NCBI GenBank assembly: GCA_964571855.1
Contig: CAZNDO010000016.1
Span: 4,601 to 68,600 of the forward strand
Source of the DNA: an uncultured Gemmatimonadota bacterium
GTDB taxonomy: Bacteria > ARS69
DNA length: 64,000 bases
Reading direction: 5' to 3'
In this document: positions 1 to 64,000 of the stretch, in pieces
How positions within the stretch are numbered: the stretch's first letter is position 1
Layout of the letters: each line of letters opens with the position of its first letter
The notes under the pieces: model-generated
The model's input: only the letters and a program-made list of their open reading frames with translations
Databases searched by the model: none
Told to the model about the DNA's origin: nothing
Program-made: the position numbers and the translations under genes

Positions 1-810
1 GTCCGCCGCGTTCGACGAAACGACCCACGCGCCCAGCAGCACCATGGTGGCGCCGGCCGCGATCTGCTCGATGGAGAAGAACCCCTTGTTGTCCTGCGGC
101 ACGCCCTTCGCGCGCGTGTTCTTGAAGTAGTTCATCAGGTAGATGCGCACGGAGTACGCCGCGATGTAGGACCCCAGGATGGTCATGGCCGCGGCGGAGC
201 CGAGGAAGTCGAAGCTGCCGCGCGCGTCGTCCGGGTTCACGCCGAGCGCCGGGCCGAGGTCGATGCCCGACGCGCGCAGCGCGCCCACGACCGGCAGCAA
301 CGCCACGTGGGCCGCCACCGCAAAGATGGCGAACACGACCGCCCAGTTCTCCTCGGCGTACACGCGCTTCCGCAGGATGCCCTGCGCGATCTGGATCGCG
401 TCCACCGCGCGGCTGATCACGATCACGCTGCCGCGCATGATCACCATGGCCACCATCACGGAGATCGGCAGCGTGTACATCAGCGTGGTGGTGGGGATCA
501 CGATGGCCGTGCACACGCCCGACGGCACGATGTACGCCGCCTCCACCGGCACGTTCCACGGACCCACGCGCACGGTGCGGTTCGACTTCAGCCGGATCCA
601 CCCGAGCGCGAAGATCAGGATGAACACGAACACGCTGGAGCCGATCGTGTTGTTCACGAGGAACGCCATGTCGGAGAGCTTCGGGTCGCGCACGTCCAGG
701 AAGTACTTCACGATCACGCCGGTGGCGACGTACGACAGGAAGTACCCCGCGCACAGCTGCAGCAGGGCGGCGGTGGAGCCGGCGGCGGCCCGGAACATCG
801 GAGTCCTCCC
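1..810 (-). CDS. Hypothetical polytopic membrane protein. Partial: the C-terminus runs off the window start; ATG complement at about 808-810.
   Basis: The reverse-complement frame reads MFRAAAGSTAALLQLCAGYFLSYVATGVIVKYF... with several hydrophobic helices, GC3-rich codon usage and no stop before the window edge. It is absent from the ORF track only because it is open at the edge. Confidence 0.45.
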
Positions 811-996
811 GGAAAAGCGGCCCCGGATCGTAGCAGCGGACGTCCCGTGGCGGCGGGCCACTCGCCCGATTGCGCCCCCCCGGAGCATTGACGGTCCAGA
901 CTTCGTTCAGTACCGTGGGCAAGAGTTCACATAGCTGCACAATGGTCTACCCACCTGTCGGCCTTTGGCCGAGCGAACCCCCGGAGAAGCCTCCCC

Positions 997-2295
997 ATGC
1001 CCCGACGCCTCGCGTTCGCCCTGATCGCGGTGATTCTTCTCGGTCCCCGGCCCGCGTGGGCGGACGACGGAGCCGCGTCCCCGGATGCCCCGGACGCCGC
1101 CGAGCTCGCCCGCCGGATCGAGGTGCTCGCGGCCGAACTGGAGGACCTGAAGCTCGGTCCCGTGGCCGGGGCACCGGAGTCGCGCCACGGGTTCGGTCCC
1201 GCCGCCTCGAAGGTGTACGCGGCCGACCCGGGCGTCTCGATCGGGGGCTACGGCGAGATGCTGTACGAGAACTTCGCGCGGGAGGACGAGTCCGGCGCCG
1301 AGGCCGGCAGCCGCGACCGCATCGACTTCCTGCGCCAGATCGTCTACGTGGGCTACAAGTACGACGCGCGGCTGCTGTTCAACTCCGAGATCGAGTTCGA
1401 GCACGCCACCACGGGGCAGGCGGGCAGCGTCTCGGTGGAGTTCGCCTACATCGATGCCCTGCTGGATCCCGCGGTCAACGCGCGGGCCGGCATGCTCCTC
1501 GTGCCGATGGGGTTCGTGAACGAGCTGCACGAGCCGCCCGTGTTCCTCGGCGCGCGCCGGCCGGAGAGCGAGCGCGTCATCGTGCCCTCCACGTGGCGCG
1601 CGAACGGCGCCGGCGTGTTCGGCGAGCCCGCGCCGGGCCTCACGTATCGCGCGTATCTCGTGGAGAGTCTGTACGCGGACGGCTTCGGCGCCGGCGGGCT
1701 CCGCGGCGGCCGGCAGAGCGGCTCCGAGAGCCTGGCGGAGGATTTCGCGTTCGTGGTGCGGGCGGACTTCGAGCGCCGGGGCGCGCTCGTCGGCGGGTCG
1801 GTGTTCCGCGGCGCCACGGCCCAGGGCGAGCGGACCTCGTCGGGCGCGGCGTTCGACGCGGCCACCACGGTGTGGGAGGCGCACGCCCAGCTCCGCTGGC
1901 GCGGCGCGCAGCTGCGCGCGCTCGTGGCGGGCGCGGCCGTGGACGAGGCGGCCCTCGTGAACGACTTCCTCGGGATCGCGCCGGGCAGCAATGACTCGGT
2001 GGGCTCGGAGATGCTCGGCTGGTACGTGGAGGGCGGATACGACGTGCTGACGTGGCTCCGCCCGGGATCGCCCTACAAGCTGACGCCGTACCTGCGGCAC
2101 GAGGAGCTGGACACGCAGGCGGAGGTCCCGGACGGCTTCGGGGCGAACCCGCGGAACGACCGCAGCATCCTCACGGCGGGCGCGGCCTTCCATCCGCACC
2201 CGCAGGTCGTGGTGAAGACGGACTGGCAGCACAACACGAACGGCCTGGAGACGGGAGTGGACCAGTGGAACGTCGCGCTCGGCTATCTGTTCTGA
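997..2295 (+). CDS. Outer-membrane beta-barrel porin (OprB/OprO-P-like) with an N-terminal coiled-coil segment.
   Basis: Signal peptide MPRRLAFALIAVILLGPRPAWA. Coiled-coil segment ELARRIEVLAAELEDLKL follows. Alternating amphipathic strands end in ...WNVALGYLF, an aromatic C-terminal residue typical of outer-membrane barrels. Confidence 0.7.
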   Translation: MPRRLAFALIAVILLGPRPAWADDGAASPDAPDAAELARRIEVLAAELEDLKLGPVAGAPESRHGFGPAASKVYAADPGVSIGGYGEMLYENFAREDESGAEAGSRDRIDFLRQIVYVGYKYDARLLFNSEIEFEHATTGQAGSVSVEFAYIDALLDPAVNARAGMLLVPMGFVNELHEPPVFLGARRPESERVIVPSTWRANGAGVFGEPAPGLTYRAYLVESLYADGFGAGGLRGGRQSGSESLAEDFAFVVRADFERRGALVGGSVFRGATAQGERTSSGAAFDAATTVWEAHAQLRWRGAQLRALVAGAAVDEAALVNDFLGIAPGSNDSVGSEMLGWYVEGGYDVLTWLRPGSPYKLTPYLRHEELDTQAEVPDGFGANPRNDRSILTAGAAFHPHPQVVVKTDWQHNTNGLETGVDQWNVALGYLF

Positions 2296-2300
2296 TCGCG

Positions 2301-2813
2301 GTGGCGGCGAGCCTCGCCGCCGCGCCCGCCGGCGCGAAGCTGCTGCGCACGCGCGACGACGCCCTGCGCGCGGTGTACGGGGACGGCGCGCGGCTCGCCT
2401 CGCGCACCGCGTTCCTCACCGCCCCGCAGGCGGAGGCCGTACGGCAGGCGGCGCGCGCGCCGTTCGACCTGGCGCGCGTGACCTACTGGGAGGCCAGCCG
2501 CGGCGACTCGCTGCTCGGGCGCGCGTACCTGGACACGCACGCCGTGCGCAGCCTCTCCGAGACCGTCCTGGTGGCGGTGGATCCGGACGGCGCGGTGCAC
2601 GCGGTCGAGGTGCTGGCGTTCCACGAGCCGGAGGACTACCTGCCGCCGCCGGCCTGGCTGCGCACGCTCGTGTCGCACACGCTGGAGGATCGCCTGCGGC
2701 CGGGGCAGGACGTGGACGGCATCACCGGCGCCACGCTCAGCGTCCGCGCCGCCACCGACGCCGTCCGTCGCGCCCTCGCGCTGGAGCACGTGCTGCACGG
2801 GGACGCCCCGTGA
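2301..2813 (+). CDS. FMN-binding domain protein (NosR/NqrC/RnfG-type FMN_bind), periplasmic.
   Basis: GTG start 5 nt after the porin stop, followed by a short signal-like segment VAASLAAAPAGA. The flavin-attachment motif DGITGATLS is near the C-terminus. The upstream part of track ORF 2052..2813 overlaps the porin in another frame and was discarded. Confidence 0.6.
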   Translation: MAASLAAAPAGAKLLRTRDDALRAVYGDGARLASRTAFLTAPQAEAVRQAARAPFDLARVTYWEASRGDSLLGRAYLDTHAVRSLSETVLVAVDPDGAVHAVEVLAFHEPEDYLPPPAWLRTLVSHTLEDRLRPGQDVDGITGATLSVRAATDAVRRALALEHVLHGDAP

Positions 2814-3352
2814 AGTACATGATGAACGGCGGATACGGCGCGCACCCGCTCATGCGGCTCACGCTCGGGTGCACATTGCTGTTCGTGGCCGGCCTCTGGG
2901 CCACGAACGTCTTCCTGTTCGTCACGCGGATGGGCTTCACGCCGGAGTCGATCGCGCGCTACTACCTTGGTTCGGAAGCGGAGTTCCTGCCGCCGCGCAC
3001 CGCTGGCTCCATGCTCGAGGTCACGCACGCGCACCTGGCCATGATGGCGATGGTGCTCCTCCTCGTCACCCACCTCGCGATCTTCCTGCCGTGGTCCATG
3101 CGCGTGCGGATCCTCCTGGTGCTGGGCACGTTCGGCAGCGCCCTCCTGCAGGAGGGCAGCGGCTGGCTCGTGCGCTTCGTGCACCCCGCCTTCGCGTGGC
3201 TGAAGATCGGGTCCTTCCTCGGATTGCAGGCGGGGCTCCTGATCCTGGTCGTCGGCCTCGCCCGGCACCTCGCGACGGGCCCGGGTCGGGCCTCCGGCGG
3301 TCCCGATCCCGCGGCCGGCGCCCGGCCCCTTGCGCCCCAAACGGATGTCTAG
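2810..3352 (+). CDS. Small polytopic membrane protein, hypothetical.
   Basis: The GTG start overlaps the upstream stop (GTGA). Four predicted transmembrane helices (LTLGCTLLFVAGLWATNVFLFV, AMMAMVLLLVTHLAIFLPW, ILLVLGTFGSALL, IGSFLGLQAGLLILVVGLA). Confidence 0.5.
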   Translation: MKYMMNGGYGAHPLMRLTLGCTLLFVAGLWATNVFLFVTRMGFTPESIARYYLGSEAEFLPPRTAGSMLEVTHAHLAMMAMVLLLVTHLAIFLPWSMRVRILLVLGTFGSALLQEGSGWLVRFVHPAFAWLKIGSFLGLQAGLLILVVGLARHLATGPGRASGGPDPAAGARPLAPQTDV

Positions 3353-3397
3353 TACCTTGGCGCCTCGCCACGGCACGGACCGCCGGGCCACGCGGGG

Positions 3398-5842
3398 GTG
3401 GGGATGGACGCGGAGCGGCTGCTCTCCCGGATCCGGGCGGACCGGCGCTACGAGGACCAGATGGTCCACGTGGAGCGGATCCCCGCGCGCGAGGCCCGCT
3501 TCGCGGATCCGGCGGCGCCCCTCCCGGAGCCCCTGGCGGACGCGCTCCGCCGGCTCGGCGTGGAGCGCCTGTACGCCCACCAGGCCCGCTGCCTGGACGA
3601 GTCCCGCGCCGGCCGGCACGTGGCCGTGGTCACCGGCACCGCCTCCGGAAAGACCCTGGCGTACACGCTTCCCGTCCTGGAGACCCTGCTGCGCGAGCCG
3701 GACGCGGCGGTCCTCCTGCTGTACCCCACGAAGGCCCTGGCCCAGGACCAGCTCCGCGGGCTGATCCGTCTGGCGGACGCGTCCCCGGCGGTGCGCGCCG
3801 TGGTCCGCGCCGGCACCTACGACGGGGACACGCCCTCCGCCACCCGCCGCAAGCTCCGGGACGAGGCGAACCTCCTGCTCACGAACCCGGACATGCTGCA
3901 CTCCGGGATCCTGCCGTACCACGCGAAGTGGTCGCGCGTGCTGTCGAAGCTGCGGTACGTGGTCATCGACGAGATCCACGCGTATCGCGGCATCTTCGGC
4001 TCGAACGTCGCGAACGTGCTGCGCCGCCTCGTGCGGCTCGCGCGGCACTACGGCGCGGACCCGGTGTTCCTGCTCGGCTCCGCCACCGTGGCGAACCCGC
4101 GGGAGTTCGCGGAGCGCCTCGTGGGGGACCACGTGGTCGTCGTGGACGAGGACGGCTCGCCGCGCGGGCCGAAGCGCTTCGTGCTGTGGAACCCGCCGTG
4201 GGTGGACGAGGCGAAGATGGGCCGGCGCGGCGCGAACGTGGAGGCGCACCGGCTCTTCGTGGAGCTGGTGAAGGACCGCGTGCCCACCATCTGCTTCTCC
4301 AAGGCGCGCGTCACGGCGGAGCTGATCCACCGCTACGCGCAGGAGGCGCTCACGCGCGAGGCGCCGGAGCTGGTCTCCCGCGTGCGCGCGTACCGCGGCG
4401 GGTACCTGCCGGCGGAGCGCCGCGCCATCGAGAAGGCGCTCTTCTCCGGGGACCTGCTCGGCGTGTCGTCGACGAACGCGCTGGAGCTGGGCATCGACGT
4501 CGGCTCGCTGGACGCGTCCCTCGTGGTGGGCTTCCCCGGCACCATCGCGTCCTTGCACCAGCAGGCCGGCCGCTCCGGCCGCGGGCGGGAGGAGGCTGTC
4601 ACCTTCTTCGTGGCGGGGAACGATCCCGTGGATCAGTACCTCGCGCGGCACCCGTCGTGGCTGTTCGCGCAGACGCCGGAGAGCGCCGTGATCGACCCGG
4701 AGAACCCGTACATCCTCTCCGGCCACCTGGAGTGCGCGGCGTTCGAGCTGCCGCTCTCGCCGTCGGACGTGCAGGACTTCGGCGAGACGGCGGGGGATCT
4801 GGTGCGCCTCCTGGACGACGCGGGCCGCACGCGGCGCGTGGACGGCATGAGCTACTGGGCCAACACGGACTTCCCGTCGCGAAGCGTCGGGCTCCGGCAC
4901 ATGTCCCAGGACACCTACACCATCGTGGAGGTGGCGAAGGACACGGGCGACGCGTCGGCCTTCCGCCCGCGGACGGGACCCGCGTTCGAGGCGCCCGCGC
5001 GCGGGGACGCCCGGGTGATGGGGAACGTGGATGCCATCTCGGCCCTGGAGCTGCTGTACCCGGAGGCGGTGTACCTGCACGAGGGCGAGACCTTCGTGGT
5101 GCGGCACCTGGATCTGGAGGGGAAGACCGCGTACGTGGAACGCCGCGAGGTGGACTACTACACCACGCCGGTCGTGGAGCAGCACCTCCTCCTGAACGGC
5201 ACGCGCGAGACCGGCGCCTTCGCCGGTGCGGACACGGGCCTGGGGGACGCCTCGGTCACGTGGTTCACGTCGTTCTTCAAGAAGATCCGGTTCATGTCGG
5301 TGGATTCCATCGGCTGGGGGAACCTGGACCTGCCCAAGCAGACGATCGACACGGTCACCTTCTGGTTCGTGCTCCCGGACGCGGTGCGCGCGGCCGTGAA
5401 GCGCGCCGGGAAGAACCCCACGGAGGGCCTGGCCGGCCTGCGGAACCTGCTGATCAGCGTGCTGCCGCTGTGGGCCATGTGCGACCGCTCGGACATCGGC
5501 GGCGTGGTGGACAGCCGCAACCTGGGGAAGGCCGCGGTCTTCCTGTACGACCGGCATCCCGGCGGGCTCGGCTTCGTGGAGCACGCGTTCCGGCGCCCGG
5601 CCGAGGTGTTCGCGGCCGCGCACGCGCTCGTGGCGGAATGCCCGTGCGACGCGGGCTGTCCGTCCTGCGTGGGGCTGCCGGTGCTCCGCCCCGCGCAGCA
5701 CCAGGATCCGGAAGTCGGCGGCGCGTGGCCCATCCCGGACAAGGAGGCGGCGCGCCTCATCCTGGAGGGGGTCGTCGCGACGCACGGCTCGCCCGCCTGC
5801 GGCGCTGCCGTCCCGGAGCGCGCGGGAGCGGCGGCGTCGTGA
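3398..5842 (+). CDS. DEAD/DEAH-box helicase of the YprA/MrfA family with a C-terminal DUF1998 Cys cluster.
   Basis: Walker A GTASGKT. DEAH-like motif VVIDEIHAY. Helicase C-terminal motifs QQAGRSGR. C-terminal ECPCDAGCPSCVGLP four-Cys module typical of DUF1998/MrfA. Confidence 0.85.
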   Translation: MGMDAERLLSRIRADRRYEDQMVHVERIPAREARFADPAAPLPEPLADALRRLGVERLYAHQARCLDESRAGRHVAVVTGTASGKTLAYTLPVLETLLREPDAAVLLLYPTKALAQDQLRGLIRLADASPAVRAVVRAGTYDGDTPSATRRKLRDEANLLLTNPDMLHSGILPYHAKWSRVLSKLRYVVIDEIHAYRGIFGSNVANVLRRLVRLARHYGADPVFLLGSATVANPREFAERLVGDHVVVVDEDGSPRGPKRFVLWNPPWVDEAKMGRRGANVEAHRLFVELVKDRVPTICFSKARVTAELIHRYAQEALTREAPELVSRVRAYRGGYLPAERRAIEKALFSGDLLGVSSTNALELGIDVGSLDASLVVGFPGTIASLHQQAGRSGRGREEAVTFFVAGNDPVDQYLARHPSWLFAQTPESAVIDPENPYILSGHLECAAFELPLSPSDVQDFGETAGDLVRLLDDAGRTRRVDGMSYWANTDFPSRSVGLRHMSQDTYTIVEVAKDTGDASAFRPRTGPAFEAPARGDARVMGNVDAISALELLYPEAVYLHEGETFVVRHLDLEGKTAYVERREVDYYTTPVVEQHLLLNGTRETGAFAGADTGLGDASVTWFTSFFKKIRFMSVDSIGWGNLDLPKQTIDTVTFWFVLPDAVRAAVKRAGKNPTEGLAGLRNLLISVLPLWAMCDRSDIGGVVDSRNLGKAAVFLYDRHPGGLGFVEHAFRRPAEVFAAAHALVAECPCDAGCPSCVGLPVLRPAQHQDPEVGGAWPIPDKEAARLILEGVVATHGSPACGAAVPERAGAAAS

Positions 5843-6726
5843 CGCCGGTGTCAGGTCTCACGGAAGGCATCCGCGCCATCGTGCGCGCGCGGGCCGCGGC
5901 GCGCCTGCCGGCGCACGCCGCGCGGCCCTTCCCCGGCTCGCGTTCCGGCGGGGAGTCCGGCTTCCCTTGTGCCGCATCGGGGTCGACCTCCGCGGTCGGC
6001 CCGCCGGTGGCAGGCGCCGAGCCGGGTCCGGACGGTCTCCTGGACGTGCGGCGTCACGCGGGCGAGCTGCTGCCCGGCGTGGATCTCGCCGCGGAGATGC
6101 GGGACGCGCTGGCCACGCTCGGCGCCACGGCCGCCGAGGAGCTGCCGAAGGGACTGCGGCCCGCGCGCGGCGTCGCGCTGGAGGATCTGGCCGTCCTGGA
6201 CCTGGAGACCACCGGTTTCTGGGGATGCCCCGTGCTGCTCGCGGGGCTCCTGCACGTGGAGGACGGGGAGCTGGTCACGCGGCAGATCGTGGCCACGGAC
6301 TACCCGGCGGAGGGCCCGCTGGTCGCGGCCACGCTCGCGGCGCTCGCGCCGCGCCGCCTGCTCGTCACGTTCAACGGCAAGTCCTACGACGTGCCGTGCC
6401 TGCGGGAGCGCTGCGTCGTGCACCGCGTGCCGGACGACGTCACCGCGCGACTCGCGCACGTGGACATCCTGCATCCCGCGCGCCGGCACTGGAAGGGCCG
6501 CTTCGAGAACTGCCGTCTCACCACGCTGGAACGGCGCGTCGTGGGCTTCACGCGCGTGGGCGACGTTCCCAGCCACGAGGTGCCGGAGCGCTTCCACCGC
6601 TTCATCGCCACGCGGGACCCGGCGCAGCTCGCCCCGGTGCTGCACCACGGACGCGTGGACCTGCTCACCACCGCGCGCCTCTTCGCGCGGCTGGCCGCCG
6701 CCGCCCGGGACACGCCGGCGGACTGA
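5839..6726 (+). CDS. RNase-H-like 3'-5' exonuclease (YprB/MrfB-like DEDDh), translationally coupled to the helicase.
   Basis: The GTG start overlaps the helicase stop (GTGA). Motif LAVLDLETTGF is Exo motif I. The second acidic block is LVTFNGKSYDVPCL. A His motif sits near the C-terminus (HRFIATRD...HHGRVD). Confidence 0.7.
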   Translation: MTPVSGLTEGIRAIVRARAAARLPAHAARPFPGSRSGGESGFPCAASGSTSAVGPPVAGAEPGPDGLLDVRRHAGELLPGVDLAAEMRDALATLGATAAEELPKGLRPARGVALEDLAVLDLETTGFWGCPVLLAGLLHVEDGELVTRQIVATDYPAEGPLVAATLAALAPRRLLVTFNGKSYDVPCLRERCVVHRVPDDVTARLAHVDILHPARRHWKGRFENCRLTTLERRVVGFTRVGDVPSHEVPERFHRFIATRDPAQLAPVLHHGRVDLLTTARLFARLAAAARDTPAD

Positions 6727-6812
6727 CCCGCGTTGTCGGATGTCCGGTTTCGCGCCCGTTCGGCGCGTCTTCCTTCCACACGCCCGCAACCCGCGGGAAG
6801 AAGGAGGGGGAC

Positions 6813-7376
6813 ATGCCGTCCGTGAAGGCCCAGTGCATCGTGTGCCGGCGCGCCGCGTTGCTCACCTGCGTCACGAACTTCGCCGGGGTCGGCCCCGGCC
6901 ACTCCGCGCTCGCCCTGGACGGGTACGTATACACGTTCGAGCGCGTCTCCGGCGCGTGGCTCGTGCCCGGCGGGAGCGCCTGGCTGCAGATCCCCGTGAA
7001 GGACTACCTCGCGGCGAACACGCACCGCCCGGTGATCGTCCAGGAGCTGGACGCGGCGCGGGCCGACGCGACCGCCATGCGGGAGTACATCGTGGAGTCG
7101 GATCTGGCCGACGCGGACTACGGCTCGAGCGGCGTCTGCAGCCAGCAGGCGGCCTCCGCGCTGGGCGCCGGACTGGACGCGCGCATCGATCCGATCGGTC
7201 TGAACTCGCCGTACCGCATCTACCGGCACCTCAAGCACACGGGCGCCGTGTCACGCTCGTACCACACGTTCCCGGGCCGGGGTGCGGCGATGGTGGGGAA
7301 GAACGTCCTGCTCGGCTACCTGTACTCGCCGGAGTGCGAGCGGCACGAGAGCGCGCCGCCCATCCTCGCCTGGTAG
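6813..7376 (+). CDS. Hypothetical protein (187 aa) with a conserved His...Cys pair.
   Basis: RBS GAAGGAGGGGG sits 5 nt before the ATG. Coding-like codon usage. Motifs GHSALALDGYVYTF and SSGVCSQQAASALGAG. No family recognised with confidence. Confidence 0.5.
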   Translation: MPSVKAQCIVCRRAALLTCVTNFAGVGPGHSALALDGYVYTFERVSGAWLVPGGSAWLQIPVKDYLAANTHRPVIVQELDAARADATAMREYIVESDLADADYGSSGVCSQQAASALGAGLDARIDPIGLNSPYRIYRHLKHTGAVSRSYHTFPGRGAAMVGKNVLLGYLYSPECERHESAPPILAW

Positions 7377-7388
7377 CGGCGGCGCGCA

Positions 7389-7411
7389 GGGGCGCACAGG
7401 ATGTGCGCCCC
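7389..7411. terminator. Bidirectional hairpin between convergent genes (GGGGCGCACA-gga-TGTGCGCCCC). A second hairpin lies at about 7445-7468.
   Basis: A perfect 10-bp GC-rich stem in the 100-nt gap between the + gene ending at 7376 and pirin ending at 7478. Confidence 0.4.
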
Positions 7412-7477
7412 GCGCCGTCCGGTCCGAGGCAAGGGCCCCGGCCGCCCCGGGAAGTTCGCCACTTCCGGGATGCGACA

Positions 7478-8404
7478 CTACGCGTGCTTCAGGAACGTGC
7501 CGGCCGAGAGCTCCGCCATCGCCTCCTTCAGCTGCTCGCGCGTGTTCATCACGATCGGCCCGTGCCACGCCACCGGCTCGCGCAGCGGCTGCCCGGACAC
7601 CAGCAGGAAGCGGATGCCCTCTTCGCCCGCCTGCACGGTGACCTCGTCGCCGCGGTCGAACAGTACGAGCGAGCGGTTGTCCGCCTCGTGCGCCACCGCC
7701 ACGGGCTCCTCCGTGAGCGCGCGCCCGTCCGCGCCCACCAGTTCCGTCATCGGCGCCGCCGGCGCGGACGCGCCCGCGAACCTCCCGGATCCGGCGAACA
7801 CGTACGCGAACGCGTGCCGCGACGTCTCCACCTTCAGCGTCTTCCGGCGGCCCGCCGGCACCGACACGTCCAGGTAGCTCGGATCCGCCGCGATGCCCGT
7901 GACCGGCCCCCGCACGCCGAACGCGTGCCCGCAGATCACGCGGACGTGCGTGCCGTCGTCCTCGGTCACCTCCGGGATCTCCGCGGAGCCGATGTCCTGG
8001 TACCGCGGCGCCGTCATCTTCAACGACGACGGCAGGTTCGCCCACAGCTGGAAGCCGTGCATCCGCCCGCGATCGTCGCCCTTCGGCATCTCCTGGTGGA
8101 TGATGCCCGAGCCCGCGGTCATCCACTGGATGTCGCCGGGGCCCACGGCCCCCGCGTTGCCCAGGCTGTCCGCGTGGTTCACGGTGCCGGCGAGCACGTA
8201 CGTGATCGTCTCGATCCCGCGGTGCGGATGCCACGGGAACCCCGCCTCGTACTCCGCGGGGCGGTCCCCGCGGAAGTCGTCGAGCAGGAGGAACGGATCG
8301 AACTCGGTGGTGGCGCCGAAGCCGAACGCGCGGCGCAGGTGCACTCCCGCGCCCTCCAGGGTGGGCTTCGCGTGCACGATCTCCTTCACGGGTCGGATGG
8401 ACAT
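7478..8404 (-). CDS. Pirin family protein (bicupin).
   Basis: RBS GGAGG is followed by the ATG start. Metal-binding cupin motifs HPHRGIETITYVLAG and HQEMP..HGFQLW. Length is 308 aa. The upstream part of track ORF 7478..9370 is Arg/Pro-rich non-coding. Confidence 0.85.
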   Translation of the reverse strand: MSIRPVKEIVHAKPTLEGAGVHLRRAFGFGATTEFDPFLLLDDFRGDRPAEYEAGFPWHPHRGIETITYVLAGTVNHADSLGNAGAVGPGDIQWMTAGSGIIHQEMPKGDDRGRMHGFQLWANLPSSLKMTAPRYQDIGSAEIPEVTEDDGTHVRVICGHAFGVRGPVTGIAADPSYLDVSVPAGRRKTLKVETSRHAFAYVFAGSGRFAGASAPAAPMTELVGADGRALTEEPVAVAHEADNRSLVLFDRGDEVTVQAGEEGIRFLLVSGQPLREPVAWHGPIVMNTREQLKEAMAELSAGTFLKHA

Positions 8405-8493
8405 CTCGCCTCCTCGGTGCGGAGCGGGCTTCCCGCCCGGCTCCCTCGCTGCCCCTCGGATGCGTGCCCGCGGCGGCGGGATTCCGCGGCGCG

Positions 8494-9318
8494 TCAGCCC
8501 GCCGCGTGGAACGCCGCGATCCGGTCCCACGCCTCGCGCGCCGTCTCCGCCCAGTGGAACAGCTCCAGGTCCGACGGGGAGATCATCCCCTCCTCCGCGA
8601 GCACGTCGAACCGGACCGCGCGCTCCCAGAATTCGCGCCCGAAGAGGATGACCGGGATGCGCTGCACCTTGCCGGTCTGGATGAGCGTGAGCGCCTCGAA
8701 CAGCTCGTCGCACGTGCCGAAGCCGCCGGGGAAGGCCACCAGCGCCTTCGCCCGCATGAGGAAGTGCATCTTGCGGATCGCGAAGTAGCGGAACTGGAAG
8801 CACAGCTCCGACGTGATGTAGGGGTTCGGGGCCTGCTCGTGCGGGAGCACGATGTTGAGCCCCACGCTCTTCGCGGCCGCGTCGTGCGCGCCGCGGTTCG
8901 CCGCCTCCATGATGCCGGGGCCGCCGCCGGTCACGATGACGTACTCGCAGCGCCCCTCCACCTGGCACGTGGTGGACACGATGCGGCTCAGCTCGCGCGC
9001 CTCGTCGTAGTAGCGCGCGTTGTGCGCGGCGCGGCGCGCCCGGTCCCGGCGCGCGGCCGCCGCGGGGTCGTCCGGCCGCCGCGCGGCGTCCGCCTCCGCC
9101 GCCGCGAGCTCCGCGCGCGCGACCGCCGGCTCCGGGATCCGCGCGCTCCCGAACACCACGATCGTGGACGCGATCCCGTGCTCGCGCTGCACGAGGTCCG
9201 GCTTCTCGAACTCCAGGAGCAGGCGCACGCCGCGCAGTTCGTCGCGGTTCAGGAAGGCGTGGTCCTCGTACGCCTTGACGTAGGAAGGCGAGTCGAGGAG
9301 CGGGTTGCCGGTGGCCAT
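8494..9318 (-). CDS. LOG family protein (TIGR00730 Rossmann fold; cytokinin riboside 5'-monophosphate phosphoribohydrolase-like), long form.
   Basis: Motifs VTGGGPGIMEAANRGA and PGGFGTCDELFEALTLIQTGK, with an N-terminal extension of about 110 aa. Confidence 0.8.
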   Translation of the reverse strand: MATGNPLLDSPSYVKAYEDHAFLNRDELRGVRLLLEFEKPDLVQREHGIASTIVVFGSARIPEPAVARAELAAAEADAARRPDDPAAAARRDRARRAAHNARYYDEARELSRIVSTTCQVEGRCEYVIVTGGGPGIMEAANRGAHDAAAKSVGLNIVLPHEQAPNPYITSELCFQFRYFAIRKMHFLMRAKALVAFPGGFGTCDELFEALTLIQTGKVQRIPVILFGREFWERAVRFDVLAEEGMISPSDLELFHWAETAREAWDRIAAFHAAG

Positions 9319-9479
9319 GGATCCTCCGTGCGAACGGGGCAGCGGTCGTTCGACTTCCGGGACGCGACACTAGCGCGGGGAGGCCGCCCGCTCAATGCGC
9401 CGGCTCCGGCGGCCGTGCTAGAGTCTCGCGCCCCCGGACCGCCGGAAGGCGGCGGCCGGTCTCCCGCACGGAGGCCCCC

Positions 9480-9983
9480 TTGATCAAGATCCCGCAGCCC
9501 GCCATGGCGCTGAACGCCGACGACGTGCCCGGTCCCGACTACAAGATGTGGAACACGCGCAAGGTCACGCGCAAGGACGACGCGCGCTGGCTCATGAAGA
9601 ACGTGGCGTCGGTGGCGCGCTCCACCTCCACCGGCCGCCTCAAGGCGCTCGTGATCAACTGCCATGCCTCGGCCGCCAGCCTCGGGCTCGGCACGGGCAT
9701 CAGCCGCGGCAACACCGAGGTCTTCGACGAGCTCAAGGGACTGGTGGACGAGATCTACATCGTGGCGTGCCAGGTGGCGTACATCAACGGCCCGGGCACC
9801 GGCACGGACGGGAACCTGTTCACGTGCGCCGTCGCGAAGAACTCGGGCGCGAGCGTGTACGCGTCCACCGCGTCGCAGAACACGGGGATCTGGCCGGCGA
9901 TCCCGTTCGGCTACATCGACGGGTTCGAGGGCAAGGTCTACAAGTACAAGCCCGACGGCTCCGTGGAGCTCACCGGCCTTTGA
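9480..9983 (+). CDS. Hypothetical cytoplasmic protein (167 aa) with His/Cys motifs after hydrophobic strands.
   Basis: TTG start with GGAGG 7 nt upstream. No signal peptide. Motifs LKALVINCHAS and IYIVACQVAY. Confidence 0.5.
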   Translation: MIKIPQPAMALNADDVPGPDYKMWNTRKVTRKDDARWLMKNVASVARSTSTGRLKALVINCHASAASLGLGTGISRGNTEVFDELKGLVDEIYIVACQVAYINGPGTGTDGNLFTCAVAKNSGASVYASTASQNTGIWPAIPFGYIDGFEGKVYKYKPDGSVELTGL

Positions 9984-12900
9984 CGCTCCGCCGGTACGAC
10001 CTCGCGTGCACCGTGGATCCGTACCGCGACGGCTGGACCCTGCACGACTTCCTGGTGCACCGGTTCCGGTACCATCCGGAGCCGCTGTGGTCGACGCGTC
10101 TCGCCGAGGGGGCCGTGCTCGTGAACGGCGAGACGGCCGACGGGGCACGCGTCGTGCATGCCGGCGACCGGATCGACTACCACGTGTGGCACGAGGAACC
10201 GCCGGTCGACTTCTCGTACGCCGTGCTGCACGAGGACGACGCCGTGCTGGCGGTGGCCAAGTCCGGCAACCTCCCGGTGCACGCCGGCGGGAAGTACATC
10301 CGGCACACGCTGATCGCGGAGCTCCGTGAGCGTTGGGGGAGCGAGCTGCGCCTCTCGCACCGGCTGGATCGGGAGACGTCGGGGGTCGTGGTGCTCGCGA
10401 AAACGCGCGCCGCGGCCCGCGCCCTGGAGCGGGAGTTCCACGGGCGTCGCGTGGCCAAGACGTACCTGGCGCTGCTCCGCGGCGCCGTGCCGGCGGAGGT
10501 GACGGTGGACGCCCCGATCGGCCGGGAGGATCCGTCGGGCGTGTCCTCCTTCCGGTGTGTCGATCCGGAGCACGGCAAGCCGGCGCGGACCCGGTTCGTG
10601 CCGGTCGCGTCCGGCCCGGGGCCCGCCGCCCCGGCCGCCACGCCGCGCCCGGCCACGCTCGTCCTCGTCATGCCCGAGTCCGGGCGGACCAACCAGATCC
10701 GGGTCCACGCCGCGCACCTGGGCCGTCCGGTCGTCGGGGACAAGATCTACGGCGTCCCGCGTGCGCTCACGGAGCGCTTCGTCACGGCGGGGGAGACGGC
10801 GGAGATCCTGGCCGCCGCCGGTGCGCCGCGCCACCTGCTGCACTGCCTCCGGCTGGCCCTGCGCCACCCGGACGGGCGCCTCCTCGAGCTCACGGCCCCG
10901 CCGCCGCCGGATTTCGCCGATTCCTGGGGAGGCCCCCTGCCCGACTTCGGGGTATCTTTGCCCCGAATAGGCCTTCAAACCCCGCGGGAGCCCCCTCCCG
11001 GTCCACCTCGTCCCGAGGAACTCGCCGTGAAGACGCTGGAGCGGATCGACCCCCGCACCCTGATCGAGGAGATGAGGGCGCAGCACGCGCACTGGGAGAA
11101 GATCAAGGACCTGATCGACTCCATGATCGACATGATGCTGAACTACCGGCAGAGCGGGCACCCCGGCGGTTCCCGCTCCAAGGTCCACCTCCTGGTGACC
11201 ACCCTCCTGGGCGGCATCATGCGCTGGGACATCCGCCACCCGGAGAAGCCCTTCGGCGACCGCTTCATCCTCGTGGCCGGGCACACGGTGCCGCTGGTGT
11301 ACGCCACGCTCACCGTGTTCTGCCACGCCCTGCGGCTCAAGTACGCGAAGACCGGGGATCCGAAGTACCTCATCCCCGATCCCGAGCACCGCTCCATGAT
11401 GTGGGAGGACCTGCTGCGGCTCCGCCGCAACAAGGGGCTCGCGGGCCACGCGGAGATGGAGGGGAAGACCCTCTTCTTCAAGTTCAACACGGGGCCGTCC
11501 GGGCACGGCTCGCCGGCGGCGGCGGGCGAGGCCATGGCGCTCAAGCGCGCGGGCGCGGCCGACGTGCGCGTGTTCGCGTTCGAGGGCGAGGGCGGGCTCA
11601 CCACGGGCGCGTCGCACGAGACACGCAACACGGCGTGGGGGCTGGGTCTCTCGAATCTCGTGTACGTGGTGGACTGGAACGACGAGGGCATCGACCCGCG
11701 CCGCTGCTCCAGCGTGGTGTACGGCGGGCCGCAGGACTGGTTCGGCGCGGCGGGCTGGAAGGTGGTCGGCGCGCAGAGCGGGAGCGACTGGGAGGACGTC
11801 TCGCGCGCGCTCGCCGAGGGCGTGCACGGCGCGAACCCGCTGGCGACGCCGGTGTGCGTGTGGGGCCGCACGCTGAAGGGCCGCGGCTACGCGGTGACCG
11901 GCTACAAGTCGCACGGCACCCCGCTGCCGACGAACAGCGAGGGCTACTGGAAGGGCCGGCAGGAGTTCACCGACAAGCACGGGATCGCGTTCGAGGGGCA
12001 GGGGCAGCCGGCGCCGGCGGATCCGGCGGCGCTGAAGGCGCAGGTGGCCGAGAACCTGCAGCGCGCGCTCTCGCTCTTCGAGAAGGATCCCGCGCTGCTG
12101 GACTACCTGGCGGACCGGCTCGTGGAGCTCGGGGAGTCCGTGCCGGAGCGCGCGGAGGGCGCCGCCTTCGACACGGAGCGGACGCCGTTCAAGGACCCCG
12201 CGTTCTGGGACTTCCGCGCGTACCCGGAGTCGATGTGGGCGAAGCCGGGGGACAAGAAGCCGAACCGCGCCGGACTCTCCGAGTGGGCGGCGTACGTGAA
12301 CTCGCTCGGCCGGAAGAAGTACGGCCGGCCGCTCTTCCTCGCGATGGCGGCGGACCTGGCGGACTCCACGAACATCTCGGGGTTCGCGAAGGGCTTCGGG
12401 GACATGGAAGGCTGGGGCTGGTACGAGCGGGCCACGAACCCGGACGGCGCGCTCCTGCCGCAGCAGATCACCGAGTTCGCCAACTCGGGCGTCACCGTGG
12501 GCCTGGCCTGCGTGAACCTGCACCCGAGACCCTACGAGGAATTCAACGGGTTCTACGGCGCGTGCTCCACCTACGGCTCGTTCAGCTACCTGAAGTACGG
12601 CCCCATGCGGCTGTTCAGCCAGGTGGCGCAGGACTCGGAGATCCGCGTGGGCAAGGTGCTGTGGATCGCCGGGCACTCCGGGCCGGAGACGGCGGAGGAC
12701 TCCCGGACGCACTTCGGCATCTTCGCGCCGGGCGTGACGGATCTCTTCCCGGAGGGTCACGTGTGCAACGTGCACCCGTGGGAGCACAACGAGGTGCCGG
12801 TCGTGCTGGGCGCGGCGTTCGCGTCGGACTTCCCGATCGTGGCGCTGCACCTCACGCGGCCCGCCGTGACGATCCCGGATCGCGCCGCGCTCGGGATGGC

Positions 12901-13379
12901 GTCGCACTTCGACGCGGCGAAGGGCGCGTACCTCATCCGGGATTTCGATCCCGCGCGGCCGCCGGCCGGCACCGTGCTGGTGCAGGGCACGATGTCCACG
13001 GTGAACCTCGTGAAGACGCTGCCGGAGATCGCGAAGGCGGGGCTGAACGTCCGCATCGTGGCGGCCATCAGCCCGCAGCTCTTCGCGAAGCAGCCGCGCG
13101 AGTACCGCGACCGCATCCTGCCGGCGTCCGCGCAGCTGGACTGCATGATGGTGTCCAACCGGTCGCGGCGGCTCATGTGGGATTGGCTCCGCAACCCGGC
13201 GACGGACGAATACGCGCTCACGTCCGACTGGGACGACCGGTGGCGCACCGGCGGCTCGGTGGACGAGGTCATGGCCGAGGCGCGGCTGTCCCCGGCGGAC
13301 ATCCTGGCCGGCATCGAGCGGTTCGTGCGCGAGCGCCCCGCACGCATCGCGCGCGCGCGGGCGGCGCTGGACGCGCTGG

Positions 13380-13387
<8 letters not shown>
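9980..13387 (+). CDS. Continuous reading frame: an RluA-family pseudouridine synthase (S4-like plus catalytic domain, about 9980-10900) runs without a stop into a transketolase-family thiamine-diphosphate protein (probable internal GTG start at 11027 with GAGGAA RBS).
   Basis: The pseudouridine synthase part has S4-like RYDLACTV..AVLVNGE, motif LSHRLDRETSGVVVLAKT (catalytic Asp), and C-terminal ..HCLRLALRHPDGRLLELTAPPPPDF. The transketolase part has the TPP motif NYRQSGHPGGSRS, GHTVPLVYATL, and FAFEGEGGLTTGASHETRNTAWGLGLSNLVYVVDWND. The pyrimidine-binding half continues to the stop at 13385-13387. There is no in-frame stop anywhere between the two parts (track ORF 9548..13387). Confidence 0.65.
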
Positions 13388-15733
<2,346 letters not shown>

Positions 15734-15839
15734 CGCGCGCGCCGCGCCCGGAACGCGGAAGGGGTCCCGCCGCGGCGGGACCCCTTCGCGTTTCTCCGGA
15801 GCTTGCGCGGGACCGCACCCGCTCGCGGCGCCGGAACGG

Positions 15840-16571
15840 CTAGCGGTAGAGCGCCTTGACCGCGCCCCACGTGTTCTGCTCGACCGAGACGGCGCAGGAC
15901 ACGTCCGCATCGATCAGCAGCTGCGCGTCGCACACGCCGTCGTTGAAGGAGGAGCCGGGGCACAGCGGAGCGGACGTCGTGCCGTAGTCGAAGCTGTGGT
16001 TCGCGCGATCGATCGGGTAGCAGGTGCCGCAGGCCGGGGCCTCCGCACCCACGCCCGCCGGGTGGTCGGACGCCACCGCGGCCGGGTTCGACGCGCCCGC
16101 ACCGAACGTGACCGCCACGGCGAACGTGCGGTCGGGGACCGGGATGCCGCCGAAGTCGGTGCTGTTCCAGCCCGTCACCGGCAGGAACGCCTGCGAGGCG
16201 ATCGCCGCGCCGGTGGGGCACTGCGACGCGTCCGCGTCGAACACGTCGATCGTGCCGGTGAAGGAGTAGCCGGACGGCGCGCCGGTGTAGAAGTAGGACC
16301 ACACCGCGCCCACGCCGGTGGTGTAGCCGATCGTGCAGCAGCTGGTGAACGAGACGCCGAACTGCGCGCTGGGCGCGAACCCGCTCCAGATCCAGATCCA
16401 GCCGGTGCAGATGTTGTAGTACTGCAGTGTGCACGAGGACGAGCCGCGCCAGATGTCGGCGCGGTCCGTGTCGGAGAGTCTCTGGCTCGACTTCTCGAGC
16501 GCGAACGCGGGTGACGCGAGCAGCGTGGCGACGAACGTCGCCGCGAGGAGAATTCGAAGCGAAGACTTCAT
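15840..16571 (-). CDS. Secreted cysteine-rich hypothetical protein (243 aa, 12 Cys).
   Basis: GGAGG RBS, then the ATG. Signal peptide MKSSLRILLAATFVATLLASPAFA. Mature region has Cys pairs plus WIWIW, and ends ...AVKALYR. The upstream part of track ORF 15840..17240 is discarded. Confidence 0.55.
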   Translation of the reverse strand: MKSSLRILLAATFVATLLASPAFALEKSSQRLSDTDRADIWRGSSSCTLQYYNICTGWIWIWSGFAPSAQFGVSFTSCCTIGYTTGVGAVWSYFYTGAPSGYSFTGTIDVFDADASQCPTGAAIASQAFLPVTGWNSTDFGGIPVPDRTFAVAVTFGAGASNPAAVASDHPAGVGAEAPACGTCYPIDRANHSFDYGTTSAPLCPGSSFNDGVCDAQLLIDADVSCAVSVEQNTWGAVKALYR

Positions 16572-17049
16572 GACCGAACCTCCATGTCCGGAGCGGGAAG
16601 GTCCGGCGGGTCCGGCCGCCCTGGAGGCGGAGCGCGGGCACGCGCGGAGCGGTTCCTTCCTCATCGACCGAATCTCGCACCGGCTTGACGATTCCGGAAG
16701 GGCCGGGGGACGACAAATGTGCAAGAAGCGCGAAATCAAGCGGTTGGCCGGGGCGGCGGCGGGCCCCGAGGGACCGGGAACGGTGCAACCGCTTCGCGGG
16801 GGGCGTTCGGGGGCGGCCAGGCCGGAGGGCAATGCCCCCCGGTTGGTTGCCGGCGAGCTTCCGACGACTCGCGAACCGCGCGACGCGGTTCCGCCCGGTG
16901 GGGCGGTTTCGCGCGCGGCTCGACGCTTCGCGAGTTCACCGCGCGCACGCGCGGCGCCGTTCGTGCGACACGCGCGGCGCGAGTGCATCGCCGGCGTGGT
17001 GCGCACACACCGGCGCACGCCGCGGTCGCTTGACGCTTCGGCATCCGTT

Positions 17050-17079
17050 TCCCTATCATGGGTTCGTCGGCGTGAGCCG
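17050..17079 (+). promoter_or_regulatory. Sigma-70-like promoter candidate: TTGACG, an 18-nt spacer, then TATCAT.
   Basis: Both hexamers are close to consensus and sit in a locally lower-GC gene-free stretch. A second GCTTGACG(A/C)TTC copy lies about 345 nt upstream, near 16683. Confidence 0.3.
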
Positions 17080-17086
17080 ACGACGG

Positions 17087-17312
17087 GAATCGGGCCCTGC
17101 AGTGCACGACGTGGGTCGCGATAAAATTGAACCGAATGACTCGCCCAAGGGAGCTCTACATCCGGTTGGGACGTCCACGGCCTTCGCGGCATGAGGACTG
17201 AACGGACCGTGCGAGCACCCACTTGGAGTCCACGGGTCAAGCGTCGCGGCTCCGGACGTCACGGCGGGGCACCGATCCCGAAAGGGCGCGCTCTGCGCGC
17301 CCTTTCTCCGTT
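17087..17312 (+). ncRNA. Candidate small RNA, or a structured leader of the downstream hydrolase (about 225 nt), bounded by the promoter above and a perfect palindromic terminator.
   Basis: Locally reduced GC (gggtcgcgataaaattgaaccgaatgactcgcc). No credible ORF. It ends in the hairpin AAAGGGCGCGC-tct-GCGCGCCCTTT, followed by tctccgtt. Confidence 0.25.
17281..17305 (+). terminator. Perfect 11-bp palindromic hairpin with a 3-nt loop, followed by a T-containing tail.
   Basis: AAAGGGCGCGC tct GCGCGCCCTTT ctccgttcc. It sits 15 nt upstream of the preferred hydrolase start. Confidence 0.45.
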
Positions 17313-17321
17313 CCGGGCGTC

Positions 17322-18101
17322 GTGCTGAACGCGGGCGCGCACGCGCGAGTCGCCGCATGGCGCGAGGCGGAGGCCCGGGACGGCGTGCCCGAGACGGTGC
17401 GATCGTTCGTGCGCGATGCGGCGTCGCCGCGGGGCAGCGCGCTCCTCTTGCACGGCGCCGGCGGCTCGCCCGCGGACTTCCACTTCCTGGCCACGGATCT
17501 CGCCCGGCACGGCATCTCGTCCGTGTGTCCGCTGCTTCCCGGGCACGGGCGGGGGGACGCGGGCCTCGCCGCGCTCCGCTTCGACCCGCTCGCGCGTCGC
17601 GCCCTCGAGGCGTACGACGCGCTCGCGGCGGCCGACCCCGCGCCCAAGCCGTATCTCGTGGGGCAGTCCGTGGGCGCGGTGCTCGGCGCGCACGTCGCCG
17701 CGGAGCGGGCGCCCGCCGGTCTCGTCGCGCTGGCCCCCGCGCTGCGGCCCTACGTGCTGCGCCGCCTGGGCATGCTGCTGCTGGGGTTCCTCGTCCGGCC
17801 GCGCGTCGCCCTGCACACGCTGCGCTGGCAGACCGACGTGCGCCGCGGCATCCGCGCCACCGCGGCTCGCCTCGGCGAGGTGCGTTGCCCCCTGCTCGTT
17901 CTCCACTCGCGCGACGACGACAGCGTCTCGGCGCGCGGGGCGCGCGAACTCCTGGAGGCCGCGGCGTCGGAGCGCAAGGAACTGCGGTGGCTGGACGGGC
18001 AGGGACACGTGCTGTCCACCGCGCCGGACCGGGAGCGGGTGTTCGGACCCGTGCGCGAGTTCCTCGCCGCGTCTACTGAGGCAGGTCGAAGCGGAACGTA
18101 G
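17322..18101 (+). CDS. Alpha/beta hydrolase (esterase/lipase-type serine hydrolase).
   Basis: Motifs LLLHGAGGSPADF and the nucleophile elbow GQSVG. C-terminal LVLHSRDDDSV and GQGHV (Asp/His). The start is uncertain (GTG at 17322 or 17385). The track start at 17223 would include the hairpin. Confidence 0.7.
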   Translation: MLNAGAHARVAAWREAEARDGVPETVRSFVRDAASPRGSALLLHGAGGSPADFHFLATDLARHGISSVCPLLPGHGRGDAGLAALRFDPLARRALEAYDALAAADPAPKPYLVGQSVGAVLGAHVAAERAPAGLVALAPALRPYVLRRLGMLLLGFLVRPRVALHTLRWQTDVRRGIRATAARLGEVRCPLLVLHSRDDDSVSARGARELLEAAASERKELRWLDGQGHVLSTAPDRERVFGPVREFLAASTEAGRSGT

Positions 18102-18846
18102 GATCGACCTCGCGCAGGCGTGTCACCGCCGCCTCGAGGCGGGCGCGCGCCGCCGCCGACGGCTCGTGATGCCAGGACCAGTAGGCGTCCAGGAAGTCGT
18201 CGCGCGCGGTTGCCGCCGCATCCGCGGGAGCGCCGTCGGGCGCGGCGGCCGCATCCTCGGGAGCGACCCCGGCCAGGGCGGCGAAGCTCCCGTCCCGAAG
18301 GCGCTCGTACAGATGGAAGTACTCCCCGCGCATGTGGAACAGGACGTCCACCCAGCGCTCGAAGTCCTCCGAGAGCAGCTGCAGGATGCGGGCGAACACG
18401 CGCGAACCGGCCGGTGCGCGCTCCTGGAACAACGCGGCCCAGCGGTAGTACTCTTTGCCGCGCCCGATCCGGTCCCGGGCACCCGCGTCGAAGTCGCGGC
18501 GACCTTCCCGCGCCACGTACGGCGTGTCCACGAACAGGCCGGTGGAGACGAGCAGGTGATCCGCGCTCGCACGGTACACGCGGCACTTCTCGCGCGGGTC
18601 CCGCACGTCTTGGACCCGGCGGAACACGTCCACGCCGCCCCCGGTCGGGGCGGCGGTGAATCCGGGGGAGCGCACCAGTCCGGCGAGCAGCTCCACGAGG
18701 TAGACGTTCACGTCCTCGTCGTACCGGCCGGTGTTCGACTCGAACCCGCAGTCGATCCGGGACCGGAGCAGCGAGTCCAGCACGAAGTACGTCGTGCGTT
18801 CGCGGGGCTCGCCCGGACGCGAGAGGTCGAAGTACGGGTGGTCCAT
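18073..18846 (-). CDS. Hypothetical protein (257 aa). Its 3' end overlaps the convergent hydrolase by 29 nt.
   Basis: GGGAGG RBS 7 nt before the ATG of MDHPYFDLS... Coding-like composition. No family recognised. Confidence 0.5.
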   Translation of the reverse strand: MDHPYFDLSRPGEPRERTTYFVLDSLLRSRIDCGFESNTGRYDEDVNVYLVELLAGLVRSPGFTAAPTGGGVDVFRRVQDVRDPREKCRVYRASADHLLVSTGLFVDTPYVAREGRRDFDAGARDRIGRGKEYYRWAALFQERAPAGSRVFARILQLLSEDFERWVDVLFHMRGEYFHLYERLRDGSFAALAGVAPEDAAAAPDGAPADAAATARDDFLDAYWSWHHEPSAAARARLEAAVTRLREVDPTFRFDLPQ

Positions 18847-19052
18847 CGCCATCCCTCCCGTGCTCACCGCGCGAACAGCACTGCAAGGTCGGTGCCAGAC
18901 CGTCCGGAGCGCGGGGATTGCGAATCCTGCCCCGGATCAACCAAGAATCGGCCTTCCGGTTCCCCGGACGCCGGGCCCGCAAGGGCCCCCCGGCGGGAAA
19001 CGACCGGCCGGGTGTGGCGTTCTGCACGGGCGCGCGCCTGCGGGAGCGTTTC

Positions 19053-19892
19053 GTGACGGAGTTCACGAGCGGCCCGGGGGCGGTGCGCATCGGCTTCGCG
19101 CAGACCCGGCCGGTCTTCGGGCAGCGGGCGGCGAACCTCGAGGCGGCGGCTCGCCTCGTGGACGCGGCCGTCGCGTTCGACGTCCTCGTGCTTCCGGAGC
19201 TCTTCTCCACGGGGTACCTGTTCCTGTCCCGCGAGGAGGTGGGCGCGGCGGGCGAGGACACGGGCGGGCCCACGGTGACCTTCCTGCGCGACACGGCGCG
19301 GCGGCGCGGCGCCTGGCTCTGCGGGGGTTTCGCGGAACGGGCGGGCCGGGCGCTCTACAACGCGGCCGCCCTGGCCGGCCCCGGCGGCGAGCTGCACGTC
19401 TACCGGAAGGTGCATCTCTTCGATCGCGAGACGGAGGTGTTCGATCCGGGCGACCGGCCGTTCCACGCGATCCCCGTGCGCGCCGGCGGCGTGGACTTCC
19501 GCGCGGGGATGATGATCTGCTTCGACTGGCTCTTCCCCGAGGCCGCGCGCTGTCTCGCGCTCGACGGCGCGGACGTCCTCCTGCACCCGTCCAATCTGGT
19601 GCTGCCGTTCTGCCAGGACGCGATGTCCACGCGCTGCCTGGAGAACCGCGTGTTCGCCGTGACCGCGAACCGCAGCGGCGAGGACGTGCGCGGCGCCGAG
19701 CGCCTGGCATTCACCGGCTCCAGCCAGATCACCGGTCCGCGCGGCGACATCCTCGTGCGCGCGGCCAGCGCCGGCGAGTGCGTGGAGGTCGTGACGATCG
19801 ACCCGCTGCGCGCGCGCGACAAGCGGGTCACCGCGCGCAACGACCTGCTCGGGAGCCGGCGTCCCGACGTGTACGGGGCGCTCGCGGAGTAG
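19053..19892 (+). CDS. Carbon-nitrogen hydrolase family protein (nitrilase/amidase superfamily).
   Basis: The catalytic triad context: E in VLVLPELFSTGY, K in HVYRKVHLFD, and C in MMICFDWLFPE. GTG start at 19053. The track start at 18918 adds an Arg/Pro-rich head. Confidence 0.75.
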   Translation: MTEFTSGPGAVRIGFAQTRPVFGQRAANLEAAARLVDAAVAFDVLVLPELFSTGYLFLSREEVGAAGEDTGGPTVTFLRDTARRRGAWLCGGFAERAGRALYNAAALAGPGGELHVYRKVHLFDRETEVFDPGDRPFHAIPVRAGGVDFRAGMMICFDWLFPEAARCLALDGADVLLHPSNLVLPFCQDAMSTRCLENRVFAVTANRSGEDVRGAERLAFTGSSQITGPRGDILVRAASAGECVEVVTIDPLRARDKRVTARNDLLGSRRPDVYGALAE

Positions 19893-20479
19893 ACGGCGCG
19901 GCAGGCCGACCCCGCGGGGGGCGCGACAGCCAGGGGTCCGCACCCGCCGCGACGTGTCCACGGGCGACGACACCGTGACGCCGGACGTTGTCGCGATCCA
20001 TGTGCTTGGTGCCGGGTCGGTTGCGCGACGGATCGCCCTGCGGGTGTCGCCGCTGGTTGCCGTCTGTCGTCGCGCGCGGATCACGTCGTGCTGCGGAAGA
20101 ACGCGCGAGGGGCGGCGTGGAGCGCGGTTCCGGGCGGATCCGTCGATGTCCGGCGCTTCGGCCCGGTCATTGCAATGGTGCGCGCGCGGGAGATGAGCGG
20201 AAGCGGAAGCGGAAGGGACGAAGGGCGGGCCGCACGCTTCGGCGTCGGGTCCGCGGGGACTGGACCGGCGGCCCGCCCCTTCGTCCGAGTCGCCCCGGGG
20301 GAGGGCGTTGGCCAGGCCCTTCCCCGTTGCAGAGAGCCGGGAGCGTTCCGCGAGGAGATTCCTCGAACCGACAGGCGTAGCCGGGGAGATGCGCCGATCG
20401 GTTGGAACGCTCCCGGCCGTACTTCCCGGGAACACCGCCACCCGCGCCACCACCACCCAGGAGCACGCACACGGCGCAG

Positions 20480-20770
20480 GTCCGCGGGACACTCGGGAAC
20501 CGCCGCGGGGTCGTGGGGCGAGTCACGCGCCGGGCGGGTGTGCGATGCGCGTTCCTCCGTCCCCGACCCTTGCTCCGGCGGCGTCGCGGAGGGGCCGTAG
20601 CCATGGATGGCGGAGGCCCCGGAGCGCCGAGGCCCAGGGCGCGCATGGATGCGCGCCCGCGCCGTCCGGTCCGGAGCAAGGGTCGGGGACGGAGGAACGC
20701 GCATCGCGCACCCGGCCCGGCGCGTGACTCGCCCCGCGACCCCGCGGCGGTTCCCGAATGTCCCGCGGAC
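20480..20770. repeat. Long near-perfect inverted repeat (about 100-bp arms, about 92-bp spacer) abutting the cdaA stop codon. MITE-like or giant 3'-UTR hairpin.
   Basis: Left arm 20480-20578 matches the reverse complement of 20671-20770 at about 96/100 positions. The spacer contains the palindrome GGCGCGCATGGATGCGCGCC. Spurious ORFs on both strands carry mirror-image peptides (GPEQGSGTEERAS). Confidence 0.6.
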
Positions 20771-21538
20771 CTATGCCGCGTGCGCGCGACGTTCGAACGC
20801 CGCGTGCAGCAACGCGCGGAGGGACTCGCGCGTGAGGTTGCGGGTGAGCTGCCCGCCCTTCGCGTGCGACACGGTGCCGGTCTCCTCGGAGACCACCACC
20901 ACGTCGCAGTCGGCCTCCTCGGTGATCCCGATGGCGGCGCGGTGGCGCGTGCCGAGCGCGCGGGAGAGGCGCGGATCCTGCGTGAGGGGGAGGATGCACC
21001 CCGCGGCCACGATCTGGTCGCCCTGCACGATGACGGCGCCGTCGTGCAGGGGGCTGCGAGTCTGGAAGATGGAGATGAGCAGTTCCTCGCTCGGGCGGGC
21101 GTACAGCGGCGTGCCGGTCTCGATCACGCCCTTCAGCCCGGCCTGGCCGAGCACCACGATGAGCGCGCCCGTGCGCGCCTCGGCCAGCTCGAACACCGCG
21201 TTGACCAGGAGGTCCACGGCCTCCTGCGCCTCGCCGCGCGTCACGAACGGCCGCACGATCGGGTGCTGTCCCAGCTTGGACAGCGCGCGGCGGAGCTCCG
21301 GCTGGAACACGATGAGGAAGCCGATGAGCCAGATCGTCTTCAGGCTGCCGATGATCCAGCTCAGCGCGTGCAACCCGAGGAACCCGGACAGGAACCCCGC
21401 GCCGATGATCACGAGGAGTCCGAGGAACATCGTGACGGCGCGCGTGGAGCGGATGAACATGTAGAGCTTGTAGAAGAGGACCGTCACGATCCCCACGTCC
21501 AGGATGTCCAGGACCCAGTGGATGCCGAGCAGGCTCAC
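20771..21538 (-). CDS. cdaA: Diadenylate cyclase (c-di-AMP synthase) CdaA.
   Basis: N-terminal transmembrane helices (ILDVGIVTVLFYKLYMFIRSTRA..). DisA_N motifs DGAVIVQGDQIVAAGCILP and TRHRAAIGITEEADCDVVVVSEETG. The GTG start overlaps the folP stop. Confidence 0.8.
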   Translation of the reverse strand: MSLLGIHWVLDILDVGIVTVLFYKLYMFIRSTRAVTMFLGLLVIIGAGFLSGFLGLHALSWIIGSLKTIWLIGFLIVFQPELRRALSKLGQHPIVRPFVTRGEAQEAVDLLVNAVFELAEARTGALIVVLGQAGLKGVIETGTPLYARPSEELLISIFQTRSPLHDGAVIVQGDQIVAAGCILPLTQDPRLSRALGTRHRAAIGITEEADCDVVVVSEETGTVSHAKGGQLTRNLTRESLRALLHAAFERRAHAA

Positions 21539-22461
21539 GGCGCGCCTCCGGCTCCGCCGGCGCGCGGCGCGCGCAGCACGGCCTCGGTCACGGACACGGC
21601 GCGGCGGTTCTCGCGCACGTCGTGCACGCGCAGCAGCGTGGCGCCGCCGAGCACGGCGAGCACGCTGGTGGCCAGCGTGCCCTCCAGCCGGTCGGCGGTG
21701 GACGGCGCGTGGTGCGGCGCCAGGAAGGACTTGCGCGATGCGCCCACCAGCACCGGACGCCCGGCGGACAGGTACTCCGGCAGCCGGCGCAGGATCTCCA
21801 GGTTGTGCTCCGCGGTCTTCGCGAAGCCCAGCCCCGGATCCAGGATGATGCGCGTCCGGAGGACGCCGGCGCGCACCGCGCGCTCCATGGCCTCCTCCAG
21901 CGAGCGGAGGCTCTCGCGGACCACGTCGTCGTAGTCCGTCAGGGAGCGCATGGTCCGCGGTTCGCCGCGCGAGTGCATGAGGACGAGGCCGGCCCCGCGC
22001 TCCGCGCAGACGGCGGCCAACTCCGGATCGCGGCGGAGGCCGGAGACGTCGTTCACGAGGGAAGCGCCGGCCGCCAGCGCCCTCGCCGCCACCTCCGCCT
22101 TCACGGTATCCACGGACACGGGGACGCCGAGCGCCGCCACCGGCCCGAGCACCGGCTCGAGTCGCGCCCACTCCTCGCGGGCGGAAACGGGGGCGGCGCC
22201 GGGGCGCGTGGACTCGCCGCCCACGTCCAAGGCGTCGGCGCCCGCATCCACCATGACGCGCGCGGCGGCAATGGCGGACGCCGCATCCGGATGGCGGTCG
22301 CCGTCGTGGAAGGAGTCCGGCGTGAGGTTCAGGATGCCGACGAGCCGCGTACGCCGCACGGGATCGCGGCGGGGGACCAGGTCCCCGAGCCCCGCCGGCT
22401 CCTCCGCGGCGGCGAAGGCCGGGAACGACGCGGGAGGGCAGGGGGATTCGGGGACGGTCAC
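21535..22461 (-). CDS. folP: Dihydropteroate synthase.
   Basis: Motifs VGILNLTPDSFHDGD, DVGGESTRPGA, and LVLMHSRG. The start may lie about 30 codons further in. Confidence 0.85.
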   Translation of the reverse strand: MTVPESPCPPASFPAFAAAEEPAGLGDLVPRRDPVRRTRLVGILNLTPDSFHDGDRHPDAASAIAAARVMVDAGADALDVGGESTRPGAAPVSAREEWARLEPVLGPVAALGVPVSVDTVKAEVAARALAAGASLVNDVSGLRRDPELAAVCAERGAGLVLMHSRGEPRTMRSLTDYDDVVRESLRSLEEAMERAVRAGVLRTRIILDPGLGFAKTAEHNLEILRRLPEYLSAGRPVLVGASRKSFLAPHHAPSTADRLEGTLATSVLAVLGGATLLRVHDVRENRRAVSVTEAVLRAPRAGGAGGAP

Positions 22462-22492
22462 GCGGTCTCCACGCTCCTCAGTTCGTCGCTTC

Positions 22493-24474
<1,982 letters not shown>

Positions 24475-24478
<4 letters not shown>

Positions 24479-25068
24479 CGGCCATCCTCCGGCCCGTTCG
24501 GCAGGTCCAGGTTCGGCAGGTCGTCGGCGTCGAGCACCGTGATGTACGGGAGGTTGCGGAAGCGCTGCGCGTAGTCCAGGCCGTATCCCACCACGAACTT
24601 GTCCGGGATGCGGAAGCCCACGTAGTCCACGGGGACGTGCACCTTCCTCCGCTCGTGCTTGTCCAGCAGGGTAACCACGCGCAGGGACGCGGGGTTCCGC
24701 GCCAGCAGCAGTTCCCGGAGGTAGTCCAGCGTCAGCCCCGAGTCCACGATGTCCTCCACCACGAGCACGTGCCGGCCCTCCACGTTCAACCCGAGGTCCG
24801 ACAGGATGCGCACGACCCCGGACGACTCCGTCCGGTCCTCGTAGCTGGACACCACCATGAAGTCCATCTCGCAGGGAACGTCGATGCGGCGCACCAGATC
24901 GGCCAGGAAGATGAACCCGCCCTTCAGGATGTTCACCAGGATGGGGGCCTTGCCCGCGTAGTCGCGCGAGATCTCCCGTCCGAGCTCCGTCACGCGGGCC
25001 CGGATGGTCTCCTCGTCGAAGAGGACCGTTCCGATGGGTTCCATCGTCGCTTCCGGAGAGATGTTCAT
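24475..25068 (-). CDS. hpt: Hypoxanthine phosphoribosyltransferase.
   Basis: PRPP-binding motif VLVVEDIVDSGLTL. The ATG overlaps the tilS stop (ATGA). Confidence 0.85.
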
Positions 25069-26504
25069 TCCCGTTCCGCCTCCGCCAGCCACGGCAGGCC
25101 GCCGAGGATCTCGATCCGCAGCGCCGTTCGTGTACGCTCCGTGATCCGCGCCCGATCGTCCACCCGGAACCCCGGGATCCAGACGATCCCGGATGCGTCG
25201 ACGACGACCGGGACCGCGTCCCGGAGGCGGCGCGGGATCTTCCGATCCACCATCAGGTCCTGGACCTTCACGGTGCCGCCGAGGCCCCGCGGCCGGTACC
25301 GGTCCCCGGGCCGACGTCCCCGCACGTGCAGCGGCGGACGGACCTCCGCGGCGTCCAGCCAGGCCACCGCGCGGCCCACGCCCCCGTCCGCATCATCGGG
25401 CGGCGGCGACACCGTCTCCACCCGCACGCTCGCGCCGATCTCGTCGAGGCGGAGGACGCCGGGAACGGCGAGGTGCCGGCTGGCCAGCGCGGCTGCGGTC
25501 CCGGCGGGTCTCCCGCCGGCCTGGGCCGGCCCGGGACCCGCGAGGACCACCACCTCCGCCCGCGTCACCGCCACGCGGACCCCTCCCGGGAGGTCGGCAG
25601 CGGCGTTTTCCCCGGCCTTCCAGGCCCGCACGAGACGATCCAGCGCCTCGTAGCCCGGGTCGGCCGCGGGGGAGATGCTGCGGACCGCATTCCTCAGGAT
25701 GGTGGACAGGACGATGCGATGATAGGGGCGTCCCGCGGCCCCAGCAAGGACCAATTCCCCCGGTCCGCCGGAGCGCCGGAGCGCAACCAGGCCTTCCGAC
25801 GCCGTCCGGGCGAGGAAGTCGTCCACGTCCGCCAGCAACGTGGCCGTCCGACCCGCCGCGCGCGCGAGCCCGGGGTTCTCGCGCCGGAGTGCGGGCAGCA
25901 CGTCCCGGCGCAGTCGCGACCGGAGGTTCGACCCGTCGTCGTTCGTGGGGTCGTTCCGGAACGGCAGCCCGCGCGCCGCGAGGTACGCGAGCACGTCCGC
26001 GCGCGTGCACTCCAGCAGGGGCCGGACCACACCGTCCTCGCGGCGCGGCCGCGGCAGCGAGAGCCCGCGCGGCCCGGCGCCGCGCAGCCACTGCGCCAGC
26101 ATCGTCTCCAGGCGGTCGTCCGCGTGGTGCGCCACGCACACGGTGGCGTCGAGCGCCCGGGCGATGCGCGCGAGGAAGTCGTACCGGACCTCGCGCGCGC
26201 GCCGCTCGGCGCCGCGGTGGGGGAAGCCGCCGCGGGCGTCCCAGTCCACGCGCTCCTCCCGCCACGCGAAGCCGTGCTCGCGCGCGTGCGCGCGCGCGAA
26301 GTCGGCATCCGCCGCGGAGGAGGGGCGAAGCGCGTGGTCCAGGTGGGCGGCCACGGGCTCCACGCCGAGCTCCCGCAGCGCGTGCAGGAGCGCGGTGGAG
26401 TCCGCCCCGCCGGAGTAGCCCACCACGACCGCACGACCAGCGGGCAGCAGCGCATCCCGGAGGAGCGTCTCGCGCACGATGCGGACCAGGACTTCGCGGC
26501 TCAT
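25065..26504 (-). CDS. tilS: tRNA(Ile)-lysidine synthetase.
   Basis: PP-loop VVVGYSGGADSTALL. Start MSREVLVRIVRETL. The track ORF is extended upstream by a junk head. Confidence 0.85.
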   Translation of the reverse strand: MSREVLVRIVRETLLRDALLPAGRAVVVGYSGGADSTALLHALRELGVEPVAAHLDHALRPSSAADADFARAHAREHGFAWREERVDWDARGGFPHRGAERRAREVRYDFLARIARALDATVCVAHHADDRLETMLAQWLRGAGPRGLSLPRPRREDGVVRPLLECTRADVLAYLAARGLPFRNDPTNDDGSNLRSRLRRDVLPALRRENPGLARAAGRTATLLADVDDFLARTASEGLVALRRSGGPGELVLAGAAGRPYHRIVLSTILRNAVRSISPAADPGYEALDRLVRAWKAGENAAADLPGGVRVAVTRAEVVVLAGPGPAQAGGRPAGTAAALASRHLAVPGVLRLDEIGASVRVETVSPPPDDADGGVGRAVAWLDAAEVRPPLHVRGRRPGDRYRPRGLGGTVKVQDLMVDRKIPRRLRDAVPVVVDASGIVWIPGFRVDDRARITERTRTALRIEILGGLPWLAEAERE

Positions 26505-26642
26505 GGGCGCCCCGCGGCCCGGGGCGTGAGGGCCGGCACGAGGATCCGGCCGTGCTGCCGGGAACCCGCGGCCGGGGGCCCGGTGGCCGGAGGACTGGAG
26601 GCCGCCGAAGGGTGATCGGCGCCAAGCGGCCCCGCGATGGGG

Positions 26643-26716
26643 TAGCGGTGCAGGGATTCGAACCCCGGACACGCGGATTATGATTCCGCTGCTCTAACCA
26701 ACTGAGCTACACCGCC
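26643..26716 (-). tRNA. tRNA with anticodon CAU (elongator Met or lysidine-modified Ile2). It is not the initiator.
   Basis: Cloverleaf GGCGGTG-TA-GCTC-AGTTGGTTA-GAGC-A-GCGGA-aTCATAa-TCCGC-GTGTC-CGGGG-TTCGAAT-CCCTG-CACCGCTA. CCA is not encoded. It lacks the three G-C pairs of the initiator anticodon stem. It lies about 140 nt from the tilS start. Confidence 0.8.
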
Positions 26717-27327
26717 CCGGAATTCCGACCGGGGAAGGTACGGAAGCGCCCAGGGGGTGTCAAGAACGCGGCCCTCGCAAGGGTCCGGCGGCCGCGCGGC
26801 CTTGCTCGTTCGTCTCCTCGGAGTGCGCTTTCCGTCGGGTGGACCGCGTCGCGGAGCTTCCGTCGTGGAGTCGAAAGACGCCCCCTTCCCGACCTGACAC
26901 TCCCGGGCCGTCCCAGATCCGGGGCCAGGTGATTGGGTCGGAGGTCCGGACGCGGTCACCACCCGCGAATGCCCGGAACACCGGGCGAGGGCGCCGGAGC
27001 CTGGACGGCGAAGCCGTGTCGGCTCCGAAGGCGGGATGCGCAGGCGGGTTGCAGCGCCCTCGGGAACGAGTCGGGCGCGTTGCGTTCCGGAACTCCGGGG
27101 CGTCACGCCGTCCTCGTGCGAGCCACTTTCCCCACGGTCTTCCGGAACGTCAACCGACGCCGCCCGCGTGCGCCCGCGTGAGCCCGCGGACGCGGCGGCG
27201 CCGGAACCGGGCCGGTGGTGGCGGGTTGCGGAGGCGGCTGGTAGACTGCCGCCCCTTCGAATCCTCCGGGAAAGGAACCGCTCTCGTGGCATTCCCTTCC
27301 GCCCGCCCGGCCGCGCCGGGGCGCGCG

Positions 27328-28491
27328 ATGCTCCGCGCCACGCTCCCCATCGCCCTCGCCGCCGCCGGGATCGCGGGCTGCGGCACGCGGGACGACGACA
27401 CGCTCGGCATTTCGCTGATCGAGGACCGGGGCGATCGCAAGGCCGTCCGGTTCGTCACGCTCGCCGCGGACTCCGGCGCCGCGTTCCAGTCCGCCACGCA
27501 GGCCGGCGATCCGGCCACGGCGCCCACCCTGCTCGTGACGGCCCGACCGGGCTACCTTGCGCGCGCCCTGCTGCGCTTCCCGAACTCGGTGCTGCCCGGC
27601 GGCGCCGTCGTCATCGACAGCGCCACGGTCGTGCTCCCGTACCGGGACGGCTTCGGGGACACGTCCTTCTCGCTCGCCGTGCATCGCGTGCTGGAGGACT
27701 GGGCCGAGACCACGGAGCCGCCGGACTCGTTCCCCGCCTACGACGCGGTGCCCGCGGTCACCCTGGACGTGCCCTTCTCCGACGCGGCGCTCGACACGTT
27801 CACGCTGACCCTCACGGCGCTCGCGCAGGCGTGGTCCGACGACACCACGACGAACTTCGGCGTGGCGCTCCTGCCGTCGCCCGGCGAGACCGGCGAGCTG
27901 GAGCCGGACGCGCGCGAGTCCACGACGCCGCCGCGGCTGGTCGTGCACTGGACGGCATCCGGCGCGGACTCCTCGCGCAACGCCACGCCGTCCGCCGATG
28001 TCTATTCGCTCGGCACCACTCCCGGTTTCGTCCCGCTGTCGGACCAGCCGCGTCGCGTCACGGTGGCGCGCGGCGTGGCCGCCCGCTCCTTCCTCCGCTT
28101 CCCCTGGGAGGATCCCGGAGTGCGGGCCACGATCCACCGTGCCGAGCTCACGTTGCACGGCGACGCGTCGCTCTCCGCCGCGAGCGGCTTCGCGGTGGGC
28201 GTGCGCCGTGTGCTCGCCGAGCCGTGGAACGGTTTCGACACCGGGGTGGATCCCACGATCCTCGGCATCCAGACCGTCGTGGCGGACCAGGACTCGCTCG
28301 TGCTCGACGTGACCCAGGTGGTCATCGATCTGCTCGACGTGCAGAACCACGGTTTCGAGATCCGCGCCGCGGATGAGCGCCCGGACACGGACTACCTGCG
28401 CTTCCACGGCTGGGACACCGAGACGCCGGCTCTCGCGCCCACGCTGCGCGTGTGGTGGACGCCGGGCGACGCGCCGGGGGAGGCACCGTGA
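27328..28491 (+). CDS. Lipoprotein with two tandem DNRLRE-like domains (hypothetical cell-surface protein).
   Basis: Lipobox LAAAGIAGC. Two internally similar halves (ALLRFPNS..VVIDSATVVL..AVHRVLEDW and SFLRFPWED..AELTLHG..VRRVLAEPW..DYLRFHGWD..PTLRVWW). Confidence 0.55.
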   Translation: MLRATLPIALAAAGIAGCGTRDDDTLGISLIEDRGDRKAVRFVTLAADSGAAFQSATQAGDPATAPTLLVTARPGYLARALLRFPNSVLPGGAVVIDSATVVLPYRDGFGDTSFSLAVHRVLEDWAETTEPPDSFPAYDAVPAVTLDVPFSDAALDTFTLTLTALAQAWSDDTTTNFGVALLPSPGETGELEPDARESTTPPRLVVHWTASGADSSRNATPSADVYSLGTTPGFVPLSDQPRRVTVARGVAARSFLRFPWEDPGVRATIHRAELTLHGDASLSAASGFAVGVRRVLAEPWNGFDTGVDPTILGIQTVVADQDSLVLDVTQVVIDLLDVQNHGFEIRAADERPDTDYLRFHGWDTETPALAPTLRVWWTPGDAPGEAP

Positions 28492-29723
28492 GCCGCCGCG
28501 CCACGGGAGCCGCGCTGCTCGCGGCGTCCATCGCGATCGGCGTCGCGTCGCCCGGCCGCGCCGCGTCGCGCTACTCGCTGCGCGGCGAGGGCGAGCCCGT
28601 GCTGCCGTTCACGTCCGCCGTGCGCGCGATGGGCGGGGCCGAGGCCGCGTCCGCCTCGCCCGGCCTCGCCACGAACCCGGCCACGCTGGCGCTCGCGCCG
28701 AGCACGCGCTTCCACGGTTCCTGGCTCACGGACTGGGTGCGCACCGAGGAGACGCTGCCGGCGGGCGTCGCCGTGCGCAAGGAATACGAGGGGTACGTGC
28801 CGAACCTCGGGCTCGTGTTCCTGGCGCCCGGCCGCGTGCGCGTGGGCACCGGGCTCCTCGTCGACCGGCGCATCGACGGCCGCATCGTCCAGGATGCCGA
28901 GACCCCGGACGGCCGGCCCTACCGGCAGGTGTTCGAGGCCTCCGGCAACCTGCTGCGCATCCCGCTCCTCGTCGCTCGCGACTTCGGACCCGTGCAACTC
29001 GGCGCGGGGATGGACTTCGTTCTCGCGAACTCGGAGATCCGGTGGCGCAACGACTTCCCGGACGGCACGTCGTTCCTGGACAGCAACGACCGCGACGAGA
29101 CCGGTGCGTGGGGGCCGGCGTGGCGCGCCGGCGCGCGGCTGCCGCTGGGCGACCGCGCGGCCGTGGGCGCGTGGGGGCTCTGGCCGCGGGACCTCTCCGG
29201 CAGTCGCCGCCTCGAGAACGAGGATCCGCAGGACACCACGTCCGCGTCGAAGCTGGACTTCGAGGCGGAGACCGCCGCGCGCGTCGGTGCCGGCATCGAG
29301 GCGTCGCCCGCGGCGGGCTGGCGCGTCGCCGCGGACTGGACGCACGAGTCCTGGGAGGACGTGGATTCGCCGCGCGCCGTGGGCACGTTCACGGACGTGG
29401 ACCGCGTGTCCGCCGGCGTGGAGTGGACCGGCGGATCCGGGTCCGGGCTGCGGCAGCCCGTGCGCGCGGGGTTCCGCACGGAGCCGCTGCACACCCTGGA
29501 TGCGAACGGGCGGGAGATCCGTGAGACCGCGCTCAGCGCGGGCACCGGCTTCGTGTTCGCGGACGGTCGCGGCCAGTTCGACTGGTTCCTCGAGTACGGT
29601 TGGCGCGGGAAGAAGGACGAGAGCGAGTACCACGAGCAGTTCGTGCGGCTCGGCGTCACGCTGACGGGCTTCGAGGAGTGGAGCGGCCGCCGCCCGCCCG
29701 AGCCCGAGGACGAGGACTGGTAG
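28488..29723 (+). CDS. Secreted/outer-membrane hypothetical protein.
   Basis: The GTG overlaps the upstream stop (GTGA) with a GGGGGAGG RBS. Signal peptide RRATGAALLAASIAIGVASPGRAAS. Amphipathic strand-rich sequence. Confidence 0.5.
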   Translation: MSRRATGAALLAASIAIGVASPGRAASRYSLRGEGEPVLPFTSAVRAMGGAEAASASPGLATNPATLALAPSTRFHGSWLTDWVRTEETLPAGVAVRKEYEGYVPNLGLVFLAPGRVRVGTGLLVDRRIDGRIVQDAETPDGRPYRQVFEASGNLLRIPLLVARDFGPVQLGAGMDFVLANSEIRWRNDFPDGTSFLDSNDRDETGAWGPAWRAGARLPLGDRAAVGAWGLWPRDLSGSRRLENEDPQDTTSASKLDFEAETAARVGAGIEASPAAGWRVAADWTHESWEDVDSPRAVGTFTDVDRVSAGVEWTGGSGSGLRQPVRAGFRTEPLHTLDANGREIRETALSAGTGFVFADGRGQFDWFLEYGWRGKKDESEYHEQFVRLGVTLTGFEEWSGRRPPEPEDEDW

Positions 29724-29784
29724 GAGACGCGGGAGGCCGCCGGTCGCCCGGCGGCCTCCGCGGTCCCGTCCGGATCGCGACCGG

Positions 29785-30663
29785 CTACTGCACCGCCGGC
29801 CGATCCCCCTCGATCCGCCACGGGATCCCCCACGCCACGTTGTCGTACGGCGCGACGTCGTCGAACAGCGTCCCCTCGGACAGCACGTCCACCACGAGGT
29901 GCCGCGGTCCGGCCACGTGGCTCGCGAGGAAGCGGCCGGAGAACGTGCCGTCGCCGTTGCTCGTGAGCTGCATGCGGGCGCGGCGGTGCCGCAGGTGCAG
30001 GTACACCTGGTCGGACGCATCGCCCGTGTCCACGGTCACCAGGACCTCCTCGCCGGCCGGGATCGCGAGCAGGTCGTTCACGCGCACGAGATCGGTCACG
30101 TTCGTCACGGTCTCGTCCACGGCGCCGGCCTGGATGCGCACGGAGCGGATCGCGCGCGTGGTGCCCGGCGACTCGATCGACACGCCGGACAGCGCGATCA
30201 GCCGCCAGCCGCGGTTGCGTTCGCCGGTGCGGCGGGAGCGCTCCAGCAGGAGCCGCCGCACGCCCAGGTCCTCGAAGTCCTTCTCGTAGTGCGTGGCCAT
30301 GCTGTCCGCACACGCCCACAGGTGCAGGATGCCGGTGGCGTCCCAGCGGACCGTGACGTCCGCGCGGGCCGGCTCGCCCGCGGGCTGCTCGATCTCGATG
30401 CTCACGGAGCGGTCCAGCGAGAGCAGCTCCCGCCGCCAGCCGGTCGTCGCGATGGGGGCGGTGGCGATCGAACCGTCGCCGTCGTCCCAGTAGAGGACGT
30501 CGGCGTCGGCGAGCGGCGCCTCCTCGTCCAGCACGACGTACTCGATCGCGGCCTGCTCGGTGTCGTCACCCGCGGAGGGCGACGTGTCCGAGTCGAAGCA
30601 CCCGTTCAGGAACAGCAGCGACCCGGCGAACGCGGTCGCGGCGAGGGATCGATGGGCTCGCAT
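29785..30663 (-). CDS. Hypothetical lipoprotein.
   Basis: RBS, then the ATG. Lipobox LLFLNGC. 292 aa. The upstream part of track ORF 29785..32079 is discarded. Confidence 0.55.
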   Translation of the reverse strand: MRAHRSLAATAFAGSLLFLNGCFDSDTSPSAGDDTEQAAIEYVVLDEEAPLADADVLYWDDGDGSIATAPIATTGWRRELLSLDRSVSIEIEQPAGEPARADVTVRWDATGILHLWACADSMATHYEKDFEDLGVRRLLLERSRRTGERNRGWRLIALSGVSIESPGTTRAIRSVRIQAGAVDETVTNVTDLVRVNDLLAIPAGEEVLVTVDTGDASDQVYLHLRHRRARMQLTSNGDGTFSGRFLASHVAGPRHLVVDVLSEGTLFDDVAPYDNVAWGIPWRIEGDRPAVQ

Positions 30664-30932
30664 GATGGGATCTCCTTGGCTGCCGCCGGCCGCTCTCGGG
30701 ATGGCGCCCCCCGGACCTCTCCGCGACCGAGGCCGGCAGCGACGGATCGCGGCGCGGGCCCGGGGGTGACTGCGCCGGGGGTACGCAGGCGGCGTGCCAG
30801 CGGGCGACCGCTCGGCGGAACCGACGTGAGCGCAAGCACTTGTGCGGATCGAAGGCCGGCCGCGCCCCGGTGTGGCGCCGGGGGGCGGTGCACGCGGGCG
30901 TTCACCCGTGTGCGCCGCGGGGCAGGTGCGGG

Positions 30933-32369
30933 TCAGGGCTCCCGGAGGAACGGCGTCACGTCGTCCAGCCGCGCGGCGGAGTCCGCGGGCGCAGGCCCGG
31001 CGTCGTCGTCCGGCTCGCGGGCCGCGGCGCGGAGCGCCTCCGTCCAGCCGGCCTCGAGCGCCGACGTGGTGAGACGCGTCGCCTCGAAGACCGCGTCGCG
31101 GAACGGCGTGCCGCGCACGACCTCCCGCATGATCCGCTCCGGCGCCTGCGTTCCGGCCGCGAACGCGAGGTGGTCCACGAGCGAGCGCGCGAGCAGCGGG
31201 CCCTCGGGCGTGCGGAAGATCGAAGGGTCGAGCATCCGCGCGTAGGTCGGGACGCCGTCCCGGCGGAGCAGGGCGCGGAACCGCTGGTCCAGGTCCGGCG
31301 TGCCCGGGTGCACCGCCGCATGCACGAAGCCCTCCACGAACCAGCGCGGCGCGGCCGGGGCCGCGGGCGCGAGACGCACGAGACCCACCCAGCGCAGGGC
31401 CTCGCGCAACCCGGCCTCGCGCGTCAGCGCGGCGCTGCGTCCCGGCATCTCGAGGTACAGCAGGTCGGAGCCGCGGATGGAGCCGGTGACGAGCACGTGC
31501 AGCATCTCGCCGGTCGCGCGCTCCAGGCTTCCGTGATCCGGGAGCACGTGGATACGCAACGGCTTCAGCTTCAGGGAGAGCCGCTCCTGCATGCGCGCCG
31601 AGAACCCGCTCGCCAGATCGAACACCTCCTGTGCCGCCTTCTCCTCGCCGGGCGGGTACCGGAGCGTGATGTCGTTCCCCGCGATCTCCGGCCAGTCGTC
31701 CGTGGGCACGGGCGCCGCGGGCGCGAAGCGCGCGCCGCCGCCGAACAGGAGCGCGAGCCCGGCCATCCAGGCCGCCCACGGCGCCGCGCCCGCCACCGCG
31801 GCCGCCGGCCGCGGGACGCCGAACGCCCGCAGCCCCGCGTACGATCCGGCGGCCGCGAGCCAGACGAACGGGTTCGTCAGCGCGAGCGCAGCCCGCCCGA
31901 GCGGTCCCTCCGCGCCGGCGAACGCGCCCAGGTTCACCGGCGGGTCCGGCTGCCCGGTGCCGATCGCGAGCCCCGCCTTCACGAGCAGCCCCAGCGAGAC
32001 CGGCAGGGATGCCCACGCGGTCACGGCGAGGACACGGGCGAACGATGGCCGGGGGCGCGCCGGCAGCAGGAGCACCCACGCGAGCACCGCCGTAGCCACC
32101 ATGGCGATCACCGGCAGCAGGAGCGAGGCCGTGCGGAACGCCTGGTGGAGGTTCGCGCGGAGCTCGGTCTCCGGGAGCAGCGTGCGGTCCAGCATCGCGG
32201 GCACGACGTACGGGAACGCCTTGCGGACGGCGACCTCCACGTACGCGAGCGTGCAGCCGGTGAGCAGCACCAGCGGCAGCACGAAGCGCGGCTGGTCTTC
32301 CAGCCCGCGGAAGAACCGCGCGAGCCGCGACGCCGCGGCGGGAGGGGACGCGGCGTCCGCTCCGCTCAA
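30933..32369 (-). CDS. Hypothetical membrane protein: N-terminal polytopic region plus a C-terminal soluble domain.
   Basis: A TTG start overlaps the pepP-like stop (TTGA). About 7 hydrophobic helices, then a soluble domain of about 230 aa. The start is uncertain. Confidence 0.5.
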   Translation of the reverse strand: MSGADAASPPAAASRLARFFRGLEDQPRFVLPLVLLTGCTLAYVEVAVRKAFPYVVPAMLDRTLLPETELRANLHQAFRTASLLLPVIAMVATAVLAWVLLLPARPRPSFARVLAVTAWASLPVSLGLLVKAGLAIGTGQPDPPVNLGAFAGAEGPLGRAALALTNPFVWLAAAGSYAGLRAFGVPRPAAAVAGAAPWAAWMAGLALLFGGGARFAPAAPVPTDDWPEIAGNDITLRYPPGEEKAAQEVFDLASGFSARMQERLSLKLKPLRIHVLPDHGSLERATGEMLHVLVTGSIRGSDLLYLEMPGRSAALTREAGLREALRWVGLVRLAPAAPAAPRWFVEGFVHAAVHPGTPDLDQRFRALLRRDGVPTYARMLDPSIFRTPEGPLLARSLVDHLAFAAGTQAPERIMREVVRGTPFRDAVFEATRLTTSALEAGWTEALRAAAREPDDDAGPAPADSAARLDDVTPFLREP

Positions 32370-33466
32370 GCGCCGACCTCCACCAGCTCCTTCGCCGCCG
32401 GCGTGAGGTTCTCGAAGCCTCCGTCCGCCACGAGCACGGTGTCCTCGATGCGCACGCCGCCCACGCCGGGCACGTACACGCCGGGCTCGATCGTGAACGC
32501 CATGCCGGACTCCAGCACGATGGTGCTGGCGTCGTTCAGCCCGCCGCCGTCGTGCACGTCCAGGCCGATGGAGTGGCCGGTGCCGTGGATGAAGCGGCCG
32601 GCGAACTCCGACGCGTCCACCACGTCCGCCGCCGCGCGGTGCACGTCCCGGCCCGGGACCCCGGGCCGCGTCGCCGCGAGCGCGTTCGCCTGCGCGCGCT
32701 GCACCACGCCGTACATGGCGCGTTGCGCGTCGCTGGCGCGGCCGAACACCCACGTGCGCGTGATGTCGGAGCAGTAGTCGTCCAGCTTCGCGCCGAAATC
32801 CGCCAGCACGAAGTCGCCGCGCGCCAGGCGCACGTCGCCCGGCGAGTAGTGCGGTTCCGCCGCGCCCTTCCCGAAGGCCACGATGGTGGGGAACGCGGGC
32901 TGCGCGCCGTGCGCCTGCATCGCGTTCGCGATCCAGCCGGACAGCTCGCGCTCGGTCATGCCCTCGCGCAGCGCGCCCGGCAGCGCGTCGGCGACCTCGG
33001 CCACGAGCCGGCACGCCCGCCGGATCCGCGCGGCCTCCTCCGCGTCCTTCGTGAGCCGCGCGCGCGTGATCGCCGGCTCCACGTCCACGATCGTCGCGTC
33101 GGGCAGCAGCTCGCCGAGCAGCTTCACCTTCGACCACGGGACCGCCGGCGCGTTCACGCCGATGCGACGCGCGGGGCCCAGCACGGTCTTCAGCACCTCG
33201 CGGAACGCGGCCTGCGTGGCGAAGGCGAGGACGTCCGCGTCGGGCGCGGTGCGCGCGCTCTCCTCCTCCAGGCGCGACACGACGAGCGACGGGTGCGCGT
33301 CCGGGAACAGCACCGCCGCGCAGCCCTCGTAGCCGCCGCGCGACACGCCCGAGACGTAGCGGAACGTGGAGTCCGTGAAGTTCGCGCTGCCGTTCAGGAG
33401 CGCCACGGCGTCCACGGCGGTGCCGGGATCGAGCGCGGCGAAGATGCGGTCGGAACGGGTCTTCAT
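32366..33466 (-). CDS. M24 family Xaa-Pro aminopeptidase/creatinase-like peptidase.
   Basis: Metal-ligand motifs DFGAKLDDYCSDITRT, HGTGHSIGLDVHD, and FTIEPGVY..GVRIED. GGGAGGGGAA RBS. Confidence 0.8.
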   Translation of the reverse strand: MKTRSDRIFAALDPGTAVDAVALLNGSANFTDSTFRYVSGVSRGGYEGCAAVLFPDAHPSLVVSRLEEESARTAPDADVLAFATQAAFREVLKTVLGPARRIGVNAPAVPWSKVKLLGELLPDATIVDVEPAITRARLTKDAEEAARIRRACRLVAEVADALPGALREGMTERELSGWIANAMQAHGAQPAFPTIVAFGKGAAEPHYSPGDVRLARGDFVLADFGAKLDDYCSDITRTWVFGRASDAQRAMYGVVQRAQANALAATRPGVPGRDVHRAAADVVDASEFAGRFIHGTGHSIGLDVHDGGGLNDASTIVLESGMAFTIEPGVYVPGVGGVRIEDTVLVADGGFENLTPAAKELVEVGA

Positions 33467-34617
33467 TTCCCCTCCCCGGGTGCGGGGAACGCGGCGGCGA
33501 AGCGCCGTCGCGTCTCGTCCATGGTGTCGGCGCCGAAGCGCTCCAGGAACGCCGCGGCGATCTCGAAGCACACCACCGCCTCGGCGATGACGCTCGCGGC
33601 CGGCAGCGCGCAGATGTCGCTGCGCTCGTACGCGGCCTCCTCGGCCTCCTTCGTGCGCAGGTCCACCGAGCGGAGCCGCCTGCCCAGCGTGGAGATCGGC
33701 TTCTTCGCGCCGCGCACGACGAGCGTCTCGCCGTTCGTCATCCCGCCCTCCAGGCCGCCGGCGCGGTTCGAGCCCCGGCGGAAGCCGCGCCGGGGCGTCC
33801 CGGCGAGCGCGGGATCCCAGAAGATCTCGTCGTGCACGGCGGACCCGCGCTGCGTCGCCACGCGGAACGCGTGCCCGATCTCCACGCCCTTCACCGCCTG
33901 GATGCCCAGGACCGCGGCGGCCAGCCGCGCGTCGAGGCGGTCCTCGCGCCGGAAGCACGAGCCCAGCCCGGCCGGCAGCCCCGCCACGCGCACCTCGAAG
34001 ATCCCGCCGACCGTGTCGCCGTCGCGCTTCGCCGCGTCGATGCTCGCCTTCATCGCCGCCTCCGCGCGCGCGTCCGGGCACGCGACCTCGCTCGCGTCGC
34101 GCCGTGCCACGAGATCCGCGAGCGGCAGATCCTCCGGCACGTCCGCGTCCACGCCGCCCAGGTGCACCACGAAGCCGGCCGCCTCGATGCCGAACTCGGC
34201 CAGCAGGCCTTTCGCGAACGCTCCCGCGGCGGTGCGCGCGGCCGTCTCCCGCGCGCTCGCGCGCTCCAGCACCGGGCGGCAGTCGTCCGTGTCCCACTTC
34301 AGCGCGCCGGCGAGATCCGCGTGCCCCGGGCGCGGCCGGTGCAGCGGCGGCGACTCGTCCAGGCGCGCGTCGCGATTCGCGATCCGCAGCGCGAGCGGCG
34401 AGCCGATGGCGCGCCCGCGCAGCACGCCGGTCAGCACTTCCACCCGGTCCGTCTCGATCTTCTGCCGGCCGCCGCGCCCGTAGCCGCCCTGCCGGCGCCG
34501 GAGCATGTCGTCCGCCAGCGCCACGGGCAGCGCGAACCCGGACGGCAGCCCCTCGATCTGCACGATGAGGCACGTGCCATGGCTCTCGCCTGCGGTCGTG
34601 TAGGTCAGCCGGCTCAT
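33463..34617 (-). CDS. aroC: Chorismate synthase.
   Basis: Motifs GESHG at the N-terminus, GGRSSARETA-like SARETAARTA, and GGMTNGE. Confidence 0.9.
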   Translation of the reverse strand: MSRLTYTTAGESHGTCLIVQIEGLPSGFALPVALADDMLRRRQGGYGRGGRQKIETDRVEVLTGVLRGRAIGSPLALRIANRDARLDESPPLHRPRPGHADLAGALKWDTDDCRPVLERASARETAARTAAGAFAKGLLAEFGIEAAGFVVHLGGVDADVPEDLPLADLVARRDASEVACPDARAEAAMKASIDAAKRDGDTVGGIFEVRVAGLPAGLGSCFRREDRLDARLAAAVLGIQAVKGVEIGHAFRVATQRGSAVHDEIFWDPALAGTPRRGFRRGSNRAGGLEGGMTNGETLVVRGAKKPISTLGRRLRSVDLRTKEAEEAAYERSDICALPAASVIAEAVVCFEIAAAFLERFGADTMDETRRRFAAAFPAPGEGK

Positions 34618-35246
34618 GCGGCGCCGTCCCGCGCGCGCACCGCCGCCACGAAGGCGCGGATTCGCTCCGGATCCTTCGCGCCGGGCGACTCCTCCACGCC
34701 GGTCGAAACGTCCACGCCCCAGGGCGACGCCTCGACCAGCGCCCGGTCCACGTTGTCCGGCGTGAGGCCCCCGGCCAGGATCAACCGGCCGAGCCTCCCG
34801 GCACGTGCGGCGAGTCGCCAATCGAACGTTCGTCCGGTCCCGCCGGGCGCGTCGGGCGAATAGGCGTCGAGCAGGAAGGTGTCGACCCCGGCATCCCGGA
34901 TCGTGTCCAGGACGTCCTCGTCCCGCGCCCGGAACGCGCGCAGGACCTTGGGGCCGAAGAGGTCCCCGAGCAGGGGGTCGGGTGGCGAGTGCACCTGCAC
35001 GCGGTCCACCTCGGAGCCGGCCACCGCCCGCGCGATCTCGGCGGGCGACTCGTCCACGAACACGCCGACGCGCAGGACGTGCGGCGGCAGGGTCCGGCCG
35101 ATGCGACGGGCATCCTCCGGCGTCACGCGGCGCGGGCTGGGCGTGAGGATGAACCCCACGGCGTCCGCGCCCGCGTCGGCCGCGGCGCGCGCGTCGGCGA
35201 GGCGGGTGATCCCGCAGATCTTGATCCAACGTCGCGGCTGGGTCAT
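34614..35246 (-). CDS. trpF: Phosphoribosylanthranilate isomerase.
   Basis: Start IKICGITR. TIM-barrel motifs. The stop overlaps the aroC start. Confidence 0.85.
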   Translation of the reverse strand: MTQPRRWIKICGITRLADARAAADAGADAVGFILTPSPRRVTPEDARRIGRTLPPHVLRVGVFVDESPAEIARAVAGSEVDRVQVHSPPDPLLGDLFGPKVLRAFRARDEDVLDTIRDAGVDTFLLDAYSPDAPGGTGRTFDWRLAARAGRLGRLILAGGLTPDNVDRALVEASPWGVDVSTGVEESPGAKDPERIRAFVAAVRARDGAA

Positions 35247-35402
35247 GCGGCCCCCGGGGGCAGGGCGGGAGCCTAGAGGGGGTGCCGGACGGTGTCAAAC
35301 CGCCGCGCGACGCCCGCGGCAACGCCGGGCCGGCGCGGATCTTAACCCTGCATCGGGAATTGCCGATGGCCGAGGCAGCGCGGAAACCACCCGGAACCCG
35401 GG

Positions 35403-37325
35403 ATGCCCATGACGTTGCGGTCAGCACGGATCCTGCTCGTCGAACCGGACCACGAGGCCCGGCTCGTCCTGGACCGCTTCCTGGAGCGCGCCGGGCACGA
35501 GGTGGCGAGCGTCGAGGACGTGGACGACGCGCGCCGCCTGCTCGAGGACGGGCTGCTTCCCGACGTGATCGTGACCGGCGGGGCCCGCGGCGAAGGGCTT
35601 CGCGAGCTGGCGCCGGGAGCCGCGCACCTGCCGATCCCGACGTCCGCCGCGGTGGACGGCGCCGGCGGCGGGCCGGACGCCGCGCCGACCCGCGATGCCG
35701 ACGAGCTGGCCCGGCGCGTCGAGGAGATCCTGCTCGATGCCCGCCCGGCGCCGACGCCGGATCCCGCGAGCGCCTGCCTGGACCTCGTCCGCCGCCTGGC
35801 CAGCGTCCTGCCGAGCCTGCGCTCCACCGAGGCGCGCTGCGATGTCGTGACGGAAGCCTTCGACGCGTACTTCGGCGTGCGCGGATCGCTCGTGGTCCGG
35901 CGCGACGCCAGGAGCGGCCACTGGGTGGAGGCGGCGCAGGGCCTGGACGCCGGCCTCGCGCAGGCGGCGTCGGCGGAGCTGGCCCGGCGTACGCGCGGGC
36001 GCGGCCTGCGCCCGTTCCTCACGCGAGTCGCGCACGACGGTGCGCTCCACGAACTGGCCGGCTTCGCCGTGCAGTCCGGCGCCGAGGAGACCGACCTGGC
36101 GCTGGTGCTGCGCGATCCCCCGCCGCCGGGCGCGCTGCGCGAGACGTTCGTGAGCCTGGTCGGCAGCGCCCTGCGCGCCGCGATGGCGAGTGACGAGCTG
36201 GATCGCACGCGCGCGCTGCTGGAGGCGCGCACGCGCAGCCTGCGCAGCCTGCACGAGATGTCGCACGCGTTCACGCGCGTGGGCTCGCGAGGCCTGCTCG
36301 GGCGGGAGATCCTGCGCGCGACGCACCGGGAGCTGCAGATGCCGCGCTCCGCGCTGTTCCTGCGTCGTGATGCGAACGACTCCATGCTCTCCGCGCTCGC
36401 GATGGAAGGACTGCCGGCGCAGGCGCTGGAACGCATCGGGCTCAACGCGCAGCACGGAGTGGGCGCGTACTGCTTCCAGCAGGCGGGTGTCACGCGTCTC
36501 ACCGCGATCCCGCCCGACGGGGTGGCGCTGCGCGAGCTGCAGCGCCTGGGCGATGCCGGATTGCAGTGGGCGATGCCGCTCCGCTCGGAGGGCACGGGCC
36601 TCGGGCTCCTGTTCTTCGGGAACCGGGAGGACGCGGCCGACCTGGACATCCGCGAGTCGCAGGCGCTCGAGTCCCTCGCCGAGGCGGCATCGAGCTCGCT
36701 GCGGTGCCTGCAGCGCGACGAGAGCCTGCGCGACGTGGCCCTCGCCTCCACCCTCGGCCTCGTGGCCGCGCTCGAGCTGCGGCACCCCGCGGACCGCGGC
36801 CACGCCCTGCGGGTCGCGCGCGGCGCGGTGCTCGTCGGACGCGCCCTCGGCCTCGGCGCCCGGGAGCTGCGGGATCTGGCGCTCGCCGGCCTCCTGCACG
36901 ACGTGGGCAAGCTGGCCGTTCCCGGGGACCCCCGTCGCGGCCCGGAGGCGGATCCGCGCCGGCTCCGCATGCACCCGCTGCTCGGCTCGCGGATCCTGTC
37001 GCGATGCCGGCCCTCGCCGGGGGTCCTGCAGGGCGTGGAGCAGCACCACGAGCGTATCGACGGCCACGGCTTCCCTTACGGGCTGCGTGGCGACAGCATC
37101 CACGTCTTCGGGCGGATCCTGGCCGTCGCGGACTGCTGGGACCGGTGGCGCGCGTCGGACGGGGGGACCGACCCCGAACGCTCGCTGGCGCGCCTGGAAG
37201 CCGGCGCCGGCCTGTTGTTCGATCCCGCGGTCGTGACGGTCTTCTGCGCCGAGGTCGTCCGCGGCGCCTCCACCGAGGCCGCCGGCGGCGAGGAGTGGTT
37301 CGAGGAGGTCCTGACGGCCCCCTGA
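35403..37325 (+). CDS. Multidomain signalling protein: degenerate receiver domain, GAF region, and HD-GYP-type phosphodiesterase.
   Basis: N-terminal CheY-like fold with Thr in place of the phospho-acceptor Asp (PDVIVTGG). C-terminal HD domain motifs LLHDVGKLAVP and HHERIDGHGFPYGL (GFP variant of GYP). Confidence 0.75.
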   Translation: MPMTLRSARILLVEPDHEARLVLDRFLERAGHEVASVEDVDDARRLLEDGLLPDVIVTGGARGEGLRELAPGAAHLPIPTSAAVDGAGGGPDAAPTRDADELARRVEEILLDARPAPTPDPASACLDLVRRLASVLPSLRSTEARCDVVTEAFDAYFGVRGSLVVRRDARSGHWVEAAQGLDAGLAQAASAELARRTRGRGLRPFLTRVAHDGALHELAGFAVQSGAEETDLALVLRDPPPPGALRETFVSLVGSALRAAMASDELDRTRALLEARTRSLRSLHEMSHAFTRVGSRGLLGREILRATHRELQMPRSALFLRRDANDSMLSALAMEGLPAQALERIGLNAQHGVGAYCFQQAGVTRLTAIPPDGVALRELQRLGDAGLQWAMPLRSEGTGLGLLFFGNREDAADLDIRESQALESLAEAASSSLRCLQRDESLRDVALASTLGLVAALELRHPADRGHALRVARGAVLVGRALGLGARELRDLALAGLLHDVGKLAVPGDPRRGPEADPRRLRMHPLLGSRILSRCRPSPGVLQGVEQHHERIDGHGFPYGLRGDSIHVFGRILAVADCWDRWRASDGGTDPERSLARLEAGAGLLFDPAVVTVFCAEVVRGASTEAAGGEEWFEEVLTAP

Positions 37326-37479
37326 CCGCGGTCCGGCCTCCCCGGCGCGGATCGGACCGGACCGGCCGCCGACCCCGCGGAGGGGTTCCAGGCCCCACCT
37401 TCAGGCCGGTCGCCGCCCGTCCGATAGAACCATCGGAGCTCCCGCGGGCAACCGCATCGTCCCTCCTGCCGGACCGGTC

Positions 37480-38799
37480 ATGGCTCGCATCCTCGTCGTC
37501 GACGATGTTCGATTCATCTCGCAGATGATCGCCGGCGTCTTCGAACGCATCGGCCACGCCGTGGACACCGCCGCCGACGGCGAGGAGGCCCTCAAGAAGG
37601 CCCTCGCCATGATCCCCGACCTGATCGTGATGGACGTGGCGATGCCGAAGCTCGATGGCCTCGAGGTGACCCGTCGCCTCCGCGCCAACGACCGGTGCCG
37701 GGACATCCCGGTCCTCCTGGTCACGTCCCGGGCCGATGCCGGCACGCTGACCGCGGCGGCGCAGGCCGGGGTGGACGATCACCTTGCGAAGCCCTTCGAG
37801 GCTACCGCGCTGCTCGCCAAGTCCACCCGGTTGCTGGGCGGCTATCCGATCACGTTCGATCTCGAGCTGCACGGCGAGGTTGCCGTCGTGACCGCGCTGC
37901 CGGAGGAAATCGGGGCATCCGCGGTGGACCAGATCCGGCCCGCGCTCGAGCACGCGCGCTCCGCGTCCTTCGGCTGCGTGCTGCTGGACCTCACGCGTGT
38001 CGAGCGCGTGGACTCGCAGGTGGCCGACGCCATCCTGAGCTTCGAGGAGGAGTTCCGGATGGAGGGCGGATCGCTCGACCTCGTGAAGCCGAAGGCGGGA
38101 CTGGGCGTTCGGCAGTTCCTCGGTCTGGTGACGCCGCGCCTGCGGATCCACGACGACGTGGCCACCGCGCGCAAGGCGCTGGGGCTCCCGGAGCACGGGG
38201 TCGGGCAGTCGATCCCGCCGCCGCGTCGCCCCGTGAGCCGCCCCGCGGCGCCCGCGCCGGCGCCGCAGGCCGCCGGAGGCGGAAGCGGCGCGGCGGCGCC
38301 GGTGACGGTCGCCGCCGCGCCACCCCGTCCGGCCGCCACGGCCGCCGCCGCGAAAGCCCCGGCTCCGGCTCCGCCCCCGGCCGCAGCTCCGGCGACCGTT
38401 CCCGCCACCGCCCCGCCGGCGGCCGAGGCCGCGCGCCGCGCACCCGCGCGCCCGGGGGAGGCCCCGCACGCGGCCGTGACGCGGACCGGGGCGGCCCGCG
38501 GCGTCGTCGTCGAGTCCCATCCGCAGGCCACGATCTTCCGGATCTCGCGGACGAGCCTGGACGACGAGGTGCTCACACTGCTCCACGAGGAGGCGGTTCG
38601 CGCGCCGCGCGCGATGCTGCTCGAGCTGACCGCGATGGACGCCATGGACGCCGACCACGCGCGCGCGGTGGGCGACGTGGCGGCCGAACTGGCCGCCGCC
38701 GGTGGCTCCCTGCGCGTGGTGAACCCGCGCCCCGGCGTGGAGGCGGCGCTTGCCGCGGCCGGCTTCGCCTCGATCGTGCTGCGGACGCGCCGCGGCTAG
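37480..38799 (+). CDS. Response regulator receiver fused to STAS (anti-sigma-factor-antagonist-like) domains via an Ala/Pro-rich linker.
   Basis: Canonical receiver (VVDDVRF..DLIVMDVAMPKLDG..K). Two STAS-like segments flank a linker APAPAPQAAGGG...PAPAPPPAAAP. Confidence 0.7.
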   Translation: MARILVVDDVRFISQMIAGVFERIGHAVDTAADGEEALKKALAMIPDLIVMDVAMPKLDGLEVTRRLRANDRCRDIPVLLVTSRADAGTLTAAAQAGVDDHLAKPFEATALLAKSTRLLGGYPITFDLELHGEVAVVTALPEEIGASAVDQIRPALEHARSASFGCVLLDLTRVERVDSQVADAILSFEEEFRMEGGSLDLVKPKAGLGVRQFLGLVTPRLRIHDDVATARKALGLPEHGVGQSIPPPRRPVSRPAAPAPAPQAAGGGSGAAAPVTVAAAPPRPAATAAAAKAPAPAPPPAAAPATVPATAPPAAEAARRAPARPGEAPHAAVTRTGAARGVVVESHPQATIFRISRTSLDDEVLTLLHEEAVRAPRAMLLELTAMDAMDADHARAVGDVAAELAAAGGSLRVVNPRPGVEAALAAAGFASIVLRTRRG

Positions 38800-38809
38800 C
38801 GTCGCCTCC

Positions 38810-40864
38810 CTAGAACAGCTTCTTCTTGATCTTCACGCCCTGGATCACGTCCTCGATGCGCAGCGCATCCACCACGTCCATGCCGTCGGTGACCTTCCCG
38901 AAGATCGTGTAGCGGCCGTCGAGGTGCCGCTGCGGGGAGTGGGTCACGAAGAACTGGCAGCCGCCGGTGTCCTTGCCCGCGTGCGCCATCCCGACCATCC
39001 CGCGCTCGAAGGCGAGCGGGCTGACCTCGCACCGGATGGAGTAGCCGGGGTTGCCCCAGCCGTTGCCGATCGGGCACCCGCCCTGTGCGACGAAGTTCGG
39101 GACGACGCGGTGGAACGTGAGCCCGTCGTAGAAGCCGCTCTCGGCGAGCTTCACGAAGTTCTGCACCGTGTACGGGGCCTCCCGGTGCAGCAGCTCGATC
39201 TCGAACGACCCGCGACTCGTGGTGACGGTGGCGCTGTAGCGGCCGGGGCGCGACTTGACGAAGTCCTCGTCCAGGGGCACGGCGGCGCCGGGTAGCGGAC
39301 CGCGCGGCGCGATCTCCGGGCGTGGCTCCCCGAGCTTCTCCAGGGACTTCGCCGCCTCCTCGCGCACATACCAGTCGGCGTCCTTCGCCAGCTCGCGCAG
39401 CGTCGCCTTGGACTGGTCGCCGGGTAAGTTCCCGAGCGCCTCCGCCACGGCCATCCGGAGGTCCGGCTGCTTCTTCGCCTCCGGGTCGTTCTTCAGGATG
39501 CCCGCCAGGATGGTCGGCGTCTCGCGGAGATGCTGCTCCTTCGCCTCCGGCTCCGACGGGTTCATCTCGCCCAGCGCGTGCACCGCGGCCGCGGTCAGGG
39601 CCCAGTGCGTGGACGAGAGGGACACCAGCAGGTTCGGTCGCGGCCACGGATTCGCGGCGTCCCACGCCCCCAACTGGTACGCGGCGTCCACGCGCTCCGA
39701 GATCGGGGCATCCGGGTTGACCAGCCGCCCGTTCATGTAGAACGACACGCCGCCGCGCCACGTGCCGAGCGGGAGACCGTCCGGCATGCGTCGGGACGCT
39801 TCCGAGAACGACTCGTACGCGCGGCGCACCACGTAGGGGCTCTTGTCGCCGCAGGCCAGGAAGTGCTCCTGCACCGACGCGGCGCGGTCCTCCTGGCCCA
39901 CCCCGAACATCGCCAGCACGCCCCCGCGGACCTCCGGCTCGGTGTCCTTGAGGAGGGCGAACGCGAGGTCGTCGCGCTTGTAGTGGTACGGGATGTTCTC
40001 CAGCGCCGCGGCGACCGCCGCGCGCACGTGGACGTTCGCGTCCTTCCCGAGGACGCCGAGCCCCGGGATCGCGTCCAGGGACTTGGTCCGGCCCAGGGCC
40101 GCGGCCACGTTCGCCCGGACGCGCCAGTCCGGATCGGCGAGCAGCTTCTCGAGCGCGGCGATCGCGCCCGCATCCTCGATGTCGCCCACGGCCTTGCTGG
40201 CGGCGAGCCGCACGTCCGGCGAGGCGTCCGCGAGGAGCGCGCGGACCGGCTCCGCGAGGTCGCGCGCCTTCAGCCGTCCGGCCGCCCACGCGGCGCTCGC
40301 GCGCACCGCCGGATCCGGGTCCGCAAGCAGCGGACGCAGGTTCACCGCGGCGACGCTGTCCGCCGTGGCGGCGAGCGCCACCGCGGCCTCCGCCCGCAGC
40401 GCCGGCTCCGGGTCCGCGAGGAACGGCAGCACGGCCTCCGCCGCGCCCTCGCCGCGCAGGCGACCGAGCGTCCGGATCGCCTCCGCCCGCAGCGGAACGG
40501 GGGCGTTCGATCCCGCGATGCGGCGCACGCCGTCGCGGGCGGCGGCATCGCCGAGCAGGCCGAGCGCGAAGGCCGCCTCGCGCCGCACCTCGCCGTCCCC
40601 GTCCTCCAGCGCGGCGAGCAGCGCCGGAACGCCCTCGGCGTAGCCGATCCGGCCCATGGCGCGCGCCGCGGCGGCGCGGATCCCGGCATCGCGGTCCTTC
40701 AGCAGGGTGGCGAGCCGGCCGTCGCCGAGCGAGCGGCGGTCCTCCAGCTCGTGGATGCCCCGGAGCGTGCCCGCGTCCGCGGCGTGGGCCCGGCCCCCGG
40801 GCGCGGACAGGATCAGGGCGGCGGCGAGCACGACGGGCACGAGAGGACGGCGAGCGGCGATCAT
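38810..40864 (-). CDS. Secreted HEAT/PBS-lyase repeat protein fused to a C-terminal cyclophilin-type peptidyl-prolyl isomerase.
   Basis: Signal peptide. About 12 HEAT-like repeats (VRREAAFALGLLGD, VRASAAWAAGRLK, VRLAASKAVGDI...). Cyclophilin motifs FHRVVPNFVAQGG and GMVGMAHAGKDTGGCQFFVT. Confidence 0.75.
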   Translation of the reverse strand: MIAARRPLVPVVLAAALILSAPGGRAHAADAGTLRGIHELEDRRSLGDGRLATLLKDRDAGIRAAAARAMGRIGYAEGVPALLAALEDGDGEVRREAAFALGLLGDAAARDGVRRIAGSNAPVPLRAEAIRTLGRLRGEGAAEAVLPFLADPEPALRAEAAVALAATADSVAAVNLRPLLADPDPAVRASAAWAAGRLKARDLAEPVRALLADASPDVRLAASKAVGDIEDAGAIAALEKLLADPDWRVRANVAAALGRTKSLDAIPGLGVLGKDANVHVRAAVAAALENIPYHYKRDDLAFALLKDTEPEVRGGVLAMFGVGQEDRAASVQEHFLACGDKSPYVVRRAYESFSEASRRMPDGLPLGTWRGGVSFYMNGRLVNPDAPISERVDAAYQLGAWDAANPWPRPNLLVSLSSTHWALTAAAVHALGEMNPSEPEAKEQHLRETPTILAGILKNDPEAKKQPDLRMAVAEALGNLPGDQSKATLRELAKDADWYVREEAAKSLEKLGEPRPEIAPRGPLPGAAVPLDEDFVKSRPGRYSATVTTSRGSFEIELLHREAPYTVQNFVKLAESGFYDGLTFHRVVPNFVAQGGCPIGNGWGNPGYSIRCEVSPLAFERGMVGMAHAGKDTGGCQFFVTHSPQRHLDGRYTIFGKVTDGMDVVDALRIEDVIQGVKIKKKLF

Positions 40865-40913
40865 CGGATCTTCTCCCTCGGGTACGGAGCGGGGTTCCTG
40901 GATGCGACGGAGA

Positions 40914-41549
40914 CTACATCGACCCCGTCGACTCGGGCGCCTTCTCGGCGAGGAGCGGCGCGATGTCCTTCTCGAACACCTCGCGCGGCTGCAGGCCGAC
41001 GTAGCGCTTGCGGACGCGTCCGGCGCGATCCACGAGGAACGCCGTCGGGATGCTCCGGATCCCGCCGTACGCGTTCACGACGCCGGCGTCGCCCATGACC
41101 AGCTTGTACGCGATGGGCTGCTTGCGCGTGAAGTCGCGCACGGTCTCGAGCCCGCTGCGACCGCCCGCGTCCCGGTCCACGGAGATGCCCACGATCTCCA
41201 GGCCGGCGTCCTTGTGGGCCGCGTACATCTCGTTGAGGTGTGGGATCCCGGCGCGGCACGGACCGCACCACGTGGCCCAGAAGTCCAGGAGGACCACTTT
41301 GCCCTTCAGGTCCTCGAGCGAGAGGGAGCCGCCGGTCACGGACGACAGCGTGAACGGAGGCGCGTCCGGATACGTGACCGGGGCCGGCGGCGTTCCCGCG
41401 GCCGGTGCGCCGGCGGCCGGCGCGCGCACGGCGTCGCGCGAGCCCTCCGGCTGGGCGGCGTCGGCCCCCGGCTCGCCGGAGCAGGCGGCGAGGGCGGCGA
41501 GCCCGGCGAGGAGGACGGGCAGCGAGGAACCGCGGCGGCGATGCGTCAT
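40914..41549 (-). CDS. TlpA/ResA-like thiol-disulfide oxidoreductase lipoprotein.
   Basis: Lipobox LAALAACS. Thioredoxin motif WATWCGPC. The ATG overlaps the iscS stop (ATGA). Confidence 0.75.
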   Translation of the reverse strand: MTHRRRGSSLPVLLAGLAALAACSGEPGADAAQPEGSRDAVRAPAAGAPAAGTPPAPVTYPDAPPFTLSSVTGGSLSLEDLKGKVVLLDFWATWCGPCRAGIPHLNEMYAAHKDAGLEIVGISVDRDAGGRSGLETVRDFTRKQPIAYKLVMGDAGVVNAYGGIRSIPTAFLVDRAGRVRKRYVGLQPREVFEKDIAPLLAEKAPESTGSM

Positions 41550-42724
41550 GGACGACTCCCGGGAAAGGCCTCGCCGCGCTCGCGGGCGGGGCCGGTCGAG
41601 GTGGCTCGGGCGAGGACGCGCTCCAGCGCCGCGAGTACGTACCGGATTTCGGCTTCCGTGGTCGTGCGACCGAGCGAGAACCGGATGGATCCGGCGGCCT
41701 GGGGACGGGATCGTCCCATGGCCAGCAGGACGTGGGAAGGCTCCGTCGCGCCCGCGTTGCAGGCGGCGCCGGTGGACACCGCCACGCCCTCGAGATCCAG
41801 GGCGACGAGCAGCGTCTCCCCGTCCACGCCGGCGAAGGAGACGTTGCTGGTGTTCGGCAGCCGCGCCGCCTCCGCGCCGTTGGCCCGGCTTCCGGGAGCC
41901 GCGGACAGGACGCCGCGTTCCAGGCGGTCCCGCAGTTCCGCCAGCCGGGTCGTCTCCGCGGGCAGCTCCGCCACGGCCTCCTCGGCCGCCTGGGCAAACC
42001 CCACCATCCCGGGAAGGTTCTCCGTGCCCGGGCGCAGCCGGCGTTCCTGGCCGCCGCCGGTCACCTGGGCCGCCAGGGCCTGCCCGCGTCGGACCAGGAG
42101 CGCCCCGATCCCCTTCGGGCCGCCGATCTTGTGCGCCGAGACGGAGACGTAGTCCACGGGCAGATCCGCGAAGCGGAACGGGAGCTTGCCGAAGTACTGC
42201 ACGGCGTCCACGTGGAAGGGCACGCCCGCGGCGCGGCACGCCTCGCCGATCCGCCGGATCGGGTTCAGGACCCCCGTCTCGTTGTTCGCGGCCATGATCG
42301 AGACCAGGGCCGTGTCCGGACGGATCGCGGCCTGCACGGCGGCGGGGTCCACGACGCCGTCCGCACCCACGCCGACCACGGTCGCGTGAGCGGTCCCGGC
42401 GGCCTCCAGCGCGTGCACGGTGTGGAGCACCGCCTCGTGCTCCGTGGCCGCGGTGACCACGTGGCGCCGCTCGCCGGCCAGGGAACCCCTCAGGACCAGG
42501 TTGTCCGCTTCCGTGCCGCCCGACGTGAACACCACCTCCTCCGGCGCGCAGCCGGCCGCGTCCGCCAGCCGCCGCCGGGACTCCTCGCGGAGCCGGGCCG
42601 CGGCCCGACCGTAACCGTGCAGGCTGGAGGGGTTTCCGGGGTCGCCGGCGAGAGACGCGCCCATGGCGGCGGCCGCCCCGGGGCGCACGGGGGTCGTGGC
42701 GTTGTGGTCCAGGTAGACGCGCAT
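41546..42724 (-). CDS. iscS: Cysteine desulfurase (IscS/NifS class V aminotransferase).
   Basis: Motifs YLDHNATTP and the PLP lysine SVSAHKIGGPKG. Active-site loop STGAACNAG. Confidence 0.85.
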   Translation of the reverse strand: MRVYLDHNATTPVRPGAAAAMGASLAGDPGNPSSLHGYGRAAARLREESRRRLADAAGCAPEEVVFTSGGTEADNLVLRGSLAGERRHVVTAATEHEAVLHTVHALEAAGTAHATVVGVGADGVVDPAAVQAAIRPDTALVSIMAANNETGVLNPIRRIGEACRAAGVPFHVDAVQYFGKLPFRFADLPVDYVSVSAHKIGGPKGIGALLVRRGQALAAQVTGGGQERRLRPGTENLPGMVGFAQAAEEAVAELPAETTRLAELRDRLERGVLSAAPGSRANGAEAARLPNTSNVSFAGVDGETLLVALDLEGVAVSTGAACNAGATEPSHVLLAMGRSRPQAAGSIRFSLGRTTTEAEIRYVLAALERVLARATSTGPARERGEAFPGSRP

Positions 42725-42890
42725 GGGAGGAAGGGTGCCATGGCGGGCGCGGCCGGGTCCACCGGCGGCCGGATCCGCGGGGAGCGGCCGGTCTCTTTTT
42801 TGCACCGGCCGGGGTCTTTTCGTCACCGCCCCGGATACGGTAGGATTCTTTTGGGAGAACCGCGCCGAGAAGACACCGAGGGCCCCTGTC

Positions 42891-44006
42891 TTGACGAGTT
42901 CCGCGATCACCCGCGCTGTCGAATACCTTGCCGCGTGCGAGGTTCCCGCGGTGCGCCTGCACGCCGCGCGCACGCTGGGAAGCCCGCGCCGCTTCGGCGC
43001 CGTGCGCGCGCTGCGCGCGGAGGCGGAGCGCGACATGTTCGCGCGCGACGTCCGCGAGCTCTTCCTCTCGCCGTATGTGCAAGCATCGCGCACGGGGCGC
43101 CTGCGCGGACCGGCGGCCGACGTGCTCGGTCGCGTGCTTTCCTGCAATGCATCCGTGGCGCTGGATGCCCTGCTGGCCCGCGGTTGCAATGACCCGGGTC
43201 GCGCGGTGGACCGCGTGCTGCGCGGGATGCTCTCGCGCGCGCACGACCGCGGCTTCTTCTTCGAGCCGCGGCAGGAGTCGGACGCGCACCGCCTCGCGGG
43301 CCGTCCGCAGGAGGTCTGCTTCCTCCCGGTCACGGCGGCGTACTGCCGGTACCTCGTGGGCTACGGCCAGGGCCGCGACCCGCGGGTCCGCCGCGCGTTC
43401 GAGTGGATCCTGGAGTACCAGGAGGCGGACGGCACCTGGCGCGCGCCGCCGAAGGAGTGCCGGGACGGCACCGAGAGCTACACCCGCACGCGCCTGGTGG
43501 CGGAGGCGGTGGCGGAACTCCCCGCGACCGCGCTGAAGCGGTGGGCGGGGGAGCGGCGGCGGCTCGCCACCGGCTGGGCGGACCGGATCCTGGCCACCTG
43601 CGACGAGCCGGACGCGGTGCTGCCGTCCCCGAACCTGACGCCCGACCGGCGCGGCAGCCGGGACCCCGCCGCCGCGGACGAGAGCCTGAAGGGCCGGCTC
43701 CTGTACTTCCCGCTCGAGGATCTCTGGCTTGCCCTGCGGCTGGGCGCCTCGCCCCGGCACGCGAACCTCGCCCCCTGGATCACTTGGGTGCAGGAGTCCC
43801 AGCAGCCCGACGGCTCGTGGCGGCTGCGGAACCCCGGCCTCCGCGAACGGCTTCTCCTCTCCGATCCGAACGGCCGCCTCCGCGCGGAGGCCCTCTTCCT
43901 CTCCGACGAGTGGATCACGCTGCGCGCGGCGCAGATCCTCCGCATGGCGCGGCGCGCGGCCCGGTCCTCGCGGTCCGGGGTTCCGGAGAGCGTCGCGGCG
44001 GCGTAG
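42891..44006 (+). CDS. Prenyltransferase/squalene-cyclase-repeat (alpha/alpha-toroid) protein, hypothetical.
   Basis: Two QxxxGxW repeats (YQEADGTWRAP, SQQPDGSWRL). The start is uncertain (TTG at 42891 or GTG at 42951). Confidence 0.5.
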   Translation: MTSSAITRAVEYLAACEVPAVRLHAARTLGSPRRFGAVRALRAEAERDMFARDVRELFLSPYVQASRTGRLRGPAADVLGRVLSCNASVALDALLARGCNDPGRAVDRVLRGMLSRAHDRGFFFEPRQESDAHRLAGRPQEVCFLPVTAAYCRYLVGYGQGRDPRVRRAFEWILEYQEADGTWRAPPKECRDGTESYTRTRLVAEAVAELPATALKRWAGERRRLATGWADRILATCDEPDAVLPSPNLTPDRRGSRDPAAADESLKGRLLYFPLEDLWLALRLGASPRHANLAPWITWVQESQQPDGSWRLRNPGLRERLLLSDPNGRLRAEALFLSDEWITLRAAQILRMARRAARSSRSGVPESVAAA

Positions 44007-44040
44007 ATTCGGACCGCCAACCCCGCTTCCGGAGGGGACC

Positions 44041-44448
44041 ATGCCCATCGAGGCCACCGGCTACGGGCTTCGCGTACACCTGCCGATCCGCTACGACGAT
44101 GCCGTGCGGCGCATCACCGAGAGCCTCGCCGAGGAGGGCTTCGGCGTGCTCACGGAGATCGACGTGAAAGCCACGCTGCAGCGGAAGCTGGGCGAGGGCT
44201 TCCGGCGCTACGTGATCCTGGGCGCGTGCAATCCGCAGCTCGCGCACCGCGCGCTCGGCGCGGAACTGGAGATCGGCCTGCTGCTCCCGTGCAACGTGGT
44301 CGTGTACGAGGAGAACGAGGACGGCTGCGTGGTCGCCGCCGTGGATCCGGACGCCATGCTCGGTGTGGTGGGGTCCGAGGGTCTCGCCGGCGTGGCCGCG
44401 GAGGCGAAGGCCCGCATCGTCCGCGCGCTGGAGCGGATCGCGGCGTGA
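44041..44448 (+). CDS. DUF302 domain protein.
   Basis: GGAGGGGA RBS. 135 aa. Pattern LAEEGFGVLTEIDVKATLQRKLG...YVILGACNP. Confidence 0.6.
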   Translation: MPIEATGYGLRVHLPIRYDDAVRRITESLAEEGFGVLTEIDVKATLQRKLGEGFRRYVILGACNPQLAHRALGAELEIGLLLPCNVVVYEENEDGCVVAAVDPDAMLGVVGSEGLAGVAAEAKARIVRALERIAA

Positions 44449-44458
44449 ACCGCCGCAC

Positions 44459-45751
44459 GTGACGCTCGGCCTCCTGGCCGCCGGCGGGGTGTGCGTCCTC
44501 GCCGGCGCGGCGACGGTGGCAATCCATCCGGATCCCGTGGCGGCCGCGCCCTGGGCCGCGCCGGGGGTACTGCTGATGACCGCGGGGTGGGCCGCCGGGG
44601 TGCGCGCGGCATCCCGGAGCGGGTGCGCGCGGGACCTCGTGCTCGTTCTCGCCGTCGCCGCCGCGGCGCGCCTCCTGCTTCTCGTGCCCGCGACGCCGCT
44701 GTCGGACGACCTCTACCGCTACCTCTGGGAAGGGCGCGCGGGCAACGCGGGGTTCGATCCCTTCGTGCACGCGCCCGACGCGCCGGAGCTGGCCGCGCTG
44801 GCCGATCCGGTGATCCGGCCGCGGGTCAACCACCCGGACATCCCCACGATCTACCCGCCCGTCGCGCAGATCCTCTTCCGCGCGCAGGCCGCGCTCGCTT
44901 ACGCGCCGATCACGCCCCGCGTCACGGCGGCGCTGGCGGACCTCGCGTCGGTACTGCTGCTCGCGGCGCTCCTTCGCGGCCGCGGTCGTCCCGCGGCGCT
45001 CGCCGGGGTGTTCGCGTGGTGTCCGCTCGCGATCCTGGAGGGCGCGGGCGGCGGGCATGTGGACGCGGCCGGCGTCGCGCTGCTGCTCGCGGCGCTCCTC
45101 GCCGCGGAGCGCGCGCGGGCCGGACCCGCCGGGACGCTCCTCGCCCTGTCCGCGCTCATGAAGCCCATGGCGGTACTGCTCGTCCCGCGGCTGCTCGCGA
45201 CGGGACCGATGCGGCGACGCCTCGCCTTCGTCGCCGGGGCGGCGCTCGCGTCGCTCGCCTGCGTGCCGTACCTGGATGCGGGCGCGTCGCTCCTCACGGG
45301 GCTGCGCACGTACGCGGAGCACTGGCGGTTCCACGACGCCCTGTACACGCCCCTGACGGCCGCGGGCATGGCCCCGCGCACGGCGCGGCTCGCCCTGGCC
45401 GGCGCCACCGCCGCCGTCGCGTTCGCGGTGGTCCGCCGGCCGCGCGATCCCCTCGCGGCCGCCGGCATCGCGCTGGCCGCGGCCCTCGCGCTGTCGCCCA
45501 CGGTCCACCCGTGGTACGGCGTGTGGCTCGTGCCGCTTCTCCCGTTCCTGCCGCGCACCGTGCGCCCGGCGGCGGCCGCGCTCGTCACGCTGCTTCCGCT
45601 CGCGTACGTGACGCCGTGGCGCCGCGCGGTCACGGGATCCTGGGACGAACCGCTGTGGCCGCGCGCGATCACCTGGACCGTCGTGGCGCTGACGCTGGCC
45701 TTCGGGCTCCTCCGTCGCGGGCTTCCGTCCGCCGCCGGCCGCCGCGCCTAG
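44459..45751 (+). CDS. Polytopic membrane glycosyltransferase-like protein (GT87/DUF2029/PIG-M-like mannosyltransferase fold).
   Basis: About 10 transmembrane helices. First-loop motif DDLYRYLWEGR..GFDPF, then HPDIPTIYPPVAQ. GTG start 10 nt after the DUF302 stop. Confidence 0.55.
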   Translation: MTLGLLAAGGVCVLAGAATVAIHPDPVAAAPWAAPGVLLMTAGWAAGVRAASRSGCARDLVLVLAVAAAARLLLLVPATPLSDDLYRYLWEGRAGNAGFDPFVHAPDAPELAALADPVIRPRVNHPDIPTIYPPVAQILFRAQAALAYAPITPRVTAALADLASVLLLAALLRGRGRPAALAGVFAWCPLAILEGAGGGHVDAAGVALLLAALLAAERARAGPAGTLLALSALMKPMAVLLVPRLLATGPMRRRLAFVAGAALASLACVPYLDAGASLLTGLRTYAEHWRFHDALYTPLTAAGMAPRTARLALAGATAAVAFAVVRRPRDPLAAAGIALAAALALSPTVHPWYGVWLVPLLPFLPRTVRPAAAALVTLLPLAYVTPWRRAVTGSWDEPLWPRAITWTVVALTLAFGLLRRGLPSAAGRRA

Positions 45752-46464
45752 GCTCGCCGGAGCGCCTCCCGCAGGATCGTGCCGAGGATCTTGCGCGATG
45801 CGCCGATCGTGCCGGCGACCGTCCCGCTGATCTTCGATCGCCCCACGCGGCGGCGGTAGCTCACCGGGACCTCCGCGCAGCGGAGCCCGCGGCGGGCGGC
45901 CTTCACCTGCATCTCGACGGTCCAGCCGAAGTCGCGGTCGCGCATGTCCAGCGACGCGAGCGCGCCGGCGCGGATGGCGCGGAACGGGCCGAGGTCCGTG
46001 AAGCGGACGCCGAAGAAGCGGCGGATCAACGTGGTGGCGAGGGCGTTGCCGAAGCGCGCGTGCGGCAGCAGGGCGCCGCGCTCCCGCCGGCCGAGCGTGC
46101 GGCTCCCGATGACCAGGTCCGCGCGCCCCTCGAGCAGCGGCGCGAGCACGTCGGCCAGCTCCTCTGGCCGGTCGGAGAAGTCGGCGTCCACGAACGCCAC
46201 GATGTCGGGCGCGTCGCACGCCGCGATCCCGGCCAGGCACGCCGCGCCGTACCCTCGCTCCGGCTCGGTCACCACGCGGGCGCCGTGCTCCCGCGCCACC
46301 CGGGCCGTCGCGTCCGCGGAACCGTTGTCCACCACCACGATCTCGCGCACGAGCGTCCGGGGCAGCGCGCGCAGCACGAGCGGGAGCGAGCGCTCCTCGT
46401 TCAGCGCGGGGATCACCACGGAGACGCGCGGCGACGCCGCGCTCCCGGGCGGCGCCCCCGTCAC
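45748..46464 (-). CDS. Family 2 glycosyltransferase (Dpm1/polyprenol-phosphate sugar synthase-like, soluble).
   Basis: Motifs VSVVIPALNEE, VVVDNGSAD, and VAFVDADFS (DXD). The GTG overlaps the upstream GT2 stop (GTGA). Confidence 0.7.
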   Translation of the reverse strand: MTGAPPGSAASPRVSVVIPALNEERSLPLVLRALPRTLVREIVVVDNGSADATARVAREHGARVVTEPERGYGAACLAGIAACDAPDIVAFVDADFSDRPEELADVLAPLLEGRADLVIGSRTLGRRERGALLPHARFGNALATTLIRRFFGVRFTDLGPFRAIRAGALASLDMRDRDFGWTVEMQVKAARRGLRCAEVPVSYRRRVGRSKISGTVAGTIGASRKILGTILREALRRA

Positions 46465-47939
46465 GGCACGGGGCGGCGCGGCCACGGGCCGACCGACTGG
46501 AGGCCCACCCAGAGGTAGCCGGAGAGGAACAGCGCGACAAACGGGGCCGCCCCGAGCAGTCCCCGGTCCAGCACGAAGCCGAGGATCCACGCGAAGTACG
46601 CGCCGAGCAGCAGCTCCGCCCACGCCGTGCCGCTGCGCATCCCGCGGTACAGCTTCCCGCGCGGCGTGTCGTGCCGCGAGCGGATGTCGTACTTCGGGGT
46701 GCGGTGGAAGGGTGACGGCCCGCCGAACAGTCCTTCGAGGACGGCGCGCGTGTTGTTCACGGACAGCCCGATGGCCACCGCCATCACCGCCGGGAAGTAC
46801 CGCCACTGCCGCGCCAGGCTCCTCCCGGCGCCGGTGGTGGCGACCGCGTAGAACCACACGACGGATCCCGTGGCGAAGAGGAAGAGCGGCAGCTCGACGG
46901 CCAGCCGCGTCCCCAGCTCCGCCGCGTAGCGAACCAGCACCGCCGGGTACGCGCACACCGACAGCGCGAGCACGAGCGCGTACGTGGCGTTGTGCACGAG
47001 ATGCACCGAGGTCTCGACCTTGCGCGCGAACGGCAGCCGCGACGCCCAGATGCGGGGGAGGATCCGTCGCGCCACCTGCATCGATCCCTTCACCCAGCGG
47101 AACTGCTGGCTCTTGACGGCCCGCATGTCCACCGGCAGCTCCGCCGCGCACGTCACGTGCTGCAGGTACTCGAACCGCCACCCGGCGAGCTGCGCGCGGT
47201 ACGAGAGATCCAGGTCCTCGGTGAGGGTGTCGTCCCGCCAGCCGCCCGCGTCCTCGATGCAGGAGCGTCGCCAGACGCCCGCCGTCCCGTTGAAGTTGAA
47301 GAACAGGCCGTTCTTCGCCCGGGCCTCGTGCTCCACCACGAAATGCCCGTCCAGCGTGATCCCCTGCACGCGCGAGAGCAGCGACCAGTCCGCGTTCAGG
47401 TGCTCCCAGCGGACCTGCACCATGCCCACCCGCGGGTCGGTGAAGCGCGGCACGATGCGCTGCAGCAGGGAGGGCTCCGGCACGAAGTCCGCGTCCAGGA
47501 TGAGGATCAACTCGCCCTTCGCGCGCTGCAGCCCCCACGCGAGCGCGCCGGCCTTGTAGCCGCGGCGGTCGGGCCGGCGCAGGTGGCGGATGTCCACCCC
47601 CTGCGCGGACAGCCGCTCCACGTCCTCGCGCGCGGCATCCACGGTGGCGTCCGTGGAGTCGTCCAGGACCTGGATCTCCAGGAGCTCGCGGGGGTAGTCC
47701 AGGGCGGCGGCGGCGCGGATCAGGCGCCGGACGACGTACAGCTCGTTGTACACGGGAAGCTGGACGGTCACGCGCGGGAGCCGCTCCGGGAGCGGCGCCT
47801 CCGGCAGCGGTTGCCGCCGCGCGCGCCGGTACAGCCGGAGCACCCACAGCCGCCGCAGCCCGAGCAGCGCGAACACCGACCAGAGGCCGAAGTAGACGCC
47901 GATCAGGCTCTTCTCGAGGAGGGAGAGGGTGACGTCCAA
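46461..47939 (-). CDS. Processive membrane GT2 glycosyltransferase (cellulose/hyaluronan-synthase-like).
   Basis: Motifs PRVTVQLPVYNE, DDSTD, ILILDADF, TEDLDLS, and QQFRWVKG (QxxRW). C-terminal transmembrane helices. The start is uncertain (TTG at 47939, or GTG at 48026 adding an Arg/Pro head). Confidence 0.7.
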   Translation of the reverse strand: MDVTLSLLEKSLIGVYFGLWSVFALLGLRRLWVLRLYRRARRQPLPEAPLPERLPRVTVQLPVYNELYVVRRLIRAAAALDYPRELLEIQVLDDSTDATVDAAREDVERLSAQGVDIRHLRRPDRRGYKAGALAWGLQRAKGELILILDADFVPEPSLLQRIVPRFTDPRVGMVQVRWEHLNADWSLLSRVQGITLDGHFVVEHEARAKNGLFFNFNGTAGVWRRSCIEDAGGWRDDTLTEDLDLSYRAQLAGWRFEYLQHVTCAAELPVDMRAVKSQQFRWVKGSMQVARRILPRIWASRLPFARKVETSVHLVHNATYALVLALSVCAYPAVLVRYAAELGTRLAVELPLFLFATGSVVWFYAVATTGAGRSLARQWRYFPAVMAVAIGLSVNNTRAVLEGLFGGPSPFHRTPKYDIRSRHDTPRGKLYRGMRSGTAWAELLLGAYFAWILGFVLDRGLLGAAPFVALFLSGYLWVGLQSVGPWPRRPVP

Positions 47940-48159
47940 GGGCTGTCGCTCACGGGGCGATGAGGGACGACGGGGCGAGAGCCGCCGCGGGAACGTGCGG
48001 AACGGTGCGCGGGCGGCCGCGCGCACGATAGGGAGCGTCGCGGGGCGTCGTCAAGGTTCCTTGACCACCCCCCGCGCCGACGATAGCTTGTCGGTCCCGG
48101 CGCCCGACCCCCCGGATCCCGAATCCCCGGCGCCGGCTCCCTCATCCCACGAGCAGCCG

Positions 48160-48792
48160 ATGAGCCCGGACGACAGCCCCGCCGATCGCGACGCGGCGCT
48201 CGTCCGGCGCGCGCGGGACGGGGACGAGGCGGCCTTCGCGGAGCTCGTCGAGCGGCACCAGGGACGCGTGTACCAGCATGCGTCCCGGCTGATGGGCAAT
48301 GCCCAGGACGCGGAGGAGGTCCTGCAGGACACGTTCGTGCAGGTCTTCCGGAACCTGGACCGCTTCGAGGAGCGGTCCAAGTTCTCCACCTGGGTGTACC
48401 GCATCGCCACGAACGAGGCGCTCATGCGGCTGCGCCGCGTGAGCCGCCAGCGCGAGGTGGCGCTCGAGGACCTTCCGGCGGCTGCCGTCGATCGCGCCAG
48501 CGAGGAGCTGCGCGCGTTCGCCCGGTCGCCGCTGGATCACGTGATGGACCGGGAGGTCCGCGAGGCGTTGCAGCGCGCGCTGTCGGAGCTGCCGGAGGAG
48601 TACCGGGTGGTGTTCGTGCTGCGCGACGTGGACGAGTTGACCAACGCGGAGGCGGCCGAGATCCTCGGACTGACCGTCGCCGCGGTGAAGTCGCGGCTGC
48701 ACCGGGCGCGTCTCTTCCTGCGGGACCGGATCGCCGGATTCGTCGGCGGACGGCAGGGACGCGCCGCGGTGGAGGAGGAGCCCACCGGATGA
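48160..48792 (+). CDS. ECF-type RNA polymerase sigma factor.
   Basis: Region 2 FAELVERHQGRVYQHASRLMGNAQDAEEVLQDTFVQVF. Region 4 LPEEYRVVFVLRDVDELTNAEAAEILGLTVAAVKSRLHRAR. Confidence 0.8.
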   Translation: MSPDDSPADRDAALVRRARDGDEAAFAELVERHQGRVYQHASRLMGNAQDAEEVLQDTFVQVFRNLDRFEERSKFSTWVYRIATNEALMRLRRVSRQREVALEDLPAAAVDRASEELRAFARSPLDHVMDREVREALQRALSELPEEYRVVFVLRDVDELTNAEAAEILGLTVAAVKSRLHRARLFLRDRIAGFVGGRQGRAAVEEEPTG

Positions 48793-49064
48793 GCGATCCC
48801 TGCGGAGGGCACGAGGAGTGCCGGCGGCTCCGGGAGCTCCTCTCGGACTACGTGGACCAGGATCTCCGCGAGGCGATCCTGAAGGAGCTGGACCGGCACC
48901 TGGAGATGTGTCCGGATTGCCACGTGCAGGTGGACAGCGTGCGCCAGGTGATCCGCCTGTACCGGGAATCGTCGCAGGAGGCCATCCCCTACGACGTGCG
49001 CATCCGGCTGTTGGACGTGATCCGCCGCGCGCGATGCGGCGGGGACGAGAGCGGAACGGACTGA
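48789..49064 (+). CDS. Zinc-binding (ZAS-type) anti-sigma factor.
   Basis: ATGA overlap with the sigma factor stop. Motifs CGGHEEC and HLEMCPDCH (HxxxCxxC). Confidence 0.65.
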   Translation: MSDPCGGHEECRRLRELLSDYVDQDLREAILKELDRHLEMCPDCHVQVDSVRQVIRLYRESSQEAIPYDVRIRLLDVIRRARCGGDESGTD

Positions 49065-49118
49065 ACCGTCAATGCGTTCCCGGGAAGGGCCGGGGCGACG
49101 AACGCGAAGGGAGAACCG

Positions 49119-49442
49119 ATGAGCAACGCGATGGCCGTCACCGATGCGAACTTCGAGCAGGAGGTGCTGGGGGGGAAGGTCCCGGTGGTCGTTGACTTCT
49201 GGGCGGAGTGGTGCGGCCCGTGCCGCCTCATCGGCCCGCTCCTCGACGAGCTCGCCGGCGAGTACTCCGGCCGCGTCAAGGTGACGAAGCTCAACGTGGA
49301 CGAGAACCCGTCCACGTCGATGAAGTACGGCGTGCGCTCCATCCCCACGCTCCTGTTCTTCAAGGACGGGGAGGTCGTCGACCGGCTGATCGGCGCGGTG
49401 CCGAAGGCGGAGCTGAAGAAGAAGTTCGAGGCGGCGCTGTAG
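49119..49442 (+). CDS. trxA: Thioredoxin.
   Basis: Motif WAEWCGPCR. 107 aa. Confidence 0.9.
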   Translation: MSNAMAVTDANFEQEVLGGKVPVVVDFWAEWCGPCRLIGPLLDELAGEYSGRVKVTKLNVDENPSTSMKYGVRSIPTLLFFKDGEVVDRLIGAVPKAELKKKFEAAL

Positions 49443-49467
49443 CGCCGTCCGTCGGGCGCGGAACCAC

Positions 49468-49507
49468 GGGAGGAGGGGGCCGAACCGGCTCCCTCCTCCC
49501 GTGTTAT
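49468..49507 (+). terminator. Rho-independent terminator after trxA.
   Basis: GGGAGGAGGG-ggccgaaccggct-CCCTCCTCCC, followed by gtgttat. Confidence 0.6.
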
Positions 49508-49546
49508 GGTGACCGGCACTCGTCACCCTCCAGGAGAGAGCGCGCG

Positions 49547-51730
49547 ATGATCCGCCTTCCCCGCATGCTGCCGCGCGTCCCCGCGACGCTGGCGGCGCTT
49601 TGCCTCGCCGTCCCGGGCCTGGCCGTCCCCGCGCCCGCGCACGCGGACGGTCTCGTGCGTGCCCGCGTCGTGGTCGACGCCACCGATCCGGCTGCCGTCA
49701 AGGTCCGCCAGGAACTGCAATGGAACGCCGAGGGCGGCACGCCCCGCACGGAGCTGGCGTTCCACCTGGCGCCCGGCGTCGAGGTCACGGCCGCGCAGTC
49801 CGAGGGGACCGCCCTCCGGTTCCGCGGCGAAGCGGCCGCGGGCGGCGCCACCAAGCGCTGGGTCGTGAACCTGGCCGTTCCCCTGGCGCCGGGCGCCTCG
49901 CGGCCCCTGGTCGTGGAGACGCGCGTGCCCGCCGACGGCACGCCGGGCATGTACTGCGGCGCGAAGGGCGGGTACCTGCTGCCGGGCTCCGGCTGGTTCG
50001 CCTCGCTGGGCCCGGACGTCCTGGAGATCCCGCCGCACGTGACGGAGTTCGTCCTGCCCGCGGGCTGGGACGGGATCGCGTGCGGAACGCGCGCCGCCGG
50101 CGACGCGAAGTGGACCGCCACGCCGGGCCGCCCGTACGCCGTGTGGGGGGCGTACCGGAGCGTGGAGGCGTCGGCCGGCAAGCAGTCGTTCGTCGTGTGG
50201 CGGCGCGAAGGGAGCGGGGAGGCCCCGCGCCTCGCGCGGATCGCCGAGCTGATCGATGCGGTCGGCATCGCGGTCGGGGACGCGCCGGGCTCCGGCGCGT
50301 GGAAACTCGTCGACGTCGGACGCGGCGTCGCCGCCGGCGGGCAGCGCACGCTGTTCTGGGACGAGCGCGCCGTCGCGGCGGCGAGCGGGGACGACGTCCT
50401 CGGCGTCGAGCGCGACCTCGCGTCCGGCATCGGCATCGCGCACTGGCAGGAGGCGCTGCGGTTCACGGGGGAGCAGTCCGCGTTCCTGGGCGGCGGATTG
50501 TCGCGCTACCTCGGGGATGCCGCGCTCGTGGCCCTGGACTCCTCGGGCGACGAGGCGTGGCGCGTGGACGCGCGCATCATCGGCCCGCGCCGCGCGGCGT
50601 TCCTCGCCGGGCTCGCGAAGGACCGCGCGCTCGCGGGCCTGTCGCCCTTCGCGGCGGACGCGCCGCGGGTCCTGGACACGCGCGGCGCCCTCGTGGCGCA
50701 CATGTTCGCCGAGGCATGCCCCACGCGGCCGCTCTGGCTGCGGGTCCTGTACGGGCAGCGACGGGACCGCCAGGGCGGGACGCTCACGATCACGGAGTTC
50801 CTCGCCGCGCTGGACGAGAGGTTCCGCAACCAGCACCGTTTCCTCGCGCCGTACCTTGCCGGCACGGACCTTCCGGACTACGTCCTGGCGGGCCACGAAG
50901 CTTCGGACTTCGGGTCCGGGGATCGCCTGAAGATCGACGTGGCGAACCGGGGCACCGCGACCGGCTGGGCGGAGGTGGCCACGTACACCGTGGATGGCCG
51001 GATGCTGCGCAGCACGCGTCTCCTCGTGGGCCCGGGCGAGACGCGGAGCGTGCTCATGGGGGATGCATCACGGATCGGCCGGATCCGGTTGGAGCCCCGC
51101 GGCACCGCCCTGCAGTCCGCGGTGGGGAGCGAGGACGTGTCGCTCACGCCCTCCGCGGGCGCCACCGCCGAGTCGCACGTGCCCGCATTCCCGTTCGCGC
51201 CGGAAGGGTCCGGGATGCGGAAGGTGGAGAACCTCACGCTCGCCCTCGACGGCATCGAGATCCGGGGCTTCTCCGGGCTGCTCCAGTCCTGGGAGACGCA
51301 CCACGGCCCCAGCGGCGCCGTGCTCCTGGGCAAGGCCACCGTGGAGGTCCATCCCGGCGGGCCCTTCGCGGAGGCGTTCCGCGCGAAGATGGGCCGCGAG
51401 ACGCTCACGTTCAGCGCGGAGGATCTCTTCCTCCGCTTCCCCGTCGCGGCCTGGGAGAAGATCCGGCCCGCGCTCGGGGCGGCCGAACCCGAGCCGCTGC
51501 CGGCCGCCGTCGCCGGTCGCCGGCAGTTCGTGTACGAGCACAGCTTTCCCACGCGCTTCGCGGAGGGCGCGCTCGCGCAGGTGCCGCCGCCGGGCGGCGC
51601 GCTCGTGGTGTTCGGACTCGGAGGGGAGGAGTGGCGCGGCTACTCGCGCGAGCCGTTGCCGAACGGCAAGGTCGTCGTGCGGCTTTGGGACCACCTGCGC
51701 GGCACTCCCATCTGGGAGGCCACGCTCTGA
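49547..51730 (+). CDS. Large secreted hypothetical protein (727 aa).
   Basis: CAGGAGAGAG RBS. Signal peptide MIRLPRMLPRVPATLAALCLAVPGLAVPAPAHA. No HExxH or other catalytic motif found. Confidence 0.55.
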   Translation: MIRLPRMLPRVPATLAALCLAVPGLAVPAPAHADGLVRARVVVDATDPAAVKVRQELQWNAEGGTPRTELAFHLAPGVEVTAAQSEGTALRFRGEAAAGGATKRWVVNLAVPLAPGASRPLVVETRVPADGTPGMYCGAKGGYLLPGSGWFASLGPDVLEIPPHVTEFVLPAGWDGIACGTRAAGDAKWTATPGRPYAVWGAYRSVEASAGKQSFVVWRREGSGEAPRLARIAELIDAVGIAVGDAPGSGAWKLVDVGRGVAAGGQRTLFWDERAVAAASGDDVLGVERDLASGIGIAHWQEALRFTGEQSAFLGGGLSRYLGDAALVALDSSGDEAWRVDARIIGPRRAAFLAGLAKDRALAGLSPFAADAPRVLDTRGALVAHMFAEACPTRPLWLRVLYGQRRDRQGGTLTITEFLAALDERFRNQHRFLAPYLAGTDLPDYVLAGHEASDFGSGDRLKIDVANRGTATGWAEVATYTVDGRMLRSTRLLVGPGETRSVLMGDASRIGRIRLEPRGTALQSAVGSEDVSLTPSAGATAESHVPAFPFAPEGSGMRKVENLTLALDGIEIRGFSGLLQSWETHHGPSGAVLLGKATVEVHPGGPFAEAFRAKMGRETLTFSAEDLFLRFPVAAWEKIRPALGAAEPEPLPAAVAGRRQFVYEHSFPTRFAEGALAQVPPPGGALVVFGLGGEEWRGYSREPLPNGKVVVRLWDHLRGTPIWEATL

Positions 51731-51741
51731 GCCGACCGCGC

Positions 51742-52416
51742 GTGCCCGCGCGGGATCGCGCGCGGGCCGCGCGTCGCGGCGCGGCCGCGCGGACGGGGGC
51801 CTTCCTTCCCGCCGCGATCCTCGCCGCCGTCTCCCTCGGGACCGGCTGCGGCGCCCCGGCGTCCTATCCGGGCGATCTCGTCCCCGCATCCCTGGCGCCG
51901 GCGGCGCCCGCCGATGCCGCGCCCGACGCCCCGGTCGTCCTGCAGGCCGCGGACGTGGAGCGCCTCCCCTCCGGCCTCGCCCTCATCCGCGCGGACCGCG
52001 CCCGCGCGGCGCCGGCGTTCTCCCTGGCCGACGAGTCCGGAGTCGTGCACACGCCGGAGAGCCTCCGCGGCCGCGTGGTGCGGCTGGAGATGTGGGCGAC
52101 GTGGTGCGCCACCTGCCGCGCGGACTTCCCGCACCTGCAGCGCCAGCACGAGACGTGGGCGGAGCGCGGGGTCGTCGTGCTCGGCGTGTGCCGCGAGTCG
52201 AAGCGCGAGGACTTCGAGCAGGCGGTGCGGAAGGAGTGGCGCACGTTTCCGGTGGTGGACGCGAATGACGCGCGCGACTTCCCGTTCCCGGTGGGGGCGT
52301 TCCCCACCAGCGTCGTGCTGGACGCGGAGGGACGCGTGCGCGCGTTCTGGCAGGGGTGGCGCCCGCCCGAGGTCGTGGAGGAGGTTCTCGCGCGGCTCGT
52401 GGACGAGGCGTCGTGA
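51742..52416 (+). CDS. TlpA-like thioredoxin-fold lipoprotein.
   Basis: Lipobox AAVSLGTGC. Thioredoxin motif WATWCATC. Confidence 0.7.
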   Translation: MPARDRARAARRGAAARTGAFLPAAILAAVSLGTGCGAPASYPGDLVPASLAPAAPADAAPDAPVVLQAADVERLPSGLALIRADRARAAPAFSLADESGVVHTPESLRGRVVRLEMWATWCATCRADFPHLQRQHETWAERGVVVLGVCRESKREDFEQAVRKEWRTFPVVDANDARDFPFPVGAFPTSVVLDAEGRVRAFWQGWRPPEVVEEVLARLVDEAS

Positions 52417-53734
52417 GCGCCCCGGCGTCCCCGGGACGGCGCGGCCGCGGCGCGCTCCTGTTCGCCTTCCTGGCGATCACCGTGGCCGTGATCAACCTGG
52501 CCGGCTGGTTCGTGGTGGACCGCGTCTCCAGGGCCTTGGAGGCCGAGACCGCCCTTCGGCTCGTGGCGGTCGCGTCCGCGGCGATCGGGGAGGCCACCGA
52601 GGAGCTCCTGCTCCGCCCCGAAGTGGCCGGCGACGCCTTCGTCACGGCCACGCTCCGCGGCGCCGCCGCCCGCAACGACCTGGATGACGTGCTGCTGTAC
52701 GACGCGTCGGGCGCGCTGCTGTTCGACCTGGAAGGCGCGGACCTCGGTCCCGCGAACCCCTACGCCGCGGTGCACGCGCCGTCCTTCGCCGCCGCCGCCG
52801 CGGGCTCGGCCGCGGCGTCGCCGGCTCGCGACGTCTCCGGACTCGCGTTCCGCTCCGCGTACGCGCCCGTGCACGACGCGGACGGCACCGTCGGGGCCGT
52901 GCTCGGCGTGGCCGCGGGCGGCGGGTTCCTCGCCCGGCTGCCCGCGCTGCGGCGCACGCTGTGGCTCGTGTCCGCCGGCTCGGCCGCGCTCGTGGCCGCG
53001 CTGGGCGCCCTGCTCTTCGGGATGGACCGCCGGCTCGCGGCCACGGAACGCGCGCTCGCGCGCTCGGAGACGCTGGGCGCGATGGGGATGATGGCGGCCG
53101 GCGTGGCGCACGAGGTCCGCAACCCGCTCGCGATCATCGCGGGCACGGCGGAGCGGCTGCGCAAGAGGTACGGCGCCGGCGCGGACGATCCCCTGTTCGG
53201 GTTCATTCCCGAGGAGGTGGACCGCCTGAACACCATCCTCGAGGGCTACCTGCGCTTCGCCCGCGACGAGCCGCTGCGCCTCGCGGACGTGGATCTGGCG
53301 CGCGTGGTGGACCGCTCGCTCGAGCTCGTGGCGCAGGAGTGGGCGCCGCGCGGCGTCGCCTTCGAGCGCCGCGGCGCCGCCGGCCCGCTCGCCGTGTCCG
53401 GCGACCCGCAGCGTCTCATGCAGGTCCTGCTGAACGTGCTGATCAACGCGGCCCAGGCCATGCCCGGCGGCGGCGCCGTGGGGGTGGAGTTGGCCCGCGA
53501 GGGCGCCGCCGTCCTCGTGTGCGTGACGGACGCGGGGACCGGCTTCGACCCGCGCGCGCTGGCCGGCGCGTTCCAGCCCTTCTTCACCACGAAGGAGCAC
53601 GGGTCGGGACTGGGACTGGCCATGGCGAAGCGGATCATGGAAGGTCATGGCGGGTCGATCGAGGTGGCGAACCGGCCCGAGGGCGGCGCGCGCGTGACGC
53701 TGCGCCTGCCGGCCCGCGCGCAGGGAGGGGAGTG

Positions 53735-53735
<1 letters not shown>
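52413..53735 (+). CDS. Sensor histidine kinase (two transmembrane helices plus a periplasmic sensor domain).
   Basis: GTGA overlap with the upstream stop. H-box GVAHEVRNPL. N, G1 and G2 boxes (LLNVLINAAQA, TDAGTGF, GSGLGLA). Confidence 0.8.
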
Positions 53736-55129
<1,394 letters not shown>

Positions 55130-55274
55130 CGCGCCGATTCCCGGGGTGGCCCCCGGGAGCCACAGTTGTCCCGCGGGGGACACCAGGCCGCCGGACCCCG
55201 GCGGCCGGCCGGGAGGGAATCGTGGAACTGATGCGTTGCCAACGACTTGGGTGGTGCGCTCCCGCGCCCCGAGC

Positions 55275-55290
55275 CGGCACGCGGCCTGCA
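55275..55290 (+). promoter_or_regulatory. Sigma-54 (-24/-12) promoter, cGGCACgcggccTGCAt, about 40 nt upstream of the repeat-protein gene.
   Basis: GG and GC elements spaced exactly as in TGGCAC-N5-TTGCA. Located directly downstream of an NtrC-type activator gene. Confidence 0.5.
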
Positions 55291-55329
55291 TCCTCCGGGG
55301 GCACCACCCCCGCCGGAAGGAACCGGACC

Positions 55330-56382
55330 ATGGCCCGCATCCCGCACCCCGGCCCCCGGATCACCCTGATCTGCCTCGTGCTCGTGGCGCTCGCCGCAGG
55401 CTTCGCGCCGGCCGCGCACGCGCAGGGCGGCGGCAACCGCGTGGAGGAGGAGCTGCAGCGCACGGACGAGGTCCTCGCGCGTGCGGCCGACCTCGTGCGC
55501 GAGAGCGACTCCGCGCGCGCGCGCGACCTCCTGGAGCAGGCCTTCCGGATCCAGGCGGAGGCGCGCGGCCACTTCGGGAACGGCCGCATGCTGCAGGCCG
55601 GCCGGCTCACGCTGGAAGCGCGCGCGCTCGGCGCCCGCGCGGCCACGCTGGCGCGCGACGACGGCGCGTCGCGCACGCGGGCCGAGCGCGAGCTGGAGCG
55701 CGCGATCCGCGAGATCGGGCACGCGCGCGAACGGCTCGCGACGGGCGCGTCGCGCGAGGCTGACGCTCTGCTGGACCAGGCCGCGGGACTGGCGGAGCGC
55801 GCGCGCGGTGCGTTCGGGGAGCAGCAGTACGAGGCGTCGCTGCGGCTCGCCGTGGCATCGCAGCGGCTCGTGGCGCAGGCGCTCGTGCTGGGCGGTGCGA
55901 ACGCCGGGCGTCGGCTGGACCGGGAGCTGGAGCGGACCGACCTGCTGCTCGAGCGCGTGGGGACGATCGTGCACGAGTCCGGCGACGCGGCGGCCGGCGC
56001 GCTGCTGGAGAGCGCGCACGCCATGCAGCGTCGCGCCCACGAGGCGGCCCGGGACGGGCATCCGCGCGAGGCGATGGTGCGCACGCGCGAGGCCCGCGAC
56101 CTCGCGAACCGCGCCCGCGCGTCGCTCGGCGGGGCGGAGGACCACGCCGCGGTGGAGGCGGCGGTCGCGGCCACGGACGCGGCGCTCGCCCGCGCGGCCG
56201 ATCTGGTGCGCGCCTCCGACAGCCGGGCGGCCGCGACGCTGCTGGAGCGGGCGCAGGACCACCAGTCCCGCGCGCACGCCGCGCTGGACGCGGGCGACCT
56301 CCGGCGGGCCATGGCCCAGACGCGGGTGGCGCGGAACCTCGCGCTGCGCGCGCTGCAGCTGGTGGACCGCGGGGAGTCCTGA
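55330..56382 (+). CDS. Secreted alpha-helical protein with four tandem repeats of about 75 aa.
   Basis: Signal peptide MARIPHPGPRITLICLVLVALAAGFAPAAHA. Repeats of the form ...RA(A)DLVR(E/A)SDS.A...LLE.A...Q.RAH..A..G..R.A.... Confidence 0.55.
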   Translation: MARIPHPGPRITLICLVLVALAAGFAPAAHAQGGGNRVEEELQRTDEVLARAADLVRESDSARARDLLEQAFRIQAEARGHFGNGRMLQAGRLTLEARALGARAATLARDDGASRTRAERELERAIREIGHARERLATGASREADALLDQAAGLAERARGAFGEQQYEASLRLAVASQRLVAQALVLGGANAGRRLDRELERTDLLLERVGTIVHESGDAAAGALLESAHAMQRRAHEAARDGHPREAMVRTREARDLANRARASLGGAEDHAAVEAAVAATDAALARAADLVRASDSRAAATLLERAQDHQSRAHAALDAGDLRRAMAQTRVARNLALRALQLVDRGES

Positions 56383-56711
56383 TGCGCGGCGCGCGGGCGG
56401 CGGCGTTCGCCTTCGTGCTGTCCCTGGCGGCGGCGGCGCGCGGCGCGGGCGCGCCGGCGGATTCCGCGGCGACGGCGCCGGCGACGGCCGCGGATCCGGT
56501 GGAGCGGCACTGCGGCGAGCTCGCGGCGGCGCTGGAGCGCCTGGCCGCGGAGCATCGCGCCGCCGCGGCCGCGGACTCCCTGCTGGTGGTGGAAGCGGAG
56601 GAGATCGCGCGCGTGGCGGACGAGATCCTCGCCGAGGGCGATGCGGTGCTCGCGCGCGACCTCCTGACCGAGGCCCTGGCGCTGCTCGCGCCGGAGCGGG
56701 CCGCCCCGTGA
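56382..56711 (+). CDS. Small secreted hypothetical protein (109 aa).
   Basis: The start overlaps the upstream stop. Signal peptide MRGARAAAFAFVLSLAAAARGAGA. Ala-rich. Confidence 0.4.
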   Translation: MRGARAAAFAFVLSLAAAARGAGAPADSAATAPATAADPVERHCGELAAALERLAAEHRAAAAADSLLVVEAEEIARVADEILAEGDAVLARDLLTEALALLAPERAAP

Positions 56712-58042
56712 GGCGGCGCACGGCGGCCCGCGTGGCCGCGCGTCGCCCCGCGAGGCCCCGCGCGCTCGCGGCGATCGCCGCCGCGTCGGTCATCCCCGCC
56801 GTCGCGCTCGCCGCCCCGCTCGAGGTCGTGCCGCGCGTGGGTGCGGACTTCGAGCACTTCGGCCAGACCTACCGGGTCACCGCGGACGCGGACACGGTCA
56901 CGCTCGTGGACGACTACGGCACCTCCGCGGGCCTTCTCCTGCGCACGCCGGGCATCGGCGCGGACCGGTTCGAGGCCGACGCCGAACTGTACGCGGGCCA
57001 CTCCACGCGCCGGGCGCGTGTGCGTGTGGAAGGGAGGGCGAAGCGCGGGGCGACGGTGTGGGACGTGCGCCAGGAGGCGGTCTACCTGGCGTTCACGGAC
57101 GGCGGCGACTACACCGTCTCCGGCGACCGTTTCGAGGAGCGGCTGACCGCGGCGTGGGAGCGGCGCATGACGGGGCCGTGGTCCGTGCGCCTGGGCGGCC
57201 GCTTCGACGGGACCTGGTACGAGACGCAGGACCCGTACAACCTCACGGCGTGGACGACCGAGCCGCGCGCGGATCTGGCGCTGGACTTCGGCGCGTTCAG
57301 CCGCGCCGGCGCCGGCTACCGCTTCGCGCGCCGGGACGTGCCGGACTCCGCGTCGCTCGGGTTCGACCGGCACACGGGCGTGCTGTCGCTCTCGTGGGCC
57401 CCGGGGGCGGATACCGTGCTGGACATCCTCGGCACGCTGGAGCGGCGGCGCTACGACGAGGGCAGCGCGCGCGAGAGCTCGCGGGAGGGGCGCACGGACC
57501 TGCGGTTCGAGTTCGGCCTGACGGACGCCGTGACGTGCCGCGTGCAGCACGAGAACGAGATCGTGCGCTACGACGAGCCGGACGAGCTGGACTTCGACTC
57601 GGACTGGGGACGCACCGGGCTGCAGCTCACGGTGCACCGCACCGCGGCGCTGGATCTCTCGATCATGCCGCTGCACGCGTTCCTGTCCGGGGCCACGTCG
57701 CCGGAGGAGGAGTACCACGAGCTGGGCGTCGAGCTGGGCGTGGACTGGCGCTTCGGGCGGCGCGGCTGGGTCTCCGTGACGAACGAGATCGGCCGTCGCG
57801 ACTACCGAGTGGACGCCCCGGCGGAGGAGCCGGACCTCGCCGCGGACGTCCTCCCGGACGACGCGAGCGCCACCGCCTCGTCCGACTACACCTACGACCG
57901 CCTCACGCTCCTCCTCGGCGCCGAGCCGTGGCCGGGCGTGGCCGCGAACCTGTTCGTGCACTGGCAGCCGGAGGATCACGCGGTGAGCCGGCACGACAAC
58001 GAGACGCGCATCGTCTCGGGGGGGCTCACGTACTCGTTCTGA
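56708..58042 (+). CDS. Outer-membrane beta-barrel protein, hypothetical.
   Basis: GTGA overlap. Signal peptide ..ALAAIAAASVIPAVALAAP. Amphipathic strands. Ends ..GGLTYSF. Confidence 0.6.
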   Translation: MRRRTAARVAARRPARPRALAAIAAASVIPAVALAAPLEVVPRVGADFEHFGQTYRVTADADTVTLVDDYGTSAGLLLRTPGIGADRFEADAELYAGHSTRRARVRVEGRAKRGATVWDVRQEAVYLAFTDGGDYTVSGDRFEERLTAAWERRMTGPWSVRLGGRFDGTWYETQDPYNLTAWTTEPRADLALDFGAFSRAGAGYRFARRDVPDSASLGFDRHTGVLSLSWAPGADTVLDILGTLERRRYDEGSARESSREGRTDLRFEFGLTDAVTCRVQHENEIVRYDEPDELDFDSDWGRTGLQLTVHRTAALDLSIMPLHAFLSGATSPEEEYHELGVELGVDWRFGRRGWVSVTNEIGRRDYRVDAPAEEPDLAADVLPDDASATASSDYTYDRLTLLLGAEPWPGVAANLFVHWQPEDHAVSRHDNETRIVSGGLTYSF

Positions 58043-58112
58043 GCGGCCCGGGGGAAACGAGGAGGGCGGAGCCTCGCGGCCCCGCCCTCCCGTGCGAATC
58101 GTTCGCCGCGTC

Positions 58113-58721
58113 CTAGAGGAAGCGGAACGAACCCATGATCGAGATGACGCTGTTCGTCACCTCCGTGTCCGAGCCCTCCACGTCGGCCGTGTTCGTCAGG
58201 CCGCGCGTGTAGCGCACGTCGATGCCCAGGTTCTGGAAGTCCACGCCCGCGCCGACCACGACGCCCACGTCCACCGGCTTCGTGTAGTCCTTCGTGTCAA
58301 CCTCGCCCGCGCCGGCCACGTCCGCCTTGGACGAGGCGTTGAACGCGAGGGACGGCCCCACGAAGATCGAGGGGTGCGCGGGGGACTGGTTCATGAACCC
58401 GAGCTTCGCAAGCACGGGGACCTCGATGTAGTTCAGCTTGTACGAGCTCGTGCCCGTGTCGTCGCTCTGCTCCGCGCCCTTCATCATGAAGAGGGCCTCG
58501 GGCTGGATCTGGAGGTTCGGCAGCACGGGGAACCCGACGTAACCGCCCAGCGCCAGGCCCGTGCGGGCGTCCAGCGACGGATCGGAGTCCGGATCCGTGG
58601 ACTGGTTCGCGATGTTCACGCCGCCCTTGATGCCGGCCTCGACGGGGCCCATGGCCGTGGCCAGGCCGAAGGTCCCCAGGACGAGAACCGCCGCCAGGGC
58701 CACGCTGATTTCGCGCTTCAT
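58113..58721 (-). CDS. Small outer-membrane beta-barrel protein (OmpW/OmpA-barrel-like).
   Basis: AAGGAGAGG RBS. Signal peptide MKREISVALAAVLVLGTFGLATA. Ends ..IMGSFRFL. Confidence 0.65.
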   Translation of the reverse strand: MKREISVALAAVLVLGTFGLATAMGPVEAGIKGGVNIANQSTDPDSDPSLDARTGLALGGYVGFPVLPNLQIQPEALFMMKGAEQSDDTGTSSYKLNYIEVPVLAKLGFMNQSPAHPSIFVGPSLAFNASSKADVAGAGEVDTKDYTKPVDVGVVVGAGVDFQNLGIDVRYTRGLTNTADVEGSDTEVTNSVISIMGSFRFL

Positions 58722-58811
58722 TCGCCTCTCCTTGCCAGGATTGGAACTGCGCGCCCGGTGGCGGCAGCCGCGCATGGAAACGGCAAGTTCACGCCTCCCC
58801 TTTAGCCCCCT

Positions 58812-58968
58812 TGTGGTTCGCAGATTGTGGACGGCGGGCCGGGCGCCATCGGGGTGCCGGCCAAGGCATTGCAGGGCAACGCCTTATGCCCGGATGGGGC
58901 GGAGCCGGCAGGGGCCGAATGCACCGGGCGGGGGTGGAAATCCGGGGGCGCCACAATCTGCGAACCAC
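58812..58968. promoter_or_regulatory. Pair of 19-bp inverted copies, TGTGGTTCGCAGATTGTGG and CCACAATCTGCGAACCACC, in the divergent intergenic region.
   Basis: 18/19 complementarity with a spacing of about 120 nt. The right copy ends 1-2 nt before the histidine kinase start codon. Confidence 0.35.
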
Positions 58969-58969
58969 C

Positions 58970-60079
58970 ATGGTAGATTGCGGGGTGATGCGACGGCGTC
59001 CGCGGTACGGGTTCGTGTACGGGCTGCTGGTGGCCCTGATCGTGGCGCAGGGCACCTGGTGGGTCATCTACCAGACCCGCGAGGGGCGCCGGCACGAGGA
59101 GGCCGAGAACCGGCGGTTGGACCTCGAACGGGCGCTCGTGGAGGCCCGGCTCGCGCCGCCGGCGGCCGGGGACCCCGACCGGCTTCGCGCGGAGCACCCC
59201 GACATCGCGATCGTTCCCGGCCCGGACGGGCCGCGCGCCGTCGTGTCGCCCGCGGTCCGGGAGGCGCTGCGGAACGACTCCGCGCGCCGGCAGCGGATGT
59301 TCCTGTTCGAGGGCTCCTTCTTCCTGGGGCTGCTGGCGGCGGGCACGCTCGTGCTCGTGTTCGCGCAGCGCGCGGAGGATCGCTTCCGGCGATCCCGCGA
59401 GGTGTTCCTCGCCGGCATCACGCACGAGTTCCGGACGCCGCTGGCCAGCCTCCGGCTGTGGGCGGAGACGCTGCAGCGGGACGACCTGGACGACGAGGCC
59501 CGCGGGCGCATCCGCGCGCGGCTGCTCGAGGACGCGGTGCGCATGGAGTCGCTCGTGGCGCAGGTGCTGGCGGCCGGGCGCGGCGGGGAGCTGGACCCGC
59601 GCCTGTTCGAGCCCCTCGACGCGGGCCGCGAGGCGAAGGACGTCCTCCGGGAGATGGAGGGCTACCTGCGCTCCCGGCAGGCGACCGTGACCGCCACGCT
59701 GCCCGAGGGGCTGGAGTTCCTCGGGCAGCGCGAGGCGTTCGCGACGGCGCTGCGGAATCTCGTGCAGAATGCCGCGAAGTACGCGCCGGCCCCGTCCACC
59801 ACGGACGTCCGCTTGACGCGGGACGGGAAGTGGCTTCGACTCGCGGTGACGGACCGCGGGCCGGGCATCGCGGCGAAGGACCGCGAGCGGATCTTCGAGG
59901 CGTTCACGCGCCTGGACGACAACGAGCCCGATCCCGGGACCAGCACGCACGGCGCGGGGTTGGGTCTCTTCCTGGTGAAACGGAACGTCGAGGCGATGCG
60001 CGGGCGCGTGGAACTGGACTCCGAGCCGGGACGCGGGGCCACGTTCACGCTGGTGCTGCCGGCGCGGGGGGACGCGTGA
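58970..60079 (+). CDS. Sensor histidine kinase.
   Basis: Transmembrane helices. H-box ITHEFRTPL. N and G boxes (NLVQNAAKYA, DRGPGI, GAGLGLFLV). An alternative start lies at 58988. Confidence 0.8.
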   Translation: MVDCGVMRRRPRYGFVYGLLVALIVAQGTWWVIYQTREGRRHEEAENRRLDLERALVEARLAPPAAGDPDRLRAEHPDIAIVPGPDGPRAVVSPAVREALRNDSARRQRMFLFEGSFFLGLLAAGTLVLVFAQRAEDRFRRSREVFLAGITHEFRTPLASLRLWAETLQRDDLDDEARGRIRARLLEDAVRMESLVAQVLAAGRGGELDPRLFEPLDAGREAKDVLREMEGYLRSRQATVTATLPEGLEFLGQREAFATALRNLVQNAAKYAPAPSTTDVRLTRDGKWLRLAVTDRGPGIAAKDRERIFEAFTRLDDNEPDPGTSTHGAGLGLFLVKRNVEAMRGRVELDSEPGRGATFTLVLPARGDA

Positions 60080-60107
60080 AGGCGCGCGGGCCGGTGCGGA
60101 GGGACGC

Positions 60108-60845
60108 TTGAAGAAGCGGATCCTGGTGGTCGAGGACGACGTGCCGCTGGCGGAGGGGCTCCGGATGAACCTGGAGCTCGACGGCTACGAGGCCATCGTG
60201 TGCCGCTCCGCCGAGCACGCGGAGACGGTCTGGCGCGGCGGCGGCGTGGAGTTCGTGCTGCTGGATGTCGGGCTGCCGGGCGAGGACGGCTTCGCGTTCT
60301 GCCGCCGCATCCGCGCGGCGGGCGATCGCGTGCCCATCCTGTTCCTCACCGCGCGCGACTCCGACGACGACCGCATCCGCGGCCTCGAGGAGGGCGGGGA
60401 CGACTACCTGACGAAGCCGTTCCACCTCGGCGAGCTGCTCGCGCGCATCAAGGGCATCTTCCGGCGGGAGGAGTGGGCGCGCACGCAGGCCGTGGCGACC
60501 GCGATCCAGGTGGGGCCGAACCTCGTGGACCTGGCCGCGCGCACGGTGACCGGGCCGGGCGGCACGCACGAGCTGCGCGAGAAGGAGGCGCTCATCCTGC
60601 GCGTGCTCGCTGAGCGCGCCGGCGAGGCGGTGGATCGCCACACCATCCTGGATCGCGTGTGGGGCTACGACGCGTTCCCCACCACCCGCACCGTGGACAA
60701 CTTCTTCGTGCGGCTGCGCCGCATCCTGGAGGAGGACCCGGCGGCGCCGCGCCACCTGCTCACGGTGCGTGGCGTGGGGTACCGGCTGGTCCCCGGCGCG
60801 GGGGAGCCCCCCTCGCCGGACGACGCGCCGCCGCACGAGGAGTGA
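60108..60845 (+). CDS. OmpR/PhoB-family response regulator.
   Basis: GGAGGG RBS with a TTG start. Receiver ILVVEDD..LLDVGLPGEDG..K. Winged-helix ..TVDNFFVRLRRIL..VRGVGYRL. Confidence 0.85.
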   Translation: MKKRILVVEDDVPLAEGLRMNLELDGYEAIVCRSAEHAETVWRGGGVEFVLLDVGLPGEDGFAFCRRIRAAGDRVPILFLTARDSDDDRIRGLEEGGDDYLTKPFHLGELLARIKGIFRREEWARTQAVATAIQVGPNLVDLAARTVTGPGGTHELREKEALILRVLAERAGEAVDRHTILDRVWGYDAFPTTRTVDNFFVRLRRILEEDPAAPRHLLTVRGVGYRLVPGAGEPPSPDDAPPHEE

Positions 60846-60931
60846 CGTCCCGCGGCACCGGCTCGGCACTTGACGACGCCGCCCGCCCCGCGTTTCCCTC
60901 ACGGCCCGTCGCATCCATCCGGAGGTTCCCG

Positions 60932-61756
60932 ATGCGCCTGCCCGTGCGCCGCCTCGCGCTGACCCTGCTCCCCGCGTTCGCCCTCTCCGACTGCGCCACC
61001 GTCGGCCAGCTGAACATCGTGTCCGAGCAGCAGGAGCTGCAGATGGGCGCGCAGTTCGCCGACCAGCTCCAGACGGAGCTGACGTTCATCGACGACCCGG
61101 AGGTCGTGGGGTACATCGACTCCCTCGGCCAGTCCATCGCCCGCGTGTCGCAGCGCAGCGACATCCCGTACACGTTCCGCGTCGTCAACACGGACGAGGT
61201 GAACGCCTTCGCCGTGCCCGGCGGGTACCTGTACGTGAACCGCGGCCTCATCGAGGCCGCGGACACGGAGAGCGAGCTGGCCGGAGTGCTCGGCCACGAG
61301 ATCGGGCACGTGGTGGGCCGGCACAGCGCGCGCCAGATGACGCAGCAGTACGGGCTCTCCGCCATCGCCGCCCTGATCCTCGGGGACAACCCGTCCATGC
61401 TCACGCAGGTCGCCGCGCAGATCGCCGCCACCGGCGCGATCACGTCGTACAGCCGCGGCATGGAGAGCGAGGCGGACACGTACGGCGTGCAGGAGCTGTA
61501 CGACGCGGGGATCGACCCGTCCGGTCTGGCCACCTTCTTCGACAAGCTCGTGGAGATGCGCGGCGGCGCCGGCGGCTCGAAGCTGGAGCAGTTCTTCTCC
61601 ACGCACCCGGACCCGGGCGCCCGCGCGGGCGCGGTGCGCGCGCAGATCGCGGCGCTGCCGGCCAAGCCCGGCCTGCGCAAGGACTCGACCAAGTTCCAGG
61701 CGATCAAGGCGAAGGTGAAGAAGATGCCGCCGGCGCCGGCGGCGAGCGGGGACTGA
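60932..61756 (+). CDS. M48 family zinc metallopeptidase lipoprotein (BepA-like, without TPR).
   Basis: GGAGG RBS. Lipobox AFALSDC. Zinc motif HEIGHVVGRH. Downstream E in ESEADTYG. Confidence 0.8.
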   Translation: MRLPVRRLALTLLPAFALSDCATVGQLNIVSEQQELQMGAQFADQLQTELTFIDDPEVVGYIDSLGQSIARVSQRSDIPYTFRVVNTDEVNAFAVPGGYLYVNRGLIEAADTESELAGVLGHEIGHVVGRHSARQMTQQYGLSAIAALILGDNPSMLTQVAAQIAATGAITSYSRGMESEADTYGVQELYDAGIDPSGLATFFDKLVEMRGGAGGSKLEQFFSTHPDPGARAGAVRAQIAALPAKPGLRKDSTKFQAIKAKVKKMPPAPAASGD

Positions 61757-61862
61757 GCGCGCCGCGCATGCGAAGGGCCCTCCGCCGTCCGGCGAAGGGC
61801 CCCGACCGCCGTCGCCCGGGGGTGAGGGGGCGATCGGCAGGTTCCGCAGGCGCGGATCGCGC

Positions 61863-62852
61863 CTACTTCGACTCCAGCTTCTCCACCTTCTGCTGCAGCT
61901 TCTTCACCTGCTCCCGCAGCTCGTCGATCGCGCGCTGCGCGCCCTCGTCCGCCTGCATGCGGAACGCGTGCACGCGACGGCGCATGTCGTCCCGGTCCTC
62001 CGGCGTCCACTGCAGGTCGAAGTCCGGCATGCCGCGGCCCTCGCCGCCGAACCACGCAAGGCCCTCGCGCACCTCCAGCTCCACCTTGCCGGAGCGCGTC
62101 TTGCGGTCCCGCAGCCACGTGACCTCCACCTGGGTCGGCTCGTCGTGCGCGCCCACCGCGCGGCGCAGGTCCGCCGGATCCGCGATCGCCTCGTCGTCCA
62201 CCTTCACGATCACGTCGCCGGCCTGCAGTCCGAGCTTCTTGGCCGGGCTGTCGTCCACGACCTCGGCCACGAGCGCGCCGCCGTCCTTCGCGCCGAAGTA
62301 CGCGCCCAGCTCGCCGGTCAGCGGCTGCGTGGACACGCCGAGCCAGCCGCGCTCCCGGCCCAGCCGCATCTCTTGGACGTGCTCGCGCAGGCGGTCGCGG
62401 CGCGGGCGATCGGAAGAGTCGTCATCCGCCGCGCCGATGCGCTCGCGCATCATCGGCCCGCGGCCCGGGCGCTGCGGCGCCGCGGCCAGGGCCACGTCGG
62501 CGGTGCGCGACTTCCCGTCGCGCAGGTAGGTCACCTTCACCGTGTCGCCCGCCTTCGCGCCGCGCACCGCGTCGCGCAGGTCGGACGGCGTCCCCACGGA
62601 CGCGTCGCCGAACTTCGTGATGATGTCGCCGTTCGAGAGTCCGGCCTTCGCGGCGGGGCTGTCGTCCTCCACCTGCGAGAGCAGGACGCCCGTGTCCGGC
62701 GCCAGATCCAGCGCCTCCGCCAGCCCGCCCTCGATCCGCTGCATCCGCACGCCCAGGTATCCCGCCTCCGCCTCGTCCCCCGGCGCCGCGGGCGCCGTCA
62801 TGGGCGCCGCCGCGAGCAGGGTGGCCGCGGCGTACATCGCAAGCTTCGTCAT
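61863..62852 (-). CDS. Periplasmic protein with two PDZ domains and a C-terminal coiled coil.
   Basis: Signal peptide MTKLAMYAAATLLAAAPMTAPAAPG. Two GLxxGDxI PDZ cores (GLSNGDIITKF, GLQAGDVIVKV). C-terminal ELREQVKKLQQKVEKLESK. Confidence 0.7.
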   Translation of the reverse strand: MTKLAMYAAATLLAAAPMTAPAAPGDEAEAGYLGVRMQRIEGGLAEALDLAPDTGVLLSQVEDDSPAAKAGLSNGDIITKFGDASVGTPSDLRDAVRGAKAGDTVKVTYLRDGKSRTADVALAAAPQRPGRGPMMRERIGAADDDSSDRPRRDRLREHVQEMRLGRERGWLGVSTQPLTGELGAYFGAKDGGALVAEVVDDSPAKKLGLQAGDVIVKVDDEAIADPADLRRAVGAHDEPTQVEVTWLRDRKTRSGKVELEVREGLAWFGGEGRGMPDFDLQWTPEDRDDMRRRVHAFRMQADEGAQRAIDELREQVKKLQQKVEKLESK

Positions 62853-62947
62853 GGTCCGTCCTTTCGAACCCGGTTCGATCCTTCGGCCTGCCGGCCCGCC
62901 CAGGAAACCCGCTGCCTGCCCGAAAGTTCGAGGATTAGAATCCGCGG

Positions 62948-63946
62948 ATGCTCGGCTGCGCCCCGCCCCCGCCGGAACCGCCCTCGCCGCCGCTCGCCCT
63001 GGCGACGTGGGAGCGCGTTCCCCTCGGCGGGGGCACGCCCGCCGCACCGGCCCTCGTGGCCGCGGCGGATGGCGCATTCCTTCTGGCGTGGGAGAGCCGC
63101 GACGACGCCGGCTGCGAGCTCCGCATCGCGCGGCGCGCCGCGGACGGCCGCTGGAGCGAACCGGCGCGCCTGGACGACGACCCCGCGTCCTCGCCGCTGG
63201 AGCCGCAGCTCGCCGCCGGCCCTGCCGGGCGCGTGGTCGCCGCATGGCAATCCGGCGACGACGGCGTCCGCATCCGCATCTCCCCGGACGGCGGGGCCAC
63301 GTGGCGGCCGTCCGTGGCCGCGGCCGACGGCGGGCCGGCCTCGCTGCCGGCGGTGGCAGTGGACTCCCGCGGGCGGGCCGTCGTGGCCTGGGAGGATCGC
63401 CGCGACGGTGACCGGGACGTGCGCGTCCGCATCGTCGGGGACGACCACGGGGCTCCCGGCGCCGGCGCGTCCCTTCGCGCGGACTCGGACCGCGCCGGCG
63501 CCGCCAGCTCCTTCCACCCGCGCCTCGCCGTGCCGGCCCCGGACGTGCTCCTCGTGCTGTGGTGGGACGACCGCTCCGGCCTCTCGGACCTGTTCGTGCG
63601 CCGCTCCACCGACGGCGGCGCGGCGTGGGACGGTCCGGAGCTTCGACTGGACCCGGGCCCGCCGGGCGCGTCGGCCAGCCACGCCGCCCGCTTCGTGGAG
63701 GCGGGGCCGAACGCGGTGGAGGTGGCCTGGGAGGAGATCGACCGGGCGGAGGACGCCCGCGTGTACCGTCGCCGCAGCGCGGACCACGGCGCCACGTGGG
63801 AAGCGGCGCAGGAGTCCGCCGCCGGCCTCCCCGATCCCGCGGAGGTCCGCGCGGTGTCGGCGGCCGGGGACACGCTGCTCGTGCGGGTGCGCCCCGGCCC
63901 GGACGGGCCGGAGCTTGCCGCGCTGCTTCGCCGCCAAGTCCGCTAG
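62948..63946 (+). CDS. BNR/Asp-box repeat lipoprotein (sialidase-like beta-propeller).
   Basis: N-terminal MLGC. Asp-box repeats SPDGGATW, STDGGAAW, and SADHGATW, evenly spaced. Confidence 0.65.
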   Translation: MLGCAPPPPEPPSPPLALATWERVPLGGGTPAAPALVAAADGAFLLAWESRDDAGCELRIARRAADGRWSEPARLDDDPASSPLEPQLAAGPAGRVVAAWQSGDDGVRIRISPDGGATWRPSVAAADGGPASLPAVAVDSRGRAVVAWEDRRDGDRDVRVRIVGDDHGAPGAGASLRADSDRAGAASSFHPRLAVPAPDVLLVLWWDDRSGLSDLFVRRSTDGGAAWDGPELRLDPGPPGASASHAARFVEAGPNAVEVAWEEIDRAEDARVYRRRSADHGATWEAAQESAAGLPDPAEVRAVSAAGDTLLVRVRPGPDGPELAALLRRQVR

Positions 63947-64000
63947 ATCGCGAGGAGCAGGCCGCCCAGCGCCAGCACCAGCCCGCCGATCACGAGCAGC
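63944..64000 (-). CDS. Partial 3' end of a membrane-protein gene continuing beyond the window.
   Basis: The reverse complement reads ...LLVIGGLVLALGGLLLAI*, with the stop sharing the CTAG with the BNR gene stop. Confidence 0.3.

Follow-up and report, generated by a model that had tools for sequence, protein, structure and literature searches.

Does an uninterrupted reading frame carrying both an RluA-type pseudouridine synthase and a transketolase-family protein specify a bifunctional enzyme, or two ordinary genes that have run together? The question arises in a 64,000-nt stretch of DNA from an uncultured Gemmatimonadota bacterium (the window), where a stop-free frame on the forward strand extends from TTG 9980 to TGA 13385–13387 (1135 codons; the mechanical ORF around the fusion is 9548..13387). 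In order, the frame specifies the synthase, a 43-codon Pro-rich tail and a 786-aa transketolase-family protein, and it contains two Pfam domains (PseudoU_synth_2, E=1.4e-25; Transketolase_N, E=8.7e-16). A preliminary description, made from sequence alone, had noted the shared frame, the Pro-rich segment that follows the synthase without a stop, and a GTG and GAGGAA ribosome-binding site belonging to the transketolase itself, all of which are present: after the RluA end (...LRHPDGRLLELTAPPPPDF) come 37 residues, ADSWGGPLPDFGVSLPRIGLQTPREPPPGPPRPEELA, then GTG 11027, and the residues spanning the junction read ...GVSLPRIGLQTPREPPPGPPRPEELAVK.... It left three readings, namely a genuine RNA-modification/TPP-enzyme fusion, a mutated stop or an assembly error. 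Our analysis strongly favours the second, a read-through ORF arising from loss of the rluA stop through one substitution (TGA to CGA) in one strain of a Gemmatimonadota-like bacterium. Close relatives keep two genes, and we therefore regard the fusion as accidental and recent, not as a bifunctional enzyme by design.

An open frame by itself is weak evidence in this window. The G+C content is 73%, six stretches of 3 kb or more are free of stops, and two more frames are open over the fusion region (+ strand, 10333..13737; − strand, 9938..13789). The fusion is more than chance because it joins two segments with coding signatures (GC3 0.944 and 0.972), each homologous to stand-alone proteins, and because they join exactly at the TGA site of the closest relatives. 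The surroundings are compact (Table 1). The TGA of a conserved 167-aa ORF, which has no Pfam match to a known family, overlaps the TTG start of rluA (TTGA); in relatives a gene of 167–169 aa is called here, with the same 4-nt overlap onto rluA. The order of the co-oriented cluster (167-aa ORF, rluA, transketolase gene, pcm and guaB) is conserved in the Gemmatimonadota-like clade. Rfam gave nothing at the junction (best E=1.1, scores far under gathering thresholds) and one tRNA only over the whole window.

Table 1 Features of the fused frame and its neighbours (window coordinates).
Feature	Coordinates	Strand	Remarks
Conserved 167-aa ORF	9480..9983	+	First gene of the co-oriented cluster; GC3 0.97
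RluA-family pseudouridine synthase core	9980..10897	+	306 codons; PF00849; GC3 0.944
Pro-rich RluA tail plus former spacer	10898..11026	+	43 codons; present 'linker' of the fused frame
TATCTT, −10-like box	10953..10958	+	Part of the conserved GGTATCTT motif; 74 nt before the start of the transketolase gene
CGA (Arg), proposed fusing change T to C at 10964	10964..10966	+	TGA in L001 and L021–L025
Former spacer, 60 nt	10967..11026	+	In frame with both genes, stop-free; non-coding in closest relatives
GAGGAA, Shine–Dalgarno-like	11015..11020	+	6 nt upstream of GTG 11027
Long-form transketolase-family gene	11027..13387	+	786 aa; GTG start; GC3 0.972
pcm, protein-L-isoaspartate O-methyltransferase	13389..14174	+	PF01135, E=1.2e-61; context, outside the fusion

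The amino-terminal part matches PF00849 with 90.8 bits (cut-off 26.8) over profile positions 2–152 of 152. Its HRLDRETSG motif (RluA residues 127–135) contains an aspartate, encoded by GAT at 10367–10369, which we take to be the catalytic residue of the family. TIGR00005 scores just under its cut-off (178.6 against 192.7 bits), and the RluA, RluC, RluD and TruC equivalogs reach 80–93 bits against cut-offs of 286–378. On these profile scores, membership of the RluA family stands, whereas assignment to a specific orthologue does not. The usual carboxy-terminal ending of RluC/RluD-like synthases (...HP.G....L.AP.P.DF) is also present in the window protein; unlike RluA-family pseudouridine synthases, however, the window rluA lacks a stop codon of its own.

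The transketolase part is more divergent. Its N-terminus had been called canonical, and the SGHPGGS motif is indeed there (residues 43–49), but the word is too strong for a member of a divergent long-form clade: the best NCBIfam transketolase score is 110.5 bits against a cut-off of 488 (NF004559), and TIGR00232 gives 85.9 bits against 682. These values lie below the equivalog cut-offs; the protein belongs to the transketolase superfamily and fold, and transketolase activity is a putative function. The domain search proposed in the preliminary description placed the product in the transketolase superfamily, with other TPP families far under their cut-offs (dxs, E=0.0047, 15.5 bits versus 466; aceE, 15.2 bits versus 860) and the XFP domain of phosphoketolases absent from a Pfam scan of the frame. 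Homologues of 782–790 aa span 97–100% of the query from GTG 11027, and gene calls in relatives begin at the equivalent start. As had been remarked, the protein is longer than canonical transketolases (786 aa versus 616–711 aa for those solved). This extra length characterises a large clade of long-form proteins (about 786 aa, with GEG replacing GDG), whose thousands of members, at 60–88% identity, occur in Gemmatimonadota, Chloroflexota, Eisenbacteria and others; we found no characterised member with the methods used. The closest PDB sequence match has E=4e-18, so none of the solved structures is closely related in sequence. Literature on transketolase in Gemmatimonadetes returned general metagenomics papers only.

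An AF2 model of this part (pLDDT 85.4, pTM 0.89) has the three-domain PP/Pyr/C-terminal fold shared with canonical transketolase (E. coli TktA, yeast TKL1, EC 2.2.1.1; PDB 1qgd, 1trk, 3m49). All 50 best matches listed by Foldseek in the PDB are transketolases (E down to 1.5e-29, alignments of ~770 columns, TM 0.75–0.80 normalised to target). The motifs SGHPG, GH, GH.E, TGP.G.G, D.N..ID, HG.P, ED..TH and L(T/S)R align with the canonical enzyme, yet identity is only 19–21%, and extra residues lie at the N-terminus, in an insertion at ~98–120, in the inter-domain linker and in a C-terminal helical extension. H45, H86, H141, H296, H550, H562 and R611 align with solved-transketolase motifs and do not vary among 29 family members; their equivalents in the E. 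coli enzyme are the active-site H26, H66, H100, H261, H461 and H473 and the substrate-phosphate ligand R520. The metal-binding GDG(X)25–30N motif aligns as G187-E188-G189 ... N218, with Asp replaced by a Glu that is nearly invariant in the long-form clade and that might still bind metal. E483 (ITEF), R414 and S447, invariant in the family, lie outside the stretches covered by PDB-chain sequence alignments; we regard E483 as a candidate for the cofactor-activating Glu of the Pyr domain, and R414 and S447 as candidates for R358/S385-type phosphate ligands. The clade might catalyse a reaction other than the classical transketolase one.

The fusion turns on a single codon. The orthologue comparison that the preliminary description had called for shows rluA ending with a stop, separate from the transketolase gene, in 17 of 17 relatives examined. 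The closest of these come from five sequencing runs other than the window's. Three from unrelated runs (L021, L022 and L023; 95.8–95.9% DNA identity to the window) carry TGA at the codon that reads CGA in the window, as do L024 and L025 within the part covered. Downstream of this TGA, L021–L023 carry an identical cacctcgtcccgaggaactcgccGTG in the same frame and a 60-nt stop-free spacer between the genes. The same TGA is found in L001, which is 91% identical to the window. In four more distant relatives (L013, L014, L020 and the contig of P0003), stop and start overlap as GTGA; the TGA of their rluA persists in the window at 11028–11030, inside its own GTGA. The rluA stop lies 10–183 nt upstream of the transketolase start in six other relatives and 1998 nt upstream in L005. 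At 10964–10966, more distant relatives have a sense codon (CAA in L013; GGA in L014 and L007).

Our first hypothesis was a different one, in which a 1-base insertion near 11010, seen against L001 and L013, had shifted rluA past the GTGA stop. The window spacer is one base longer than in these two (G11010, or one C of 11012–11014), and over 9412–14173 this is the sole indel between the window and L001. L021–L023 share the extra base yet keep two genes, so the fusing change is TGA to CGA at 10964, and the insertion hypothesis was dropped. Four substitutions crowd the spacer just beyond the lost stop (10969–10976, within 12 nt); stop loss does not account for them.

No fused homologue was found by protein search: the best 120 matches to the full 1135-aa query are all ≤811 aa, and among the best 150 of 1.84 billion cluster representatives there is no protein with both RluA and transketolase parts. 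A metagenome scan with a junction 20-mer returned two matches, both in unrelated genes.

The junction itself is reproducible. Gene calls give exactly the 1135-aa product on Logan contigs of ERR2586215 (two samples) and ERR2586217, as well as on an NCBI contig of 86 kb; the Logan contigs (6.4–7.5 kb), on which pcm is also called, are 100.000% identical to window 8901–16387 and 8901–15301. A look-up of the exact 786-aa product found none on record, because the source annotates the fused gene. The confirming runs have neighbouring accession numbers, and the NCBI contig possibly derives from the same samples, so that the junction is replicated across runs and assemblers, not across populations; a literature search for run ERR2586215 returned nothing. 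With separate per-run assemblies giving exactly the same junction, assembly error is an unlikely cause of the fused frame. It is very hard to credit, more generally, that sequencing or assembly has hidden a genomic TGA at 10964–10966 and with it two ordinary genes. In its favour, only one sequence type shows the fusion, every relative having a stop, and public protein sets contain run-ons that join this transketolase family to unrelated genes upstream, with visible frameshifts (such as P0155 and P0199). Against it, the change is a substitution among four nearby substitutions and not a homopolymer indel, and it recurs identically in two per-run Logan assemblies and the NCBI contig. Furthermore, ~45 other coding segments of the window terminate at stops in the normal way, which shows that indel errors are not widespread, and the sole indel relative to L001 is shared with L021–L023.

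Both parts are under purifying selection, with dN/dS of 0.145 for RluA (versus L001) and 0.068 for the transketolase. On the window branch, synonymous and nonsynonymous changes number 15:5 in RluA and 29:10 in the transketolase. We looked for relaxed selection on rluA after the fusion and saw none (15:5 on the window branch versus 17:7 on the L021 branch).

The linker, by contrast, lacks coding-type codon bias: its GC3 is 0.651, against 0.944 in rluA and 0.972 in the transketolase gene. Codons 1–22 correspond to the RluA tail of relatives, and the last 20 codons to the non-coding spacer of L021–L023. Signals for independent expression of the transketolase have been kept. Relatives carry GAAGGAA or GAGGAA at the site equivalent to the Shine–Dalgarno-like sequence, and the GGTATCTT motif, with its TATCTT box, precedes the transketolase start by 55–111 nt in nine relatives, even where the DNA is intergenic. 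TANNNT boxes also occur 54–61 nt upstream of three neighbouring gene starts. We propose the TATCTT box as a putative promoter of the transketolase gene; it has no recognisable −35, and a strict sigma-70 scan found no promoter at the junction. One weak terminator-like hairpin (10935–10952) is not above chance. We also considered TAnnTTTG as a Bacteroidetes-type general −7 promoter motif, but it occurs once in 64 kb, at the junction (0.6 expected), so it is not a general promoter type in the window. Given the unbiased linker and the TATCTT box, a stand-alone transketolase is probably still made, and RluA only as a chimera of ~125 kDa.

From these states we infer a history in four steps, their order taken from parsimony and the direction of change resting on a single step. 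The ancestor would have had an rluA stop TGA overlapping the transketolase GTG (GTGA). An earlier TGA would then have appeared 59 nt before the transketolase start, cutting RluA to 328 aa and leaving a non-coding spacer, which would have gained one base to become 60 nt, in frame and stop-free. Last, in the window lineage only, TGA would have become CGA (T to C at 10964). The reverse course is improbable: CGA would be ancestral to the group of window, L021 and L001, the extra spacer base would have fused the genes in the ancestor of window and L021, and CGA would have become TGA twice, once splitting the genes again in the L021 group and once, in parallel, in L001; the fusion would then be the older state. 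It draws on the frequency of CGA to TGA transitions at CpG sites, on the sense codons of distant relatives (CAA in L013; GGA in L014 and L007) and on the extra base common to the window and L021–L023. But it takes one step more than stop loss (GGA to CGA, insertion, two independent nonsense changes), and the distances fit the grouping ((window, L021 group), L001), with TGA in both L001 and the L021 group.

Could the fusion nonetheless have been selected as an enzyme joining RNA modification to central carbon metabolism? The frame is intact, both halves remain under purifying selection along the window branch, and the Pro-rich segment could act as a flexible linker. An N-terminal extension might also be tolerated: in the transketolase family the first 19 residues show little conservation, and model confidence at the N-terminus is low. 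We nevertheless consider selection of this kind highly improbable, and nothing indicates that the fusion was selected for joint function. The architecture appears in no other lineage, whether among relatives or in protein searches; the linker is former tail plus non-coding spacer; and the internal ribosome-binding site, start codon and promoter-like box are all retained. Distant family members have the transketolase gene in unrelated neighbourhoods, and such neighbours outside the Gemmatimonadota-like clade argue against a functional link with rluA. Of the three initial readings, the mutated stop is supported, the genuine conserved fusion is not, and assembly error is disfavoured.

Under stop loss, ribosomes translating rluA would meet no stop before that of the transketolase, and would yield a 1135-aa chimera of ~125 kDa (RluA, 43-residue Pro-rich linker, transketolase). 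As the transketolase gene keeps its Shine–Dalgarno sequence and GTG, and probably a promoter in the rluA tail, the 786-aa enzyme should stay the main product. There is a slim chance that the chimera is both made and active, in which case a newborn bifunctional protein would hold the sole copy of this RluA paralogue in the cell, attached to dimers of the long-form transketolase. It would then represent a natural, datable first step of fusion, the downstream domain also still being made alone, and if the chimera is merely expressed, the strain could serve to study how a cell tolerates a new fusion.

For annotation, the 1135-aa pipeline call is best treated as a strain-level stop-loss allele, and no family named 'bifunctional pseudouridine synthase/transketolase' should be spread from it. 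A lead of more lasting value is the clade of long-form transketolases with GEG for GDG, for which no NCBIfam model reaches its cut-off. Three other predicted proteins likewise carry a long-form transketolase as their C-terminal part, RluA being the partner in none. P0143 begins with an aminotransferase-like N-terminus and P0155 with a 2-hydroxyacid-dehydrogenase-like C-terminal fragment (labels from sequence reading, not domain scans), while P0199 has another partner; P0155 and P0199 contain obvious frameshifted stretches.

Multidomain proteins are well known to arise when neighbouring genes in the same orientation fuse through loss of a stop codon or through read-through. This locus illustrates neatly, on a small scale, that tightly packed genes of one orientation can lie a single mutation from fusion in a high-GC genome. 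It resembles stop-loss gene fusion in general in its co-oriented neighbours, its in-frame stop-free spacer and its single point mutation. The downstream gene retains its start signals, so both fused and free forms of the downstream product are expected. Unlike stop-loss fusions in general, the intermediates can here be read in relatives: a 4-nt overlap, an early stop, an in-frame spacer and, in the window, loss of the stop.

Within the fused frame, PseudoU_synth_2 (Pfam; residues 89–246, E=1.4e-25) is followed by Transketolase_N and by weaker matches to Transket_pyr and Transketolase_C_1. The RluA part ends in ...LRHPDGRLLELTAPPPPDF, 37 residues (ADSWGGPLPDFGVSLPRIGLQTPREPPPGPPRPEELA) separate this end from the GTG with its GAGGAA, and SGHPGGS occupies residues 43–49 of the transketolase part; sequence inspection and Pfam bear out all that the preliminary description said of frame, RluA end, start signals and motif. 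An open frame by itself is weak evidence here, because G+C makes up 73% of the window, six stretches of at least 3 kb lack stops, and two more frames stay open across the fused region. The noteworthy feature is the joining of two truly coding segments (GC3 0.944 for RluA, 0.972 for transketolase). Against L001, a relative with 91% DNA identity that is colinear across 9.9 kb, the RluA core has a dN/dS of 0.145 and transketolase one of 0.068. Synonymous to nonsynonymous counts on the window branch (outgroup L001) are 15:5 and 29:10, with similar counts on the sister branch, showing both halves to be under purifying selection. The 43-codon linker lacks coding-type bias, as judged by its GC3 of 0.651, and the closest relatives have non-coding DNA in place of its second half.

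Coordinates of the fused frame and other features discussed here
Feature	Position	Strand	Remark
Fused frame	TTG 9980 to TGA 13385–13387		Stop-free, 1,135 codons; upstream limit in mechanical ORF list, GTG 9548
Other open frames	10333..13737	+	
	9938..13789	-	
ORF 5' of rluA	9480–9983	+	L013 1446–1955; L021 358–861
GGTATCTT(TG) motif	10949–10960		
CGA replacing TGA	10964–10966		
Substitution cluster	10967–10976		
GAGGAA	11015–11020		
Transketolase GTG	11027		
FEGEGG	11579–11596		Transketolase residues 185–190
Surplus transketolase residues	N-terminus; insertion ~98–120; inter-domain linker; C-terminal helical extension		Four places
Intergenic region	16570–17350		~780 nt
tRNA gene, single	26643–26716	-	Nothing else in the window reaches an Rfam gathering threshold

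Whether the two genes stand apart in orthologues, a question raised at the outset, was answered by tblastn: in Gemmatimonadota-like relatives at ten genome loci, rluA lies immediately 5' of the transketolase gene, and its frame is stop-terminated in all. Gene calls at L013, L014, L020 and the contig of protein P0003 place the rluA end over the transketolase gene by 4 nt, as a GTGA stop/start. The best 120 matches of the 1,135-residue query in a 5.8-billion-protein collection are all of 811 residues or fewer, and HMMER, run over 1.84 billion cluster representatives, returned no RluA–transketolase protein among its best 150; longer matches there are chimeras with other partners, some with obvious frameshifted stretches. 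With a stop in every relative examined and a fused homologue among the best matches of neither search, the suggestion of a conserved bifunctional gene is not supported. In P0143 (1,203 aa, low-GC), ~400 N-terminal residues that resemble, by eye, a class I/II aminotransferase precede a distantly related long-form transketolase (36% identity); this may be a true fusion, in a different lineage. Four further proteins (P0155, P0199, P0154 and P0230) carry the long-form transketolase as a run-on from unrelated upstream genes, with frameshifted stretches such as GHPPPGEALRRPL, which matches the +1 frame of WDIRHPEK...; they illustrate the frequency with which run-on ORFs of high GC are annotated as chimeras.

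The preliminary description had also offered a mutated stop, and here the closest relatives agree. The 90% cluster of the fused product, reached by exact look-up, includes stand-alone 328-aa RluA and 786-aa transketolase proteins from other runs. Their contigs, L021–L025 (SRR32934021, ERR15459717, SRR19591708, SRR26685665 and SRR26685670), are 95.2–95.9% identical to the window. In L021–L023 a TGA and 60 stop-free nt separate the genes; the start-to-start distance is 1,047 nt, as in the window, so both genes already share one frame. With CGA in the window in place of this TGA, one T-to-C transition suffices for fusion. Four further substitutions relative to L021–L023 fall at 10969–10976. The resulting cluster (four substitutions in 8 nt, five in 13 nt with the stop-loss change, against 96%-identical relatives) is much denser than the 4% mean divergence and lies directly 3' of a putative -10 box. 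Across coding positions 9412–14173, the sole uncompensated indel relative to L001 and L013 is one extra window base near 11010. It was ruled out as the cause of fusion: L021–L023 share the base yet keep two genes. Deleting one base there would give back a ...PPRPRNSP end, then stop, at the GTGA overlap.

Distances favour the grouping ((window, L021 group), L001). By parsimony, rluA would originally have stopped at a GTGA overlap with the transketolase start; an early TGA would then have appeared in rluA, the spacer, by then non-coding, would have gained one base, and only in the window's lineage would TGA have become CGA. The reverse history, in which CGA is ancestral and was twice independently lost to nonsense mutation, needs one step more than stop loss and strikes us as unlikely. 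Less credible still, and very improbable, is an artefact such as the assembly error also offered at the outset. The exact 1,135-residue product is on record in Logan per-run assemblies ERR2586215 (contig in two samples) and ERR2586217 and on an 86-kb NCBI contig, and both Logan contigs, junction included, match the window (8901–16387 and 8901–15301) at 100.000% identity, although these runs probably come from one study. Moreover, the change is a substitution rather than a homopolymer indel, other real substitutions surround it, and normal stops end some 45 further coding segments of the window. We regard the 1,135-codon frame as, most probably, a read-through fusion, particular to this strain, of two ordinary genes, arising by a well-known mechanism. 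Both Logan contigs begin exactly at 8901, within a LOG-family gene, suggesting a repeat, coverage break or strain variation there.

The transketolase gene appears still to be independently expressed, since it retains GAGGAA-N6-GTG and a conserved upstream GGTATCTT motif. This motif has equivalents 55–111 nt 5' of the transketolase start in nine relatives (L001, L002, L003, L004, L007, L010, L013, L014 and L020), either within the rluA tail or, where rluA ends earlier, between the two genes. The motif is probably a promoter -10 box, with no -35 recognisable. The junction TAnnTTTG is the sole occurrence in 64 kb, and TANNNT boxes, rare in this genome, lie 54–61 nt 5' of the starts of the 167-aa ORF, guaB and the LOG-family gene. 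The main product would be a free 786-aa transketolase and the minor one a 1,135-aa chimera made by ribosomes translating rluA; barring linker cleavage, no free RluA would be expected. Rfam detected no RNA element at the junction. No functional tie between RluA and transketolase was found, and transketolase neighbours are unrelated outside the Gemmatimonadota-like clade.

Directly 5' of rluA is a conserved 167–169-aa ORF, overlapping the rluA start by 4 nt (TTGA stop/start). It matches no Pfam family and is clearly coding, given its GC3 of 0.97; its GC1 (0.55) is lower than that of its neighbours. The intergenic region at 16570–17350 differs from L001 by many indels; it contains promoter-like boxes (TTGACG-N19-TATCAT and TAAAAT), and gttcgtcggc gtga gccgacgac there makes up a strong hairpin. 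It has no Rfam match and may hold a leader or small RNA.

The transketolase part belongs to a very large family (4,718 of 8,000 scored candidates at E≤1e-10). Full-length members, nearly all of 770–811 aa, align from query residue 1; the GTG is therefore the usual family start and the extra length a family trait. The ~120 additional residues noticed earlier prove to be ~120–140, spread across four sites. The 60–88% identity between members from different phyla suggests a housekeeping enzyme under strong constraint. The active-site histidines, the ED..TH segment and the L-T-R arginine line up, with no variation among 29 members. The metal-binding GDG of TPP enzymes is replaced by GEG, whose Glu is nearly invariant across the long-form clade (29 members, several phyla).

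The fused frame is useful chiefly as an annotation warning and a tidy example of fusion birth, and the uncharacterised long-form transketolases are the more durable lead. Sequence and structure searches found no characterised member of this clade. The domain search proposed earlier left DXS, E1 and phosphoketolase models (Pfam, NCBIfam) unmatched, and transketolase is the most likely function of the product. An AF2 model (pLDDT 85.4, pTM 0.89) clearly predicts a transketolase fold: the 50 best Foldseek PDB matches listed are all transketolases (~770 aligned columns, target-normalised TM 0.75–0.80). With a top NCBIfam score of 110.5 bits (cut-off 488), a top PDB sequence match of E=4e-18 and 19–21% identity in structural alignments to PDB transketolases, the product is no close orthologue of the characterised enzymes.

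Follow-up and report, generated by a model that had tools for sequence, protein, structure and literature searches.

6S RNA (SsrS) has been described in nearly all bacteria, with a canonical structure and a promoter and terminator of its own (PMC8414754). It mimics the promoter DNA of an open complex, binds the housekeeping holoenzyme and is released via a pRNA copied from its bubble (PMC3299989; PMC8414754). In E. coli, the ygfA gene is co-transcribed with 6S RNA, and the ssrS-ygfA arrangement is conserved in gamma-proteobacteria (PMC2848244). Elsewhere, 6S RNAs are made as precursors with 5' leaders, the removal of which affects stability and not function, and some of them bear terminator hairpins; in B. 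subtilis, 6S-1 carries a short 5' leader (11 nt) that is dispensable for function and modulates stability, and 6S-2 carries a putative terminator hairpin (PMC10578484). Given that 6S RNA is reported from nearly all bacteria, its occurrence is to be expected in the lineage considered here as well, a set of MAGs labelled Gemmatimonadota or Candidatus Eiseniibacteriota, and our literature search found no paper that pairs 6S RNA with Gemmatimonadetes or Eisenbacteria.

We analysed a window (the whole stretch of DNA, 64 kb in length) with a GC content of 73.7%, in which a gap of 750 nt (16572-17321) lies between a divergent secreted-protein gene and an alpha/beta-hydrolase gene. A preliminary description of this DNA had called the gap gene-free, in agreement with the absence of any credible ORF in it, and had pointed to a lower-GC stretch, which is borne out by a GC content of 0.59-0.68 over ~17050-17250 vs 0.72-0.80 on either side. 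It had also proposed an independent small RNA running from a promoter to a hairpin, a proposal that was right in outline and placed the boundaries well. On the strength of sequence and structure comparison, the gene-free stretch very probably holds an unannotated gene for 6S RNA, ssrS. An Rfam scan in E-value mode, carried out with cmscan as the preliminary description had suggested, placed a match to RF00013 (6S/SsrS) at 17091-17274 on the forward strand, 184 nt long and running through the full model (1-187 of 187) with a score of 42.4 bits (E=6.8e-7 in a 1.3-kb scan; E=3.3e-5 across the whole 64-kb window). The alignment includes the bubble-flanking motifs of the family, UGAACCGA and GCACCCAC...GGGUCAA. 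Because the score lies 4 bits under the RF00013 gathering score of 46.4 bits, which is a curated operational threshold and not a biological property, the window copy is not reported by a default, gathering-mode Rfam scan and is overlooked by routine annotation. The whole-window scan in E-value mode returned this match and one tRNA as its RNA matches and nothing else, and no second 6S copy or other ncRNA besides the tRNA was found in the 64-kb window by clade-profile nhmmer and whole-window Rfam. The tRNA gene (26643-26716, reverse strand) is the only Rfam match above its gathering score in the whole window. The features of the locus are collected in the table.

Table. Features of the predicted ssrS locus and its neighbouring genes, in window coordinates
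Feature	Position	Strand	Basis or remarks
Divergent secreted-protein gene, 243 aa	15840-16571	-	ATG at 16571
-35 hexamer TTGACG	17030-17035	+	Consensus scan; invariant in 19 of 19 full-length orthologues
-10 hexamer TATCAT	17054-17059	+	Consensus scan; 18-nt spacer from -35
6-bp hairpin GUCGGC-GUGA-GCCGAC	17066-17081	+	Seen in the fold; helix 1 of the 19-orthologue alignment
6S rod, probable mature RNA of ~195 nt	17085-17279	+	Rfam match, fold, stem extension and covariation
Central bubble, 5' strand GAAUGACUCGCCCAA	17134-17148	+	Projection of Rfam pairs (border pairs 17133/17234 and 17149/17220)
Central bubble, 3' strand ACUUGGAGUCCAC	17221-17233	+	Projection of Rfam pairs and RNAalifold consensus; follows GCACCC of 17215-17220
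Perfect 12-bp GC-rich hairpin, loop TCT/UCU	17280-17306	+	Directly abuts the 6S rod; helix 7
Alpha/beta-hydrolase gene, 259 aa	17322-18101	+	GTG start; exact match to database protein P0001; Pfam Hydrolase_4, Abhydrolase_6

To place the window copy among its relatives, orthologous loci were reached via homologues of the downstream hydrolase, which were traced to their contigs. The contig of the window was itself present, in identical form, in runs ERR2586215 and SRR34519444. All nine distinct syntenic loci obtained in related MAGs of the lineage carry an RF00013 match at the same place, with scores of 66.3, 61.5, 58.2, 52.1, 51.3, 49.1, 47.4, 47.1 and 37.0 bits, so that eight of them pass the 46.4-bit gathering score and one (L004, 37.0 bits) does not. 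Two DNA-pattern scans built on the invariant stretch GAACGGNNCGTGCGNGCACCC gave additional copies from genomes and metagenomes. One of these scans, on genome contigs, returned 31 loci, mostly chance matches in GC-rich genomes, eight of which were matched by clade-profile nhmmer, four of these being new sequences. The 6S sequence of L044, from a MAG labelled uncultured Gemmatimonadota, is nearly identical to that of the window, and L043, from a Candidatus Eiseniibacteriota MAG, has the same sequence as L009. A metagenome contig, L046, holds at 65-392 the 3' half of the 6S unit only (profile 111-253) together with the hairpin, and has unrelated sequence where the promoter and 5' half would be expected; either the copy has been rearranged or pseudogenised, or the contig is a chimera of the assembly.

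The promoter-like TTGACG-N18-TATCAT noticed in the preliminary description is present at 17030-17059, where it matches 10 of 12 consensus positions, and it is the sole sigma-70-like site within 16400-17700 (dinucleotide shuffles average 0.0). The -10 hexamer reads TATCAT in 16 of the 19 orthologues and TATGAT in the other three, and the spacer between the hexamers measures 18 nt in 17 of them and 17 nt in two, while the spacer bases and the promoter flanks are unconserved. Such near-invariance indicates that a canonical -35/-10 promoter is recognised by the housekeeping sigma factor in these uncultured bacteria. From the spacing to the -10 hexamer, the +1 position is predicted to be G17066, 7 nt downstream. 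The conservation check in related genomes that had been proposed for this locus shows the promoter and the 3' hairpin to be kept at every orthologous locus, which argues that both putative ssrS signals exceed chance.

Folding of 17062-17316 gave a 5' hairpin, a long rod and a 3' hairpin (z = -5.85 vs shuffles). Beyond the ends of the model match, the closing stem of the window copy is lengthened by GGGA/UCCC and AUCGG/CCGAU, so that it reaches 17085 on one side and 17279 on the other, and a closing stem exceeding the Rfam model by 2-9 bp is found in all 19 orthologues, with differing sequences (AUCGG/CCGAU, GAAG/CUUC, AGAGU/ACUCU). Both the model match of 184 nt and the rod of ~195 nt with its extended stem agree with the size of the 6S class (~180-200 nt). 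The central bubble sets 15 nt opposite 13 nt and is bordered by the helices UUGAACC/GGGUCAA and GGGAGC/GCACCC, of which the GCACCC strand (17215-17220) is invariant in all orthologues and is followed by a nearly invariant A. The single-sequence MFE structure pairs part of this bubble, as is frequently the case.

The comparative evidence for this structure comes from 19 orthologous units, each beginning at the predicted start and running to the hairpin, for which RNAalifold recovered the 6S architecture together with both flanking hairpins. The structure derived from the clade has 95.5% of cells paired vs 90.5% in column shuffles, with none of the 500 shuffles as high as the real alignment; only 36-44% are paired when the partners are slid by 1-3 columns. 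Compensatory changes, with both sides of a pair altered, occur in 21 pairs vs 11.1 expected (0 of 500 shuffles reach 21). Both flanking hairpins (helix 1 in the leader, helix 7 at the 3' end) contribute such pairs, as do helices 2 and 3 of the closing stem and helix 6 of the terminal stem. At the borders of the bubble, helices 4 and 5 vary so little that they are uninformative on covariation, for or against. Because the clade structure was derived from the same sequences on which it was evaluated, the pairs of the Rfam model were also projected on the alignment: this external structure gave 78% paired cells vs 33-44% for slid partners, with 13 compensatory pairs, counts to which the truncated L046 adds some noise because this sequence, although excluded from the structure alignment, is still a row in the alignment used for the projection.

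Two hairpins flank the rod. The stem of the 5' hairpin, which can be extended to 17064-17083 in the window, begins 6-7 nt past the -10 hexamer in the orthologues and follows the consensus GUCGG-loop-CCGAY with a variable loop (GUGA, GCAA, GAAA, UUUCG and others); 88.7% of its cells are paired, and two of its pairs show compensatory changes. By analogy with the leaders of other 6S RNAs, it is most likely a stabiliser of the 5' end or a processing element. The 3' hairpin is formed by the arms GAAAGGGCGCGC (17280-17291) and GCGCGCCCTTTC (17295-17306), reading GAAAGGGCGCGC-UCU-GCGCGCCCUUUC as RNA, with 95% of cells paired and compensatory changes in four pairs. The preliminary description had taken this element for a perfect 11-bp palindromic terminator. 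The hairpin is indeed perfect and its stem amounts to 12 bp, and it is followed by the T-poor tail TCCGTTCC with 4 T in 8 positions, giving a weak U-tail (CUUUCUCC). Because the intrinsic-terminator rule of the promoter/terminator scan yielded 0 sites, with the hairpin at 17280-17306 failing it on account of this tail, its role as a terminator is to be called putative. In the orthologues, the tail is a short interrupted U run with 2-5 T in the first 8 bases where it was located, the position being misplaced in L004 and L011 and the L052 sequence incomplete. The likely role of the 3' hairpin is to terminate transcription intrinsically, to stabilise the 3' end of the RNA, or both.

These results bear on several other explanations of the locus. 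That there is no functional element at all, and that a promoter-like site and a palindrome have come together by chance in a spacer or that a short protein-coding gene is present, could be argued from the abundance of spurious ORFs and palindromes in high-GC genomes, from the ORFs of 45 and 100 codons that overlap the region, and from a 53-aa gene called over the orthologous region of L011. However, the promoter, the hairpins and the rod are conserved in 19 orthologues within flanking spacer that is otherwise unalignable, compensatory changes affect 21 pairs, and no reading frame stays open across the orthologues, with indels breaking the frame (the length is not divisible by 3 in 75 of 76 pairwise indel runs). 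Conservation and covariation have thus effectively refuted both versions, and we regard their probability as negligible. An independent sRNA of another kind, either a base-pairing sRNA or another polymerase-binding RNA, would have to resemble 6S RNA by chance as a GC-rich rod. Long rods form readily from GC-rich sequence, and the window copy does score below the Rfam gathering score, but eight of the nine distinct orthologues score above this curated threshold, up to 66.3 bits, the match spans the whole model including the bubble-flanking motifs of the family, and the clade alignment agrees far better with the external 6S structure than with the slid controls. We therefore consider such an RNA very unlikely, and the RNA encoded here is, as far as can be judged from its sequence, a polymerase-binding regulator and not a generic sRNA.

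The remaining explanation takes the structured region for nothing more than a long leader at the 5' end of the hydrolase mRNA, in which the hairpin at 17280-17306 would act as a regulated attenuator, with no trans-acting RNA being made. It was raised in the preliminary description, and it draws on two properties of the locus: the hydrolase start lies 15 nt past the hairpin in the window, and 14-107 nt past it in relatives where the start is called, leaving no space for a separate promoter, and the weak U-tail means that termination may be partial. By contrast, the supposed leader forms a complete covarying 6S rod and matches the full-length 6S model in every orthologue, no cis-regulatory Rfam family was matched, none scoring better than E = 0.5 in the 1.3-kb scan, and an antiterminator alternative is impossible because a segment complementary to the hairpin arm is absent from 17060-17279. 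Furthermore, two loci (L019 and L039) keep the 6S unit with no hydrolase homologue in the 1.9-7.7 kb of downstream sequence examined, so that 6S RNA is not merely a leader of the hydrolase. Attenuation as the primary function is accordingly highly improbable; what stands of the claim is that expression of the hydrolase may depend on read-through from 6S.

A gene for 6S RNA thus stays the preferred reading, and the hydrolase has to be fitted to it. Given that there is no room for a sigma-70 promoter of its own, the hydrolase mRNA is most simply explained by read-through from the ssrS promoter, and this spacing suggests that the hydrolase is probably co-transcribed with 6S RNA by read-through of the 6S hairpin. 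The linkage of 6S RNA and hydrolase is present in 13 related loci (L003-L014, L032, L047, L051 and L054 are among the relatives with linkage), and the hydrolase stands this close behind the hairpin in nearly all relatives; in L047, the alignment of the hydrolase protein starts 13 nt past the 6S unit. A stronger proposal would be that 6S RNA and hydrolase form an obligatory dual-function operon, with the hydrolase expressed only via read-through of the weak-tailed hairpin, and with the 5' and 3' hairpins kept in a mature 6S variant of ~245 nt, whose stability they would set. We put this forward tentatively and rather doubt it. If true, it would add to ssrS-ygfA a second independent operon of 6S RNA and a protein gene, and would be a hint that 6S RNA is functionally coupled to an esterase.

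A working model can be drawn by homology with described 6S RNAs. The sigma-70-type promoter would start a primary transcript of ~245 nt (by its predicted ends) near G17066, composed of the short 5'-terminal hairpin, the ~195-nt rod (17085-17279) and the GC-rich hairpin (17280-17306), which would end or stabilise the transcript. The rod, with its long closing stem, UUGAACC/GGGUCAA helix, large central bubble and terminal stem-loop, would act as a mimic of an open promoter and, if it binds as its homologues do, would occupy the active-site cleft of the housekeeping RNA polymerase holoenzyme, whereby sigma-70-dependent transcription would be damped during nutrient-poor or slow-growth phases. Upon a rise in NTP, the polymerase would template a short pRNA on the 5' bubble strand, leading 6S RNA to refold and the enzyme to be released. 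In the cmscan alignment, the homologue of the E. coli U44 start is ~A17136, within UGAACCGAAU (E. coli numbering per PMC3299989). Synthesis of the pRNA is predicted to start at ~17133-17137, at the 5' edge of the bubble, and to read leftwards through UUGAACC (17127-17133), which would give a pRNA of roughly 5'-AUUCGGUUCAAUU-3', beginning about 5'-AUUCGGUUCAA.

Upstream of the predicted promoter, a block of ~50 nt (ATCG..AATCTCGCACCGGCTTGACGATTCCGGAAGG; window 16660-16712) is conserved in ~10 orthologous loci. The spacer around it, 165-458 nt long depending on the locus, cannot otherwise be aligned, and the block includes the second GCTTGACG copy. This copy corresponds to the repeated GCTTGACGxTTC element of the preliminary description, which is found as GCTTGACGATTC (16683-16694), with GCTTGACGCTTC (17028-17039) lying 345 nt downstream of it. 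The idea that the second GCTTGACG, at 16683, serves as a distal promoter was discarded, there being no -10 hexamer 16-18 nt further on in the consensus scan. A sigma-54 reading of the block (TGGCAC-N4-TTGA in relatives) was also rejected: its spacing is 1 nt short with GC replaced by GA, and the GG at -24 is unconserved, the window having CGCAC. The block may belong to the divergent secreted-protein gene, as its operator or promoter, or it may regulate ssrS from upstream.

The usual gene order around the locus is IMPDH, the 243-aa secreted protein on the opposite strand, a gap of ~580-950 nt, the hydrolase, a 255-aa gene, CN-hydrolase, diadenylate cyclase and a pterin-binding protein, with the exceptions that the upstream genes differ in L014 and that L007 and L014 are without the CN-hydrolase. 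The 243-aa protein has a signal-peptide-like N-terminus, is rich in Cys and Trp and gave no Pfam domain; it is conserved beside 6S in most relatives with 42-85% identity (lower in L032 and L054). In the conserved neighbourhood of the 6S gene, which covers 14261-19892 of the window and is shared by L003-L013, IMP dehydrogenase (guaB) lies two genes upstream of 6S, and the diadenylate cyclase and pterin-binding (DHPS-like) genes lie a few kb downstream of 6S in relatives. These purine and folate genes recall the folate-related ygfA partner of E. coli, which may be a coincidence. As this DNA is so rich in GC, the 6S gene is overlapped by spurious long ORFs, at 15840-17240 and 17056-17358 on the reverse strand of the window and at 2776-2937 on the reverse strand of L011, where the 53-aa ORF is called as a gene in the public annotation.

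Taken together, the window 6S RNA is an ordinary housekeeping RNA, a family member in a poorly studied uncultured lineage, and existing knowledge of 6S RNA is left unchanged by it. Its chief value is one of annotation, since the 6S RNA of this lineage lies at or slightly under the Rfam cut-off and is consequently overlooked in some genomes; the 19-sequence alignment could seed a clade-specific model of 6S RNA. In addition, the conserved tandem of 6S RNA and hydrolase, as a second example of a 6S-protein gene pair, could help to ask why such couplings arise.

Compared with 6S RNA of E. coli, the window RNA belongs to the same class of ~185-195 nt, with a rod built from a closing stem, a large central bubble and a terminal stem. 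Both have UGA(G/A)CCGA on the 5' side of the bubble and CACCC...GGUUCAA/GGGUCAA on its 3' side in the cmscan alignment, and both have a sigma-70-type promoter and a protein gene close behind on the same strand. By contrast, the window sequence is diverged (42.4 bits at a cut-off of 46.4), and its clade has a conserved hairpin at the predicted +1. While a hairpin abuts the 3' end of the window 6S RNA, the E. coli 3' end results from Rho-dependent termination within ygfA plus processing (PMC3299989), and the downstream gene encodes an alpha/beta hydrolase in the window and 5-formyl-THF cyclo-ligase in E. coli. The departures from the family model (lower sequence similarity, a closing stem reaching 2-9 bp beyond that of Rfam, the +1 hairpin, the abutting 3' hairpin and a different partner gene) are modest, and four features are specific to the clade, namely the 6-bp hairpin at the predicted +1, the longer closing stem, the weak-tailed hairpin abutting the rod, and the hydrolase 15 nt further on.

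The leader of B. subtilis 6S-1 and the hairpin of 6S-2 are parallels of the leader hairpin and the 3' hairpin of the window. However, ~19 nt precede the rod in the window, 16 of them in a covarying hairpin, whereas no conserved hairpin is described for the B. subtilis leader, and B. subtilis has both 6S-1 and 6S-2 where one 6S copy was detected within this 64-kb window. Relative to ssrS-ygfA, the tandem described here differs in its unrelated partner gene, in that co-transcription is deduced from spacing alone, and in having two relatives without the partner. Nevertheless, in gamma-proteobacteria and in the window alike, an RNA gene is followed in tandem by a protein gene on the same strand, the space between them being too short for an internal promoter, and the arrangement is conserved within the lineage.

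Follow-up and report, generated by a model that had tools for sequence, protein, structure and literature searches.

The cdaA gene of an uncultured Gemmatimonadota bacterium runs into a long inverted repeat. The question raised by this locus is what kind of element the repeat represents and how it came to lie at the end of this gene. An earlier note, made from the sequence alone, had considered an RNA stem at the 3' end of cdaA and a MITE. The whole stretch of DNA that was analysed has a length of 64 kb and is called the window; all coordinates refer to it.

Architecture of the palindrome

The gene cdaA (20771–21538, minus strand) encodes a diadenylate cyclase (c-di-AMP synthase) of 255 amino acids and is the last gene of ftsH-folP-cdaA. 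Pfam identifies the DAC domain (2.5e-40) and CdaA_N. The start codon GTG overlaps the stop codon of folP as GTGA, and the homologues of cdaA come from Gemmatimonadota. It is a conserved operon gene and not an integron cassette. An integron attC site was also rejected, as neither GTTRRRY nor RYYYAAC is present in 20440–20810. Since cdaA is located on the minus strand, the repeat lies downstream of it; its placement at the 3' end of the gene, assumed in the earlier note, is confirmed.

That note had described arms of about 100 bp. The repeat is genuine, with 20480–20578 and the reverse complement of 20671–20770 identical at 96 of 100 positions, and both the 92-nt spacer between these segments and the palindrome within it (GGCGCGCATGGATGCGCGCC, 20638–20657) were reproduced. 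The size, on the other hand, was understated. Gapped alignment of the arms and folding delimit an interrupted palindrome of 325 bp (20463–20787). It consists of a left arm of 127 nt on the cdaA-distal side (20463–20589), a core of 67 nt and a cdaA-proximal right arm of 131 nt (20657–20787), which covers the last five codons and the stop codon of cdaA. In the alignment 119 of 131 columns are identical and 12 differ; the inner ends of the arms are reached via three small indels. The right arm had been thought to end exactly at the stop codon. Position 20770 does directly adjoin this codon (TAG, read as cta on the plus strand, 20771–20773), but pairing runs on into the gene. The outer end of the palindrome extends 17 nt into cdaA, with 13 of the 17 positions identical and 16 paired in the cdaA-sense RNA when G-U pairs are counted.

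The core (20590–20656) is asymmetric. Folding of 20585–20665 on both strands and pattern matching locate two hairpins in it, hairpin A (GGGGCC..GCCATGGATGGC..GGCCCC, 20591–20620) and hairpin B (GGGCGCGCATGGATGCGCGCCC, 20637–20658). The outer module of the palindrome is GTCCGCGGGACAYYCGGGAACCG and the core module is CGCGCCGTCCGGTCCGRRGCAAGGG. A coding sequence was rejected: in a three-frame translation, no frame of the palindrome has a homologue among 5.8 billion proteins (E ≤ 1e-3). The mirror-image pseudo-peptides of the open reading frames, taken earlier as confirmation of the symmetry, are a mere consequence of it.

Folding and assembly

The proposed long RNA stem, if transcribed with cdaA, is borne out by the folding run, with about -340 kcal/mol and z about -22 on either strand. 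The minimum free energy is -345.1 kcal/mol for the cdaA-sense strand (z = -22.9) and -336.7 kcal/mol for the plus strand (z = -22.2), compared to approximately -210 ± 6 kcal/mol for dinucleotide shuffles. The palindrome is the sole inverted repeat of its class in the 64-kb window. It is a real feature, far beyond what chance would give.

Assemblers are known to fail at long palindromes, and an assembly artefact, in which the source contig would be a fold-back chimera, was considered. Seven independent contigs (L002, L004, L005, L006, L012, L016 and L017) bear on this. The left arm is reproduced at 100% by the Logan contig L012, up to the contig end inside the arm. The right arm is reproduced by L016 (100%) and by L017 and L004 (about 97%), and other right-arm alleles are present in the independent short-read contigs L002, L005 and L006. 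Taken together, arms, junctions and flanks all recur in independent short-read assemblies of several samples. Furthermore, the two arms differ at the 12 alignment columns mentioned above. An artefact is effectively refuted by these contigs, and its probability is negligible. Each of the seven contigs stops within an arm or just past it. The locus is thereby of relevance to metagenome assembly, all short-read contigs examined being broken at this point.

The orthologous site in relatives

Relatives were ranked by the nucleotide identity of their cdaA to that of the window. The long arms are present at identities of 100–99.9% and 96.5%. At 92.6% (L013) a hairpin of 85 nt is found, whose outer stem is the same as in the window. 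At 89.6% (L021) only 12 nt separate the stop codon from the neighboring RNA and there is no hairpin. An unrelated hairpin of 37 nt is present at 86% (L018), and the site is empty at 84% and 83% (L009 and L011). The presence/absence pattern expected of a MITE is found: L021, L009 and L011 have an empty site, and L018 and L013 carry different short hairpins. Since close relatives lack the element, it is probably dispensable.

The outermost stem is formed by the last five codons and the stop codon of cdaA (R-A-H-A-A-TAG; 20771–20787, minus strand) with 20463–20479 and constitutes an older layer. The C-terminus of CdaA (...ERRAHAA) is conserved, including in relatives without the element. Because the outermost 17 bp are conserved coding sequence, the left partner must have been copied from the end of the gene in inverted orientation, and simple insertion of a transposon therefore fails to account for the outer stem. 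This stem comprises approximately 17–24 bp and includes the conserved C-terminus; in L013 it has 18 bp including one U-G pair.

Comparison of the spacers of the window, L013, L021, L018, L009 and L011 delimits an inner palindromic insert or expansion of about 277 bp (20487–20763, limits approximate), which is lineage-specific and located in the loop of the older stem. Its arms are identical at 99 of 107 aligned positions. It is confined to genomes with a cdaA identity of at least 96.5%. There is no clean empty site for this unit. L013 has a different loop of 45 nt, without detectable relationship to the element. That this loop is what a deletion left of the long element was considered and rejected, since 166 of 500 shuffles scored no worse. 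Judged from these sequence comparisons, the palindrome is confined to one narrow lineage of uncultured Gemmatimonadota and is recent and fast-changing.

The reading that is preferred here, with a probability of roughly 0.5, is that of a young, strain-variable palindromic repeat, similar to REP/REPIN elements and MITEs, which is nested in an older stem-loop at the 3' end of cdaA. The comparison shows that a hairpin pairing the last codons and the stop codon of cdaA with their inverted copy was already present in the common ancestor of L013 and the window lineage. As the presence/absence pattern shows, a symmetric unit of about 277 bp then took over the loop, and did so in no lineage but that with a cdaA identity of 96.5% or more; this resulted in arms of about 128 bp around the core of 67 nt.

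Local growth without a mobile element is a tentative alternative and somewhat unlikely. A small hairpin at the end of the gene would have been enlarged stepwise by fold-back priming and template switching, each step copying adjacent sequence in inverted form. The left outer end argues for this, as an inverted cdaA coding end is explicable only by copying. Palindromes of 37, 85 and 325 nt are centered at one place in different lineages, which points in the same direction. The loop of L013, on the other hand, holds no detectable remnant of the long element, which counts against enlargement in steps.

Alternatively, the palindrome could be maintained by selection as an RNA structure of the cdaA 3' untranslated region that serves mRNA stability, termination of the operon or termination of the convergent RNA, and the covariation of the arms would reflect selection on pairing. 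This is improbable, although several features of the outer stem are consistent with it. The stem pairs better on the cdaA-sense strand, with three G-U pairs and one mismatch versus one G-U pair and three mismatches on the opposite strand (hand count). The hairpin of L013 folds more stably on the cdaA-sense strand (-90.6 kcal/mol) than on the opposite one (-75.9 kcal/mol). A compensatory change is also present, with C-G in L013 and U-A in the window (GG[C/T]CCG / CGG[G/A]CC), which equally supports the preferred reading, and some hairpin follows the cdaA stop codon in several lineages. The close relatives L021, L009 and L011, on the other hand, lack any hairpin.

A related module downstream of the pirin gene

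A partial related copy was detected at 7375–7435 (plus strand) by blastn, a shared 25-mer and nhmmer. It comprises the hairpin GGGGCGCACAGGATGTGCGCCCC (7389–7411) and CGCGCCGTCCGGTCCGAGGCAAGGG (7411–7435). Compared to the core and inner arm of the palindrome, it is 82% identical over 62 nt (blastn, E = 7e-9), with an nhmmer E-value of 2.6e-16. The 25-mer is exact in both loci, with zero such matches expected by chance. The type-Y allele of the cdaA site (L005) is even 95% identical to the pirin locus over 41 nt. The partial copy is located downstream of a minus-strand pirin gene, confirmed by Pfam, and also downstream of an unconfirmed plus-strand open reading frame (no Pfam hit), the TAG of which lies inside the extended stem.

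If the palindrome grew locally, this similarity would go back to a common hairpin of the terminator type or to one ectopic conversion event. The 62-nt module at a locus 13 kb away and its better match to type Y argue against local growth and indicate that sequence moved between the loci. In the preferred reading of a nested repeat element, the inner part may be a member of a small dispersed family. The core hairpin, the junction and the inner arm end recur after the pirin gene, and the cdaA-site allele of one strain carries the pirin-type variant of the hairpin.

Further copies were sought in several collections. The window contains one full and one partial copy of 62 nt, and neither a second full copy nor a copy of the outer arm ends was found in its 64 kb. 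The shared 25-mer, searched against one genome per GTDB species, gave a single match in Rhodovulum iodosum, which lacks hairpin and arm context and was treated as chance. Exact patterns (the core 25-mer and an inner-arm 22-mer) had no match in JGI metagenomes, and neither an exact-pattern scan of IMG/VR nor a BLAST search of plasmids gave one. Spurious open reading frame calls over related elements were likewise not found among the 5.8 billion proteins (E ≤ 1e-3). That the window, genome, metagenome, viral, plasmid and protein searches gave no further full copy is in favor of local growth.

Arm alleles and symmetry of the arms

Three arm alleles (W, X and Y), about 13–25% apart, were found in strains whose cdaA genes differ at 0–9 of 768 nt, and they occur in strains with 99.9% identical cdaA. 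The outer and inner modules are conserved in all three, and the middle is variable yet still paired. Conserved end and inner modules round a variable middle resemble members of a family more than the product of random local growth. The arms mutate faster than cdaA, which speaks for local growth: between the window and L017 there are 3 differences in 93 nt of the arms and 1 in 768 nt of cdaA.

In type X the same two inner-arm substitutions are linked to both junction types, the arm running into the left-junction sequence in L002 and into the right-junction sequence in L006. Left arms of types X and Y were sought via members of the CN-hydrolase cluster, the contigs of which stop 50–76 nt past the gene. 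Since these left arms were never seen, concerted change is documented for the innermost 25–30 nt only. Template switching at quasipalindromes is an established mechanism that turns imperfect repeats into more perfect ones (PMC7202029), and in E. coli interrupted palindromes are a driving force of inverted duplications (PMC3315005). Both would serve local growth as well. For the nested repeat element, the arms may be kept complementary by quasipalindrome template switching or intramolecular gene conversion.

Selection on the RNA would be expected to leave a preference for one strand. The seven transition differences between the arms would result in G-U pairs four times on the minus strand and three times on the plus strand (hand count). 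The long inner arms thus have no strand bias, and both strands fold almost equally well. The lack of a G-U strand bias and the concerted change of at least the inner 25–30 nt make selection at the RNA level unlikely.

The two junctions of type X could also be read as an invertible DNA switch, in which the core of 67 nt flips by recombination between the 128-bp arms. This is very improbable. The same arm does continue into opposite ends of the core, but a de Bruijn-graph assembler gives the same pattern if the arms are identical over the k-mer length. Furthermore, the core is nearly symmetric in structure and has no promoter-like site, so flipping would change little.

Comparison with known elements

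The palindrome resembles the REPIN/REP/BIME elements in being non-coding and intergenic; such elements are often found between convergent genes. As in REPINs, two inverted units form a long hairpin. Singlets and doublets both exist in REPINs, and the copy at the pirin locus looks like a singlet. REPIN spacers do not conserve their sequence but keep the hairpin (PMC3337134), comparable to the variable but paired stretch between the conserved modules of the palindrome. There are also differences. With 325 bp the palindrome is about 3.5 times as long as the 89-bp REPIN of PMC3337134, and its copy number is one full and one partial in 64 kb. Its modules, including the conserved one at the end, are no obvious REP-type imperfect palindromes, and its tip is branched into two hairpins.

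With the bacterial MITEs (Correia/CREE, ERIC, RUP and Nezha) it shares inverted termini, small size, lack of coding sequence, folding as RNA if co-transcribed, and presence or absence at orthologous sites in close relatives. The inverted repeats (119/131) enclose a short non-coding core. The arms, however, make up about 80% of the element, compared to terminal repeats of typically 20–40 bp in MITEs, and the outermost pairing is formed by host coding sequence rather than by the element. A parent insertion sequence with matching terminal repeats was not seen in the 64 kb. No direct repeat indicating a target-site duplication is present at 20463/20787 or 20480/20770. The sole candidate, at the inner boundary, is CGCG/CCGCGG; being self-complementary, it could equally be part of the inverted repeat. 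The MITE interpretation is therefore supported in part, by the arms, the short non-coding core, the presence/absence pattern and the repeated 62-nt module; it gains no support from the searches of the window and the collections for further full copies, from the candidate target-site duplication or from the coding outer stem.

A GC-rich stem-loop right after the last gene of an operon and between convergent transcription units, with shorter equivalents at the same position in relatives, is reminiscent of a terminator or 3' stabilizer. The stem begins 17 nt before the cdaA stop codon. It comprises about 128 bp, compared to typically 5–20 bp in terminators, is branched at the tip and is not conserved even in close relatives. 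No run of three or more T or A is present on either side in 20380–20880. A canonical intrinsic terminator was ruled out by the missing U-tract. Neither a terminator-like site nor a sigma-70-like site was found in 19500–21500. Hairpin terminators without U-tract have been proposed in GC-rich bacteria, and REPIN/REP elements can be co-opted as terminators or as stabilizers of mRNA 3' ends. A terminator role of the palindrome can only be suggested in view of the missing U-tract. A hairpin with a U-rich tail is present elsewhere in the window, after the 6S RNA gene.

For a selected RNA structure in particular, the lack of a U-tract is unfavorable, given that the window does contain a hairpin with such a tail. 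No known terminator or stabilizer requires anything near a duplex of 128 bp, and RNase III would be expected to cut such a duplex, which also speaks against a selected RNA structure. Searches of Rfam gave no match at E ≤ 1 in 19800–21200 and none at the gathering score near the element.

The closest parallel to the behavior of the arms is found in the quasipalindromes and interrupted palindromes of E. coli. These are likewise imperfect inverted repeats with a central spacer and fast arm change, and one arm seems to be corrected to match the other (PMC7202029, PMC3315005). The E. coli sites, studied for template-switch mutation and for control by SbcCD and RecA, are engineered or short natural mutational substrates. 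The palindrome at cdaA, in contrast, is a natural example of 325 bp that persists in wild populations as several alleles.

The palindrome is accordingly placed among the ordinary repeat elements of bacteria. It is no new system, and by itself it reveals no new molecular mechanism. It is a well-documented long interrupted palindrome, for which the empty site, the hairpin of 85 nt and the palindrome of 325 nt are found side by side in wild populations, with several alleles on nearly identical gene backgrounds. As a natural system, it can be used to study the origin of long palindromes, the maintenance of their symmetry and the way in which bacteria tolerate them.

The palindrome and a convergent structured RNA

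A conserved structured RNA motif with a hairpin and a three-way junction is located at 20296–20417 (plus strand). The motif and cdaA converge, with the palindrome located between the motif and the cdaA stop codon. In eight orthologous spacers, its 40 pairs are 98.4% paired on the plus strand and 89.7% on the minus strand. Three pairs are compensatory and the folding z-score is -6.2. The motif is conserved in all Gemmatimonadota relatives examined, and no Rfam family matches 20296–20417.

From its sequence and position, the palindrome probably acts as an oversized hairpin without U-tract between cdaA and the convergent RNA. Located directly after the ftsH-folP-cdaA operon, the predicted hairpin would be very stable and should act on read-through from either side, from cdaA as well as from the convergent RNA, by blocking or processing it. 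The RNA of the palindrome would also be a natural substrate of RNase III.

A more specific role is doubtful. The palindrome could be a lineage-specific insulator between cdaA and the previously undescribed convergent RNA. In genomes without the palindrome, the closing stem of the RNA ends 3–12 nt from the cdaA stop codon. If the proposal were true, the convergent transcripts would overlap in these genomes and could give antisense control of the expression of the c-di-AMP synthase; in some strains this control would be uncoupled or retuned by the palindrome, which evolves fast and may be able to flip. The palindrome seems to be connected with c-di-AMP biology by its position alone. For new biology, the neighboring RNA motif, conserved and absent from Rfam, holds more promise.

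Inverted repeat at the end of cdaA

The cdaA gene (20771-21538, minus strand; 255 aa, Pfam DAC 2.5e-40 plus CdaA_N) is the last gene in the order ftsH-folP-cdaA. Its GTG start overlaps the TGA stop of folP as GTGA (21535-21538), which suggests translational coupling within this operon. Since cdaA and the plus-strand carbon-nitrogen hydrolase (CN-hydrolase) gene (18918-19892) converge, the palindrome, directly downstream of cdaA, lies within a convergent spacer of 878 bp. The window has a G+C content of 73.7%. CdaA homologues place the host among the uncultured Gemmatimonadota, and a CdaA identical to that of the window (P0247) is recorded from NCBI and from Logan assemblies. The window contains a single tRNA, tRNA-Met (CAT; 26641-26716, minus strand), and nothing else in it reaches the Rfam gathering threshold.

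The segments 20480-20578 and 20671-20770 are reverse complements at 96 of 100 positions and are separated by 92 nt, which reproduces exactly the figures of the earlier note. The palindrome it had seen in the spacer, GGCGCGCATGGATGCGCGCC, is located at 20638-20657. The right arm had been described as ending at the cdaA stop codon. This codon (20771-20773) indeed adjoins position 20770, but the pairing continues 17 nt into cdaA. Gapped alignment yields a larger repeat with arms at 20463-20589 and 20657-20787 (119/131 identical), the differences occupying 12 alignment columns (7 transitions, 1 transversion and 4 gap positions). The 67-nt core is itself asymmetric; its predicted fold comprises two small hairpins, at 20591-20620 and at 20637-20658, each centered on CATGGATG. 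The predicted folding energy of the palindrome region is -345.1 kcal/mol on the cdaA-sense strand (z = -22.9) and -336.7 kcal/mol on the plus strand (z = -22.2); shuffled controls fold at about -210. No inverted repeat of this class was found elsewhere in the 64-kb window.

The palindrome is real DNA, as each of its parts is found in independent short-read assemblies. The left flank with the left arm is reproduced in contig L012 (SRR34519444), cdaA with the right arm in L016 (ERR2586215, 100%), L017 (SRR34519444) and L004, and both arm/core junctions in L002, L005 and L006. In every case the contig ends within or just beyond an arm, the behavior expected of de Bruijn-graph assemblers at a long inverted repeat.

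An older hairpin with a younger insert

The arrangement of cdaA and the CN-hydrolase gene is kept among relatives, and the content of the spacer changes with distance, measured as cdaA nucleotide identity to the window. At 100-99.9% identity (window, L016, L017) the stop codon is followed by the long arms. These are also present at 96.5% (L002-L006), with L003 showing only a 13-nt stub. At 92.6% (L013) an imperfect 85-nt hairpin follows, at 89.6% (L021) 12 nt and then the next conserved element, and at 86% (L018) an unrelated 37-nt hairpin (L018 2840-2880). The position is empty at 84% and 83% (L009 and L011, respectively). Different lineages seem to have gained different hairpins separately at this position. 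Stop-adjacent stems also follow cdaA in the more distant relatives L007 (10772-10880) and L008 (2829-2930); that of L007 is AGTCCGGC...GCCGGACT and encloses two copies of the direct repeat CCGCCGCACACT.

The outermost stem of the window palindrome, formed by the last cdaA codons and the stop codon with an inverted copy of them, recurs in the L013 hairpin as its outer 18 bp. The CdaA C-terminus ...ERRAHAA is common to relatives that lack the long repeat, so the right outer end is coding sequence of ancestral origin, of which the left outer end is an inverted copy. A compensatory change separates the two stems, which read GGCCCG/CGGGCC in L013 and GGTCCG/CGGACC in the window. In both, the stem pairs better on the cdaA-sense strand: the L013 hairpin folds at -90.6 kcal/mol on this strand versus -75.9 on the other, and the window outer stem has three G-U pairs and one mismatch versus one G-U pair and three mismatches. 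No remnant of the long element is detectable in the L013 loop. The feature is thus nested, with a symmetric, lineage-specific insert of about 277 bp occupying the loop of an older end-of-gene hairpin.

Arm alleles and exchange between strains

Three arm alleles occur among strains with 0-9 nt differences over the 768 nt of cdaA. Type W is present in the window, L004, L016 and L017, type X (~85% identical to W) in L002 and L006, and type Y (~75% identical to W) in L005. All three retain the outer module TAGGTCCGCGGGACAYYCGGGAACCG and the inner module TCCKCCGTCCCCGRCCCTTGCTCCGG with the junction; the stretch of about 55 nt between these modules, in the middle of the arm, is variable. Between the window and L017, 3 of 93 right-arm positions differ, compared with 1 of 768 in cdaA.

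In L004, cdaA is of the P0001 type up to nt 699 and continues with a W-type 3' end and arm. This mosaic suggests that strains exchange the element region by recombination near the end of cdaA. The breakpoint in L004 lies between cdaA nt 700 and 765, and the W-type arm is found on two cdaA backgrounds 3.5% apart (L004 814-1666 compared with the window and L002).

In type X, one and the same pair of inner-arm substitutions is joined to the left-junction sequence in L002 and to the right-junction sequence in L006. Both arms have thus changed together, at least in the innermost 25-30 nt. A search for the left arms of types X and Y through CN-hydrolase contigs did not find them, as these contigs end 50-76 nt after the gene. 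L002 (2505-2647) and L006 (853-985), from the sister samples SRR26685671 and SRR26685667, also carry the same type-X arm at opposite core ends. The 67-nt core may be truly inverted, or else the assembly graph is ambiguous here.

Relation to dispersed repeats

A MITE had been proposed earlier. In favor of a dispersed family, a partial relative of the core and inner right arm is present at 7375-7435 (82% identity over 62 nt, E = 7e-9; nhmmer, E = 2.6e-16), comprising the hairpin GGGGCGCACAGGATGTGCGCCCC followed by CGCGCCGTCCGGTCCGAGGCAAGGG. Both loci have an exact 25-mer in common, with 0 expected by chance. The relative lies downstream of a minus-strand pirin gene, oriented to pirin as the other copy is to cdaA. 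Its extended stem spans the TAG of a putative plus-strand ORF (5967-7376), which has no Pfam match and is unconfirmed as a gene. The type-Y allele has the hairpin in its pirin-type form (95% over 41 nt); sequence has thus moved between the two loci.

Against a MITE in the strict sense, the 64-kb window contains no further copies of the arms or outer module, and no target duplication can be read unambiguously because the only candidate, CGCG/CCGCGG, is self-complementary. Two metagenome scans, one viral scan and one plasmid search gave no matches to element sequences, and no protein among 5.8 billion resembles any of its reading frames. A genome scan for the core-junction module gave one match, in the alphaproteobacterium Rhodovulum iodosum (NZ_JBEHHI010000001.1; L001 6039-6063; exact over 25 nt, nearly exact over 29 nt), about 45 nt before the start of a gene. 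It has no hairpin or arm context and is treated as a chance match, although the rough expected number is only a few hundredths. The pattern of the element, in which conserved modules flank a variable but paired middle and both singlets and doublets occur, is that described for REPINs (PMC3337134); membership cannot be claimed.

Symmetry and possible role

The transitions between the long arms are distributed 4 to 3 by strand, showing no RNA strand bias, and both strands of the palindrome fold almost equally well, in contrast to the clearly strand-specific neighboring RNA motif. This points to an origin and maintenance of the symmetry at the DNA level. Imperfect repeats become more perfect through template switching at quasipalindromes (PMC7202029), and interrupted palindromes drive inverted duplication under the control of SbcCD and RecA (PMC3315005).

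The palindrome may function as an oversized operon-end hairpin, and RNase III would be expected to cut a duplex of about 128 bp. The palindrome has no U-tract, unlike the terminator-type hairpin at 17280-17306, which follows the 6S RNA gene and has a U-rich tail; therefore, any terminator or barrier role would be non-canonical. The element appears dispensable because close relatives lack it. The observation in the earlier note is confirmed, and its interpretation is supported in part. As a palindromic intergenic repeat of bacteria that is nested in a terminator-type hairpin, the feature belongs to a kind already known. It is of value as a case from nature of a growing palindrome whose arms evolve in concert, rather than as a new system.

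Neighboring structured RNAs

On the CN-hydrolase side of the palindrome, the spacer contains a strongly conserved non-coding RNA motif (20296-20417, plus strand), in which a hairpin with two invariant G-U pairs precedes a three-way junction; the apical loop of the junction, GCCGGGGAGA, is invariant. All eight orthologous spacers examined have the motif (CdaA identity 81-100%), and it has no Rfam family match. Across 40 pairs in these spacers, 98.4% are paired on the plus strand (including 29 G-U cells) versus 89.7% on the minus strand. Compensatory changes occur at three pairs, and the fold has z = -6.2. The motif strand is convergent with cdaA, and in genomes without the palindrome 3-12 nt separate the closing stem of the motif from the cdaA stop codon. 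The palindrome is thus located exactly between two convergent transcription units.

Just upstream of the motif, a long hairpin (20219-20283, plus strand; CGAAGGGCGGGCCGC...GGCGGCCCGCCCCTTCG) looks conserved by eye in L013 and is similar but diverged in L021, L018 and L009. A (GCGGAA)x3 mini-tandem (20197-20214) and, further upstream, a conserved TTGCAA-like box (20170-20175) lie before it in the region 20170-20215. With these parts, the RNA may reach a length of about 230 nt. A sigma-70-like promoter was not found.

The 6S RNA (ssrS) gene (17091-17274, plus strand) scores 42.4 bits in Rfam (E = 2.2e-7), just below the gathering threshold of 46.4. Its promoter (17030-17059) reads TTGACG-18-TATCAT. 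An ORF listed from 17223 must have a later start, because it overlaps the 6S RNA gene, which is conserved in L018.

Follow-up and report, generated by a model that had tools for sequence, protein, structure and literature searches.

What is encoded in the 878-bp spacer (19893-20770) between a C-N hydrolase gene and the diadenylate cyclase gene cdaA in a 64,000-nucleotide stretch of Gemmatimonadota DNA (hereafter the window, with a composition of about 73% G+C)? Gemmatimonadota are abundant soil bacteria in which, to our knowledge, almost no regulatory RNAs have been characterised, and full-text literature searches returned neither a paper describing a regulatory RNA in this phylum nor a description of the RNA element reported here. 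The initial annotation regarded the spacer as a single structured, non-coding block that follows cdaA in the place where other phyla carry cdaR or glmM. Our analysis agrees that the spacer is non-coding and structured, finds part of it to be conserved and hence something other than junk, and divides it into two separate entities: with a probability of roughly 60%, it consists of a sigma-54-dependent small RNA and an unrelated, lineage-specific palindrome. The sequences that frame these entities are as follows.

18918-19892, + strand: C-N hydrolase (nitrilase-superfamily) gene; Pfam CN_hydrolase at E 2e-38, NCBIfam nitrilase at 238 bits, under the cut-off
19893-20159, no strand assigned: upstream spacer, poorly conserved in alignments, which could hold enhancer sites
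20771-21538, - strand: cdaA (diadenylate cyclase); Pfam DAC and CdaA_N, TIGR00159 at 233 bits against a cut-off of 189

The stop codon of the C-N hydrolase gene ends at 19892 on the + strand and that of cdaA occupies 20771-20773 on the - strand, so that the gene pair is convergent and the spacer is flanked by two 3' ends. The closest named relatives of the cdaA protein are found in Gemmatimonadota metagenome-assembled genomes (73-81% identity), and in each relative examined cdaA closes a tilS-hpt-ftsH-folP-cdaA cluster. For the C-N hydrolase, the exact 324-amino-acid product is on record in a public collection, where a 279-amino-acid version was looked up and is not on record; comparison of the start candidates with those of relatives makes 19053 the likely true start. 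Every feature listed in the initial annotation was recovered to within 1-2 nt, and the spacer is indeed free of protein genes: the two flanking genes have a GC3 of ~0.97, against an even ~0.75 whichever phase of the spacer is read. Folded as a whole, the 5' part of the spacer (19893-20462) has a z of about -3, modestly above shuffles of 73% G+C composition.

Relatives with a cdaA 69-91% identical to that of the window have the same convergent gene pair, with spacers of 431-565 bp. These spacers are otherwise unalignable, and three blocks within them can be aligned, reading best on the window's + strand: a 15-nt motif, a hairpin and a three-way junction. The locus that comprises them (20160-20421, +) is present in every syntenic relative in this range of identity and is represented by 14 distinct sequences. 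The initial annotation left open whether the block would prove conserved among orthologous loci or a strain-specific insertion, and the comparison divides it, with 20160-20421 conserved and a 325-bp palindrome downstream absent from relatives, part of the latter recurring elsewhere in the window. The elements of the RNA locus and the sequence that joins it to the palindrome are listed here.

20160-20174, + strand: -24/-12 motif GGCCCGGTCATTGCA (GGCCCG-GTCA-TTGCA), the sole match in 64 kb, with 0.14 expected
20196-20215, + strand: microsatellite (AGCGGA)x3.3 in the predicted 5' leader, not conserved in relatives
20217-20285, + strand: accessory hairpin domain, from folding and alignment
20297-20325, + strand: hairpin m2, GGGGAGGGC-GNUGGCCAG-GCCCUUCCCC, from the alignment and a covariance model
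20336-20417, + strand: three-way junction, from the covariance model
20336-20350 paired with 20403-20417, + strand: junction stem P1
20352-20364, + strand: junction hairpin P2, the GAGGA...TCCTC palindrome GAGGAgatTCCTC
20367-20402, + strand: junction hairpin P3, with apical loop GCCGGGGAGA at 20380-20389
20418-20462, + strand: C-rich linker from the RNA core to the palindrome, read from the sequence; no alignment to relatives

The stem of hairpin m2 is 10 bp long and includes two G·U pairs that never vary; it is capped by a 9-nt loop of the form G-N-UGGCCA-G, which is invariant among the 13 members having the hairpin at that position. Similarly, the apical loop of P3 is nearly invariant, its first base alone varying, in the related locus L123. 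What had been described as a 13-bp inverted repeat enclosing a short palindrome is a 14-nt perfect repeat (20336-20349 / 20404-20417; z -6.7 and -5.9) contained in P1, and the enclosed palindrome is P2.

A covariance model built from seven sequences, and applied to syntenic loci and metagenome contigs, recovers 14 distinct members, scoring the window at 136.6 bits and the 13 other distinct sequences at 41-132 bits; it gave no match in a locus with a 54%-identical cdaA and without the C-N hydrolase neighbour. A search of metagenomes with the two-block pattern returned 102 stretches, five of which are true members. None of the families in Rfam 15, with 6S, the ydaO c-di-AMP riboswitch, GlmY/GlmZ and Qrr among them, matches the element: across 19600-21100 in E-value mode the best score was 18 bits, with an E of 2.8 or worse and from microRNA models, and in gathering mode nothing fell on the RNA element in the window or in seven related loci. 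The family is previously undescribed and has no match in Rfam 15.

Of the cells in the alignment of 14 sequences, 96.5% are standard pairs, versus at most 53.5% when the partners are slid, double changes are present in 23 of the 41 pairs overall and in 12 of the 15 pairs of P1, and 0 of 500 shuffles reach any observed pairing measure; the alignment was fitted to the model and its sequences are related, coming from one clade, so that these pair counts lean towards structure and are supportive, not a formal test. The strand of the RNA is fixed as the window's + strand by the imbalance of 52 G·U versus 3 A·C cells, pairing on the other strand dropping to 84.6%. In L123, the most divergent member, the outer stem and the small hairpin have had nearly all their bases replaced and remain paired. 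Inserts of variable length separate the RNA modules among relatives, which bears on the non-coding status of the locus. Collectively, these data make it very probable that 20160-20421 encodes a conserved structured RNA on the + strand.

Two members depart from the common arrangement of modules: in L017 (6840-7106) and in L123 (2790-3043), on the - strand, both modules occur in reversed order, the junction followed by the hairpin, with other hairpins between them.

Three roles suggested by short motifs were examined and rejected. P2 (GAGGAAAGUCC) was considered as an RNase P CR-I motif, an idea at odds with its being a hairpin complete in itself and with the lack of a match to any RNase P model. 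A CsrA-type decoy presenting GGA in its loops was set aside as the GGA motifs lie outside the conserved loops. Pairing of P1 with the ribosome-binding site of the C-N hydrolase gene is present in the window and not conserved in relatives, and was attributed to chance.

The 15-nt motif at the head of the locus takes the form GG[C/T]CCG-N4-TTGC[A/T/G] among members, with GGCCCC in the divergent L123. It lies upstream of the core in 13 of the 13 members searched and additionally in L007 and L084, at distances of 31-209 nt from the core, and it still precedes the core in the permuted-order members L017 and L123. Where the leader is shortest, the start deduced from the motif falls 7-16 nt ahead of the first hairpin. 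In the window, GG and GC are exactly 10 nt apart with TTGCA at -12, a spacing and a -12 half that fit the sigma-54 consensus TGGCACG-N4-TTGCW. The -24 half deviates, reading GGCCCG where the sigma-54 consensus has TGGCAC; members of the family follow YGG(C/T)CCG, and the window has two mismatches to TGGCACG. From this consensus match, sigma-54 dependence of the RNA is a well-founded reading and probably the right one. The window also encodes an NtrC-family response regulator (52961-55129, +; Response_reg, Sigma54_activat, AAA_lid_14 and HTH_8), whose listed open reading frame is over-extended at its 5' end. A search for a shared activator-binding 8-mer upstream of the motif in the members returned none, with generic GC-rich words only.

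The conserved structures could instead form the 3'UTR or terminator of the mRNA for the C-N hydrolase and perhaps be processed to a 3'-derived RNA, in which case the GG-N10-GC motif would lie within the RNA or be coincidental. The element shares the strand of the C-N hydrolase gene and lies 270-400 nt downstream of it, it keeps to that gene where cdaA has been separated from it (in L016, described below), and the outcome of the enhancer motif search also agrees with such an origin. However, the stretch from the stop codon to the motif is unconserved, yet no member examined lacks the 15-nt motif (one deviates, by one base), and a motif that always comes first, even in permuted order, while its spacing to the core ranges over 31-209 nt, behaves like a promoter and unlike a structural element. 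We regard a 3'UTR origin as unlikely, though it is, with a convergent antisense regulator of cdaA, one of the two main rivals of the favoured reading.

A further sigma-54-type sequence, of canonical form, is present on the other side of the C-N hydrolase gene.

18897-18882, - strand: canonical sigma-54 site TGGCACCGACCTTGCA (TGGCACC-N4-TTGCA), 15 nt upstream of a hypothetical gene at 18073-18867

This site is ~1.3 kb from the RNA motif, and an equivalent, TGGCA(C/T)-N5-TTGC(A/T/G), is found in eight related loci (L006, L007, L008, L015, L016, L017, L121 and L123). The hypothetical gene is conserved and has no Pfam or NCBIfam match. With the canonical site on one side and the RNA motif on the other, two sigma-54-type motifs bracket the C-N hydrolase gene. 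In L006 (~12175-12190), a TTGCTAGAAT-like motif (TGnTAnAAT, resembling an extended -10 element) was observed ~50 nt upstream of the sigma-54 site of the hypothetical gene, and it recurs at equivalent sites in L007, L008, L015, L016, L121 and L123, and is not obvious in the window.

Under the favoured reading, the small-RNA gene at ~20160-20421 would have a sigma-54-type promoter of its own and be transcribed in the direction of the cdaA 3' end; we infer the use of this promoter and the ends of the RNA, with a transcription start placed by the motif at ~20185 and a predicted length of about 235 nt in the window genome. The whole predicted RNA (20185-20425) folds with a z of -5.5. Neither an intrinsic terminator, as a GC-rich hairpin with a U tract (0 sites on either strand of 19700-21000), nor a sigma-70 promoter in a scan of the locus was detected.

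The predicted leader holds two elements that the initial annotation had listed and that were both borne out, the microsatellite and a 16-bp inverted repeat, the latter measuring 16/17 nt and folding with z values of -3.4 (+) and -2.8 (-). The apical motif of this accessory hairpin, CGCUUCGGCGUCGGGUCCGCGGGG, occurs both in the window and in L012, and L015 and L016 have related versions of it; the outer stems are wholly different in sequence among relatives and still pair. An apical sequence that is partly common, on outer stems that differ yet pair, marks the accessory hairpin as an optional domain of the same RNA. The span from the predicted start to the core ranges from about 25 to about 230 nt in relatives, and the long leaders fold into one long hairpin.

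How such an RNA would act can be framed from its conserved parts. Most likely, the RNA has a regulatory role and would be switched on by a sigma-54 enhancer-binding protein, and the invariant UGGCCA loop together with the nearly invariant GCCGGGGAGA loop may serve as contact surfaces for a protein, for an mRNA or for each other. Action in trans through these two loops is our tentative proposal, to which we give somewhat less than even odds; invariant loops give no covariation, so that the role assigned to them is a guess.

The position of the RNA relative to cdaA has a bearing on this question. From the end of the core to the cdaA stop codon there are 3-100 nt in the members whose downstream flank was read, except L016, and about 350 nt in the window, where the palindrome intervenes. 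As no U-tract terminator is predicted, antisense read-through into cdaA is possible. In L016, a gene for a TonB-dependent receptor is inserted after cdaA, and the RNA is found beside the C-N hydrolase gene, ~340 nt upstream of the receptor gene and on the same strand. The RNA staying with the C-N hydrolase gene shows that it is not tied to cdaA. This arrangement, and the fact that the RNA lies on the strand opposite to cdaA and points towards it, speak against the earlier description of a block that follows cdaA as a substitute for its cdaR/glmM partners.

The source annotation of L016 places a 257-amino-acid open reading frame without a Pfam match over the RNA (9520-10293, +), and this frame is probably spurious; the receptor gene (6791-9514, -) lies downstream of the RNA. 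As a practical lesson, gene callers may set spurious reading frames over such an RNA.

A core that points at the cdaA stop codon from 3-100 nt away in all flank-read members but L016, with no predicted terminator, would also suit an RNA that acts in cis. In such a scheme, sigma-54-driven convergent transcription would lower expression of cdaA-folP-ftsH by antisense pairing or transcriptional interference, and in this lineage the palindrome would insulate the two units. But in L016 what lies ahead of the RNA is a TonB-dependent receptor gene encoded on the same strand, and plain antisense transcription has no need of conserved structured modules with invariant loops. Moreover, the common gene order may be mere inheritance within one clade. 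We find action in cis quite unlikely, and continue to prefer a small RNA with a promoter of its own that may act in trans.

The most far-reaching version of this proposal would be that the RNA represents a new class of sigma-54-controlled regulator in this Gemmatimonadota clade, coupling an enhancer-binding-protein signal (e.g., nitrogen status) to c-di-AMP synthesis through the convergent cdaA operon, with the two invariant loops, one of them the self-complementary UGGCCA, as its functional contacts. We consider this a long shot.

The arrangement has counterparts among known small RNAs. GlmY is expressed from a sigma-54 promoter (PMC3162934). GlmY/GlmZ of Enterobacteriaceae and Qrr of Vibrio resemble the window RNA in having a -24/-12 motif directly upstream of a short multi-hairpin RNA with conserved loops, and in belonging to genomes that encode NtrC-type activators. 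They differ from it in sequence, structure and phylum, with no Rfam family scoring above noise, and in their -24 half-site, which is TGGCAC in these systems and GGCCCG here. The element also has much in common with the comparative-genomics motifs that Rfam classes as 'Gene; sRNA', namely covarying hairpins, fixed gene neighbours, a narrow clade and no known function, although it lies outside Rfam 15 and carries its modules in two orders. The c-di-AMP (ydaO/kimA) riboswitch, a structured RNA linked to c-di-AMP biology, was considered since cdaA adjoins the locus; however, its family model gives no match at E values up to 10, and the RNA here is convergent with cdaA, unlike an element placed upstream of a transporter gene. 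The locus offers a concrete, testable RNA gene with a predicted promoter, a covariation-backed structure, two invariant loops and a fixed address beside the c-di-AMP synthase gene.

The second entity in the spacer is a palindrome, of which the initial annotation had recognised a 100-bp inverted repeat. The repeat is real and its extent was set too small, the whole being a near-complete palindrome of 325 bp that includes a small module with another copy in the window.

20463-20787, no strand assigned: lineage-specific 325-bp palindrome, centred on 20624/20625
20463-20578, no strand assigned: left arm
20579-20669, no strand assigned: degenerate centre
20670-20787, no strand assigned: right arm
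20637-20682, + strand: hairpin followed by CCGCGCCGTCCGGTCCGGAGCAAGGG, a ~50-nt module in the palindrome centre
7385-7435, + strand: second copy of the module, hairpin plus CCGCGCCGTCCGGTCCGRRGCAAGGG (blastn, 82% identity over 62 nt, E 6e-9)

The core arms (20481-20578 / 20670-20770) are identical at 95 of 99 positions, and the central ~90 nt are about 61% symmetric. A 361-nt fold reaches -331 and -340 kcal/mol (z -21.6 and -24.2), where shuffled sequences give about -201 and -207. None of the six relatives with aligned spacers has the palindrome. In the window its right arm extends over the final 17 nt of cdaA, and the outermost 18 nt of the left arm repeat this end of the gene in inverted form, with matches at 14 of 18 positions. 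The cdaA C-terminus ERRAHAA is common to relatives at least 95% identical and is homologous to ERRAAAA and ERRVHAP in the palindrome-free L012 and L014, from which it follows that the outer 17 nt of the right arm are native cdaA sequence.

Transposon insertion leaves direct duplications, not inverted ones. No direct target-site duplication flanks the palindrome, its flanks being an inverted copy of the cdaA 3' end, a configuration that fits inverted duplication (e.g., by template switching) and argues against a transposon. A multi-copy mobile element may nevertheless be at the root of the palindrome. No second copy of the arms is present in the 64-kb window, a 21-mer of the arm searched against a genome-contig collection (the source genome not included) gave three unrelated chance matches, and a protein search with a 207-amino-acid pseudo-ORF across the palindrome, for reading frames over other copies, returned no matches.

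These features also bear on whether the whole spacer is functionless, repeat-derived junk made of REP- or MITE-like insertions. In favour of this idea, relatives lack the palindrome, and its central module turns up once more between another pair of convergent genes. The idea applies to 20463-20787 only, however, and is refuted for 20160-20421, which is conserved with compensatory changes in 14 distinct sequences; even for the palindrome, neither the window nor any retrieved locus contains the arms a second time, and a target-site duplication is missing. As an account of the whole spacer we judge it very unlikely.

The palindrome does share properties with REP/BIME units, MITEs and long inverted duplications, in its position between convergent genes, its absence from relatives, its overlap with a stop codon, its tendency to break short-read assemblies, and its possession of a hairpin module that recurs in a convergent spacer. 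It differs from REP units in being far longer, at 325 bp with arms of roughly 115 bp, and from MITE-type elements in having no direct target duplication and an outer arm that is an inverted copy of the last codons of the neighbouring gene.

Chimeric reads are known to yield long perfect inverted repeats, and short-read assemblies fail at this locus, so that a fold-back chimera has to be weighed. Two contigs from different sequencing runs (L001 and L002) nevertheless include the right arm, without a difference from the window in one case and with three differences in the other, and both stop (at ~20678 of the window) exactly 31 nt past the last base that distinguishes the arms. An assembly graph with k=31 breaks in this way only if both arms are present; breaks of this k=31 type one k-mer beyond the last distinguishing base show that the palindrome is real and present in several samples. 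Moreover, arms that differ at 4 of 99 positions around an asymmetric centre are unlike a fold-back chimera. We consider an assembly artefact extremely improbable.

Many of the closest relatives of cdaA are on contigs of 1-3 kb, and the two examined end inside the palindrome, indicating that the locus breaks short-read assemblies. This is a second practical lesson, in that a 325-bp palindrome can interrupt such assemblies at the very locus of interest.

The most likely origin of the palindrome, judged from sequence comparison, is a recent inverted duplication of the cdaA 3' end and the adjoining downstream DNA, which would have included a small repeated hairpin module of the same genome. As such it would offer a clean natural example of an inverted duplication copying the end of a gene. 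In its effects this lineage-specific rearrangement is most likely neutral or of slight use, and we speculate that its two central hairpins may terminate both convergent transcripts.

The two copies of the module in the palindrome centre have an exact 26-mer in common, where none is expected by chance. The copy at 7385-7435 is located in a 100-bp spacer between the convergent reading frames 5967-7376 (+) and 7478-9370 (-). It sits immediately behind a stop codon, and compensating changes are seen in its hairpin. No matches to the module were found in viral contigs. The two copies point to a small family of terminator-like repeats in the genome, one of which would have been caught up in the duplication.

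Upstream of the locus, a candidate 6S RNA was observed at 17091-17274 (+), scoring 42.4 bits (E 1e-6) against an Rfam gathering score of 46.4. It is syntenic with above-threshold 6S matches in L015 (10040-10221), L016, L017 and L008. The listed alpha/beta-hydrolase reading frame (17223-18101, with a TTG start) overlaps this candidate, and its true start is probably further downstream.
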